DNA of 64,000 nucleotides from Squalus acanthias (lineage: Eukaryota). The position numbers and the translations under genes were made by a program. Below are positions 1 to 64,000 of the stretch, one piece after another. The stretch lies in the NCBI GenBank assembly GCA_030390025.1, contig CM059431.1, positions 130,698,001 through 130,762,000 on the forward strand, in the 5' to 3' direction. Every line of letters starts with the position of its first letter. Positions within the stretch are counted from its first letter, which is position 1. The notes below the pieces were generated by a model, which ran no database searches, had not been told where the DNA came from, and worked only from the letters and a program-made list of their open reading frames with translations.

Positions 1-100
1 TGGGCAGCCTTCTGTGCCGTACCCATTTGTTGTGAAACCCGATGGGATATCCTGAGGATGCGAAAAGGTGCTATATAATGCAAGTTCTTTCGTTCTTTAT
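1..100 (+). mobile_element. 3' tail of a Deu-SINE/L2-type retroelement (truncated by window edge)
   Basis: Ends gggatatcctgagg...aaaggtgctatataatgcaagttctttc, the tail also seen at 21660-21712 and 46111-46225. Confidence 0.5.
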
Positions 101-263
101 ACTCACAACTTAGTAAAAGTACAAGAATGGTCACAACATAAGCAATGGTGTGCTTCGTGATTACCTAATAGAGTACTATAACTGGAACAACTATATTAAA
201 TTAAACTGTCAAACAAATCACCTGTTCCAAAATTGCTTTGATAGCTTATTGAGTTGATCCAAT

Positions 264-1120
264 GGCCGTGATTTTGCCGGCGCTCAGAGAGGTGGGTCAG
301 AGGTTAAAGTCCTATTGATTGACGGCAGGTCCCGAACCCGCCATCAACCCGCCTCCAAACAGCTTTCCCAAGTGTCGGGTCCCCGATTTGCGAATGGACC
401 CGACATCTAGCGACGGGAAATGGATTAAAGGCAATTACTTGCCTATTAACAGGTACTTGTCAGCAGTTTTCAGCCTGTTTATCGATTTTCCCGCTTCTGG
501 GTCGGGTTTCCCGATGTCCGGACACCACGCCAGGTAAGTGTGGCGTGTTGCGAGTCTGGTGTAATGTTTGTAATAAGATGACAGCTGCAGAAGTGGTATT
601 GGATGCAATGTTGCACATGGTGAGTTTCAGAACAAATAAAATGTTGGTTACTACATTTTTAAAACATATACAGATTTCTTTAGCTTACAAGTTTTTAAAT
701 CCAACTATATGTCCAGTGCCACCTCATTGGGAGAACCTCTCTCACCAGTGACAGATCGCTTCAGTCACCTCACCTGCAGCTGCCATCTATTCCAGCATAT
801 GGACGGAGTCATTGGAAAGCCTGGGTGCAAGAGGTCACCTTTGTGCAGTGATTGTCAGTGTTTTCAGCACCTCAATGCTTTCAAACACTGAGAAATCAAC
901 TGTCAAAATAAAATTGTGCATGGTCCCTTTAAGGAAACCGGCAGATGACGCGTCATCAAATGACGTCATCAGACCCGCTTCCTGTTAATTGGCCGGCGGG
1001 CTTAACAAGGTCAATCAAAGGAAAATCACGTTTGTGGAGCGGAGGCAGCTGGGGGCGGGACCGGAACTCGGAAACCAGCTGACCCGCACCCATCCCGACA
1101 CCGAACGCAAAATCGCGGCC
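264..1120. mobile_element. PIF/Harbinger-type MITE, family A copy 1
   Basis: TIR GGCCGTGATTTTGC...GCAAAATCGCGGCC; 3-bp TSD AAT (261-263, 1121-1123); homologous in inverted orientation to 4338-5213 and 45190-46064. Confidence 0.9.
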
Positions 1121-2013
1121 AATGAGTAAATAGTCATATAGACAAGAGCAGAGCTCCCACTCCTGATCAACATTCAGCAACCCCTCTGGAACTGCCCATG
1201 TGTGAACATTGGGCAAGGATATGATCAGGCCTGGCTGTGAAGTCCATCACAAATGAACTGTTTAGACTTACACGTGATTTACACCCACCAACTTTTTTGC
1301 TAAAATTAAGAACTGAGAGAAAATATGCTCCATTTTATTTTAGTGTGATAACTAAGAAAAACTGAGTTCTGGGGTGCCACAGTGGTACTGCATTTTAAAC
1401 ACAAGCGCACAACACCACAGAGTGGGGAGGCTACAGATTCAATGCTGTACTCTGCCCAATTTTCAATAAAAGCGGTATCTGGCAGGGAAGCACCAGGAGT
1501 CTCACCTCTCAAGAGAGAAAAAATCAGATGGGAATATCATTCTTGTTTGGTACCCAACATTTCCAGCAGCAAATTAAAAGGACAATTTGCAAAGTTCTCG
1601 GAGCAGCCCTCTTAGCAGCCAAGATTTTTGTTACTTAAGGGCTTAAAATACAATAAAAAAATATCCTGAGTGTTCAAATAAATGACACAACTCATTTCAG
1701 CCATTTCATGCTAATCAGCCAAATATCAGGAGTCTTTCCCACATACATAAAAATAAAATGATCTAATTAAAATAGTAGCACTTTAATATCTCAGCTGGTT
1801 ATGAAATGTGTTTGTATGGTACTGTGCACAGTTCTTGACAGTCTTTTAAATATACAGAAATTCCTGCTGCATAACCTCACTTAATTAGCACCTTCAAACA
1901 CTTAGAAGATATGTTTAACTTAATAATTCAAGAGTGAGAAATGCTTTATTGGGGATGCAACTTATTAAAAAATATTCAGTCTGAGGATTCTAACATTCTA
2001 TTTTGAGAAACCT

Positions 2014-2439
2014 AGAAAGAAAGAAATTGTATTTAAAGAGCACATTTCATGTCATCGGAATGTCCCAAAGAATTTCACAGCCAATAAATTACTTTAGAAA
2101 TGGAGTTACAGTTCATGGCAGCCAATCTGCACACCAATAGCAATGACCGGTTAATCTGTTTTTGGTGGTGTTGGTTGAGGGATAAATGTTGCCAGAACAT
2201 CAGGAGAATTCCCCTGCTCAGCTTTGATCCATGGGATCTTTTACATCCACCTGAACAGGTGAAGAGGGTCTTGGTTTAATGTCTCATCCAAAAGGTAGAA
2301 CCTCTGACAATGCTGCACTCCCTCAGTACTGAGTACTACATTGAAGAATCAGCCTAGATTATGTGCTAAAGTCTTGGAGTAAGACTTGAAACCACAACCT
2401 TCTGCCTCAGAGGCAAGTGTGCTATGACTGAACAAAGCT
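2014..2439 (-). mobile_element. tRNA-headed Deu-domain SINE (SacSINE1-like), degraded
   Basis: Minus strand: tRNA-like head (gcctctgaggcagaaggttgtggtttcaagtc), Deu-like core (ggatgagacattaaacc...aaaagatcccatgg), L2-like tail ending in TTTC repeats. Confidence 0.8.
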
Positions 2440-2457
2440 AACAGTTGTACAAACACT

Positions 2458-3165
2458 GGCCTGTAATTTGTGGTCGGCGGTGAAGTAAAGGCGTTTGCTG
2501 CTGGCCCGAATTAAGTTTTCCACAAGATCTCGCGATCTCTTTTAGCGAGAAGTTCGGCTTTTCCGACGTGCAGTTGAAATCAGTGGAAGTTAATGGGGTA
2601 TCCCTAACGCAGGCTGCTTTGACGTCAACAAGCTGTCTCAGCAGCCAATCAAAATGCAGAATTCTCACAGACCGAGAACCAGGAAGTGGGTAAACTCCTT
2701 TGATTCTAACTATTAAAAAATGTTAGAGAGAGCAAAGCAAAGATTGGGGCTCTCATGGGGAAAAGGTACAGCTGAAATAAAGATGAACAAACTTTAAAAA
2801 AAAATGTTTTTTAAAGTTTCTTAAAAATTTTAATTTTTATTAAAATGGATAAATTTGACACTCCACAAAATTAAAATGAGTTTTTCAGGGCCATAAGGTT
2901 TGTTTAGCAGTCAATATGCTGTTAAAACCCCAGTTACACCTAAACGAAAAGGGTCTAACTTTTAATGGGGTATTTTATAGCGATATTACCACAGAAGTGC
3001 AGAAGTTTTCGTCAGTATCCCTGATTTCACAGATTGCCGGCTAGTGGGTGGGAGGTGGGGGGGGGATGCGAATGCGCTACATCCTGAATTTGCGGTCAGT
3101 TTCAAAGGGGTAATAACAGCAAACGCTGTTCGTTCGCTGTTATTACCCACTGCAGATTCCGGGCC
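2458..3165. mobile_element. Harbinger-type MITE with AT-rich core
   Basis: Imperfect TIR GGCCTGTAATTTG...CAGATTCCGGGCC; flanks ACT/AAT. Confidence 0.6.
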
Positions 3166-4337
3166 AATGTCTAATAAACCATCGGTGGAAGAGAATTTTA
3201 CATAAGCAGGTGCCTGTTTAATCTGTTACAAAAATGCACTAATTCTTTCAAACTAGTTTTGAAATAGGCAAATTAAAAAAAAAATTTGCTAGGTTTGTCA
3301 GTCTTCATTGGTTGTTGATGTTAATTTAAGTAGATGAATTCTTTCCCCTGGAGCAAAATACAATAATACAATCCCACTACTGACATGTTAAATAAATTGT
3401 TTGATTTCAAAGCCTGGAATGTTTCACCTTTCACAAATTAGCTTTTTAGATCTGGCTGTCTCTTTTGCACCCATTTAAAATATATACATTCATTCTGCTC
3501 TTTTAAATGTAGTATGATTGCCACTTATAAATGTATTTGTTACCCAACAGACCGGTGAAATATGCCATAGATTATATAGCATTATAGTTTTTGACTATGT
3601 GGAAAAGCTGTACATTTATCAATTAATAATCGCAATCCTAAAGTGCCTGTTTTCAGTTAATGTAATTCATCCCATATAAGTGAAATGAATGGAAAAAGCA
3701 AGTAAAAGAAACAACATTTTCGGAGTGTGCTGTGCCTAAACTCTCTTTCTGCCAAATCTTCAGATACTAAATGTAATATTTTATAGTTGTTTTCTTTTGG
3801 TCCAATAGATATTGATTTTAATACGCAGATTAATTAGAAACTGATAAAATATGTTCATTTTAATTTAAATGCTTGTCAGACTTTTAACAAAAGTGGAACC
3901 TGTATCTCAGTTTCTTCAGTTTAATGTAAGTGGCTAGTAAATTGACTCATTGGATTCTTTGTGGTACCTTTCAATTGATCAGGAATCACCACCACCTAAA
4001 CAGCTTGCATTAGAACAGTGCCCCTCACATAGGAGAACATCTCTGGGTGCTTAACAATGAGGATAGTGAGGACAGGAAAAATTGAAAGGGGAAGGGCCTG
4101 AAAGTTTTTACATGGTATTTACAGCACAGAAACAGGCCATTTGGCCCAGTAGGTCCATCGGTGTTGGTGCTCCACACGAGCCTCGTCCCACCCTTCATCT
4201 AACCCCACCAACATATCCTTCTATTATTTTCTCCCTCATGTGTTTATCTAGATTCCCCTTAAATGCATCTATGGTAGTCACCTCAACTACTCCTTGTGGT
4301 AGCGAGTTCACATTCTAACCACTCTCTGGGTAACTAA

Positions 4338-5213
4338 AGCCAATATTTTGCAAATGGATGCAGCTTGGGAGCGGGTCAGCTGGTTTCCGGCTTCCAGTCC
4401 CGCCCCCAACTGCATCCGGCCCATGGATGTGATTTTACGTCAATTGACCTTGTTAAGCCCGCCCTGCGGGCTTGCCCGCTAATTAAGAAGAAGCCGGTCA
4501 GATGACGTCATTTGATGACGCGTAATCTGCCGGTTTTCTTAAAGGGACCACGCACAATTTTTCTTTGACAGCTCATTTCTCAGTGTTTGACAGCATTGAG
4601 GTGCTGCAAACACTGACAATGACTGTTCACAGGTGAGCTCTTGTACCCAGACTCTCCAATGACTCCCTCCATAGGCTAGAACAGATGGCAGCTGCAGGTG
4701 AGGTGATAGCAGCGATCTGTCACTGGTGAGAGAGGTTCTCCCAATGAGGTGGGACTAGACAGCCAATTCAAAACTTGTTACCTACAGAAAAGTGTAAATG
4801 CATTAAAAATGATTTTCCCAACATTTTCTTACCTCTGAAACTCGTCAGTGCACCATTGCATCCTTCACACCACTTATGCAGCTGTCATCAATGCAGAAAC
4901 ATTACAGCAGACTCACAACACGCCACACTTACCTGGCGTGGTGTCCGGACGTCGGGGAACCCGAGGCAGAAGTGGCAAAATTGAAAAAGAGCCTGTTAAA
5001 AAGTATCAAGTACCTGTTAACAGCCAGGTAAGTGGCTATAATCCTCTTCCCGCCGTTAGGTGTCGGGTCCATGTGCAAATCAGGGACCCGACACTTAGGA
5101 AGATTGATTGGAGGCGGGTTGACAGCGGGTTTCCTACCCGATGTCAATCTTTGTGATTTTGACAGTGGTCCCACCTCCAATCCCGCACTCTGAGGACCAG
5201 CAAAATTCCGGCC
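4338..5213. mobile_element. PIF/Harbinger-type MITE, family A copy 2
   Basis: TIR AGCCAATATTTTGC...GCAAAATTCCGGCC; TSD TAA (4335-4337, 5214-5216); splits a CR1 3' region. Confidence 0.9.
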
Positions 5214-5635
5214 TAAGTTTCTCCTGAATTCCCTATTGGATTTATTAGTGACTTTCTTATAGTTATGGCCCCTAGTTCTGGTCTCCCCGCAAGTGGAAAC
5301 ATCTCTTTGTCTACCCTATCAAACCCTTTCATAAATATATTACATTGACTACATTACCCATGTCTACCCTTTATGTTACTTAATCAAAAAATTCAATAAG
5401 GTTGGTCAAGCATGACCTTCCCTCTTGAAATCCGTGCTGACTATTCTGTATTATATTTTCAGTTTCTAGATTTTTTTCTATTACATCTTTCAGTAAGGAT
5501 TCCATTATCTTTTCTACCACCGATATTAATCTAATTGGTTTATAGTTGCCTGGACTTGTTCTATCTCTTTTTAAATATAGGAACCACATTAGTTGTCCAC
5601 CAGTACTCTGGCACTATTCCCTTTTCTAATTAATT

Positions 5636-5658
5636 TATATATATATATATATATATAT
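5636..5658. repeat. (TA)n microsatellite
   Basis: Direct reading. Confidence 0.9.
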
Positions 5659-6246
5659 GTAATAGTGCCTCTGCTATCTTTTCTTTTAGTATGCGCGGAT
5701 GCAATCCATCTGGACCAGGGGTTTATCCTCTATGTTTGATTAGTTTAGCAATTATCTTCCCCCCTCCCCTTTCTATCTTAAATGTCTTTATATCTCTTTT
5801 GATTTTTTCTAATGTCATGTCCACCATGTTAGTCTCCCTGGTAAATACTGAGGCAAAGTAATTATTTAATATTTCTGCCATTTTGCTGTCATTCCCTATG
5901 AGTTTATCTTGTGTAGCCCTCGGTGGCCCCATCCCGATCCTGATTTTTCTTTTGTTAATTATGGGGGCGATTTTCCCACTGGAGGCGAGATGGAGGCGGG
6001 TTTCGGTTTGGGTGGGTATGAAACCAGCCTCCACTGATAGTTTTCATAAAATTAAGATTTTCCCATGATTGGCCACTTGATTTCAGAGGTGTGGGATGCC
6101 CTTGGTCAATTAGTGTTTTGGGACTGAAACTCACCTCTGTTGACAGCACTTTTCCAGTCTGATTTTATGGTTTCTTGCTGCCTTGGCTCATTCCACAGCA
6201 TTTCTGCCTATGCTGCACCACCTGCAACATATTCTGAGAAACCACT

Positions 6247-6435
6247 ATGTCCAATTCCAAGCCAAGGGCCTCCCCGAGGCTCTCGGATGAGGTGCTGCAA
6301 ATGTTGTTTGAGGGGGTGACAGCTAGCATGGAGGTGCTCTTCAACTCATCTGGGAGGAAGAGGCCTGCCAAAGAAACCAAGGCTGTGTGGGTACAGCTGG
6401 CAAGGGATATAACCTCCAGATCTGTGTGCAGATTG
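6247..6435 (+). pseudogene. Harbinger Myb/SANT-like (trihelix) DNA-binding protein, N-terminal fragment
   Basis: MSNSKPRASPRLSDEVLQMLFEGV...VLFNSSGRKRPAKETKAVWVQLARDITSRS resembles the Myb/SANT-like domain of Harbinger accessory proteins. Confidence 0.7.
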
Positions 6436-6673
6436 GGAGAATGTTTCTGTGTATTGATGAAATGCCATCCCTGTTGGAATGCATTAAAATGATTTGATGG
6501 CAAAATGTTGGCGTTATGGCATCTGTTCTTTCACCTTAGGCAGCTCCACATTGCGGGCTCTGCCACACTTGCATTGTCAGGTTGGTGGCCTGAGTGAAAG
6601 GAGGTCAGAGAGTTATGTCCATTGTCAATGATGTCCTAGGATGGAGCCAAGGACATGTGCCAACTTGGGCAAC

Positions 6674-6847
6674 CTATGCAAATCTCGCCATGATAAGTTC
6701 ATCCCTTGCATCCCGGGCGGCCATGTGCTCGCGTGCTGCTGCTGCCGCTGGTCAATACACCAGTGCTCTGACCTACTCCTGCTCCTCCTCCTCCTCCTCC
6801 TCATCCACATCTGAGGTCCATGCAGAAAGAAAACAAATGGTTCCCAT
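6674..6847 (-). pseudogene. Harbinger transposase remnant: N-terminus fused to C-terminus
   Basis: Reads MGTICFLSAWTSDVDEEEEEEEQE*VRALVY*PAAAAAREHMAARDARDELIMARFA*; acidic tract plus RDELI..RF end parallels the transposase C-termini at 19678 and 57877. Confidence 0.55.
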
Positions 6848-8217
6848 GCTGCTTGCAGATGCCTCCTTTGGGGAAGTGCTCATTGCAAGCGGGGAGAGGG
6901 TCTCCAAGGAGGTCCTACATTTGATTGATTCAAGCTGCAGCACCTCCGACTTCAGAAGGCCTTCTAAAAGTGTTCAGAGACCTTTTAAAGCCAAGGTCTT
7001 GCACCTGCAAGTAATCCTTGATGCAATAAATGATGTCTTGTTGGACCTGCAGCTGTGAGGAGGCCACCCACGAGTCAACTCGCCAGATTTACCTGGCCTA
7101 GTTTAGGAGGGTCGTGGAACACGTCGAAATGCTCGAAAAATCACGAGGGCCTCTCAAAATAGGCTTAGAGAGGCCCTTAATGAGCATTTAATGATCATAA
7201 GTATCGCTATGGCCAGCTGGAGGCGGGACCGTTTCCCGACCTCCAAAACCGGCACCAGCAAAATCCTGCGGAGGTGGGTTGGAGGCGGGTTCCGAACCCG
7301 CCCTCATTGAATCTGATTTTCCCGCCTCCAAACCCGTCTCCTCTGACGGCAGAAAATCGCCCGAGTCTCTGCAGAATATTTCACTATTATTTTTTATGTT
7401 CCTTGATTATTTAATTTTGTAATTTCTCTTTGCCTTCCTATTTTTTTTTCACTTCTTACTGAACCTTTTTGCATTCCCTTTGTCTAGTGTATGCCTTTAT
7501 CTTTAGTTTCAGTTTCGCTCTTACTGCTTTATTCATCCATGGTGTGTTTGTTCTTGCTTTTTAGTGAAATATACTTCTCCTGGACTCTTAATCATCGTTT
7601 TATATGTTTCCCACTGCTGTTCTATTTCTTTGGTTGTCAGTAAATTTTTCCAGTTTATTTCCCTAGTTCCATTTTCATCCCCTTAAAATCAGCTTTTTTT
7701 CCAATGTATTACTTTGGTCTTTGTCTTACTTATGTCCTTATCAATCTTTATCTTTTTTTAAAGAGGCTTTTGTAATAAGTGAGAGAAGTGGAGCAGTGGA
7801 GTGGTTAAGGAAAGAGTGCCAGAGAGGCAGGCCAATGGGCATCCCCACCTTAAAATGCTTCACGCTCTATGAAGGAAACGCCACAGAGCTCATGGGGAAA
7901 CACTGTACTCTTACTGTGTGAGATAGTGAGATTGGTAGCATATTGCCGGCACCAGGTCAGTGAAAGAACACTGTCGCCCTGGCACCCTGTAAAGCAGCAC
8001 ACAGACATAAACTTCCCCCTCCTTCACTGTCCTCTTAAACCCAAGGGATAATGCTCACCCATTCATAAGTAAGGACCCTGAGGTCAGTCTCCAAGGATGT
8101 ACAGCAACTGACAGATGTAACTCTTAAGTCTTTGGTTATCATTTGCAGCAACGTAAGGGGAGCTTTAATGCAGGCACCAAATGGAGCATGTGGCAGTTTC
8201 ATTGGAATCTGCGGAGT

Positions 8218-8290
8218 GAGCCTTTGGTGCAGTGGTAGCATTCCCGCCTCTGGGCGAGAAGATACAGGGTTTGAACCCCACTCCAGACAG
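8218..8290 (+). mobile_element. tRNA-derived SINE head (Pol III A/B boxes), family unassigned
   Basis: A-box TGGTGCAGTGG, B-box-like GGTTTGAACCC; head resembles the Deu-SINE heads but the following body differs. Confidence 0.5.
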
Positions 8291-8957
8291 TCAGAGCTCC
8301 GGCTTTGAATTCTGGGTTGACATCCAGTGGGATATTCGTGACCGGTGGGTGTGGGAGCCAATAAAACCCTCTCGCCGTATAGGACTAACCACCTTATTGG
8401 CTGGTATAAAGATGGTTACGGCCATGGAAGGAGCGTTAACGCGGCCAGTCAGACTGTTAATCAGCCTGTGAATCCTCCCACTACTTCACACTGTTCCCCA
8501 AAGAGAACAGCAAGAAGACACAAAAAGAAGAAGATTGGAATCTGCAGCCGACCCCCACCTAATAAGTAGCCAGGAACCAGACAATCCCTCAACCTCCACA
8601 GAAACACAGACTGCCAGTAGGGGAGAGGTTAGAGAGAACCCTGCATAGAGGCTTCTAAACCATTGTAGCCACGATGCATTCTACAGTCTCTCAGGAGAGC
8701 AGAACGTGCCAGACCTCCGGCCTTCCCATTCAAAGCACCACACCAGTGGAACATGGGAGGTGACACCAAGCTGCCCAGGAACAAGCTCCAGACTTGCAGT
8801 CAGTAACAGCTTCCTGCTAGGAGCAAGCTGCCACGAGAGGACGGTCACCTCAGTCCCATGACCCTTTTATAAAGCATGAGCAGCCAACCTAGGAGAAGCA
8901 CTAGAATAGGTGATAGAAAGGTATGTGTAGCCTTCCAGGGAAAGCACATGTTAGAAA

Positions 8958-10066
8958 ATGAATAACAACAGAAAATGCTGGAAATACTCAGCAGGTCAGG
9001 CAGCATCGAGGAAAGAGAATCAGAGGGCTGGATTTTCCAAGCCCCGAGGAGGCGGGTATGGAGGCGGGACAGCCGGTAAACTCGGAGAAAGTGGGGGCGG
9101 ATGGCAAAGCCGCCCCCATCCCGCCTCCGTGCCCTTTTGCCAGGAGGCGGGAAGATGTGCAGCTTCGGGTCCCGTCTCCTGGAGGCAGGAAAGGCATTTA
9201 ATCCTTTTAACTGCCTGTTAACAGGTAGTTAACAGGCAGAAAAAAGCATTAGTGCCAATTTTCCTTCACAGGTGAAGGCTTCCCATCTGCGGCGGTCGGA
9301 GGCACCTGGAAGTATGGTGTAGAGGTGAGTGATGGGTGCAAGTGTGGAGTGGTAAGTATGAAAGGTGAGTGATAAGTTTACAAAAGTGTTCACTTACCTT
9401 GTTTTCTTCCTACAGCCTTCAGCCGCGCTGGATCGGGAGAGCCGACATCCTCCTTGTCAATTTCACAGACTGGCTGTTGGAACCTCCGTTCCAACAGTCA
9501 TGTGAAATTTACAAATTTGAAAGGTTTGATAAGTCCTGAACACAAGGTCTCATCAAACTAAAAAGAATGTCAGTGTTTGACAGCGCTATCAAATGCTGAC
9601 ATTTCTTCTTTCAAGAAGTCTTGACAGATAGCACGTCTGACGTTGACGTGATCTGTCAGACTTCCTCCCTAACTGGCCTGCTGAGCTCAATCAGAGGAAA
9701 ATCCCTCTGGTTGGTCAGGCAAGGATGGAGGCGGGACATTGACACGACAAGCAGTTGTCCCGCCTCCAACTCGCCTCCATTCACAAAATCCAGCCCAGAG
9801 TCAACGTTTTGAGTTGGGAACCCTTCGTCAGAACTGGAAAAGGTTAGAGAAGAGAGATTTTTAAGCAGGGGCAGGGAGGAGGGGAAGAAAGAATAAAGGG
9901 AAGGTCTGTGATAGGATGGAAGGCAGGAGAGATTGACTGACAAAAGGGATGATGGTGCAAGGCATAAAGAGAGGTAATGGGACAAGTTAAGAAACAAAAG
10001 ATGACTCTAGATGACCTCTCTTTATGCCTTGCACCATCATCCCTTTTGTCAGTCAATCTCTCCTGC
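8958..10066 (-). mobile_element. Penelope-like retroelement terminal fragment with inverted 5' duplication, interrupted by a MITE
   Basis: Shares the gatgctgcctgacctgctgagtatttccagcattttctg tail and hammerhead-like motif with 27919-28330, 36555-36657 and 53255-53360; 53-bp inverted repeat at 9923-10066. Confidence 0.65.
9025..9796. mobile_element. Harbinger-type MITE (GGGCTGGATTTT TIR group)
   Basis: TIR GGGCTGGATTTT...AAAATCCAGCCC; TSD AGA (9022-9024, 9797-9799). Confidence 0.9.
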
Positions 10067-10485
10067 TTGACACCATCCAGGACAAAGCAGCCCGCTTGAT
10101 TGGCATTCCATCCACCACGTTAAACATTCATTCCCTCCACCACCGGCCCACCGTGGCTGCGGTGTGTACCATCTACAAGATGCACTGCAACAATTCGCCA
10201 AGGCTTCTTCGACAAACCCACGACCTCTACCACCTAGAAGGACAAGGGCAGCAGGCGCATGGGAACACCATCACCTCCAAGTTCCCCTCCAAGTCATACA
10301 CCATCCTGACTTAGAAGTATATCGCCGATCCCTCATAGTCGCTGGGTCAAAATCCTGGATCTGCCTCCCTAACAGCACTGTGGGAGTACCTTCACCACAC
10401 GTACTGTGGCGGTTCAAGAAGGCGGCTCACCACCACCTTCTCAAGGGCAATTAGGGATGGGCAATAAACACCTAGGAATGAATTT
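10067..10485 (+). mobile_element. 3' fragment of CR1/L2-group LINE (same family as 23487-27140)
   Basis: LDTIQDKAARLIGIPSTTLNIHSLHHR..VAAVCTIYKMHC; matches the reverse complement of 23490-23940. Confidence 0.85.
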
Positions 10486-11066
10486 TTAAAAATTGGTGTG
10501 TGTAAAAGGCATTTCTTCGTTGTGCGCTATTTAAAAAAAAATTAAGTAGTTTAATATTTCAAATGGACAGACTGATACAAGAGGCAGGTCTGCACTTGTT
10601 TTTTTCATTCCTCCAAATTCCCTTTGGTTTTCTTCCCTTACTATTCCTCTTATGCTCTTATTAGAGAAGGCAACTTATAATGGGCCACAGTTTTATAAGC
10701 ACTAGTGGTCCTCGGGTGTGAGCCTGAATTGAGTTTTGACTTCCTATTCGACTGTGGAGTTGGAGGTTATCACAACATGTCTGACGTATTCTTAAATAAC
10801 ATCTCCTTCAGCAGGAGGACACAAGAGTGATGAGGAATTGGGAATTTCAGCTGATTTATTTTATTCCCGTATCTGTCACAGGGATACTGAGGCCAATTGT
10901 GAAGCTCCACTGCCACAATATTCTGAGACAAGCTAAGATACAATAGGCCTGGGATCAAACCTAGAACCTTCCTGGTCTGTCTAACATAGTGGTCTACATG
11001 ATCTATTTACTCAACGAACCACTGAGGAAATGGCCTTTTTGTGACCATTTTAATGGATCGGCAGAT

Positions 11067-11765
11067 ACAACAACAACAACAATTTGTATTTATATAGCGC
11101 CTTTAACATAGTAAAACGTCCCAAGGCGCTTCACAGGAGTGTTAAAAGACAAAAAATTTGACACCGAACCACAGAAAGAGAAATTAGGGCAGGTGACCAA
11201 AAGCTTGGTCAAAGAGGTAGGTTTTCAGGAGCGTCTTAAATGAGGAAAGAGAGGTAGCGAGGCAGAGTGGTTTAGGCAGGGAATTCCAGCGCTTAGGGCC
11301 TAGGCAACAGAAAGCACGGACATCAATGGTTGAGCGATTATAATCAGGGATGCTCAAGAGGGCAGAATTAGAGGAGCGCAGATAACTCGGTGGGGGGAGG
11401 GGGTGGAGGGCGGGTTGTGGGGCTGAAGGAGATTACAGAGATAGGAAGGGGCGAGGCCATGGAGGGATTTGAAAACAAGGATGCGAATTTTGAAATCAAG
11501 GTGTTGCTTAACCGAGAGCCAATGTAGGTCAGCGAGTACAGGGGTGATGGGCGAACGGGACTTGGTACAAGTTAGGACACGGGCAGCCGAGTTTTGGATG
11601 ACCTCAAGTTTACATTGGATAGAATGTGGGAGGCCAGCCAGGAGTGCGTTGGAATAGTCAAGTCTAGAGGTAACAAAGGCATGGATGAGGGTTTCAGCAG
11701 CGGATAAGCTGAGGCAATAGCGGAGACGGGCGATGTTACGAAGGTGGAAATAGGCGTTCTTAGTT
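11067..11765 (-). mobile_element. L2-clade LINE 3' fragment
   Basis: Minus strand encodes AAETLIHAFVTSRLDYSNALLAGLP...IQNSAARVLT (L2 ORF2 C-terminus); tail ggcgctatataaatac followed by (TTG)n. Confidence 0.85.
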
Positions 11766-12399
11766 ACGCTGCTTAGTTATGATACGTTTCCCCTGTTGTA
11801 TTTACTCTAACTATCTTAATTGTGTAGAGACAATTTTGGTAAATAAAATCTTGCAATAATTAAAGTTACAAAAGGCAAAAATACTGACTGATGCTTTAGT
11901 TTATTGTGGATCACTTATTTTTGTAAAAAAAGGTCTCATTTGCAACAGGAGTACTAGACATGATTATGCAGAGAGTGAGCACAGGTACTGGTTGTCTCAT
12001 TTCCATGTAATTATGATTTCAATACAGTGCATGGTGAAATCATTTTAAAGGTATGCATGCCGAAAATAAGCCAAAAGTAAGATTAATAGATGTTTGCAGA
12101 CAGAAGACCGAAAGCAACCTCTACTCTACCCACGTGCAGAGATTTTTTTTTAATGGAATCCCTCTATCCACCTCATTTTTCTCCCAAGTAGTAAAGAAAG
12201 CAAGTGCCAATTTTTGAAAATATATCTGCTTTCCAAGATCACGTGCCGAAGGTTTAATTGAAATGCTGTAATCACTCAGCTGAATCTTAGCTGACAACAT
12301 CACTTTTACAAAGTTGATAACTCCTCTATTATAAGATAAGCAGTCATCAATCATGGTGAACAAATGATGTATGTATTGAGACAACTGCCAAGAAATATT

Positions 12400-13589
12400 G
12401 GCCCACAATTTGCTGGAGCAGGGCATCTCGCAGCATGCCCCGTTAGTTAGACTTTTTCCTGCATCCTACAGCTCAAAAAATGTTGCCCTGCGAGTGTGAG
12501 CTGATAATGGCACTGTGAGGGCAATGGGGCATATTGGACCTTAGTGAACGATGGGACAGACTTTTCCTTTCTCTTTTTTTTCTTTCTCAATCCAATCTTT
12601 CTTTCCCTCTCTTTATTTCACTTTGTGTACCTGATTTGACATTGGGCCGGATATTCCGCCCCCCACGGGTGCATGCGCTAAAAACCGGCACTTGCGATCT
12701 GTCAAGAATTCTCTTGACAGATCATTTGCGTGCCCAGGAAAAGTGCCTCTGCGGGGGGAGAGTTGCGCTTTTTGCACAACTTCCACCCGCTAAAAGGCCA
12801 TAAAATTGTTACGCCTGGTAAGGCCTGCTTTTACCGACTTAAGAGTGTTGAAAAATAGAAAAATTAAATTTGATAACTCATTTATAAATTAAAAATACTC
12901 TTCAAAAAGGTAAGTTTATTGTTAGCCCCGTAAAAACATTAAAAAAATTTCCCCCAAAATTAAAATGTTTTAAAAATATTTAATTAAATGGAATTTTAAT
13001 TTTTTTAATTATATAATGTTTAAAAAAAAATTATTTAATGTTTTAGTGTGTTTTTAAATGTGATCCCCATTCATACTTTTGACAGCTCTGTCCCTACAGA
13101 CCTGTCAAAAGTATGAAGGGGAACTCCCTACTTTGATTGGTTCGCCTGGCCCACGTGATCTCAGGGATGCTTGTGAACCACATGCACCCCTGGGATACGT
13201 GGGCCTCTGCCAGCGCGGACCCGGAGAGGCCCAGGATCAGAAGCCTCGGGATCTACAGAACCAGCAGGTAGGTTCGTAGATTTTTTTCCGATCGGAGGCA
13301 TCCGCCCGAAGGAAACCTCCGATCGGAAATGCAGGGCCATTGAATTCACTCACTCTAATTCAGCTTCCTTCTCAGTCCTTCCTCTGTTTATTTCTCAATC
13401 CTTAAATCTCAATGGTTGAGGAGATACACTGTTGGTCCCAACATTCACCAAGGTCCCAGATCCCATGTTGCCATCAGCTCGCACTTCCAGCGACTTAAAG
13501 GGAATAACAATTCTGAGCTGAAGGGTGCAAGAAACGGTCTAACTAACTGGGCACACCATGAGATGCCCCACTCCAGCAAATTCCAGACC
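12400..13589. mobile_element. Harbinger-type MITE with long (about 100-bp, imperfect) TIRs, host of a nested MITE
   Basis: GGCCCACAATTTGCTGGAGCAGGGCATCTC...GTTAGTTAGAC mirrored by GTCTAACTAAC...GAGATGCCCCACTCCAGCAAATTCCAGACC; flanks ATT/AAT. Confidence 0.8.
12644..13338. mobile_element. Nested Harbinger-type MITE with AT-rich core (related to 63107-63870)
   Basis: TIR GGGCCGGATATTCCG...CGGAAATGCAGGGCC; TSD ATT (12641-12643, 13339-13341). Confidence 0.8.
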
Positions 13590-13853
13590 AATATAACTTC
13601 TGCTCCCAAGAACTGCCAGGGACAGATTGCTCTTGTTGCTATTGCCTCAGACTACACCTGAGTTTTATATAACCTACTGAATATAAAATTGGGATGAACA
13701 CTCAGTTGAATTTCATTTTTCCAGCAGGGCATTGCTATCTCTCAAGCTATTGGTTTTACTCCATTCGAGCAGAATCTTGGTAGCAATATCACAAGTCCTC
13801 ACAACTTTGTTCTGCAGTCTGAGAATATAATGCTTGTTTCAATCATTATCATT

Positions 13854-14192
13854 TGTAGCATTTAATTAAGGGCCGATATGTCAGCCGCAGGCTAATGAGG
13901 GTCCTGATTCCAGAGGAAGGGTATGACCCCTTTTTATAACCGCCCCTTTAAAGATAATTGCACCTGGAGTGGGCGGAGACTTTCCTCAGCCAGCTACGCA
14001 TAAAAGGGGAGGTTCAAGAGAAGTTGGCCCTGAAAGAGGCTGGGAGTTGAAGAACTGAAGGACATGTGCTGTGTGTTCTTGTTTTGTGTTATGTGCATTA
14101 AAAGAGAGGTGTTTGGAACTTAGATTGTTCAAGGACTACTGTTTGTAAGGAAAAGGAGGCTCTGAGACAGTAGGACTTTGTAACATGATACA
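13854..14192 (+). mobile_element. Possible short solo LTR
   Basis: TGTAGCA start, ...ACA end, GC-box GGGCGG, CATAAAA TATA-like element, ATTAAA signal; TSD ambiguous. Confidence 0.45.
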
Positions 14193-14439
14193 TTAAAATC
14201 TCTCATGTACAGTCATCCCACTTACTATTAACATCACCTTGCTATGCTAAATATTTGTTATGTATGAGTGCTCATTCAGTTGACTACCATAGTAAAATTA
14301 TTCTTCTATGTGGTCACTCTAGTATTTCACTGAAATTCGTGTTTGTCACAATTTTCTTGTTTTTGCAATAGATATTCTCTTGAGTCCAATATCACTGCGA
14401 TAAGCAGACCTCACATTCCTTCCAAATCCAGACTGTGCC

Positions 14440-14540
14440 TTTTACCAATATCTAGTCAAATTTTGTTTGATAACGCTTCTGTAAAGTGCCTTGGGGTGTA
14501 TAACTATGTTAAAGGCACTATATAAATACATGTTGTTGTA
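14440..14540 (+). mobile_element. L2 3' tail remnant
   Basis: tgtaaagtgccttgggg...aaaggcactatataaatac...gttgttg. Confidence 0.65.
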
Positions 14541-14699
14541 AACAGTAGCATGATCTGGAGATAATAACACAGACCCTTGCACCTCACTGAATATCACGTG
14601 TGTTGCTGCATGCTTTATCTTGTTTTTATGGAAGGTGAATGAAAAGCACTCTATTGAGCTGCAGCACAACTGGTCTAGACTTGCTGCTGTTGCCTGCAA

Positions 14700-15598
14700 G
14701 GGTGTTTTTTTACCTCCCTCCCCATCCCCATGCCTGGCAGGTATTGGACGGTAGTGGAGTTAAAATCACATTGGGAACCTATTCCCACTTGATTCCCATT
14801 CCCCGTCATCTTAGTTGTGCAATTTTTTTAACTGCCCGAGTTGCCCACCAGAAGCAGGTGGGAACCTCATGAATACATGCAAATCAGGGTCCTATGATGT
14901 CATTAGAACCCTGATGCGATTTGAACGCACATAAATGGAAGGCTCACCCAGCAGTGAACCCATTGAATAAAACCTAGGGCCATTCGAAGCAACATTTGAA
15001 GGGTCACTTACCTAAAAGCACTCAGTATCTGTTTACTATTCTGTTTTATGGATTTCCACAAGAGAGTTTGCCTTGGAGATTGCTTTTTTTTCCGCTTACA
15101 TGCACTCGATAGCACACAGCTTATGATGGGTGTCATTCTTGTTACTTTGGTTTGGTTGTGTGGAGGAGGAGGAACAGTAGCCACAAGGAGCAGCAGTTGG
15201 ATCTCTTCAAAGACAACATGTGAGGGGGGGTGCTGCTCAAAAAGGATCATACCCAGCCCTGAGTGAGTTGCTTGGATCTGTCTGAGGAGGAGTGCATGAG
15301 GAGTCTGCGCTTCTCCAGAGAGGATGTTGCCGAGCTCTGCAGACTCCTGCAAGAAGACCTACTGTCTGCTAGGCCAGGTGGCCATGCTTTGCCTGTGGCA
15401 CTGAAAGTCACAGTTAACCTCTTTGCCTCAGGCTTTTTCTGCAGGTCCACGGGGATCCACGGGAATCACTCCCTGCAAGTAGGTAGTTGCCCATCATAAG
15501 TGCAGCTTGCCAATCATATGTTAATCGGGCCAAGCAGTTAAAATCCACTGGGCCTCAGAATGATGACGTCAGGCAGATGACTGCCCATCTGAAACCTG
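14700..15598 (+). mobile_element. Truncated Harbinger derivative with transposase N-terminal remnant (about 15260-15450)
   Basis: LDLSEEECMRSLRFSREDVAELCRLLQEDL...HALPVALKVTVNLFASGFF parallels the N-termini of the transposases at 18531 and 56458; ends uncertain. Confidence 0.65.
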
Positions 15599-17022
15599 CT
15601 GGGAGAGAGAAAATGGGGAACAACAGACCAGTTAGCTTGACATCAGTAGTAGGGAAAATGCTAGAATCTATTATTAAAGACATGGTAACAGGGCACTTAG
15701 AAAATAATAATAGGATTGGGCAGAGTCAACATGGATTTATGAAAGGGAAGTCATGTTTGACGAATCTGTTAGAGTTTTTTGAGGTTGTAACGAGCAGAAT
15801 AGATAAGGCGGACCCAGTGGATGTGGTGTATTTGGATTTTCAGAAGGCATTCGATAAGGTGCCACACAAGAGGTTATTAAACAAAATTAGGGCTCATGGG
15901 ATTGGGGGTAATATACTAGCATGGATTAAGGATTGATTAACAGACAGAAAACAGAGAGCAGGAATAAATGGATCATTTACAGGTTGGCAGACTGTAACTA
16001 GTGGGGTACCGCAAGGATCAGTGCTTCGGCCTCAGCTATTCACAATCTATATCAATGGTTTGGATGAGAGGACCAAATGTAGTATATACAAGTTTGCTGA
16101 TGATACAAAGCTAGGTGGGAATGTAAGTTGTGAGGAGGATGCAAAGAGGCTTCAAGCGGATATAGACAGGCTAAGTGAGTGAGCAAGAACATGGCAAATG
16201 GAATATAATGTGGAGAAATGTGAAGTTATCCACTTTGGTAGGAAAAATAGAAAAGCAGAGTATTTTTTAAATGGTGAGAGATTGGGAAATGTTGGTGTTC
16301 AGAGGGACCTGAGTGTCCTTGTACACGAATAACTGAAAGTTAACATGCAGGTACAGCAAGCAATTAGGAAAGCAAATGGTAAGTTGGCCTTTATTACAAG
16401 AGGATTTTAGTGTAAGAGTAAAGACGTCTTACTGCAATTATATAGGGCCCTGGTGAGACCACACCTGGAGTATTGTGTACAGTTTTGGTCTCCATACCGA
16501 AGGAAGGATATACTTGCCATAGAGGGAGTGCAGCAAAGGTTCACCAGACTGGTTCCTGGGATGGGGGGATTGTCCTGTGAGGAGAGATTGAGTAGACTAG
16601 GCCTATATTCTTTAGAGTTTAGAAGAATGAGAGGTGATCTCATTGAAACATACAAAATTCTTACGGGGCTTGACAGGGTAGATGCAGGGAGGATGTTTCC
16701 CCTGGTTGGGGAGTCTAGAACCAGGGCTCACAGTCTCAGAATAAGGGGTCGGCCATTTAGGACTGCGATGAGGAGAAATTTCTTCACTCAGAGGGTGGTG
16801 AATCTTTGGAATTCTCTACCCCAGAGGGTTGTGGAGGGTCAGTCATTGACTATATTCAAGACAGAGATCGATAGATATTTGGATATTAAGGAAATCAAGG
16901 GATATGGAGATAGTGCAGGAAAGTGGAGTTGAGGTAGAAGATCAGCCATGATCTTATTGAATGGCGGAGCAGGCTCGATGGGCCGAATGGCCTACTCCTG
17001 CTCCTATTTCTTATGTTCTTCA
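15599..17022 (+). mobile_element. 5'-truncated CR1 LINE (RT domain plus 3' UTR), with stop codons
   Basis: [54 protein letters not shown]; tail ggccgaatggcctactcctgctcctatttcttatgttctt. Confidence 0.95.
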
Positions 17023-17195
17023 TGTAGGAAACGTGACAGCCAATTTGTGCACAGCAAGGTCCCACAAACAGCACTGAGATAAATGACAAGATAATCTGTT
17101 TTTTAGTGGCATTGGTTGAGGGATAAATGTTGGCTAGATAGGGAGAAATTCCCTGCTCTTCTTCGAAGAGTGCCATAGGATCATTTGCGTCCACC
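17023..17195 (-). mobile_element. Deu-SINE internal fragment
   Basis: Matches the core of 47725-47900 (cagccaatttgtgcacagcaaggtcccacaaac...gctcttcttcgaa). Confidence 0.7.
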
Positions 17196-18029
17196 CATAC
17201 AGATCCAAAATAATTGGATAAATCTGTTCTCAAGTCTTAGCCAGTGACTGCTATTTTCTTCTTCGCATTCATAGCTATCAACCACTTGTTACCTACCTGC
17301 TCACACTTAGGGATGTCATTTAACTTCTATCTAGCCATCAACTATCCATGACCATTTCCTGGGCATTTACACTCCGGGCTGTCAATCACATGGCTACATT
17401 GTACTCAGGGCTGTCAATCACCTAACCTGTGCTCGCTCACTAAAAATCTTGATCTGTAATTTGCAAAATGGTCAACATTGCAAGGAAGTCAGCAAGTATG
17501 TGACATATTCCTCTTTCACCAGGCTATTTACCCAGGCACAAGAACATTAAAAAAAAATTTTTTTTCCTGAATTATCGAGTAATAACACTTTTCTATAGTA
17601 TCGTAAATGGGTAATCCATTTGTTGTATGCATTGGATTCAAATCACCTTGCATTGTATTCAAATGACGATATTTGAAAATGCTCATTATAGTCGGGACTA
17701 GTTCAAGACACGGAGATAGCAAGCAAGAGGCATTTGATGTGTAAATCTGAGACAGCTGAGTGCTGATAAGTACAAAAGTAGTTTGTCAAGAAATATAAGG
17801 CCTGAATCAAGATTTGTGTAATGTGCTTATGAAAAGATAAGATTGATTTACTTCGGCTACAAATGTATGTATATTAAAGCACTTTATCATCTAAAGTTAT
17901 TTTCAAAGATATTGGATAGATACTGGACTATATTCATTGTGCTATGAAAGGAAGATGTAAATAATTGGCAATTTTTTTGGTTAGCATCAGGATTATGGCT
18001 GTAGCTGCAAAGCATGGACCAGAAATTCT

Positions 18030-20050
18030 GGCCGCAAAATTCAGCTCCGTAGTGCCTGTTGGGTGCTGCGATTGCCGTTTTGGTTCCAAAATGGCGTCCG
18101 TGGCACACGCACACACTTCTGGTGCAAGGCGCGCTGGACGCCATCTTGGTGAGGGTGTTAGCACACGCGCAGGGAGCGTTTGGTGGAAGTATGCAGTGTC
18201 GGCAGATTGTGACGTCAATCAGCGTGCAACGATGATTTGACGCCAGCGCTGCCATTTTGGAGCTCAACGTTCCAGCTAATGCCCGCTCTTAAACATGCAT
18301 AGCTGTACATGCATTCTGCAGCAGGAAGGACCCCCCACCAGCGCTATTTAAAGGGATCATCAACTACTTTCAGGTTAGTTGATGGTTGATTTTTATTGGC
18401 TGTTGCTACGACTGTGCAAGTGTTTGGTGCTTTCTAGAGTTCTTTAAAGTAGGTAAAGTCTACAGGACGTGGTGTGGGAGCTGCTGAAGGACTTTGTCCT
18501 GACTTCAACGCAAACGAGTTGCTCCCAGACATGGGTGATCTAGTAGGAATTCCCCTTGGAATACCGAATGACTTGGAGAATGCACAGAGGCCACGCAGAG
18601 CAGTACAAGCTGCTGGCAGAGGGAGGAGGAGGGGGAAAAGGGCTCTCAGCAGGAGGCCATATCCGCCCAGGGTGTTCAGGGAGCAAATCACCTACCTGAA
18701 CCTCAGTGACGAACAGTGTGTAAGATGCCCGCGCTTCGGTAAGGACGTGCTCACTGAAATCTGCCACCTGCTGCAGCTACAATTGCAACCTTAGAGGAGG
18801 GCGAGGACCGCATTGCCAGTGGCTGTGGAGGTTACGGTAGCCATGAACTTTTATGCATCGGGCACCTTTCAGGCTGGAGCAGGAGATATTTGCAACATCT
18901 CCCAGTTTGCAGTCCACTGTTGCATAAGGGAGGTTACTGAGACTCTATTCCAAGAGAGCTGACAACATTTCATTCTCTCTTGCCAGAGAGCAGCAGGCGG
19001 AATGAGCACACGGCTTTGCAAGGATTGCAGAGTGCCATTGACTGCACGCATGTTGCTTTGTGGGTACCGCATGTCAACTGAGATGTACCGCAATTGAAAG
19101 GGATACCACTCCCTCAATCTCCAGCTGGTGTGCGACCATATGCAGTGTATCATGCAGGTCAATGCCCGGTATCCTGGCAGCAGTCATGATGCCTTCATTC
19201 TGCGGCAGTCCTCTGTGCCATCTGCATTTGAGCCACCACGACAAACCAAAAAGGCCCACAAGCAGTGCTGTAAATGCACTTACCTTATGGATCTGATTGG
19301 CTACTGGGCAACAAGGGCTATCCGCTCACCACCTGGCTCATGACTCCAGTGCGCAACCCATGCACACGTGGGCAGCATGCATGCAATGAAAGCCGTAAAG
19401 CACACCATTGGCGTGTTGAAACAAGACTTCCGCTGCCTGGACCGCTCTGGAGCAGCCCTGCAGTACTCGGCAGAGCAGGTGTCAAGATTTGTGGTGGTCT
19501 GCTGCTTGCTGCACAACCTCACCATCATGAGGGCACAGCCCTTCCCACCAGCTATATGGCGAGCAGCTCAGGAGGAAGGAGAGAGGAGGACGAGGAAGAG
19601 GAAGGGAGGATGCAACCTAGACAGCCACTTTCTGGCCTGGCTGTCCGTGAACGACTCATCTGACTGCGATACCAGTAAATGCAACCCCAATTCCCCATTC
19701 ACCAACAGTCCCACTCCTTACCATCTCTCTGCTACTGACCATAACAGCTTCTGCTTGGCAACAATGCAAAAATAAAAGTCAACACAAAATAAACATTCCA
19801 AACCAAATTTATAAATCGAACCACGCCATATTGCATACAAACGTCAACTAATCACACTTGTGCATTCCCTTAGTACCTGTCTTCAGTGTGCCTTTACCTC
19901 TCATAGTGCTCCTACTCAGTGCTGCCCCCAGTGGCTGCAGCATGGCTGGTGGAAGGCTGCTGACTTTCAGTGGGGGAGACTGCAGATGGCCTTGGAGGAT
20001 GAACTCGAGCAGCACCAGGCCTAGAAGGCCCAGCTGGGCTGCACCATCTC
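18030..20050 (+). mobile_element. Harbinger transposon, decayed, right end lost (transposase +, Myb 3' end -)
   Basis: Left TIR GGCCGCAAAATTC; collinear with 55953-61094; Myb C-terminal remnant at 19860-20050 matches 59580-59770. Confidence 0.85.
18531..19678 (+). pseudogene. Harbinger DDE transposase pseudogene
   Basis: [80 protein letters not shown]; stops and frameshifts. Confidence 0.9.
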
Positions 20051-20553
20051 AGCATAGGATCCCGGGAGGGGGGTAGGGGGCAGGGAAGGGGGTGTGGGAA
20101 GAGATCGTGGCGGTTCGGGGGGGGGGGGGGGGGTTGGGGTTGGAGATCATGGAGGGGTTCGTGGAGGTCGGGGCGGGGGAGGGTTGGCCGATTGCAGGGT
20201 CTGTAAAGAGGTTTGCTTGTTGGGCCTGGAAGAAACACTTTTGCTCCTGGCCCACAAGCAGTGCTGTAAATGCACTTACTTTATGGATCTGACATTTTCA
20301 CCTCCTTTTACCTGCCGGGTTTCCCGAGCACTGGGAAATTCGGCCAACATTAGTTTAAAAATAAAAACCTTTTAAAATGGAGGCAGGCAGCCTCCTTAAA
20401 ATATTGCAGTGCCCGACACACCTCCTGAGAGCAGATTGGTCACCTGCCCCCTACCTGCCTCCATTAAAACCAGAAGTGGACATGTTGAGGTCAGGTTTGA
20501 AATGTTTTTAATTTTTACTTCCCACCCGTTTTTGGTGGTTAAAATGACCTCCC
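20050..20553. mobile_element. Right half of a G-rich Harbinger-type MITE (family of 55095-55909)
   Basis: Collinear similarity to 55640-55909, ending ttaaaatgacctccc. Confidence 0.6.
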
Positions 20554-20917
20554 ATGGCATACTGTGACTAGGTGCTTCCGAGGAAACATCAAACATCACA
20601 GCTAGTCAGGTATTCACACAGCTTAGTGGTTCTTCTGTTTCTTCACGTGCACTAATCATGTGCCAATATGAGGAATATTCATTTCTGTCTGCAGATGCAG
20701 GTGTGCAGGTACCAGCAGTTGCTTACAGAGGAACATGGTGCAGCCTGGCCTGCCTAGGATACCTGACACATTGGTCCCCCTCTTCTTCCAAACACCTCAT
20801 ATGGGTTTCCCAATAGAAAGCCCCTTTGGTGCCAATAATGGTGCTGGGGTAAAGACAACAGAACAATTGGCACAATGTTTTATGAGAACCTCAATTACTG
20901 AAATGCTCTTGCCTTTT

Positions 20918-21712
20918 AGGTGTCATCCATGGCTGAATAGTACTTTCACCTTTGAGTCAGAAGGTTGTGGGTTCAAATCCCACTCCAGCACTTGAGCACA
21001 TAATCTAGGCTGACTCTCGAAACATATAAAATTCTGACAGGTCTGGACAAACTAGATGCAGGAAGAATGTTCCCGATAGTCGGAGAGTCCAGAACCAGGG
21101 GTCATAATCTAAGTATAACGGGTAAGCCATTTAGGACAGAAATGAGGAAGAATTTCTTCACCCAGAGAGTGGTGAACCTGTGGAATTCTCTACCACAGAA
21201 GGTAGTTGAGGCCAAGTCATTAAATATATTCAAGAATGAGTTAGATATATTTCTTAAAGCTAAAGGTATCAAGGGATATGGGGAGAAGGCAGGTACAGGG
21301 TACTGATTTTGGTGATCAGCCATGATCTCATCGAATGGCGGAGCAGGCTCGAGGGGCCGAATGGCCTACTCCTGCTCCTATCTTCTATGTGTCTATGTTA
21401 AGTACTGAAGGGGTCTTTCAGATGAGACATTAAACTGAGGCCCGTCTACCCTCTCCAGTGAATGTAAATAATCCCATGGCACTATTTGAAGAGGAGCAAA
21501 CAACTAATGCTAAAATTAATCCCTGAAACAGCATCACTAAAACCAATGATCTGGTCATTCATCTCATTGCTGTTTGAGAGAGCTGGCTGTGGACAAATTG
21601 GCTGCTGCCTTTCTCTACAACAGTGATAACACTTCAAAAGTAACTCATTGGCTGTGCAGTGCAATGGAACACTCTGAGGTTATCAAAGGCAATATATAAA
21701 TGAAAGTTCTTA
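20918..21712 (+). mobile_element. Deu-domain SINE interrupted by a CR1 fragment
   Basis: tRNA-like head (gagtcagaaggttgtgggttcaaatcccactcc) to about 21018; Deu core and tail resume at about 21400. Confidence 0.75.
21019..21399 (+). mobile_element. CR1 3' fragment
   Basis: MFPIVGESRTRGH...FFTQRVVNLWNSLP...GYGEKAGTGY plus 3' UTR; same subfamily as 30311-30740. Confidence 0.9.
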
Positions 21713-21754
21713 CCTTAACATTACTATGTCCTTTTTCTTTACCTGCCTCCTAAT

Positions 21755-22321
21755 CTACTATATTAAACACTAATTCGGCCCCAGCTGGAGTATCGTGTCC
21801 AATTCTGGGCACCAGACTTTAGGAAGAACATGAAGGCTTCAGAGAGGGTACAGAAGAGATTTACTAGAACGGTTTCCTGGGATTACAGTTACGTGGATAG
21901 ACTGGAGAAGCTGGGGTTGTCCTCCTTAGAGCAGAGAAGGCTAAGAGGAGATTTGATAGAGGTGTTTAAAATCATGAAGGGTTTAGATAGTGAAACTGTT
22001 TCCAGTGGCTGAAGGGTCTATAACCAGAGGGCACAGATTTAAGGTGGTTGGCAAAAGTACCAGAGGCGACATGAGGAGAAATCTTTTTACGCAATAAGTG
22101 GTTAGGAATTGGAATGCACTGCCTGATAGGGTGGTGGATACGGATTCAATAGTAGCCTTCAAAAGGGAATTGGATAAATACTTGAAGGTGAAAAAGATGC
22201 AGGTATATGGGGAAAGAGCGGGGGAGTGGGACTAACTGGATTGCTCTTCGAAAGAACTGGCGCAGACTCGATGGGCCGAATGGCCTCCTTCTGTCCTGTA
22301 CTATTCTATGATTCGATGATC
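21755..22321 (+). mobile_element. CR1 3' fragment (different subfamily)
   Basis: RPQLEYRVQFWAP, LEQRRLRGDLIEVFKIMKG; tail gatgggccgaatggcctccttctg...attctatgatt. Confidence 0.9.
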
Positions 22322-22922
22322 TTCTGAATACTTATCATCATCTAACAACCCTGGATGTCGATTTCTCATCGGAGTGATTTCCTGCACTCCTGAACATTGG
22401 AAGGACACCCCACTCTCCGGAAACTATGCTGTCATAGAAATCTGTACAGAATAAACAAAACATTTATTCAACAATAACTTACCGGGGATTGTTTGGACGT
22501 CATCACTGTGTACTCTCTCTCTCGGTCTCTGAAATGCTGTGGATATTAAGCACCAGTGACTGTCCACTTTCTGCTCTCTGCACAGCTGGATTGTATCTGC
22601 CCCTAATTTTACACCTGATATTTCATCACATCATCTAGCCATGTTCTTCTTTACCTGCCTACTAATCTACCATCAATTTTTGTAGACAGTAGCAACCCTA
22701 CCAAATTTTTGTGATTCCAGAATAATGTGCTCATAATATGTCATTTTTCTCCTGATATTCAACCTCAATCTCCTTTCCTGTGCTAGTTCAAGGACATTCT
22801 CATTAGTCATTCTTGTCCAACTTATTTTCAGTATATGTCTGCAGTACCACAACGCAAATGCTTTCAGATTTTTCTCCTTCCACTGTTCAAGGACCAATTT
22901 TCACATCCTTATAATACACATT

Positions 22923-23269
22923 GGGCTGGATTTTGTCTTGGGGTCGGGTTGGGGTCGGGTTGGGGTCGTGTCATCCGCATTTCGTGTTGTCCCCCCGACT
23001 CCAGATTAATGTGGATGAATAATGCAATTTTCACTTAATTGGGCAATTGAGTTCCAGCATGTGGGAACCCATGAACTAATTAGAGAGAGAGACAGAGAGA
23101 CAGAGACAGAGACTTTAATGGCCTCTCCCGCCTCTTGGAGGCGGGAACCCCGCGACTGATTTTATCAAAATTGCGTGGAGGCGGGATGGGGTCGGGACCC
23201 CCGACCCCGCAAATTTAACCACCCACATGCCTCCAAACCCGACTCCACGGGTCATTCAAAATCCAGCCC
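22923..23269. mobile_element. Harbinger-type MITE, family B short form
   Basis: TIR GGGCTGGATTTTG...CAAAATCCAGCCC; TSD ATT (22920-22922, 23270-23272); central GA/GACA microsatellite. Confidence 0.9.
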
Positions 23270-23486
23270 ATTGTTTATAAACATTTCACTTCTTATCACC
23301 AGGGTGATTTTAGAGTTGCACAGAAGCTCCTTTTGCGATTTCTATTCTCAATTTCACTCCCTATTACTTTGACTGTGAGATGTTATTACACTACTGAAGT
23401 AAACATTTGATCTATATGCTCTAGCTCCATATTGTTCACAAAGTTGGATTTTTGGGAGGTCTGCTTTCTTCGTTTCCCACTAACTT

Positions 23487-26400
23487 TTTTATTCATTCAT
23501 GGGATGTGGGCATCGCTGGCAAGGCCAGCATTCATTGCCCATCCCTAATTGCCCTTGAGAAGGTGGTGGTGAGCTGCCTTCTTGAACTGCAGCAGTCCGT
23601 GTGGTGAAGGTACTCCCACAGTGCTGTTAGGGAGGGGGTTCCAGGATTTCGACCCAGCGATGATGAAGGAACGGCAATATATTTCCAAGTCAGGATGATG
23701 TGTAACTTGGAGGGGAATTTGCAGGTGGTGGTGTTCTCATGCACCTGCTGCCCTTGTCCGTTTAGGTGGAAGACGTCACGGGTTTGGGAGGTGCTGCCGA
23801 AGAAGCCTTGGCGAGTTGCTGCAGTGCATCTTGTAGATGGTACACACTGAAGCCACGGTACGTCGGTGGTGCAGGGAGTGTACGTTTAAAGTGGTAATGG
23901 GGTGCCAATCAAGCGGGCTGCTTTGTCCTGGATGGTGTTGAGCTTCTTGAGTGTTGTTGGAGCTGCACTCATCCAGGCAAGTGGAGAGTATTCCATCATA
24001 TCCTGACTTGTGCCTTGTAGATGGTGGAAAAGCTTTGGGGAGTCAGGAAGTGAGACACTTGCCGCAGAATACCCAGCCTTTAACCCAGTCTTGTTGCCAC
24101 AGTATTTATGTGGCTAGTCCAGTTAAGTTTCTGATCAATGGAGACCCCCAGGATGTTGATGGTGGGGGATTCAGCAATGGTAATGCCGTTGAATGTCAAG
24201 GGGCAGTGGTTAGACTCTCGCTTGTTGGAGATAGTCATTGCCTGACAATTGTGTGCCGGGAATGTTACTTGCCACTTTTCAGCCCAAGCCTGAATGTCGT
24301 CAAGGTCTTGCTGCATGCGGGCATAGACTGCTTCATTATCTGAGGAGTTGCGAATGGAACTGACACTGTAATCATCAGTGAATATCCCCACTGCTGACCT
24401 TATGATGGAGGGAAGGTCATTGTTGAAGCAGCTGAAGATGGTTGGGCCTAGGACACAGCCCTGAGGAACACCTGCAGCGATGTCCTGGGGCTGAGATGTT
24501 TGACCTCCAACAACCACAACCATCTTCCTTTGTTCTAGGTATGAGTCCAGCCAGTGGAGAGTTTTTTCCCTGATTCCCATTGAATTCAATTTTACTAGGG
24601 CTCCTTGATGCCACACTTGGTCAAATGCTGTCTTGATGTCAAGGGCAGTCACTCTCACCTCACCTCTGGAATTCAGCTCTTTTGTCCATGTTTGGACCAA
24701 GGCTGTAATGAGGTCTGGCGCCGAGTGGTCCTGGCAGAACCCAAACTGGGCATCAGTGAGCAGGTTATTGGTGAGTAAGTGCCACTTGATAGCACTGTTG
24801 ACAACACCTTCCATCACTTTACTGATGATTGAGAGTAGACTGATGGGGCGGTAATTGGCCGGACTGGATTTGTCCTGTTTTTTGTGGACGGGAATACCTG
24901 GGCAGTTTTTCACATTGTCGGGTAGATGCCAGTGTTATAGCTGTACTGGAACAGCTTGGCTAGAGGCGCAGCTAATTCTGGAGCACAAGTCTTCAGCACG
25001 ACAGCCAAGGATGTTGTCAGGGCCCTTAGCATTTGCTGTATCCAGTGCGCTCAGCCATTTCTTGATATCGCGTGGAGTTAATCGAATTGGCTGAAGACTG
25101 GATTCTGTGATGGTGGGGACCTCAGAAGGAGGCCGATATGGATCATCCATTCGGCACATCTGGCTGAAGATGGTTGCAAAGGCTTCAGCCTTGTCTTTTG
25201 CACTCACGTGCTAGGTCCTGCCATCATTGAGGATGGGGATATTCATGGAGCCTCCTCCTCCCATTAGTTGTTTAATTGTCCACCACCATTCACGACCGGA
25301 TGTGGCAGGACTTCAGTGTTTTGATCTGATCCATTGATTGTGGGATCGCTTAGCTCTGTCTATAGCATGCTGCTTCTGCTGTTTATCATGCATGTAGTCC
25401 TGTGTTGCAGCTTCCCCAGGTTGGCACCTCATTTTTAGGTACGCTTGGTGCTGCTCCTGACAAGCTCTTCTACACTCCTCAATGAACGAGGGTTGGTCCC
25501 CTGGCTTGATAGTAATGGTAGAGTATGGGATATGCCGGACGATGAGGTTACAGATTGTGGTGGAATACAATTCTGCTGCTGTTGATGGCCCACAGCGCCT
25601 CATGGATGCCCAGTTTTGAGCTGCTAGATCTGTTCTGAATCTATCCCATTTAGCACGGTGGTAGTGCCACACAACATGATGGTGGGTGTCCTCAGTGTGA
25701 AGACGGGACTTCATCTCCACAAGGACTGTGCAGTGGTCACTGCTACCAATGCTGTCATGGACAGATGCATCTGCGACAGGTAGATTGGTGAGGACGAGGT
25801 CAAGTAGGTTTTTCCCTCCTGTTGGTTCTCTCACCACCTGCTGCAGGTCCAGTCTGGCAGCTGTGTCCTTCAGGACTCAGCCAGCTCAGTCAGTAGTGCT
25901 GCTACCGAGCCACTCTTGGTAATGGACATTGAAGTCCCTCACCCAGAGTACATTCTATGCCCTTGCTACCCTCAGTGCTTCTTCCAAGTGGTGTTCAACA
26001 TGGAGGAGTACTGATTCATCAGCTGAGGGAGGGCGGTAAGTGGTAATCAGCAGGAGGTTTCTTTGCCCATGCTTGTCCTGAAGCCATGAGACTTCATGGT
26101 GTCTGGAGTCAATGTTGAGGACCCCAAGGGCCAATCCCTCCCGACTGTATACCACTGTGCCGCCACCTCTGGTGGGTCTGTCCTGCCGCTGGGACAGGAC
26201 ATACCCAGGGATGGTGATGGAGGAGTCTAAGGGCTGGATTTTGAATGACCCATGGAGTCGGGTTTGGAGGCGTGTGGGGGGTTAAACTTGCGGGGTCGGG
26301 GGTCCCGACCCCATCCCAACTCCATCCCGCCTCCACGCAATTTTGACAAAATCATTTGCAGGGTTCCCGACTCCGTCCCGCCTCCAAGAGGCGGGAGAGG

Positions 26401-27140
26401 CCATTAAAGCCCTTAACAAGCTCTAAATTGGCTCTGTAATGCCATTTTGAAAAAATTCACTCACTCACTCACTCACTCCCTCACTCCCTCACACTCTCAC
26501 ACACACATACATTTTGCATCCAGGTCCACTCACATCAAAAGCAAGCCAGGCAGGTCCTCTCTCACCAACAGTCTCTGAGACTAGGCAGTCAGCAATGATG
26601 ACATCATCAGAGGCGACTTTCAGACTGAAACCACTAATTAGTTCATGGGTTCCTACATGCTGGAACTCAATTACCCAATTAAGTGAAAATTGCATCATTC
26701 ATCCACATTAATCTGGAGTCGGGGGGGAAACACGAAATGCGGATGACACGACCCCAACCCGACCCCAAGACAAAATCCAGCCCTAGGACATTGCCTGAAA
26801 GGTATGATTCTGTGAGTATGACTATGTCAGGCTGTTGCTTGACTAGTCTGTGGGACAGCTCTCCCAATTTTGACAGAAGTCCCCAGATGTTAGTGAGGAG
26901 GACTTTGCACTGTCGACTGGGCTAGGTGTGCCATTGTCGTGTCCGAAGCTGGTGCCTAGGTCGATGTCGGGTGGTCCATCCAGTTTTCTTATTATTATTG
27001 TTTCTCGTAGTGGTTTGTTACAATTGAGTGGCTTGCTCGGCCATTTCAGAGGGCAGTTAAGAGTCAACCACATTGCTGTGGGTCTGGAGTCACATATAGG
27101 CCAGACCGGGTAAGGATGGCAGATTTTCTTCCCTAAAGGA
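23487..27140 (-). mobile_element. CR1/L2-group LINE with APE and RT domains, disrupted
   Basis: QQPDIVILTESYL, LLDLVLTN..SDH (APE); NYRPISLLSIISKVME, LDIKTAFD, GVPQGCVLGP, FTDD (RT); 3' end gatgcccacatcccatgaatgaataaaaaa. Confidence 0.9.
26231..26783. mobile_element. Harbinger-type MITE, family B
   Basis: TIR GGGCTGGATTTTG...CAAAATCCAGCCC; TSD TAA/TAG; inserted in the LINE endonuclease region; inverted homolog of 22923-23269. Confidence 0.9.
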
Positions 27141-27918
27141 ATTTTGTCTTCTCAGTATTTACTTTCAATCCATATTCCAAATGTTATGCTCTCGAATATC
27201 TCTTATATCCTTCTTGTATTGGCAACCAGTACTGCATCATCGGTTTACATTAGATTGCTTATTCATTTTCCATTAATTTTGAATGCAACTTCTTAATCAT
27301 CCAGATTATATCTAATAATAAATTCAGAGAATATGTTAAAAAGATTGGGTGACAAAACATGTCCTTGTTTTACTCCTCTTCAGATCTTTGTCTAATTTTT
27401 TAACTCATTATGAACTTGCAGTGCTGCTTATCGTTTCCAGTTAATATTCCTAATTAGTCTCCTGTCTTTCCCATCAATTCCAACTCTTTGGAAGATATCC
27501 ATTGTCGTTTACCCTGCTAAACATTTTATCAGAATGCATGAAACATAGCGGATAATTTTAACCTCACCTGCCCAGTGGAAAATTGATGGGATTGAGTTGG
27601 CCCCTGTTTTACACCCCGCCCAACTTTACTTTCTAGGGTAAATATCCTGCATGGTTGGGTGCCCTGAAATAGGCCATGAAATTTGATCCCCATAACACTA
27701 ATAAAAATCTCAGAAACAACGTGTAATAAAAATTGTATTTGACTTAGTCACCATAAATCACTGGCCCTCCTTAAATATTGGGGTAGAAATTGGACTATTG
27801 CGCCTGTTTTACACCTGTAAAATGGGCGCTATAGGTCCAATTTCAGGGACGAACATTCCACACTCAAAGGATGCCTGAAAATCTGACCTGATATTGGATC
27901 AAGCTATTTTTCAGACAT

Positions 27919-28330
27919 GATACGATAGCAAAATACTGCGGATGCTGGAAAATTGAAACAACAACAGAAAACGCTGGAAAAACTCAGCAGGCCAGGCAAC
28001 ATCCGTGGAGAGAGAAACAGAGTTGACGTTTCAGGTCGAAACCCTTCGTCAGAACTGAGAAAAAAGCAGGAAATGAAACAGATAAAAAAGCAAGAGGGAG
28101 GCTGGGGGGAGGAATAAAAGAACAAAAGGGGTGGTCTATGGTAAGTAGAGACATTAAGAGATGCTCAAGGCAAGACGAGATGGTAATAGGACAGGTTAAG
28201 AAACAAAAGGTGGCTCAGAAGTGTGAAGTGTGAAATGCTGGCAGAATGAGAGACAGCTGCTGTGGGGGGAGAGAGAGAAAAAAAAGGGAAAAGGCACAAA
28301 CCAAAAGGGTGGATAAAATGTATATATATA
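27919..28330 (-). mobile_element. Short Penelope-like retroelement insertion carrying a hammerhead motif
   Basis: Flanked by a 14-bp direct repeat TATTTTTCAGACAT (27905-27918, 28331-28344); homologous to 8958-10066. Confidence 0.7.
28021..28057 (-). ncRNA. Minimal type I hammerhead ribozyme motif
   Basis: Minus strand: cAGUU-CUGACGA-A-GGGU(UUCG)ACCU-GAAA-C-GUC-AACU, giving the core boxes, stem II with UUCG loop, 4-bp stem I and a GUC triplet. Confidence 0.65.
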
Positions 28331-30401
28331 TATTTTTCAGACATCCCTGGTGGCCACCTAAAACAAGTGTTAGGAACGTTACATATCTGAATGAGGGGCC
28401 TAACACTTGTTTTAGGCTCCCTCACCAAAATTCGATATTGCGGAGCTGAAGCTAGGCCCCCTCTGCTCGGGATTATTAAGTGGTCTCTGGGTGACTGCCA
28501 ACAAAAGGTAAGTGTTTATATATTTAAAAAAATCATTGTTGTGGTGCCAGGAGGAGCAGGAGTGCTCCCCCGACTCCACAATATACCAATCGCCTCACCC
28601 CCACTATTGCTACTCCACAGCCCCTCCCGCTCCCCCCCCGCCCCCCCGCCCCACCCCCGGCCTGAACTTAGCTTCAGACGACTGCTGGCGAGGCAAGTGG
28701 TCCAAAAATAATTTCTTCAACTGGTGAGCAGCCTGTGGAGGAGCGACAGGCACCAGCAGGTCACCCAGTTAATACTTATGAGGCCCAAGGCCCAATTCTG
28801 AGGCAGCCTCAGGCCTACTGTTTCAGGCACATGTTGCCGCCGCATCACCGCCTTCACGCCCAAAACAAAACTAGGGGCCAATGAATTTATACCCCATTGT
28901 GTGTGGTGTGGCTTAGCAACCCGTTCATTATGAAATGGAGTATACTCTGACTCACCATAAGCAATGTCACATTAAAAACAATGCTCTCGATCGTGAGGAT
29001 AAGGCAAAGAAATAAACATTTCAAACTTCTATTTTCCTTGTTCAATGTAATTTTGTTTTCCTTGATAGAGAGCTTTAACACAGTCACATTGTCCAAAAAA
29101 ACATTTTCAATTAAATATACCGTATTCTCATACCCAATTGGACCTTTCCAATAGCTACCCTTTTTTTTCTTTGTCTCCTTCTAGTGAGAACAGGCCAGTT
29201 TCATATCAAGCAGGTAGCACGGATAACAATGGTGTTCTGAGACCGGGGGGTAAGCAGACACAGATGCAGATCAGATTGGAAAGGAGTTGGACTGGAAGCC
29301 TTTTTCCCTCCAATATTCAACATTTTAAATTAAAATGTGGGAATCCCTATGGGATCATCTCATTTTCTATTATTTCATCTACAGTTTGTTACAGAACTGG
29401 ATATTTCAGTGAGATCATTCTTCCTCTCATCAAGTTATGGAAACCAGATGGAATTTGATTCTCCTAATTATTACAGAGCAAGTATATTACAGACCATGTT
29501 CTCTATATAGGGTTAGATTATATTGAAATATAAAAAAATGATTGCAACTCTTATTATAGGATTGTTGAAAAGTTATCTAGCTTGCTGTGTTAAATTGAGG
29601 GGCTATATTTTAATGAATTACAGTACAGTTTAATATTTTTTTTTCCTCAGTGAATGTCAGTTGCATATTATTAGGAGGTGCGTAGAATTCTAGGTGTTGA
29701 CTCATTTGTCTTTTATTGAGGACCTGGATTTGATTTCTGTTTTAACAGAATAGATCAGTCCTTCAGAAATATTCTTAAAGCCTCAGATGTTTCACTAATG
29801 ATTCATTCATTATGCAAATGTACGTAGACACTTGCATACAAATACCTGCTCAATTCTCACTTTTTTGACAAGTTCTCACAGATGTAAAATCAATGTTAAA
29901 TGTTACAGGAATTGGGTTGTGTTTAACAATGCATATTTGTAAATAATAAATTAGGTTAAGGTGGTAATGTGATAATGGATGCCTTGGCAGTCATTCATTA
30001 TTAATTATGTGAATACTGACAAATTATGTATTTGAAATCTTTAAAAATGTACAAGAGCACATTTACAAAGTAAATGAACTTATTTATGGCGTCAAAACAA
30101 ACTGTTATGAAGGGAAGCTCCTTAAATGTTAGCAATGTGACTACTAGACTACAAAGTTCAAAGAGAAAGCACTTCACAAATTAAGTTTTTAGACCTTGTT
30201 ATTCTACAATATTTGTACCATATCAAAACAACATAATGCTTCTGGAAAACCTGAAACCATCTTCACTGAAACCACATTGCATTAACAGCCTAACCTAAGA
30301 TGCGAGTCTTATAGAATCATAGAAGATAGGAGCAGGAGTAGGCCATTCGGCCCCTCTAGCCTGCTCCGCCATTCAATGCGATCATGGCTGATTATCCAAA
30401 T

Positions 30402-33200
30402 TCAGTACCCTGTCCCTGCTTTTTCCCCATATCCCTTGATCCCTTTAGCCTTAAGAAATATATCCAACTCCTTCTTGAATCTATTTACTGAATTGGCCTC
30501 TACTGCCTTCTGTGGCAGAGAATTCCACAGGTTCACCACTCTCTGGGTGAAGAAATTCCTCCTCATTTCTGTCCTAAATGGCTTACCCCTTATCCTTAGA
30601 CTGTGACCCCTGGTTCTGGACTCCCCAACCATCGGGAACATCCTTCCTGCATCTAGTTTGTCCTGTCCTGTCAGAATTTTATAAGTTTCAATGAGATCCC
30701 CTCTCATTCTTCTAAACTCCAGCGAGTATAAGCCCAATCAACACAATCTCTCTTCATACGTCATTCCTGCCAACCCAGGTATCAGCCTTGTGAATCTTCG
30801 CTGAACTCCTTCCATGGCAAGAACATCCTTCCTCAGATAAGGCGACCAAAACTGCACACAGTACTCAAGGTGTGGTCTCACCAAGGCCCTGTACAACTGC
30901 AGCAAGACACCCTTGTTCCTGTACTCAAACCCTTTCGCTATGAAGGCCAACATACCATTTGCCTTCTTAACCGCCTGCTGCACCTGCATGCTTACCTTCA
31001 GCAACTGGTGCACAAGGACACCCAGGTCTCGTTGCACTTCCCCTTCTCTCAATCTATTGCCATTCAGATAATAATCTGCCTTTCTGTTTTTGACACCAAA
31101 GTGGATAACCTCGCATTTATCCACGTTATATTGCATCTGCCACGCTTCTGCCCAATCACCCAACCTGTCCAAATCATCCTGGAGTTTCTCAGCATCCTCC
31201 TCGCAGCACACACGCCCACCCAGTTTTGTGTCGTCTGCAAACTTGGAGATATTACATCTAGTTCCCTTGTCTAGATCATTAATATATATTGTGAATAGCT
31301 GGGGTCCAAGGACCAATCCCTGCGGTACCCCACTAGTCACTGCCTGCCACTCGGAAAAAGACCCGTTTATTGCAACTCTTTGCTTTCTGTCTGCCAACCA
31401 GTTCTCTATCCAAGTCAATACCTTGCCCCCAATCCCATGTGCCTTAACTTTACACGCTAATTTCTTATGCGGGACCTTATCTAAAGCCTTTTGGAAGTCC
31501 AAATACACCACATCCACTGGTTCTCCCTTATCTATTTTACCAGTTACATCCTCAAAAAATTCCAGTAGATTAGTCAAGCATGATTTACCTTTTGTAAATC
31601 CATGTTGACTTTGTCCGATCCTGTCACTGTTTTTCAAGTGCTCAGCTATTACATCTTTTATAATGGACTCTAGCATTTTCCCCACTACCGATGTCAGGCT
31701 TACCGGTCTGTAATTCCCCGCTTTCTCTCTACCACCCTTTTTGAATAGTGGGGTAACATTAGCTACCCTCCAATCCATGGGTACTGTTCCAGATTCCATC
31801 GAATGTTGGAAGATGATCAGCAATGCATCTACTATTTCTAGGGCCACTTCCTTAAGTACCCTAGGATGTAGATGTAGATTATCAGGCCCTGGGGATTTAT
31901 CGGCCTTCAATTCCTTCAATTTCCCTAACACCATTTCCCTACAAATACTGATTTCTTTCAGTTCCTCCCTTTCATCAGACCCTATGTTCCCCAACATCTC
32001 TAGGAGGTTATTTGTGTCCTCCTTTGTGAAGACAGAACCAAAATATGTATTTAATTGGTCAGCCATTTCTTTGTTCCCCATTATAAGTTCCCCTGATTCT
32101 GACTGCAAGGGACCTATGCTTGATTTCACTAATCTTTTTCTCTTCACATATCTATAAAAGCTTTTACAGTCAGTTTTTATGTTCCCTGCAAGCTTACTCT
32201 CGTATTCTATTTTCCCCTTCTTAATTAATCCCTTTGTCCTCCTTTGTTGAATCTTCAGGGATACTGCTTTTTCTGGCGAATTTATATGCCCTCTCCTTGG
32301 ATCTGATGCTATCCCTAATTTCTCTTGTTAGCCACGGTTGAGTCACCCTTTTTGTTTTATTCTTATGCCAAACTGGGATGAACAAATTCTGCAGTTCGTC
32401 CATGCGGTCTTTGAATGTTTGCCATTGCCTATCCACCGTCAACCCTTTGAGTGACATTCCCAATCAATCCTACCCAACTCGCACCTCATACCATCGTAGT
32501 TTCCTTTATTTAAATTCAGGACCGTAGTCTCTGAGTCAACTACTTCACTCTCCATCCTAATGAAGAATTCTATCATATTATGATCGCTCCAACCTAAGGG
32601 GCCTCGCACAACAAGATTGCTAATTAATCTTTTCTCATTGCATAATACCCAATCTAAGATGGCCTGATCTCTGGTTGGTTCCTCGACGTATTGGTCCAGG
32701 AAACCATCCCGTAAACACTCCAGGAATTCTTCCTCCATAGTATTGTTACTAATTTGGTTAGCCCAATCTATATGTAGATTAAAGTCACCCATGATGACTG
32801 CTGTGCCCTTATTGCACGCTTCTCTAATTTCCCTTTTAATGCCATCCCCAACCTCCGCATTACTGTTTGGAGGTCTATATATCACTCCCACTAACGTTTT
32901 CTGCCCCTTGTTATTTCTCAGTTCAACCCATACAGATTCTACATCATCAGAGCTGATATCCTTCCTTTCAATTGTGTTAATCCCCTCTTAACCAGCAATG
33001 CTACCCCACCTCCCTTTCCTTTTTGCCTATCTTTCCTGAATATTGAGTACCCCTGGATATTAAGTTCCCAGCCTTGGCCACCCTGGAGCCATGTTTCGGT
33101 AATCCCAATCAAATCATATTCGTTTACCTCTATTTGCGCAGCTAATTCGTCCACCTTGTTCCGAATGCTCCTTGTATTAAGACACAAAGCCTTCAGGCTT
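30402..33200 (-). pseudogene. CR1 ORF2 (APE endonuclease plus reverse transcriptase), several frameshifts/stops
   Basis: CLNTRSIRNK, IGITETWL, MGDFN, SDHN (APE); NYRPVSLTS, YLDFQKALDKVPH, GVPQG, KFADD (RT); longest open piece 469 aa; in-frame stop at 30738-30740. Confidence 0.95.
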
Positions 33201-33373
33201 GTTTTTTTTAACGCTCTTAGACCTATTAGAATTAGTATTTACTGTGGCCATGTTTGATTTAAACCGTTGTTTTCTCTGACTGCAACTTTTGTTTTTCTTC
33301 TTCCTATCTTTTGCTTTTATCCTTGTTTCCCTTTCCTCTGTCTCCCTGCTCAGGTTCCCAATCCCCTGCCATT

Positions 33374-34325
33374 TTAGTTTAAACCCTCCCCCAGAGCACT
33401 AGCAAACACTCCCCCTAGGACATCGGTCCCGGCCCTGCCCAGGTGTAGACCGTCCGGTTTGTACTGGTCCCACCTCCCCCAGAACCGGTTCCAATGCACC
33501 AGGAATTTGAATCCCTCTCCCTTGCACCATTCCTCTAGCCACGTATTCATTTGAAATATCCTTCTATTTCTACTCTGACTAGCACGTGGCACTGGTAGCA
33601 ATCCTGAGATTACCACCTTTTGAGGTCCTTTTTTAAAATTTACCTCCTAACTCCCTATATTCTGCTTTTAGGACCTCATCCCGTTTTTTACCTATATCGT
33701 TGGTACCTATATGCACCACAACAACTGGCTGTTCACCCTCCCCTTCCAAAATGCTCTGTAGCCGCTCTGAGACATCCTTGACCCTTGCACCAGGGAGGCA
33801 ACATACCATCCTGGAGTCTCGTTTGCTGCCGCAGAAACGCCTATCTATTCCCCTTACAATAGAATACCCTATCACGAAAGCTCTCCCACTCTTTTTCCTC
33901 CCATCCTGTGCAGCAGAACCACCTATGGTGCTAGGAAGTTGACTGCTGCTGTCTTCCCCTGATAAGCCATCTCCCTCAACAATATCCAAAGCGGTATATC
34001 TGTTTGAGAGGGGGATGGCCACAGGGGACCCCTGCACTACCTGCCTGTGCCTATTACTCTGCCTGGTGGGCACCCATTCCCTTCCTGCCTGTACACCCTT
34101 TACCTGCGGTGTGACCAACTCCCTAAACGTGCTATCCACGATGTCCTCAGCATCGCGAATGCTCCAGTATGCATCCATCCACAGCTCCAGCGCCGCAATG
34201 CGGTCTGTCAGTAGCTGCAGCTGGATACACCTCCCGCACACATGGTTGTCAGGGACACAGGAAGTGTCGCTGATTTCCCACATAGCGCAGGAAGAGCATG
34301 TCACAGCACCGAGCTGTCCTGCCAT
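33374..34325 (-). pseudogene. CR1 ORF1 (N-terminal Cys cluster plus SGNH esterase-like domain), one frameshift near 33630
   Basis: CSSCAMW..HVCGRC; VIGYSIVRG (GDS block mutated), HIGTND, DGLHL. Confidence 0.9.
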
Positions 34326-34587
34326 GACTTACCCTTTAATTAATTAATTAATTTAAATTAAATTCAAATTAAATGGATCTCACCAATTACACTGGAATTA
34401 AGTGATATACTCAAGGGCCCTTACTTAACAGTAGTCCCCGCTACACAAAGAGACCGTAGAAGCCACAAAATTTAAGTTTAGAAAAATTGAGAAAGAAAAC
34501 ACCCACCAACCAAACACTTACCTGCTTTTTGGTGACGTCACACTACGAATATTTTTTGCTTCCCTCTCCCGGAACCTGGATTTGTAA

Positions 34588-34732
34588 GCCGCCTCGGGGC
34601 TCACCTTAAGTACCGCCGCTCGCCGCCTCTGTTCCCTCGCAGGTCCGCCGCCTCTGCCACCTCGCCGCTTTAGGCCTCGCTGCCGCCTCGGGGCTCACCT
34701 TAAGTACCGCCGCTCGCTGCCTCTGTTCCCTC
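34588..34732. repeat. About 51-bp direct repeat (2 copies) in the CR1 5' UTR
   Basis: gccgcctcggggctcaccttaagtaccgccgctcgYcgcctctgttccctc-like unit at 34588-34638 and 34682-34732. Confidence 0.85.
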
Positions 34733-35091
34733 TTGTGATGAAGTAATGTTTTGTAAGCTCCATTTTAACAGCTAGAGCCAGAGTACTCTATAGGGGAAAT
34801 TTTCAGAGACTCCACTCTCAGTGCAGACTCTCTCCTGACGTAAGAACAGATTGGAAATGTGGGCATATGATTTTCCAGCCATTAGTACTACTAACTGGAA
34901 AATCGAGAGTAGCGTGTATTACGCATTCCAATCTCCATGCCTGATTCTCCACCCACCCTCCCATTGAACAAGTCTCCACACCAAGAGCAAAGATTCATCC
35001 CCATTTTCCAAAAGCAGCTTATAATCTAAAAACATCCTGACACACAATTAAATTACTGCTTATACCATTCAGTCAACATTTGTCTGATTAT

Positions 35092-35833
35092 GGCCCCAAT
35101 TTTAACCGCCCCCACCTCCCCACCGCCCAGCAGGAATGGTGTGTGGGAGCGATTAAAATGTAAAAATTCTGTCTCACGCTCCAGCCTGCCACTTTCCCGG
35201 CAATTTAAATCTTTACTAGCCCAAATCAGGCAATCGATGAGGCTCCCACAAAAAAGCAGGGGGGGGCCTCGTTACATTGAAAAGTCAAGGCCCAATAACA
35301 TAATTGACGCCGCGAAGTAGAATTAACTGAACGTTAGAGGGAGTCCCGCGCTGTCGGCTGCCCAGCAGCAGATCCAAGGCGGGAGACGTGGATTGGCCAA
35401 GGTAAGTATTAAAGATCTGCTCCTTTTAGAACGCTTTGTGGGCCAGGAGGAGCTGGAGTACTCCCCCAGGATCCTTAAGGAGTCATTGGGCCTCCCCAGC
35501 CCTGGCCTCCCCCCAATCTCGCCGGAAACCCCAATCCTTGATCTCCTGCAAAGTGCACCATTCACTCACTGCCGGACCGTCCCCACGGTCCCCTCCACCC
35601 GTCGTCCCCCACCCCAGTCCTCATGGTTCCCTGGCTGTGGCCTCCTGCCACTAAATTCCTACTTCCTCCTGCCGGCCAGTCGTTCAATCTGGCCGGGAGT
35701 CAACGAAGAGGTGTTTAAATTATACCCTGCTGTTAAAATCAGCAGGGCCTCCACGTTCCCGGCCTTGCTGGGGTTTGTTGTATACTACTAGGTACCCCAG
35801 CATCCTTCCCAGCCTCCCGTTAATATCGAGGCC
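35092..35833. mobile_element. Harbinger-type MITE
   Basis: TIR GGCCCCAATTTTAAC...GTTAATATCGAGGCC; TSD not conserved. Confidence 0.65.
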
Positions 35834-35914
35834 CTTGTGTCAGGAAATCATTTATAATTCCCTTATACAATGGGAACTTTAGCTTCCTCCACTACAGTGC
35901 ATGTGCAAGCATGT

Positions 35915-36127
35915 AGGCCCTAAGCTCTGAAATTCCTTCCCCAAAGCTCTCTGCCTTTAACCACGGTCTCCTCCTTAAAACCTACCTCTTTGACCAAGCT
36001 TTTGGTCACCCGTCCTAAGGTTTCCTTATGTGGCTCGATGTCAGATTTTGTTTGATAACTCCTGTGAAGTGCCTTGGGACGTTTTACTACGTTAAAGGTG
36101 CTATATAAATGCAAGTTGTTGTTGTTG
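35915..36127 (+). mobile_element. L2 3' tail
   Basis: Reverse-complement match to 11067-11300; ends gcaagttgttgttgttg. Confidence 0.85.
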
Positions 36128-36554
36128 TATATGATTTACAATACAGTGTGCACTGCCCATCCATCACAGTGGATACAATCATTTTGAAAAAATTGGAGCT
36201 CCCAGTGTTAGCTGCCATCACAATTGAGGCGACATTATTCATGGTGCATCAGGAATTTTAATTTTCCCTTCTTTCTTTGCTTTTCTTCATATGCTTATCA
36301 AGGTGAAGGATATGAGGAGTGGGGCTAGCACTGACAGTTGAGCTGTAACAATGGCATTATTGGGATAATTTCACAAAATTGTGCTTCTGATGAGGATTCT
36401 CACTTGCCAGGATCACAATTTGTATGCATGCTTCCTAAAATTTTCTGTCCAAATGGTGTGCGCTCCCAGTGGATGAGGTCAGCAGATCAGCTATAGAAAG
36501 GTATCTAGAGGTGCAGGCAGTCACCAGAATAGCTAACAACCATACTAAAGAAAA

Positions 36555-36657
36555 ATTGAAATAAAAACAGAAAATGCTGGAGATACTCAGCAGGTCAGGC
36601 AGCATCTGTGAAGAGAGAAACGGAGTTAACGTTTCAGGTCGAGACCTTTCGTCAGAA
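36555..36657 (-). mobile_element. Penelope-like terminal fragment with hammerhead-like motif (36624-36657)
   Basis: Minus strand: UU-CUGACGA-A-AGGUC(UC)GACCU-GAAA-C-GUU-AACU followed by the shared tail. Confidence 0.6.
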
Positions 36658-38987
36658 GAAAAATTGATATAGCCAGAAGCAAGATCTTGTAAATTTACCA
36701 CCTTAAATATGTACATCATACAAGGGTTCAGTAATTGGCAAATTTCTCATACATAAATGTGAAATCAAATTTGTCTTTTGCTTTTAAAAATGCATATAAA
36801 CTAAATCTTTTAAATTTTTCTAATGTTTTATGAACTAAACATTGAAGATTTTGTCTGTTTTATATTTATTCGAAATTTAAGCATACATGCCAGTCTCAAA
36901 AACTAGCTTCACAAAGGCTGACACTACACCAGAAAAGCTGACAGCTCAACAACAGCAATGGGAATAGCCTTATGACATGTGAAGATGAAGGGTTGCACTG
37001 AAAGTGCAGTGGGACGTAGGAAGCTTTATAGCGAACATTTAATCAGTTTTATTATAGGAAAACTCCTAACATGCATAAAAACACAGTTGTAGCAATGATG
37101 AATTTAGAAATTACAGAAGTGCTCAACTTGTGAGATTTATTTTCGAAAGGGATCTAAAGGCATCTTCTCCAGAAAGTTTTGATTTTTGTCACAATTTTTG
37201 AACATTTTCTGGTATTTTGGAGCCGACTGTAATTGTGCATTTCCAGCTAAAATTAATTTCTCCTGGAAAGGTTCCAAGTATTTTAAATATGAAAATGAAC
37301 CTAGGTGTACAGACTGATATACAAGTTTACAAGTAAAGGCAAAGGGGTTAATATCTATCTGTTAAAATATTGGCCAGATGAATGTCCAATTCATCCACAA
37401 TTATCACAACAGTTATTTATGATCTATGTTGTTCATTTGAGCCTGTCAAAAATATGTATTTTCTTTTGCATGAAATAAAATTCTCACAGTACAATTATTA
37501 CAGAAACAAAGTATGTAAAAATGTGTTCCTCTTCGGCACACCTGACTATCTCTTGTCTCGGTGCAAATCTATTATACTCTTACTGATTATTAATGCTACT
37601 AATCATATTTCCTTGTGGATGTTAAGTGCTCCAATATAGATGGTGTGTACCCTCTCCCCAATGTATTCCACTGTTAACAAAGGGACTACAACCATATGTG
37701 CACAAACTGAAATAGCTAAGTTACATAACATAATGGGCACTACAAATCACACGCAAACAAGCCAATGGTCTGCATCACCTTCCGCACCTCTTCACCTTAC
37801 TGCCAGGCCCTCTCGGACACTCTGATCTAAGGAAGCAGGCTGTCCCAGTTCAAGGCCCACTGCCAGCTTCTTGTGATGTTCTGGGCCACAATGGCCAGGA
37901 ATTGAAGCATACTCTGGGAATGCCTCCTTCTCTCATTAGCATTGCCACGCTGAGCCTGCACCTGCAACAGATGCAGGCCTTGCTTTGCCCTTGGGGGTAG
38001 CTCTGGAAATCCCCAAGCAATGTAAAGGGGCAGAGTCCTGGCATAATGGGTCTCCTGCCCTCTTATTCTGACCTTTAAGTCTGAGGAATAGGTATTCGCT
38101 CAGGCAAAGGTGAGGAAAATCAGTCCCAGTTTTCTTATCCATCTTTAATGATTCCTCCTATTGCTTTAAAACATTTTTAATTGTACAGAATTACTTGTTT
38201 TTAAATGATGTAGTTACCCGATAGCAATTGTAATTACATCTCATTAGCCTTGAAATTAAGCCTCAGGATACTAGCATATGAAAGCTTCATGTATTAGTAT
38301 GAAATGCCCTTTCAGCTACTTTAACACAGGTTTTCACACATTTATTTTAATGGATTAACACCTCCAGATTAACACCTCCATTAAAATAGCAAAGGAATAA
38401 TTTACAAATACATTAAGTATACGAAGGATAATATCTGATGATTTTATTTCAAGAAACTTGTATTTTAATTAAAGCAAAAAGCATGTCCATGAAATTATTT
38501 TAAGGGAAGGTAATGTAGGATTAGGAAGGAGGATAGAGAGCAAGTAGAGTAGATCTGGGCCTGAAGCCTGAGCAGGGAATGGTGCTGAGGCCAGAATAGA
38601 AGCAGGTTGAGGCTAGGAGTGAGTGGGAAATGTGGAAGTTGGGGTTACTGTGGTGTAGGAGGAGGATACCAGGATGTTGGAGCATTGAGCCATACCATGA
38701 CATCTAGGATTTGTAATGTGGTTTCTTTGTTATATCACCCTTACAATTCTACTTTTTCCACTTGGTTGTGATGGAGGCTCAACAGCATAGCTCTTTCTGA
38801 GAGTTGTAGTGCAGTTGTATGGCTCAGAACCTCAAACCTCAGCTGGGCAGGCTGAGCCATGATGTGTCAAAGAAGTGCATGCCCAATATTAGGGATGTTC
38901 ATGAAGCCCAGCCCAGCAGAGTGCACTAGACTGTACACAGGGAACATTGTTGGAGTGATTGGAAAACAGGGATGGAGAAGATTCTGA

Positions 38988-38991
<4 letters not shown>

Positions 38992-39020
<29 letters not shown>
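38992..39020. repeat. (TG)n microsatellite
   Basis: Direct reading. Confidence 0.95.
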
Positions 39021-39022
<2 letters not shown>

Positions 39023-39320
39023 AAATTATGTTTTAAATGTTGTTTTTGTGATATATAGTGGGGAGGGTGAGGAACTGCCTTGGTGGTTGTATTTCAGAGA
39101 ATTGTTTTTGATGGAATATTATTGGGAATAAAATTGAATTTGAGGAGAAACATTTTGTGTAATATGATTGCCGAATAGCAAAAGCATAATTAAGGTAAAA
39201 AAAAACAATTAGAAGTGGGAAAAATAGAGGCTTAAATACTTAAACAATGAAGGGGAAGAAAAATTAAATGGCTGTAGTCATGATACCGACAATATACTCG
39301 ATCGACTTGACAGACACAGC

Positions 39321-39654
39321 GGGGGTGAAATTGGTCTTGGGTGATAGCGGAAAACGGGTGATAGTGAATCAGTAGCCCATTTTACACAGTGCCCAATTTG
39401 CTTTTCCATTGACTTCAAAATTGAGCAGGGTGTAAACAATGTTCCCTTTAATTTTTTTTGTATGCGGCCCCTTTAACAGCTGCACGGTCCATTCAAATTC
39501 CCGCGCATGCGCGGTTTTTCCTATTTTAAGCTGGCAAGCGGCCTGCGCGGGAGCTCCAGGCAGCTGCGCAGCCGCGGAGCTTAAAGGGAACATTGGGTGT
39601 AAAGCAGACTACTGATTCGCTACCGCCCATTCTGTTATCACCAGTTTCACCCCC
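39321..39654. mobile_element. Small Harbinger-type MITE, host of a hAT MITE
   Basis: TIR GGGGGTGAAATTGG...CCAGTTTCACCCCC; flanks AGC/AGT. Confidence 0.7.
39437..39595. mobile_element. hAT-superfamily MITE (159 bp)
   Basis: Perfect 15-bp TIR CAATGTTCCCTTTAA...TTAAAGGGAACATTG; 8-bp TSD GGTGTAAA (39429-39436, 39596-39603). Confidence 0.9.
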
Positions 39655-39927
39655 AGTATATTTTATTTAAAGAGGAAAAAAAGCTTTTTACCACACTGGA
39701 TTTTCCAACTAAGAGAAGGTGCAATATTCTGCTGTAACTCCTCAAAAGGAGCTGTCGACCTAAATTTTCTAAAATGTGCTGGTGGCGGGTGCTGTTTCTT
39801 ACCACCAACGCATACTCGGAAAAAGTAATCCAGTTAACTTGGCCTGCAATCTTTTCCTCACTTTCCTTGACAGCCCATCTGAGATTAGTAACTAATTGTG
39901 TGAGAATTTATGCCTGATGAGTGCACG

Positions 39928-41140
39928 TGAAAGGATATTTACTAGTCCTAGCCCCCTTTGGGGCTATCCCGGGTCAGGCGTATTTCTCAGATGTTCACTT
40001 TCAACTAAAGTTTGAGGTAGCCAAATCCTAAAGACGCTTAACTGGGTCTAAAGGTCCGGGCTATTTCTCCCTAAAGGAAAGGAGCAACCCGAGAATGTTA
40101 CCATCCTCCAGATAGCATTTTTAATAAGTTTAGCCAGACTGTAACGTCCTGGATATTATGAGGGTCCGGAGAGCTCCTTCAGAAATGTACCTCTCCACCA
40201 AAGAGTGTACAGAGATTGGGTTTGCGAGTTATTGATACAGAAGACTTATGTGAGACAATTCTAAAAATATATAGAGATTTATTAAAAGAACCGACATGCA
40301 ATTTACATTTGGTGAATCAGTCAATCGCAATGTTAACAGTTCTAAAAAGAGAAAAAATGCGATCCTTTTAATAGAGAATCTTACTTTTAAATCTTAACTT
40401 CGTTACAGTATTACAGTTCTTAAAATTTTCAATATAGAATATCCATCAATATCAAATTACCTTTGATCCCCGAGGTACAAAGAGTGGAAGACCACAGAGC
40501 CGCCTCTGTAGTCGAGAATCGCTTTGCCCGATTAAAGCGAGTCTGATATTCCATTTGAGACTTCAATATTTATACCCTTTTTCAGTTGTATCCCATAAGG
40601 TTTCTGTTGATCCAAGTTAATTATCACTATTCATCTTTCTGCCGACCTCTTGCAATTCTTACTGCTACATCGGCAATAGTTATTGGGAGTTTTTACCATA
40701 TAGGTGTGAAGGCAGATGTCCCTTATTTCATGTGTCATCTTTACGAGGGCAGATGTTCCTTATCTTATGTGCCATCTTTAAGAGGTTTAATTTAGATCAC
40801 TTATCCAGGGTTGACCATTGTGTTGTTCCCAAAAGGCCAGCCACTCGGAGCCACCCATTCTTCTGTTTCAATAAGGTTATTTATTCAGGGTCAACAGCTT
40901 GTCCTGTTTCACTAGCCAGAATTCTTTCATAGCTATTTCAGAGTTAGATTTCTAAATTGCCAAACCCAGTTTGTCATGTTTTAAAGAAATTATAAGGTAG
41001 AGTTCCTTATACGGTACTCTTCAGGGTCAACCACTGTCTTATCTCAACAAGGCCGGAATTCTTTCAAAAGATAGTGTATTTTTCTAAAAAGGCTACACAG
41101 TATATTTTTCTAAAAAGGTTATATAGTATATTCCTTCACA
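39928..41140 (-). mobile_element. Solo LTR (1213 bp)
   Basis: TGAAAGGA...TCCTTCACA termini; 4-bp TSD CACG (39924-39927, 41141-41144); minus-strand TATAAA (40569-40574) upstream of AATAAA (40278-40283). Confidence 0.8.
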
Positions 41141-41749
41141 CACGATGGAAATTGTGGTTGATTAACTTTTACAAAATTGAGATTTTAAGTATGAAACAGT
41201 AAAGGAAAATATTCAGAGCTCTTATGGCTTAATTTTATGACTCCGCACTGCCATCTGGGAGCCATGCCCTCTTGCAGTGAATATCAGAAATGTAGGCCTT
41301 GCATTGCTGGGAAATCGGAACAATCTATGTCCCTGTTGATTATGAATGCTGAATGAAATGGCAAACATAGTGCGATATATCCAGCTTCACATTCTATAAG
41401 GTCAAAGGTCATCAATGGAAATGATTGCATCACACCAGCTGTTATCCATAAAGGCAGTTATTGTAAACTCATTTTTTTTCTCACATTCATTCCTAAGGAA
41501 ATGGTATTGAGCACTTAAACGAAGCTCTACTTGCATATGTGTCTACCATCTGTGTTTGACAGTGGCCTGTTTTACGTGTTTGCGTTGGATACAAAAATCA
41601 ACATCCCTGGCCCCCTCTCCTCAAAGCTGTTCCTACCCAAGTCCTGCTGCAACTTAGTGATTCCGGCTGCTGCATAGCGTGGGTAGTAATTCTCATGAAG
41701 AGGCAGCCGGAATCATTTCAAGTAGCAGCAAAATTAGGGTAAGAGTGGC

Positions 41750-41925
41750 ATTCAGGACGAAAGTGAAGGGGAGAGAAATGCAGGGAGGTGAAGGGAGAAG
41801 TGAAGTGAAGGAGAGAGGTAAGTGAAGAGGAAAAGGGGAAAGTGAAGAGGAAGGGGGAAGTGAATGGGAGTGCAGAGGTAAGGAGAAAGTGGAGAGGAAT
41901 GGGGAAGTGAAGAAGAATAAGAATC
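41750..41925. repeat. Purine-rich low-complexity repeat (AAGTGAAG-like units)
   Basis: Direct reading. Confidence 0.6.
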
Positions 41926-42229
41926 TGAGAGTGGCGCTTTGGGGAGGAGGAAGGATAGTGCCAACATTAACTGGGAATGTTGAAAGGGGGAAAAGAGTGG
42001 TAGCTTTAACTAAGAGAAGAAAAATGCCAACCTTTTCTCCCCATTGCAGCACCCGTCTCTACCTCGCACAGAGTAGCAAACCCAACTGCCTCGTACTTCA
42101 TTCCTGGCATTCATCCTGCCCAGTTCATTCCTTGGGGTTAACCGTAATAACATCGACCTCATTCCTCTTATCTTTTCCATTGATCCCCACCACCCCTCTG
42201 ACCTTGGCAGTGGGTCACCAGCCACTACC

Positions 42230-42410
42230 ATCCAGAATGTGTGCTTCCTTATAAGCAATGCCTTTGCCATCGATGGCCTTATCATGGATGAATGTATTGA
42301 CATTCTGGGCCTGACAGTAACCTGGCTTGTGGGTGACAATTCCATCTCACGCACTTCCATCCCTCTCACCTCTCACTTAGAATCAGTGTGTCGACTACCC
42401 ACCCAAGCCC
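42230..42410 (+). mobile_element. Decayed LINE endonuclease N-terminus (L2-like)
   Basis: QNVCFLISNAFAIDGLIMDECIDILGLTVTWL resembles the APE start motif NVRS..K...DILALTETWL. Confidence 0.5.
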
Positions 42411-43097
42411 TGCTTTGCCCATAAAACAGGCCTAAACTGTGTTGTGACATATGCTCAGGAACTGAATGGGATGTCGCTATAAGATTTTTTTTTAATATCA
42501 GGTACCCTGCCCTTTTCCATTTAGCACCAATGCCATCTTGCCTGATGCCCCGCTCTACTTTGTCCACCTGTGAGATCTATCTCAACCCCGCCAAAAAAAT
42601 GCCTGCTGCACTATAGGCAGCCAGCCTGCTGGCACCCGACAATATGAACCAGGTGTGCCCAATGAGTCATGAGAGATGCGCCCAGATCACCAGTAAACTA
42701 TGCAAATAGGCTCTCCTTGTTTCATTCAGCATGATCAGATCATTTGTGCACGTTTGCCTGCACCAGTCTCAGGGAGCTGGGTCACATTTCTGACCTCATA
42801 GTTTCCCATGCTGTGAGTTCCCAGTCCAGAGTGTCACCAAGTGGAGGGGTATGAAATCGGAGAGCAAGTCAACCTGTGTCACAATTGTGAGACACCTAAC
42901 TGGCTGCTTCTTACTGCTGTTAGTAAGCTGCACAGACCACCTTCGCTCTTGGTCAGGGAATGGATGTGGAACTACTGATTGATTTCTATTTAAAATCATT
43001 GCTGATCAAATAGATGAGGTTAATCCTTGGAATAGTGAAGGATTTTGTGAAGTTTGTGCCAGTCAAGTCTGGTCTCTCATATTTGGCTAAACTACAT

Positions 43098-43821
43098 GGG
43101 GACAAAATTGGGTCACGCCCACTTTGGGACGCTAACTTCGCCAGGGCGCTACTTTTAGCGCCCTGAAAGAGTTAGTGCCCCCGCGCCCGAAATTCACTGG
43201 TAGCGCCCCAAGAGGGAGGTGGGGCGCTACTGGAAGCGCTCCGCCTACCTCTTGGGGCGCTGCGAGTGAATATCGCGGCGCTACGTGCAGCAGCGCCACG
43301 TGCTGCGGCACGTTGCGCCGTGGTACTGCAGGCCTTCCTCCCCTTATTAAAGGGGAGGTGCCTAGCGCAGTGCGACCCAGGGCCCAGCTGGGCCACCAGG
43401 AATCGGAGTGCCGGCAAAAGAACCCGGCACTCAAGAGAAGTGCTGGGCTCACGGAGCGCAGCCGGCACCCCGTGGGGCGGGGAGGGGCTGCACAGGAGGC
43501 CGGGGACAGCAACGGGGCCAGGTGCTGGCAGGTGGCCAGCAACAAAAATGGCCGCCCGGCACCTCCCCTATAATTTGCGCCACCCCGGCCACAGGTAGGC
43601 CCCCTTGACCCTGTCGGACATAGCCTTCGGCGGTAAGTCAGGGGGCGCTACCGAAGATCGCAGCCGGGGTGTGAGCGGGGCGCTGCGCATGGCAATGACA
43701 TAATCGCCGGGGGCGCAGTGCCGCGGGGCGCTAATGGTTACCGCCGCCGCTAACCTCCCGCTGAATTTCGCGCCCTCTTAGGGCGCTAATGGGAGGCACA
43801 AATCAACCGAATTTTTGCCCT
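43098..43821. mobile_element. GC/CpG-rich Harbinger-type MITE
   Basis: TIR GGGGACAAAATTGGG...CCGAATTTTTGCCCT; TSD CAT (43095-43097, 43822-43824); many GGGCGCT/AGCGCCC motifs. Confidence 0.8.
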
Positions 43822-45189
43822 CATAATTTTAAAACATAATCCAGGGAAGAATGTGATTAGTGATTAAACACTGAAAGCAACATTATGGTGCACAGAAGCA
43901 GTTTCAAGCTCAAAAATCCTAATACATGAACAAATCCAAGTAAGTCAATTCGCTATTGAACCTATTAGACATGCATTTTGCTGTTACATATCACTCTAAT
44001 CATGGTCATGAATAAAATTTAGTCATTGTTCATTGTATGATCAAAAATGAGACCTCTATATGCCTTTACTTGACCTGATGCCTTTGTACATTGAGTTGCA
44101 AAACCTAAATGAACTGACTCTCTTTGATTGCCAGCATTGCCAGCTGCATTGTGGTGCATACAGATGCACAATGCAGGATGTCACAAATGCATGCATCACT
44201 TCAGCAGTGCACTTGGTGTTAATTTGAATTTCAAAATGAGCCAATGCAGGTATTCTAGCCAGTGCATTTCAAGCAAAGTGCAATGTCCGAGTCAATCCTT
44301 AGTGTTGCACTTGTGCTGATAAATAAGTGTTATGGGACATCTGAATGGGTTGCTAGCTAATCCTGTAAATAAGGAGTTTAAGTGAAGCATTCAAAAATAA
44401 ATTGGATTAATTTCAGTAGTAAACAGAGGGTTAAGAGTTTAGGCTTAAAAGAAGATTAAAAAATGCTCCAATCAGGTCTTGAAATAGGGCCGGTATGATG
44501 CAGCGGGCTGACTGATCATTACTTATTCCCACCCTCTGTAGGTTCTTAATAACAGAGTGTGAAGGTTTGGTGACCACATTGACAGATCAGTGGAAAATTT
44601 AAAGTGGTAATGATTGTAATTCTGTGCAGAAATTCTGAAAAGATAATAGAGGTTAAGGACGATCAAAGGTGCAGGCGTGCTCCTCCCGGCTCCACTGCAG
44701 TGCCGAAGTACATTGCCAGCTCTCGATCTACTCCCTCCCTCCCGTTTGCCTCCCCCCGAAATCTACCTGAGGACCACTGCTGGTGACACAACGGCCCAAA
44801 ATCAAATGTCAATTCACCGGCGAGGTGCCTATGGACACCCAGTATGCGGCCACTGCTCACCGGTCTCATTTAATTGAGGCCCGAGTCACAATATCAAATG
44901 TGCTTTGCGCCTACCCAATCTGGTGCAGGGATCGTTCCCACTGTCCAGTCCATATTGGCGCAAAAATTTCTAGGCCACTTTCTCTGTAGGACAAGATGGC
45001 ATGTAACATATTAGAAAGATAGCATATCAAACATCAGCAGAAGGAAGACCCCTAACTTTAGACCACTGAATCAGTTTGAACAGTCATATGCTAAGACAAG
45101 CGAACATAAGATAAGTGGGTCCAGTGAAGTTGAATTTGAACCTCGGGGCTAGCAGCATCCATTTCCTCTTTCTCAATAACAGACTCATT

Positions 45190-46064
45190 GGCCACGATTT
45201 TTCCTCTCAATGCGGCTTGGGGGTGGGACAGCTGCCTTCCGGGTTCCGATCCCGCCCCCAACGACGTCCGACGCACAGACATGATTTTGCGTCAATTGGC
45301 CTTGTTAAGCCCGCCCAACGGGCTTGCCGGCCAATTAAGAGGAAGCCAGTGTCAGATGACGTCAGTTGATGACGCGTCATCTGCCGGATGTCTTAAAGGG
45401 GCCACGCACAATTTTTTTGGACAGCTGACTTTTCAGTGTTTGACAGCATTGAGGTGCTGCAAACACTGACAATCACTGTACAAAGGTGAGCCCTTTCACC
45501 CAGGCTCTGCAGTGACTCCCTCCTTAGGCTAGAACAGATGGCAGCTGCAAGTGAGGTTACAGAAGCGATCTGTCACTGGTGAGAGAGGTTCTCCCAATGA
45601 GGTGGGACTACACATACAATCCAAAACTTGTCACCTACAGAAAAGTCTAAATACAATAAAAATTATTTTCTCAATATTTTCTTACCTCTGAAACTCACCG
45701 GTGTACCATTGGATCCTTCACACCACTTCTGCAGCTGTCATCAATGCAGAAACATTACAGTAGACACACAACACGCCACACTTACCTGGCATGGTGTCCG
45801 GACGTCAGGAAGCCCGCAGTCGACCTGTCAAAATTGCAAAAAGCCTCTTAACTGCCTGTTAACAACCTGTTAACAAGCAGTTAAGTGCCTATAATCCTCT
45901 TCCCGCAGCTAGGTGTCGGGTCCATGCGCAAATCGGGGACCCGACACCTGGGAAGATTGTTTGGAGGCGGGATGATGGCGGGTTTCCGACCCGCTGTCAA
46001 TCTTTGCAATTTTGCCGGATGTCCCGCCTCCAAACCCGCCCCGAGTGACGGCAAAATTCCGGCC
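45190..46064. mobile_element. PIF/Harbinger-type MITE, family A copy 3
   Basis: TIR GGCCACGATTTT...AAAATTCCGGCC; TSD ATT (45187-45189, 46065-46067). Confidence 0.9.
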
Positions 46065-46464
46065 ATTATCTCACATGCTTATATGGCAGCACACTATGTT
46101 GATGTACATTAGAAAGAAAGAACTTGCATTTATATAGCGCCTTTCACGACCTGAGGACGTCCCAAAGCGTTTTACAGCCAATGAAGTATTTTTGAAGTGT
46201 AGTCACTGTTGTAATGTGGGAAACGTTAAGAAGCACTCATTGTGTGTTATCCCACTTGTTCAGTGACGGTGGAGATTTAGATCCTGGGTCAGATTTGTGC
46301 TTCAAGTTCTTTTACTCATTCTTAATTTAAAAAAAATATATATATTTTTATAACAATGGGAGTTGAGAAAACTGAAAGCACTTGGTATTTGTGAAATGTG
46401 GTTTTTTTAAAACTTTTTAAAATTTGTTTCTATGTTTAAGAGTTGTAATTTCCACTCTGATTGT

Positions 46465-47712
46465 GTTGTTAGACCAGACTTGGAGTACTGCGTACAGTTC
46501 TGGTCACCATATTATAATAAGGATATAGAGGCACTGGAGAGAGTGCAAAAAAGATTTACAAGGATGATACCAGAACGGCGAGGTTATACCTAGCAGGAAA
46601 AGATGAACAGGCTGGGTCTCATTTCTCTTGAAAAGAGATGGCTGAGGGGGTGACCTAATAGAGATTGTTAAAATTATGAAAGGTTTTGATAGAGTAGACA
46701 CAGAGGGCTGGATTTTCATTGACCCGTGAAGGTGGGTTTGGAGGCGTGTGGGGGGTTAAAATTGCGAAAACTGGCGGGCAGGCACAAGGCTGCCTCCATC
46801 CCGCCTCCACGCAATTTTCATAAAATCGTGTCTGCTGGTCCCAACTCCATTCCACCTTTAAGAGGCGGGATAGGCTGTTAAGGCCCTTAACAAGCACTAA
46901 ATTGCCTCTATAATGCCATTTTGAAAGGTCTTTGTGATTTTAACCTTTTTTCTACATGAAGCACGCCTGTTCTGAACCACGAATGTGAAACCTGGCGGGA
47001 GCACATTTGGATGACCGACCGACCGACTGACTATGGGGATGCATATATGAATGGCTATGTGGATGGATGGGGAGGACACATATCTGGGAGTGGTGGTGTA
47101 AAAATATCTGGGAGCAGACTTAGGGCTGCTGCTGCTGCTCATTTTGCATCCAGGTCCTCTCACAGCAAAGGCCAGGCAGTCTCTGAAGACCTTCAATGCA
47201 GCAGCAATGATGACATCATCAGAGGCGACTTTCAGACTGAAAACACTAATTGGTTTATGGGTTCCCACATGCTGGAACTCAATTGCCCAATTAGGTGAAA
47301 ATTGCATCAATCTCCCACATCCAATTGCAGTCGGGTGGATAACACGAAAAGTGGATGACACGACCCCAACCCGCCCCAGTATCAAAATCCAGCCCAGAGA
47401 GTGTGTTTCCACTTGTGGGGAAGAGTAAAACTAGAGGCCATCAATCTAAGATAGTCACCAAGAAATCAAATAGGGAATTCAGCAGAAACTTCTTTACCCA
47501 AAGAGTGGTGAGAATGTGTAACTCGCTACCACAGGGAATGGTTGAGGGGAATAGTATAGATGCATTTAAGGGGAAGCTAGATAAGCATGAGGAAGAAGGG
47601 AATTGAGGATTACGCTGATAAAGTTAAATGAGGAAGGATGGGAGGAGGTTCAAGTGGAACATAAACTGGTTGGCCCGAATGGCCTGTTTCGATGCTGTAT
47701 ATTCTATGTACT
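46465..47712 (+). mobile_element. CR1 3' fragment interrupted by a MITE
   Basis: [10 protein letters not shown]..., FFTQRVVRMCNSLPQ; tail ggcccgaatggcctgtttc...attctatgt. Confidence 0.85.
46705..47395. mobile_element. Harbinger-type MITE, family B long form
   Basis: TIR GGGCTGGATTTT...AAAATCCAGCCC; TSD AGA (46702-46704, 47396-47398); collinear with 26231-26783. Confidence 0.9.
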
Positions 47713-48185
47713 GTAATTCTATTAAATGCAGCAGCCAATTTGTGCACAGCCAGGTCCCATAAACAACAATGAGATAATGACCTGATAATATGTTTTAATT
47801 ATGTTAATTAAGGGATAAATATTGGCCAAGATACCGGGGAGAACTCCTCTGCTCTTCTTCGAAATGGTGCCTTGGGATCCTTTACGCCCACCTGAGAGTG
47901 CATACAGGGCCTCGGTTTAACATCTTATCTGAAAGACGGCACCTCCCTCAGTAGTGCACTGAAGTATCAGCCTAGATTATGTGCTCAAGTGTCTGGAATG
48001 GAACTTGAACCCACAACCATCTGACTCAGAGGTGAGAGTCCTGCCACTGAGCCACTACTGACACCTACCTTTTAGGTACATAACTGTTGAAAGGGATGTT
48101 TTGAAGTCAGGAGTCTGACATATTGCTTCCTTTTAAGAGTTGCATTGCTTATGGAGCTTTCCTTAGACCTTTGAAGATTGACGGA

Positions 48186-48742
48186 GGCCTGAAATTTGGG
48201 GGCCCTCCTCCCATTATTTTTGTTCCCTCCTGTTATGAGCCAACTTGTCCTGCAAGTAGTGAAGTTGTGTTGAGAATTTTTTTCCAAGTACTCCTCTCTT
48301 TATAGAATAAAAATTTGCCATCCCCTAGAACAGAAATACATGTGGCCCCTCAGTCCCCTTTGTAAAGGGGACTGAACTTTAAAAAAAAATCTTCTTTCTT
48401 TGGGGGTCCGTGCATCCCCAGCATGGATCCTCTGAGGTGGGCCGCATTGCTGCCGTTGGACAGGCTTCCATTCAGCGTACCAGCCTGCTGATACCCTGCC
48501 AGGCTGAGGATCCAGAAACTCATCGGGAGTCCCTGCCTCCTAGCCATGCCCCATCCTATTCCTATACTGCTGGCCTTGTTTGGAGCGTGCAAAGGCTCCC
48601 CCCTGAGAAGGCCCTGCTGAAACAGCCAAGGGAAGGGCAGCACCTAATGTAACTAGGTCCTGGCCTAATTCGAGGCCTTTCTGCCATACTGCCCCTGGAT
48701 TTACGATGGGAATATGCTGGAAGGGTCAAGGATTTTTAGGCC
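48186..48742. mobile_element. Old Harbinger-type MITE
   Basis: GGCCTGAAATT...GATTTTTAGGCC termini around a GC-richer block; no clean TSD. Confidence 0.45.
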
Positions 48743-49633
48743 CATAATCCTTTAGAGAATATTAGTGTAATTTAATAAAGTATGTTGGAAAGTTTAAGTG
48801 TGCCAAGAGTAAAGGATACCCAACACTGAATCCTCAAAATACAATTAATTTCTAGTGCAGAATAATTTTTTTGTTAGCAGATTATAAAATAACATCTCAG
48901 AAATGTTTCATAAAATTATTCTAGAAGCAGGTACTGACAGCTGTGTTTGGTTGGTTACATTTTAAATTAAATTCTTGTAAAGTACTTTTCTTCTTCATAC
49001 CATTATTGGGTTTGCATAATATAAAATGTCATCAATTATGCTGTGTTGGCACTGTCTTTGACATAATACCACACAATTATCGATGAATGTCCTGGCTAAC
49101 AGCCCAGCTGTTATTAGGTGCCTAAGGTTATTCTTCTCCCCAATTCACTTGCAATGTGATCTGTCAATTAATTGAAAATGGTAATTGTCCTATATAAAAA
49201 TACCATATGTCTCATGCTGGAATATGTGTTGCTTTTAGATTAATGGTTATTGATTGGTGCCATGTCAATAATCTGCCATTCTCTTCTGAAGTTATCTCTG
49301 GATTGATTTCAGAACAAAAAGTATTTCAACATTTTTATTGACCAAATTTAAAGAGTAACTCTACTTTCCTGATTATGTGTTGACCGTAAGAAGATCATTC
49401 ATTCCCTGTCCATCACCTAACACATTGCTGCTATTAGTCTCAGCTTTCTCTAACATCATGAATTGATGGTACCTCTATTATAACAGAGGACAAATAAGGC
49501 TTGCCTTTAACCACAACAGATTACTGTGTATTTGGCAGTTGTGTAACTGAAGTGATGGCTGCCAGGTCTTTGTTGTCTGATTTGATTGTCTCAAGAACTG
49601 AGTATTGTGATATTTCACCTTCAAATACGAGTT

Positions 49634-50015
49634 TAAAAAAAAAATTTATTCATTGGATGTGGGCGTCGCTGGCAAGGCCAGCATTTATTGCCCATCCCTA
49701 ATTGCCCTTGAAAAGGCAGTGGTGAGCCACCTTCTTGTACAACTGAGTGGCTTGCTAGGCCATTTCAGAGGGCAGTTAAGAGTCAACCACATTGCTGTGG
49801 GTCTGGACCAGGTAAGGATGGCAGATTTCCTTCCCTAAAGGACATTAGTGAACCAGATGGATTTTTACAACAATCCGATAGTTTCATGGTCACCATTACT
49901 GAGACTAGCTTTTTATTCCAGATTTATTTAATTAACTGAATTTAACTCACGTCTCTGGTTCATTGGCCCAGGCCTCTGGATTACTAGTCCAGTAACATAG
50001 TCACTATGCTACCGT
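49634..50015 (-). mobile_element. SINE with tRNA-like head, and body and tail shared with the LINE at 23487-27140
   Basis: Head ggtagcatagtgactatgttactggactagtaatccagagg; 49738-49842 matches 27018-27140; 49645-49737 matches 23490-23584; T-run marks the A-rich 3' end side at 49634-49643 read as the LINE tail. Confidence 0.75.
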
Positions 50016-50119
50016 TCCCTGCTGTGGGTTGTTTAATATGACTACTACAAGTAGGATTAAAACAAAGAATCTAGCTCTGATGTGCCTAAATATATACACA
50101 CTTTTAATTTTCAGTATAT

Positions 50120-50335
50120 ATGTTATGATCTCGAATGCACTGTTTGAAAGGGTGGTGGAAGTAGATTCAATAGTAACTTTCAAAAGGGAATTGAATAAAT
50201 ATCTGAAAGGGGGGGGAAATTGCAGGGCTATGGAGAAAGAGCAGAGGAGTGGGACTAATTGGATAGTTCTTTCAAAGAGCCAGTACAGGCACAATAGGCC
50301 TAATGGCCTCCTTCTGTTCTCTGATTCAATATAAT
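50120..50335 (+). mobile_element. CR1 3' tail remnant
   Basis: ERVVEVDSIVTFKRELNKYLK; ggcctaatggcctccttctg; similar to 22110-22320. Confidence 0.75.
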
Positions 50336-50519
50336 ATTTCATAGGACAGGGTTTGATCTATCTACCGAAAATCAGCGTTAAAATTTAGCATTGTTATAAA
50401 TCTAAAATATAATAGGTTAACCACAGAGACAAAACATAAATAAGTTTTTTAGTAGGATTCAGAAGGTCAGAAGCACAAGTGGTAGCCTGCTTGCATAATA
50501 AGCAGAAGATAAAATAATA

Positions 50520-52250
50520 GATTCAGGTGTTGGGCTTAGCTGCATCAATTGTGTGGTTTCATCAGTTCTTACCCCTGCTACAGAAATTCCTGTTTGTATA
50601 AATGAAAGACTCATGACCCTCTGTATTCCACTAACAAAAGCTCGTCATGCTGTAGTCATTAGTGAATATAGCCCAACTATGGACGAGGAGGATGAAGTGA
50701 AGCAGAACTTCTACTCTGAACTGAGCAATATCCTAACAACAATTCATAAGAGGACAAAATAATCCTAATAGGTAATTTCAATGCAAAAGTTGGCAAGGAT
50801 ACAGATCTGTGGTGCAGTGTCATTGGTACAGATTGTGTTAGAAAAGTCAATTCTAACAGTCTCCTTCTCCTCAGTAAATAGTATCACTGACACTCTGTTT
50901 AGGCAGAAAGATAAACATAAAACATCATGGATACATCCAAGATCAAAGAATTGTCACTTAATTGATTTATATGGTTGTTCGGTCAAGAAACCGCCAGGAT
51001 GTTCTAATCACTAGGGCTATGTGTAACAGATTACGGTTGGACTGATCACAGGCTCATCAGGACAAAACTAACGTATACAATTTCTGTACAAGCCTCACAA
51101 ACACCAAAAGATGGGGCGAAAGCTAAATGTGAAATGTCCAGAAGCAGAGGATGCAAGAAATTAGTTCCAAGAACGCCTCGGAAAGAGTTTCACATTAAAC
51201 CCATTTGGACAGGGCACTAGCAATAATCAATAGGAGATGCTTAAAAACTACTTTAACTTCCGTCTTCCAGCAAACCATTGACTTTTCCAGGAGAAAGCAA
51301 TGATATTGGTTCGATGTAAATGACCAGCAAATTATAGATCTCATCAACCATAAGCGCCGCTCGTTCATTGAATGGCAGAGCCATCCTAACTTACAGGCCA
51401 AGAAAGAATACTACCATTGACTGCGAGCTGAAGGACAGCATAAGCTGTGTTCGATGAAGAATAATTGGTACATACAGAAAGCCGAAAAAGTCCAAGGCTA
51501 TGCTGATCGTCATGAGACACAAGAATTTTTTGATGCCATTAAAGCTATCTTCCAACGGATCAGTACCCCTTCAGTCAAAGGATGTTAACTATCTTATTAA
51601 GAATTATGGGGCTTTTAAAGCAATGGAAGGCACATTTCCATGACCTTCTCAATAGGGACTCTGCTTTCAGTCAGCAAATAATTGACCAGATGCCCCAACA
51701 TAATATCTCAACCGAACTAAACAATTCACCTGCTCTCTGAAGTACAAACAACAATCCAGCTGATTAATGACAATAAGGATACTGGACCAGATGGGAGCCG
51801 AATTGAAATCTATAAGCGTAAGGGCGAGGTGCTTACCAACAATCTCCAACTATTTTTTCAAAGAATTTGGGAGCAGGAAGAAGTTGCCCCTAGATCTTGA
51901 AGATGCAAATATCGTAACCATCTGAGAAAAAAGGTGAGAAATCAGACTGTAGCAATGATCATGATATCGCACTGCTTTCAAAAGCAAGGAAAGTTCTTTC
52001 AAAATTTTTAACGTTCAGAAAAGATTCTTCCTGAAATCGAATGTTTTCAGACCTGGTAGTGGGATGAATGACATGATATTTGTAGTGCGCCAGCTGCAAG
52101 GAAAGTGTCAAGAGCAGCACCATGAGTTATATATGCCGTTTATCAATCTTGCTCAGGCTTATGATTCAGTGAACAGAGAGACTCTATGGAAAATTCTCCG
52201 GAAGTTTGGTTGCCCCTGAAGGGTTGTCTCAATTGTTAGACAATAATGAT
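50520..52250 (+). mobile_element. Decayed RTE-clade LINE (APE and start of RT)
   Basis: INERLMTLCIPL..VISEYSPTMDEEDEVKQNFYSEL, KHKTSWIHPRSK, DSVNRETLWKILRKFGCP. Confidence 0.8.
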
Positions 52251-52787
52251 TGAAGGTCAATCATCACAGCCCCAGGACATCGCTGCAGGAGTTCCTCAGG
52301 GCAGTGTCCTAGGCCCAACCATCTTCAGCTGCTTCATCAATGACCTTCCCTCCGCTGGGCGGGCTTGACAAGGTCAATCAAGGGAAAATAGCGTGAGTCC
52401 GCCAGAAGTCGATGGAGGCGGGACTGAAACCCGACAAGTGGGAGTCCCGCCTCCAAAAGTTCCCCGATGTATCAGTGGTATTACAAAAATACATTTTGAC
52501 TAAAAGCTTGACAAGTCACTACATTTACAAATGAGTAAAAAGAGTATATGTGACAAGTGAAACCAGAATTTTGAAATGGGGCAGGTGGACCGGAACCTGA
52601 TACATTCACTAGGTTTCAAATTTGTTACTGAGCTCATACCTAATATCTAATATTTTGTTAAAAGCTTGTGAATTTCCTAGATTTTTCCCCAAAATTTTGA
52701 CTGGCAAATAACATAAATTTTAGAAAGTTGTTCTCATTGGTCTCAAATGAGACCCAAATTTAACTCGGAGCCTGGGCGCATCTCTGG

Positions 52788-53254
52788 CATGGGATGGGTG
52801 GATTGTCTTATGAGGAGAGATTGAGTAGACTAGGCCTATATTCTCTAGAGTTTAGAAGAATGAGAGGTGATCTCATTGAAACATACAAAATTCTTACAGG
52901 GCTTGACAGGGTAGATGCAGAGAGGATGTTTCCCCTGGCTGGGGAGTCTAGAACCAGGGGTCACAGTCTCAGAATAAGGGGTTGGTCATTTAGAACTGAG
53001 ATGAGGAGAAATTTCTTCACTCAGAGGGTGGTGAATCTTTGGAATTCTCTGCCCCAGGGGGCTGTGGAGGCTCCGTCGTCGAGTATATTCAAGACAGAGA
53101 TCAATAGATTTTTGGATATTAAGGGAATCAAGGGATATGGGGATAGTGCAGGTAAGTGGAGTTGAGGTAGAAGATTAGCCATGATCTTATTGAATGGCGG
53201 AGCAGGCTCGAGGGGCCGAATGGCCTACTCCTGCTCCTATTTCTTATGTTCTTA
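52788..53254 (+). mobile_element. CR1 3' fragment (subfamily of 15599-17022)
   Basis: Closely matches 16558-17020; 123-aa ORF2 C-terminus open. Confidence 0.95.
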
Positions 53255-53360
53255 CTTCCAGTTCTGATGAAAAGTCCTCAACCTGAAACACTAACTCTGT
53301 TTATCGCTCCACAGATGCTGCCTGATCTGAGTGTTTACAGCATTTTCTGTTTTTATTTCA
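53255..53360 (+). mobile_element. Penelope-like terminal fragment with decayed hammerhead motif
   Basis: cagtt-CTGATGA-aaagtcctcaacct-GAAA-cacta-act, then the gatgctgcctga...cagcattttctg tail. Confidence 0.55.
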
Positions 53361-53995
53361 AACCTCATATCTTGTCCATCACCAAGCCCACCTATTTCTT
53401 CCTCAGAACCTCCATTTCTACCTCACACCTACTGTCACTGAAACTTGTGTAACCTCTGTGCTCAGTTTCTCTAACACTTATCACTAGCTTCTCAAGCTCT
53501 ACCTTACACAAACTCCAAATTGTCCAAAATCCCTCCACTCAAATCCTATCCCATACTAAGTCTCTCTCACCTGCCACCTTCATCCTCATTGATATCTACT
53601 AACTTTCACATTGATTTCTAATCATCATCCTTCTTTACAAATCTCTCCTTGGCCTCTCCACCCTACCTCTGCAATCTCCTGCTCAACATCTCAGCCCACA
53701 CTCTTTACTCTTCTGATGTTAGCCTATTAAGTGTACGTTCCCCATCCCCCTCCACTGCATCATTGTTGGCAGAGCCTTCAGCCTTCATCGCCCTGCAGGA
53801 GCTCTTTTCCTCAACCCTTTGCTTGCTACTTCACTACCCTTTTCAAAAGGCACCTAAAATCGGATTCCTTTGGCCATGCCTTTAGTCATTTACCCTAACT
53901 CTTCTCTTAATCCTGCTCAGTGTTGATTTTCCTCCCTCTGTTCTGTCACGGACTTTGGGACATTTTTAGTTAGTTAAAGATGCTATATAGAGGTA
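53361..53995 (+). mobile_element. Highly decayed L2 3' region
   Basis: Pyrimidine-rich with residual similarity to the reverse complement of 11067-11765; ends tttgggacattt...aaagatgctatata. Confidence 0.5.
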
Positions 53996-55094
53996 ATTTC
54001 CTGATCTCACACTCCTGCTGGAAAGAGTTCACTTGGGTGAGCATTGGGCAAGGCATCCTGCTGAAAGCATAAAGTTCAAATCTATCCACCAGAATTACAA
54101 ATTGTTATTGTGTTTCTTGCAACTGATTGATCCACGCTAACCACATGATATTATTGGTCACTTATCAGGAAACAGTCATTGAAACACAAATCTTTTTATG
54201 AGCTGATAGATATGTGCAGCACCTGAGAGTTCAGAGCCTGTCCTCCTATGAATTTCATTTACTCTTGTTAATTCTTTTGTTATACTTATCCTTTACCGTA
54301 TGGTATGGAACAGTTCCATTGCTAAATTATTTTGAGTAGTGGGATTGAGGCAGAAAACTGTCAGGTGCAGCATAAGATGCAGACATTGAAAGTAAGCTTC
54401 CTTGCTTTGCATTTCCTCTAAGATCAGACATAATCTTCCCAGTTCATTCCAATGCAATGGGTATGTGACCCCACATTGACCCTTTTATGCCAGATACGCC
54501 TGGTTGACTGTTCTGAACCTTTTGCAGCTCCCACACTCCTCCTCCCTAAACCAATTTCACCAAAAACAGATTTATTGTTCATTGCTGTTTCTGGCATATT
54601 GTGAGCAAAATGACTGCCTTTTTGCTTAGCTAACAACACTCACTGTACTTCAAAATAATTCATTCCCTCTAAAACACTTCAAGACTTTTCTGAGAGATGT
54701 GATAAAGCACCATATAAATGCAAGTTTATCTTTTAATGTTATGGGCAGTGCTTTTTCATTATATTGTCCTGTTAGCTTTGTGGAAAATCCCTTTTTTGCT
54801 TAATAGCTGTCTTAATTTTTAATTTCTTTTCCTTCATCTTCACCCAATTGTATCCCAGCTGGTTAGGACAGGTGTTGCATTTCCTGGAGATTTTGTTCAG
54901 TTGCATAGTAAGAGATTTGTATCCATGGGTGAAAGATTTGTTCTCATAGTTTCTCATAAGTACAGCTGATCTTAAGCAGGCATCGTTACAGGTATTACAA
55001 AGCCAATAGCCTGGAAACTGGTGTTCTATTTGTAACTTAGTTTCTTTGCCTCTATATTGGGCTTCTCACATTATGGTTTCAACTCAGCCACATA

Positions 55095-55909
55095 GGCCTA
55101 AATTTTAATACTTTAGCGGGTTGGGAGCAGGGTGCTAGGAAGCGGTCGGGAAACCCGGGAGAACGGCAGGGCCTGATTTGCATTTGAAACTTCTGTTTTC
55201 CACAGATGGGGAGGCTGGCTGGCTGCGGGCGGGTAGGCCTGCGGCAATAGACCACAGAGAGGAGGGAGGGAGGGATCGGGTGGGGGTCAGCGGAGCACAT
55301 CGAAGGGCCGGGGGAGCATGATCGGGGGGCCGGGAGTACATCGAAGGGCCGGAGGAGTACATCGGGGGGGGGTGGGGGCGAAGGAGCTTGGGGGGCCGGG
55401 AGCACACTTGGGGGCTGGAGGAGCTTTGGGGTGGGGAGGGGGGAGGCAGACTACATCGGGGGGGCTGGAGAAGCATGGGGGGTGGGGAGGCCGGGAAGGT
55501 GAGCGGCGGCCTGGTGGGGTGGGGGGATCAGAGGTCTCATGGGAGGATCTCCGATCACGGGGCGGTGGTTTAGGCAGTGATGCTGGATTCAGCAGGTGAG
55601 TGTAAAGGCACTTGCCTCCTGGATCCAGCAGTCCTTGCCTTACTTTAGCTGGCGGGTTTCACGAGGGTTGCAAAACCTGACCAGCCACTGTTAAATTAAA
55701 AATGGTGGTTAAATCTGAGGCTCGCCAGCCTCATTATAATATTTAAAGAGGCTGCCCGCCTCTCCCCCCCCCCCTCCCCCCCCCCCCCTGGCCGTCCTGC
55801 TTCCATTAAAACTGGAAATAGGCGGGTTCTGGTAGGGATTCAATTTTTAACACTTTAACTTCCCACCCGACCCCAACCCACCTGTTTTTTTGGGGTTAAA
55901 ATTCCTCCC
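55095..55909. mobile_element. G-rich Harbinger-type MITE
   Basis: TIR GGCCTAAATTTTAA...TTAAAATTCCTCCC; flanks ATA/GTA; internal repeats of gagYacatcgaagggccgg. Confidence 0.7.
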
Positions 55910-56457
55910 GTAGTTAATTTACTGCAAACAATAAACACTTAGAAAAGTCTATGGCCTCGAAATTGGGTGTATTATCGCCACCTGTTACCGCCATAATCGG
56001 GTGAAAGAATGACGGCCGCCGCACTTCTGCCAGCTGGCAGCGGGTCCCACGGTGGCTGCCATTTTCAGGTGGCCGGCAGCACTGTCGATAGCAGCGACCG
56101 TGAAAATCATTGAAATGAAGCAAATCGTAACGTCAGTGAGTGTGCAACGCTCACTTGATGCCCGATCTGCGAGTTTGGAGTTCACTGCTCCACTTACTGA
56201 CATGCCTGAACTATGGCGAGCTAAGCAAGTGTTGACAAGCAGGAAGGAGGCTCCAGCAGCGTTATTTAAAGGGATCATCAGCAACAACTTGCAGCTGACA
56301 TGTTTGTTCAGGTTGACTGGCTCTGTGGAACTTTCTGTAACCCCAGCAGCTTTATTGACTTATTGCAAGGTTCTAAGGTAACAGGGAGTGTTGTTGCAAG
56401 TGCAGAACGGCTTCATTCTTATTTAAAAGCTTCTGCGCACGACACTTGCTCACAATC

Positions 56458-57877
56458 ATGGGGGCTGTACTGGCAGTCACCTTCATGCTCGAGTATCTTA
56501 GGGAGAGGGAGTGGAGGCAGCGAAGGAGACGAGAAGATGCTCGCAGAGGGAGGAGGAGGAGGGCCAGGAGGGCTCTCAACAGGAGGCCTTCCTAGGGTCT
56601 TCACAGAGCACTTCTCTTGTATCCATTTACATACGTACATACGAATTAGGAGCAGGAGTAGGCCCCTCGAGCCTGCTCCGCTATTCAATAAGATCATTGC
56701 TGATCTGATTACTCCACATTCCCGTCTACCGCCGATAACCTTTCACCCCCTTGCTTATCAAGAATCTATCTACCTCTGCCTTAAAAATATTCAAAGACTC
56801 TGCTTCCACTGCCCTCTGAGGGAGAGAGTTCCAAAGACTCACGACCTTCTGTGAGAAAAAATTTCTCCTCATCTCTGTCTTAAATGGGCGACCCCTTATT
56901 TTTAAGCCAGGAGCAGTGTTAAAGGAGGCTCCGCTTCACCAAGGAGGTGGTCACAGAAGCCTGCCACATCCTGCAACCAGACTTCCGGCCTCAGAGCAGG
57001 GCAACTATGGCTCTCCCAGTGGTAGTCAAGGTCACCATGGTCCTCAATTTCTTCACCAGCAGATCCTTCCAGTCTGCAGCAGGAGACATAGCGAACATCT
57101 CACAGTTCGCCATCCATCTCTGCATCTGGGAGGTCACGGAGGCTCTCTACACCAAAAGAAGGGACTATGTTGTCTTCTCTCTGAGCAGAGAGAAGCAGGA
57201 CGAGCGTGCATGTGGCTTTGCCAGGATAGCAGGCTTCCCCATGGTGCAGGGCGCCATTGACTGCACCCACTTTGCGGGCGCCGTATAACAATCCTGAGAT
57301 CTTCTGTAACCACAAAGGCTACCACTCTCTTAATGTGCAGTTGGTGTGCAACCACGCCCAGCACTTCTTGCCGGTCAATGCCTGCTATCCTGGCAGCGGC
57401 CATGATGCCTTCATCCTGCATCAGTCCGGTGTACCAGCAATCTTCCAGCCACAACAGCAACTGTTCATAGACAAGGGCTATCCGCTCTTCACCTGGCTCA
57501 TGACTCCCCACTGCAACCCCACCACTCGTGCCAAACACTCATATAATCAGAGTCATGCTTCCACCAGGAACATCATCGACCAAACCATTGGGCTACTGAA
57601 GGAACAGTTCCATTGCCTTGACCACTTGGGAGGAGCCCTCCAGTACACGCCGGAGCAGGTGTCCCATTTCATGGTGGTCTGCTGCATGCTTCATAATTTG
57701 GACATCATGAGGGTGCAGCCCTTGCCACCAGGGATTGTGGGACCACCTCAGGAGGAGGAGGAGGAGGAGGAGGCAGAGCAAGAGGAAGAGGACGAGAAGG
57801 GAGGGAGAAGGTAGGCAGCCAATCCCCCTTCCAGACGGTCTGTCCGTGAACAGGTCATCAGACTCTGATTCCAGTGA
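56458..57877 (+). pseudogene. Harbinger DDE transposase pseudogene
   Basis: LPVVVKVTMVLNFFTSRSFQ, FARIAGFPMVQGAIDCTH, KGYHSLNVQLVC, YPGSGHDAFIL, DKGYPL, RNIIDQTIGLLKEQFHCLD, CCMLHNL; split by a CR1 insertion and frameshifts. Confidence 0.9.
56629..56905 (-). mobile_element. CR1 3' fragment inserted in the transposase
   Basis: aggagcaggagtaggcc...tttctcctcatctctgtcttaaatgggcgacccc; the transposase reading resumes at SQEQC. Confidence 0.85.
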
Positions 57878-58033
57878 ATGAAAACCTAGATCCCCATCAT
57901 ACCATCCCTCTGTCACAGAATATCACAGTGTCCTCCTGGGCATAAAGCTAAAATGAGAGACACCATAAAAGATTCCAAACAAAATTAATAAATTTATCAA
58001 AAATCACTTCACATATATTTATAGTAGCAATAT

Positions 58034-59563
58034 TGTAAGGGGTTACGGTTCAGGGTGCTTGTGCGGGGTTAGGCCTTCGTTGCCTAATACTATTGCTTGC
58101 TCTGGTCTCCGGCCAGCCTTGTTGCAATAAGCACCTGTGAGTGGTTCGACCCACTCGCCCTTACGGTTCTGACACTGGACTTAGGTGCGAGAACAGTAAT
58201 GCAGAGAAAACTCAGGTAGACCCGGTTGAATAGTACGAAATGGAAATCTTTATTGCATATTGTTCAGAATTACGAAATACATGTCATAAGCACAGATTAA
58301 TGACAGTACAAGCTTACACACATTTATTAAACTAGGTTTAGGGAAACGAGGAGCGCACGACACATCGAAAAAGGGGACACACATTATAATTATCCTTAAT
58401 AAAACCCCCCTCCCCTTCAATGCCTGCTCTAATCTAGATCTGTAGGATCGAGAAACATGCTCACCACTCGTAATACCTCGGAGAATTCTAAAACGGCGCT
58501 CGGCTGTTTTCGCTGCAACACCTGACCGTTCACGTGTTGACCAGGGGTCTCTGTACCCCACTTGTTTATTTGCTCTGCTCCAGCTAGCAGGCTAAATCGT
58601 CTGCTGTCATGAAGATCTGTGTTGACCTCGGATTCCCGATCAAAACCTATATAGCTTAACAATGTTCACTTATTTCGGGCGCGGTCGGGGTTTACTGACC
58701 GCGGCAGCACGTGGATTCTTCTTCTTCTCTTCTCATCTCATCTCATCTCCTCGGGCCTTCGGGTCCAGACACCGTTTACCGACCTTCGGGATGGTGCACC
58801 CGATTTCGCAGCGCGCCATGAGGTCGACCCCAAAAGGGATCAGCGGAACAAGAGAGAATAACGGTCGTCCGGGATAAGAGCCAAGAGTCGATTCCAAGCG
58901 AATGAAAAGGATAAGAGACCGATGGACGTTTGGACACTACAGTTATAGTACTGTAATTCCTTATCTCCCGCCCAATCTTAATGTTCATCTTTTGTCATGT
59001 TTTGGCGCTCAAACTTCTTGTATGGGGTGGTTCTTGTCGTTAATGGGTTTCGGTGATACTTGTAACTGTCTAAGTACCCGTTAATATTTCTCCCATTGTG
59101 GAACCGGCTAGGAGTCTCCCTGGAGGGGTTTTGGGGGCCTCCGAATTCTTGCTGTGAGTACCCGCGAACGGCTCTCTCATCGTAGAGCCGCGGGGAATTT
59201 GCGTATCAATGTCTTTGGATGGGCCCTTGATTGCTCAGTACAATAGCCCTCGTTTGTGCATGGAAAACCAATTCCAGCACTTATAATTCTTGCTTAGGTG
59301 TCAAAATGCAAAACGATCGCGTCTTGTCTTATATCAATATATGCTGAGCATTGTCCGATCTTGCTGAAATGTTTATTGGAACGCCATCTTGTCTGCCTAC
59401 TGAAAAGTCTAGAAACTTCTGCCACGAGGCGCAGCGGCCATTTTACAGGCTTCTTGTGTCCGTTTTGAAACCTGACAGCATTTTGCTGAAATAAAACTGT
59501 TTTAACGAATCTGTATCTCTCTTTCTCGTTATTTCGAAATCGCGATAATTTGCGAATTTTACA
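58034..59563 (-). mobile_element. Solo LTR (1530 bp, CpG-rich)
   Basis: TGTAA...TTACA termini; 4-bp TSD ATAT (58030-58033, 59564-59567); absent from the paralogous Harbinger near 19840; minus-strand TATATA near 58650 and AATAAA near 58250. Confidence 0.85.
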
Positions 59564-59574
59564 ATATGAACTAA

Positions 59575-60870
59575 TCACCCTTGTGCAATCCCTTAGTGCC
59601 TGTCGTTATGGTGCCTTTTGCTACTCTCGTGCTCCTACGAAGTGCTTTCCCAATGTCTGTTGCATGGCTGGTGGAAGGCTGCTGCGTTTCCATGGGGGAG
59701 ACTTCAGATGGCTTTGCAGTACAACCTCCAGCAGCTATGGTCCTAGAAGGCCTGGCTGCAGACTGCACCAACTCGGCCTGTGCGGCAGCAGTCTGGGCTG
59801 GTTGGCTGACAGACAACGGCAAGGGCAATGGTGGAGTGGCAGTGGTGGGAACAGGAATGATGTCATCTTGAGAGAGGACAGTAGGGTCCTGACCCACTGA
59901 CCCACTGCCCACGGGGCTGCGTCCCAGCATTCCTAGCAATCAATTGGAGCACAGATTGCTGGGTAAATCCAGCCATGATGGCAGCAGTCAGAGCTTGGGT
60001 AGCATCAAGCTGAGACTGCATGAGAGCAGTCTGAGTTTGGATGGCACCAAGCAGAGACTGCATGAGGGCGATCTCCACTTCTGCTGCAGCACTAAGACGT
60101 TGGGTCGCTTCTGCCTGTGGTGCAATGGCAGCCGCGACATCGCCCATCACACGCACCATCACGTCTGGGTCGACACGGTCTCTTCAGGTGTTTTCCATCA
60201 TTTCCAGCCTGGAAATCCTGGACTCCAAGCTCTGCGCAAAGCCCGGTGCAATGTTGAAGGCGGACTCCTCCACGCTCCTGGACATTGCCACGATGCTGTC
60301 TGGCAGGCTTTCCATTGAACCTGTCAATTCGGTGTGCATGCCCATCACCCTTGTTCTGAAGGCCGCCCCATCAATGTTCTCATCTGAGTCCTGTACAGCA
60401 GAACTTTTGCCGAACTCGCCCTCCGGGGAGCTGGCCCCCGAGCTACCCTTTCCCCCTGGCCTTACTGCAGCCGCTCATGCCCGGTGCCTCACCCTGTGCA
60501 GATCCTGCTGCTACACTACCCTCTAAATTACATACAGTACCAGTTTCTGAGCTGGTATCTGTGAGTGACAGATGCAGTGACACTGTGTCTTCTTCTCCCC
60601 CTCGCTCTCGTGCATCACCTCGGAGACGGGCTGTTCCGGAGCTTGTTGTTGATTACTAAAAGCCAAAAGGCGCAAGTGTCGGGTTCTGGTGAGGGAGCGA
60701 GGAGGGAAGCAAGATATGCATGCATACAGCATCAGCAGCTTGAACGTGATAAGAGATGAGGGAGCAGTGGGATCTGAGAAGAAAGATTAGAAATGACCAT
60801 AACGTTGTTGTCCCCTCGCCGGTTGCCACGACCTCTATGATCTGCTGCCCAATTAAATACTGAATAAAGC
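59575..60870 (-). pseudogene. Harbinger Myb-like accessory gene remnant (C-terminal low-complexity/coiled region; DNA-binding N-terminus not found)
   Basis: Convergent to the transposase inside the TIRs; Ala/Gln/Ser-rich ORF pieces 59571-59939 and 59863-60162; 3' end homologous to 19860-20050. Confidence 0.6.
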
Positions 60871-62969
60871 CTGTTCCACACATGACTGTGAATTAGACTG
60901 GCTCCGATATTGGTCCACCTGTTGAGCGTTAAGCCAATGAGCAGCAGTTTTAGTGCTGAAATCATGACTACAATCATGCTAATGAGGAATGAGCATGAAT
61001 TTTGCATGCTACCTCGACTATTTTGTGGTGGCGCAGCTTAACATCGTTAGGCCTTAACACTGCCTGTTTCATGGTTATATCCAATTTCTAGGCCAATAAA
61101 TTATGGTGGTAGTTTACTGATGACTCACTCCCAGACAGGAGAACAAGCCTCATCGACAGGAGAACAAGCCAAAGAATTGGGACCACAGTGCTGTAGCCCC
61201 ATCTCTGATATTCACTGACACTGAGCAAGACTTCCAGCTTAAAGCACAGGATTAATTAACCACCCTATATATGTAAAAGGTTGACAGGATATTTGAAACA
61301 TAACAAAAACTATTTTGATTTTTCAGGTGTACATTTAATTGAACTGTATAATTCTGCTATCAATTAAGAACTTCTTGATGCTCTTTTTATGTTTGTTAAG
61401 CTAAAAGATAAACTGGGGAATGAATTTTTTTCTCACTTTCATCGAGCACACCAAGGTCATGTGTAGCACACAGAATGGATTGAAACTGCTTAAACTCTTT
61501 TCACTTAGAATGTTTGGGGGCAACAGAAAATATATTTTCTTCCCATCAGTTCAAACTCAAGTCTCAGGAGAAAAGCATTATGTTCTGATTCAGTGCACCA
61601 CCAAGACCCCTATTAGATAAAGAAATCTATTCAACATCCGTTCTTAACAGTTGGCCAGCCCTTTAGTCTCAATTAGTTCCCTTCACCTCAAGACCTAAGG
61701 AACAGAATCAAAGGGCATACATAGCTCCCTGATAGATAAAAGATCATAACTGAATAACATTCTGTTATTTCGCCTAGACAACATTGTACATGAATCTACT
61801 GCATGAAGCTAATAGAAATTTGGCACCTCATTTGACATCCGTAGGATAAGGATTATACAGGATGAAAATACAATCAAAGCACAGTGGGAAATGCTCATCT
61901 AAAGTTTGTTTTGACATATAATGGTAAGCTGGAATAAAATGCAGCTGAATTAGGAATCTTGAATATTAGATACTGATGGCGATTTGACAAAGGATAAGAC
62001 ATTATTCTGTTGTTCAGGACAAACAGCCCTCGCCTTAAGCATATACAAATATTTCATGAAGCCAGATGCCCTTTACTAGCTAGGATAGTCTGGAGTTTCA
62101 AACTAAGCATATGATTTATGAGAGTTTCACTTGGATACCTCAGCCTTGTCGTAATGTTCACGGTACTTTCAACACATTTAGTCATAGATGATGAAAAGAA
62201 AATGCCAAAATTCAGTCATTATTTCTTATGTCAACTAATATCTTCCAGAAACCACTTAAAACTATTTCCCAAACTGTGAGCATTTTACTGAGTTAAAAAA
62301 TGTGAAAAAAATTGATTAATAACATTCAGTTGGAGAATGAAACCCAAGATAAATAGATGCAGACTAGTTCAAGCACCACAGTGTTTATAGGCAGGGTGGG
62401 TTCTGTTAAGTGAAGGGGGGGAAAAAAAGTTAAGTAAATTTATTTTTAGTTTCCGGATTACAGCCAGGATTTCTGAAAGAAAAGCCAAATTTCCTTTTAG
62501 TAGAAAGCAAGCTGTAAATATTGCACATAATATTTATATACTGAGAAAATTCTTGTCTTAAACCACTTATTTTATTGCAATAGGGTAATCTATTTTCATT
62601 TCTGAAACTAGCTTGCTTGCACAGCTAACCCTCCATGTGGTCAAGTTCTCACCCTCTTTGACAGTTTACTGTGTATTGAATTATTACTGTGGGAAAATGG
62701 CCAGTTGTGAGTATGACCTTTTTGGTTACTTGAGGGAACCAAGAAGATGTTCTCAGTTAAAATACATGTTGCAATTCAATCTGATTCTGCCCAAGCCTAT
62801 CCACTACAGAATCAGATTTGAGAGGTTAAAGTTATTATTTGCGCGCTAAAATTGAAGGAAAATCTGTAAACTTCGCTCAGCATCAAGTTCTCAGCCCCAT
62901 AAATTGTTCAATCTATTTTAACGAAAGCCAAGCTTGTCCAAGCCAGGCAAAAGCAGCAAAGTTTGGATT

Positions 62970-63066
62970 AGGTGTCAAATGTTTTGTCTTAAAATACTCC
63001 TGTGCTGCACCTTGGGATGTTTTACTACGTTAAAGGCGCTATATAAATACAAGTTGTTGTTGTTGT
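62970..63066 (+). mobile_element. L2 3' tail
   Basis: ccttgggatgttttactacgttaaaggcgctatataaatacaagttgttgttgttg. Confidence 0.8.
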
Positions 63067-63106
63067 AATATATGTCGGTAGAACAAATGAAGGACAGAGA
63101 CACAAT

Positions 63107-63870
63107 GGCCCAGAAATTGGAGTTCGATGGTTGCCGCGGGGGTAAGGATCCCCCGCGATATCGCACTCCGCGCCTGCCTTTATGGTTCTGGCCCACACGA
63201 ACTTCAGTTCCTGGGCCTCTCCCTGGTGCCGGCGCGCAGTGTGTGCGTGTCCCAGAGGTGCAGTTAGTTCGATGCTACCTCTGGGATCACGTGGGCCAGT
63301 TAGAGCCAATGGCAGCACACCATCTTTCATTCATAGTTTTGACAGCAAGAGCTGTCAAAACTATGAATACAACAAGCCCCCAAAAGAACAGCTAAACCTC
63401 AATTAAATTTTTAAAAAAACCATCACATTAATAAAATAACTATAGTTAAATAAATTAACCACTTTAAACAAAAATTTAAATTTTTGAAAAAATTTAAATT
63501 CTTTTTAAAAGTTATAAAAATAAACTTACCTTTCTTCAAAGTCTCTAAAAAGATAAACCTGTTGAAAAAAATTTAAAATAATACTTAATTAACTACTTAC
63601 CTTGTTAAAAGGGGGTCTTATGCCTGCTTTCTTTATGTGTAAAATCTTCAACACTTACCTGCGCGTTCAAACCTGAAAAAAAAACTAAGTGTGCTGTGTG
63701 CGCGCAACCTGTAGCGCGCACGCTGTTCACTTAGGAACCGCCCCCTTTGCCATACACGAAGTGCCGGTTTCCCGTGCATGCACAGTGCATGCAGGAAACT
63801 GGCACATCGGGACCTAATACGCGAGAGTACACAGTGCGTACTCTCCCGCATTAGGTCTAATTTTCGGGCC
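63107..63870. mobile_element. Harbinger-type MITE with AT-rich core
   Basis: TIR GGCCCAGAAATTGG...CTAATTTTCGGGCC; flanks AAT/ATT; shares the ttcataSttttgacagc...ctgtcaaaaStatgaa hairpin with 12644-13338. Confidence 0.8.
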
Positions 63871-64000
63871 ATTGAGTTGCTAACTCGTGCTTGCTTTATT
63901 AGGCCAGAGCGAACTGAGCATGCTCACACTAAACCATGTGACAAACGATGTGATAATACATTACACTGCTTTCCCCCTTAAAAAAAAATGTACATATTCC

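Follow-up and report, generated by a model that had tools for sequence, protein, structure and literature searches.

Does the hammerhead-like motif on the minus strand at 28056-28021 belong to an RNA module that spreads by itself, to a ribozyme that cuts a host transcript, or to the remains of a larger mobile element? We examined the window, that is, the whole stretch of 64,000 nucleotides, together with copies of the motif elsewhere in the genome. With a probability of roughly 0.88, the motif represents a type I minimal hammerhead that lies in the pseudo-LTR (pLTR) of a Penelope-like element (PLE), and the 412-bp unit around it is a 5′-truncated copy with a 14-bp target-site duplication (TSD), likely inserted by a reverse transcriptase (RT) and GIY-YIG endonuclease from uncut RNA.

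The motif and its insertion site

The initial annotation had spelled out a hammerhead with a predicted cut between 28025 and 28024, and the minus strand is identical to that reading:

28021..28056, minus strand: minimal type I hammerhead motif, read from the sequence and the published consensus
28056-28053 and 28024-28021, minus strand: stem I, AGUU/AACU, 4 bp, from the sequence
28052-28046, minus strand: core box CUGACGA, from the sequence
28045, minus strand: extra A after CUGACGA, from the sequence
28044-28041 and 28036-28033, minus strand: stem II, GGGU/ACCU, 4 bp, from the sequence
28040-28037, minus strand: loop II, UUCG, from the sequence
28032-28029, minus strand: GAAA, followed by C at 28028 (C-G palindromic stem III stub), from the sequence
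28027-28025, minus strand: triplet GUC, predicted cut 28025/28024, from the sequence

A structural descriptor containing both core boxes, stems I and II and the 15.2-16.2 pair matched the window once, at this motif, and gave no match in 300 simulated windows (order-2 Markov). Both boxes, CUGANGA and GAAA, are present in the copy, UH stands at the cut, and there is a palindromic 15.2-16.2 pair without loop 3. Its stem II opens with G-U, not with the usual, conserved G10.1-C11.1 pair, and its UUCG loop is closed by a U-A pair. A scan with the Rfam hammerhead models, which had been proposed as a check, found no match even at E<=10, as would be expected for a motif that has no stem III. Folding energy z-scores were not significant and no better than those of shuffles.

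The surroundings of the motif were resolved as follows:

27770..27904, strand not given: left part of an older dispersed host repeat (paralogs with 73-79% identity over most of the query)
27905..27918, strand not given: 14-bp target-site duplication at the 3′ end of the element, from empty-site comparison
27919..28330, minus strand: 5′-truncated Penelope-like element of 412 bp, comprising 3′ UTR/pseudo-LTR, hammerhead and tail, from comparison with relatives
27919..27954, minus strand: optional PLE tail of about 35 nt between two preferred 3′ ends, present in the window copy, from 3′-end clusters and published accounts (PMC11167929, PMC8557442)
28331..28344, strand not given: 14-bp target-site duplication at the 5′ junction of the element, from empty-site comparison

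The direct repeat 27905-27918/28331-28344 is perfect and encloses 412 bp. The insert was absent from all 19 paralogous copies of the host repeat. Left and right flanks were joined with no extra bases in 12 of these and with 1-2 nt in 4; two of the remaining copies lacked 9 nt, and one was poorly aligned, although it reads through by eye. In a contig from one of four runs (X15), 27904 is followed directly by 28331; 426 nt are passed over, and 14 letters at the joint can be assigned to either side. Because the 19 paralogs and the X15 contig are free of the insert, the 14-bp repeat is a true TSD, and the repeat-flanked unit proposed earlier is confirmed by its empty sites.

Relatives, ends and copy number of the element

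The window unit has no ORF of its own; it begins in a TA run about 17 nt after the position of the ORF stop in its relatives. The 14 longest matches among the 30 closest loci were translated, and 11 of them run upstream into the C-terminal GIY-YIG end of the element ORF, while 3 do not. Matches above the Pfam cut-off were obtained for RVT_1 (E=4.1e-7, locus L098) and GIY-YIG (E=1.2e-4, locus L096). A 759-aa stop-free frame in L118 carries RT and GIY-YIG regions, each just under the Pfam cut-off, together with DKG, YIDD and a CX4CxxC linker (CKRRRCNTC at 625). The 448-aa RT-region frame of L094 gave no RT match in Pfam. In two of 18 long loci (L220, L228) the ORF stands between direct hammerheads that are 3.1-3.2 kb apart. 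Downstream of the hammerhead, L220 and L221 continue through the tail into the ORF, the first long-ORF ATG lying downstream of the tail.

Since its relatives join an RT and GIY-YIG ORF and have hammerheads at both ends, the 412-bp unit is identified from sequence as the truncated 3′ end of an endonuclease-bearing (EN+) PLE of Neptune/Nematis type. The features of such elements were found in the family: a partial tandem pLTR-ORF-pLTR arrangement, inverted 5′ copies and an optional tail. The linker conforms to CX2-5CxxC, which would fit Neptune and is also shared with Nematis. The earlier proposal of a retro-insertion carrying a minimal hammerhead of Penelope type, its stem III palindromic, is thus borne out by the anatomy of the element, and the link to an RT and GIY-YIG ORF, which the initial annotation had suggested looking for, was found in the relatives.

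Some related loci have rearrangements of their own. In L091 (G000:C13:24423916-24426861) an inverted hammerhead pair occurs twice in identical form, at a distance of 2.9 kb; the intervening sequence has no long ORF, and the arrangement is probably a local duplication. The loci L098 and L102-L125, on small contigs and C29, are more than 20 near-identical copies of one 5′-truncated, 5′-inverted PLE insertion, and point to a large segmental or tandem gene-cluster duplication. Just downstream of an inverted PLE end lies an intronless 361-aa seven-transmembrane ORF (L100, 2714-3799; L101, 2549-3634), which we take to be chemokine-receptor-like. L101 also has a 388-aa ORF at 8712-9878, presumably a Harbinger-type transposase from its appearance.

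Copy numbers were obtained by pattern searches of the 3.7-Gb genome. A strict hammerhead pattern gave 46,283 matches, the reversed-pattern control none, and a 31-nt anchor downstream of the hammerhead 63,260. Two samples of copies were drawn, neither chosen by ribozyme sequence. Sample 1 was the first 100 tail-anchor matches on contig C1; sample 2 comprised 88 distinct copies of the window's own lineage, from 100 listed of 4,593 matches, after exclusion of 11 copies common to sample 1 and 1 that was not recovered. The 3′ ends grouped at two places some 35 nt from each other (43 and 46 of the 100 copies in sample 1, 34 and 41 of the 88 in sample 2), with preferred positions at about +70 and +105-115 from the cut.

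TSDs of at least 10 nt were found in 13 of 55 (sample 1) and 16 of 34 (sample 2) non-inverted copies with a locatable 5′ end, a test that left out 17 and 54 copies, respectively, as too long or inverted. The modal length was 14, in lengths that may contain 1-3 nt of chance overlap, and shuffled pairings gave none. The 28 inverted copies of sample 1, scored separately, yielded 1 match. The element therefore has a pLTR-ORF-pLTR anatomy with two 3′ ends, inverted 5′ junctions and TSDs of about 14 bp, and in its copies the hammerhead is still continuous with what lies 3′ of the cut.

The window holds three further degenerate copies of the PLE end. Two are short and tail-less, and begin at or just before the 5′ border of the hammerhead: one at 36552-36657 (minus strand), with an intact core and an apparent 12-bp TSD, and one at 53259-53361 (plus strand), which is decayed. 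The third (8948-9025 and 9796-10080, minus strand) is split 3′ of the cut by an insertion of about 770 bp, and its inverted 5′ junction near 9915-10075 gives spurious Rfam miRNA matches. PLE ends in L134, L135, L207 and at window 9025-9796 are split by another repeat with similar GGCCC-containing ends, which resembles the host repeat of the 412-bp insertion.

The initial annotation had also raised a self-cleaving RNA module spread by a retrozyme-like family. In that case the unit would stand for a non-autonomous family of retrozyme or SINE type, defined by a 412-bp consensus and spread by self-cleaved circular RNA. Four loci do match some 370-410 nt of the unit at 91-95%, and a 2026 preprint (bioRxiv 10.64898/2026.07.22.740005) reports PLE-derived non-LTR retrozymes in one chondrichthyan. 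Those same four loci, however, run upstream into the ORF; 5′ ends in the family are scattered rather than fixed at 412 bp, and the 3′ ends of copies lie at the PLE tail instead of the cut. Non-LTR retrozymes (PMC7229834; bioRxiv 10.64898/2026.07.22.740005) are likewise type I, PLE-related, noncoding and a few hundred bp long, but they are tandem units with a hammerhead in each, whereas the window has one hammerhead in a single unit between TSDs. A retrozyme- or SINE-like family is largely refuted by the ORF-joined relatives, the scattered 5′ ends and the 3′ ends at the tail, and we consider it very improbable; the unit is a truncated end of an autonomous element.

Minimal hammerheads in the pLTRs of metazoan PLEs were described by Cervera and De la Pena (2014; PMC4209133). 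The copies studied here agree with that description in being type I, with a short stem I, an extra nucleotide after A9, no loop 3, a palindromic 15.2-16.2 pair (C-G), C or U at 17 and a location in the pLTR; most are likewise single and truncated, with some opposite-strand pairs. They differ in number, with at least 46,283 here where that paper counts about 4,000 in coelacanth and 9,000 in Xenopus, and in stem II, which is shorter here (4-5 bp) and has A-U or G-U as its first pair where the published form has G-C. As two coelacanth rows of the same paper also deviate from G-C at 10.1-11.1, this pair was not treated as an exclusive criterion. The accessible part of its supplement file 2 lists no shark. 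In the literature as far as it was accessible, the one account touching PLE hammerheads of sharks or other cartilaginous fishes was the 2026 preprint, in which hammerhead repeats are counted for a single chondrichthyan genome and whose supplements may include this family.

The element shares with the EN+ PLEs Neptune and Nematis (Craig et al. 2021, PMC8557442) an RT followed by a C-terminal GIY-YIG, the CX2-5CxxC linker, partial tandem pLTRs, inverted 5′ copies, an optional tail of 30-40 bp and heavy 5′ truncation, an assignment made here from linker and domain order. Its TSD peak of 14 bp differs from the 8-10 bp of rotifer PLE examples (PMC3846280). As in Poseidon of Anolis (Frangieh et al. 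2024, PMC11167929), the hammerhead is followed by two 3′ ends that define the tail, the pLTR-ORF junction continues from the tail, and uncut RNA would be the insertion template; in the anole element two internal reverse-transcription start sites match the two 3′ ends. The Zn-finger-like linker motif found here gives a different clade signature, and the anole ORF starts in stem II whereas the first long-ORF ATG here (L220, L221) comes after the tail. By analogy with the anole element (PMC11167929), reverse transcription of the window copy would have been primed at the tail and would have stopped about 300 nt upstream.

Core variation and predicted activity

Core statistics were taken from 67 unbiased copies. 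The core boxes were intact in 47. Positions 15.2 and 16.2 were C in 63 and G in 61 copies, respectively, and the extra nucleotide between 9 and 10.1 was A in 65. The initial annotation had called this A unusual; it is in fact part of the published consensus CUGANGAH (PMC4209133). The triplet was GUU in 55 copies and GUC in 5, so that the GUC of the window is a minority form. Pair 10.1-11.1 was A-U in 34, G-U in 28 and G-C in 1 of the 67, and the UUCG loop goes back to a single lineage, in which a 5-bp stem II lost one C. Lineages with G-C at 10.1-11.1 occur among 1,012 C11.1 copies: G10.1 was present in 49 of 52 C11.1 copies listed from distinct GTTGAC lineages and in 26 of 48 other C11.1 copies (by eye), and no lineage with an A-C mismatch was apparent among C11.1 copies.

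Among many-copy subfamily variants, the free positions (N7, 10.1, loop II and 17) were non-majority in 115 of 402 cells and the core in 36 of 737; core letters were fixed across subfamilies other than a lineage with U4C. At one and the same CpG, the tolerated CUGAUGA (13,491) exceeded the G8A form CUGACAA (2,676), where neutral decay alone would give about equal numbers. Both the covariation and the CpG excess may go back to only one to three founder events each. Decay per copy was 4.9% in the core versus 5.1% in the downstream flank, and inserted copies therefore show no selection.

The U4C lineage has 1,663 copies genome-wide, with a short stem in 92 of 100 copies listed (by eye). It makes up 30 of 64 copies of the window's short-stem group in sample 2, long and short copies alike. 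A canonical core was therefore not needed to spread.

The predicted fold of the window monomer is dominated by pairing of the CUGACG core box with the cut site (-10.6 kcal/mol, against -4.1 for a hammerhead-like fold), and the same fold was predicted for 49 of 53 copies. In the window copy, C7 and C17 make the helix formed by core box and cut site a perfect one of 5 bp, and the pairs of stem I have probabilities of 0.02-0.11. The description of the ribozyme as intact-looking thus holds for the core letters but does not extend to activity, the core being buried in the predicted monomer fold. Published minimal hammerheads cleave weakly or only with protein, and the S. mansoni minimal-hammerhead monomer showed no cleavage; dimer cleavage of such motifs is summarised in a review (primary source, Lunse et al.). 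That the window copy is an efficient monomeric ribozyme cutting a host transcript is scarcely credible: the favourable GUC triplet and the intact core speak for it, but the monomer has no stem III, that of S. mansoni did not cleave, and the C7/C17 helix competes for both core box and cut site. As a single copy of uncertain promoter, it is likely a passive relic, predicted to be inactive. In tandem transcripts, the ribozyme would cut only as a dimer formed through the ACGU palindrome, or with the element's own protein. The hammerhead was probably kept in master elements for RNA processing, not for the insertion step.

A further reading is that the motif persists in this lineage as a vestige kept for some other role (core promoter, splice acceptor or protein-binding 5′ hairpin) for which cutting is no longer needed. 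The predominance of GUU, the A-U or G-U pair in place of G-C at 10.1-11.1 and the alternative predicted fold all point in this direction. So does the amplification of the U4C lineage, as U4C considerably lowers activity in vitro, although a viroid tolerates it (PMC3088659). Insertion of the anole element in vitro still takes place with core mutants, its cleavage needs protein, and no RNA-seq reads end at the hammerhead cut (PMC11167929). Loss of function is harder to reconcile with the failure of G8A to expand as the tolerated U7 has, with the lack of an apparent A-C mismatch lineage at 10.1-11.1 and with the fixed core letters of the other subfamilies. We regard a vestige as unlikely, though it deserves to be kept in mind.

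A separate ribozyme candidate lies on the plus strand of the window at 8408-8479, where the Rfam CPEB3 model gives 35.9 bits against a gathering score of 35 for an HDV-like ribozyme. A dispersed repeat, at least 330 bp long, carries it close to its 3′ end. This repeat has many copies at 91-95%, as judged from the 40 of 1,951 candidates that were scored, showed no long ORF linked to it in 10 loci, and may be a SINE- or retrozyme-like HDV family.

Where copies begin

The 5′ ends of copies cluster in the front half of the ribozyme, over two features of the minus strand:

28053..28058, minus strand: YCAGTT motif over stem I, likely an initiator (RNA start) or a 3′ splice acceptor, function inferred
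28041-28063, minus strand: 5′-truncation hot spot of the family, from 5′-end counts

The window unit, whose 5′ end is at -306 from the cut, is not one of the short hammerhead stubs. Ends 17-39 nt upstream of the cut were found in 37 of 100 copies of sample 1 and 23 of 88 of sample 2 (together 60 of 188), 31 of the 60 being inverted junctions. The 60 nt from -61 to -120 contained 1 and 7 ends, respectively. The corresponding rate ratios are 51 (p=3e-13) in sample 1, on which the bins were set, and 5.3 (p=3e-5) in sample 2, which is the fair test; these statistics treat copies as independent, though twin arms and one duplicate are not. Ends at the cut itself, where cleaved RNA would leave its footprint, numbered 5 of 188 within -3..0, at least one of them an inverted junction at the GTTAAC palindrome. 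The rate per nucleotide was 0.0069 at the cut, 0.0061 just upstream and 0.0015 just downstream.

The commonest 5′-end positions were -32 and -33, at YCAGTT, which we take to be an initiator-like consensus. TTAAA occurs about 30 nt upstream of it in most subfamilies and is absent in the window's lineage. The many front-half starts, set against the few at the cut, suggest uncut RNA beginning near stem I. An RNA that starts at stem I, with the 5′ pLTR primed internally, would account for the clustering. So would fall-off within the hairpin, or a 3′ splice acceptor, given that helix I of the hammerhead is where the D. virilis intron ends. No GT..AG joint supporting splicing at the CAG before the core was seen among 15 listed of 154 joints, and the loose ends there had no sequence in common. 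We found no published report of 5′ truncation at PLE hammerheads.

We propose, tentatively and at somewhat less than even odds, that the genomic copies record the RNA start. Transcripts would start at or just before the first base of stem I (YCAGTT), and reverse transcription, with the 5′ pLTR tail as its internal priming site, would copy the uncut RNA head, giving hammerhead stubs of 90-140 bp and twin-primed hairpins. The ribozyme would then be the 5′ leader of the template and dispensable for insertion, as the 1,663 copies of the U4C lineage may illustrate. If this is true, the role of the PLE hammerhead becomes directly testable through capped versus 5′-OH RNA ends.

Taken singly, the motif in the window is ordinary, a relic among tens of thousands from a ribozyme class already described. 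The fresh clues come from the family: many copies begin in the front half of the motif, and a sister lineage has spread with an altered (U4C) core. Its minimal hammerheads outnumber those counted in coelacanth and Xenopus (PMC4209133) five- to tenfold, and it is a test bed of some value, in which variants that were each amplified (U4 or C4; GUU or GUC; A-U, G-U or G-C at 10.1-11.1; stem II of 4 or 5 bp) could be compared in parallel assays. An RNA start site is predicted from the 5′ ends that cluster in the front half of the ribozyme, and this prediction and the variants, taken together, could settle whether PLE hammerheads must cut for the element to move.
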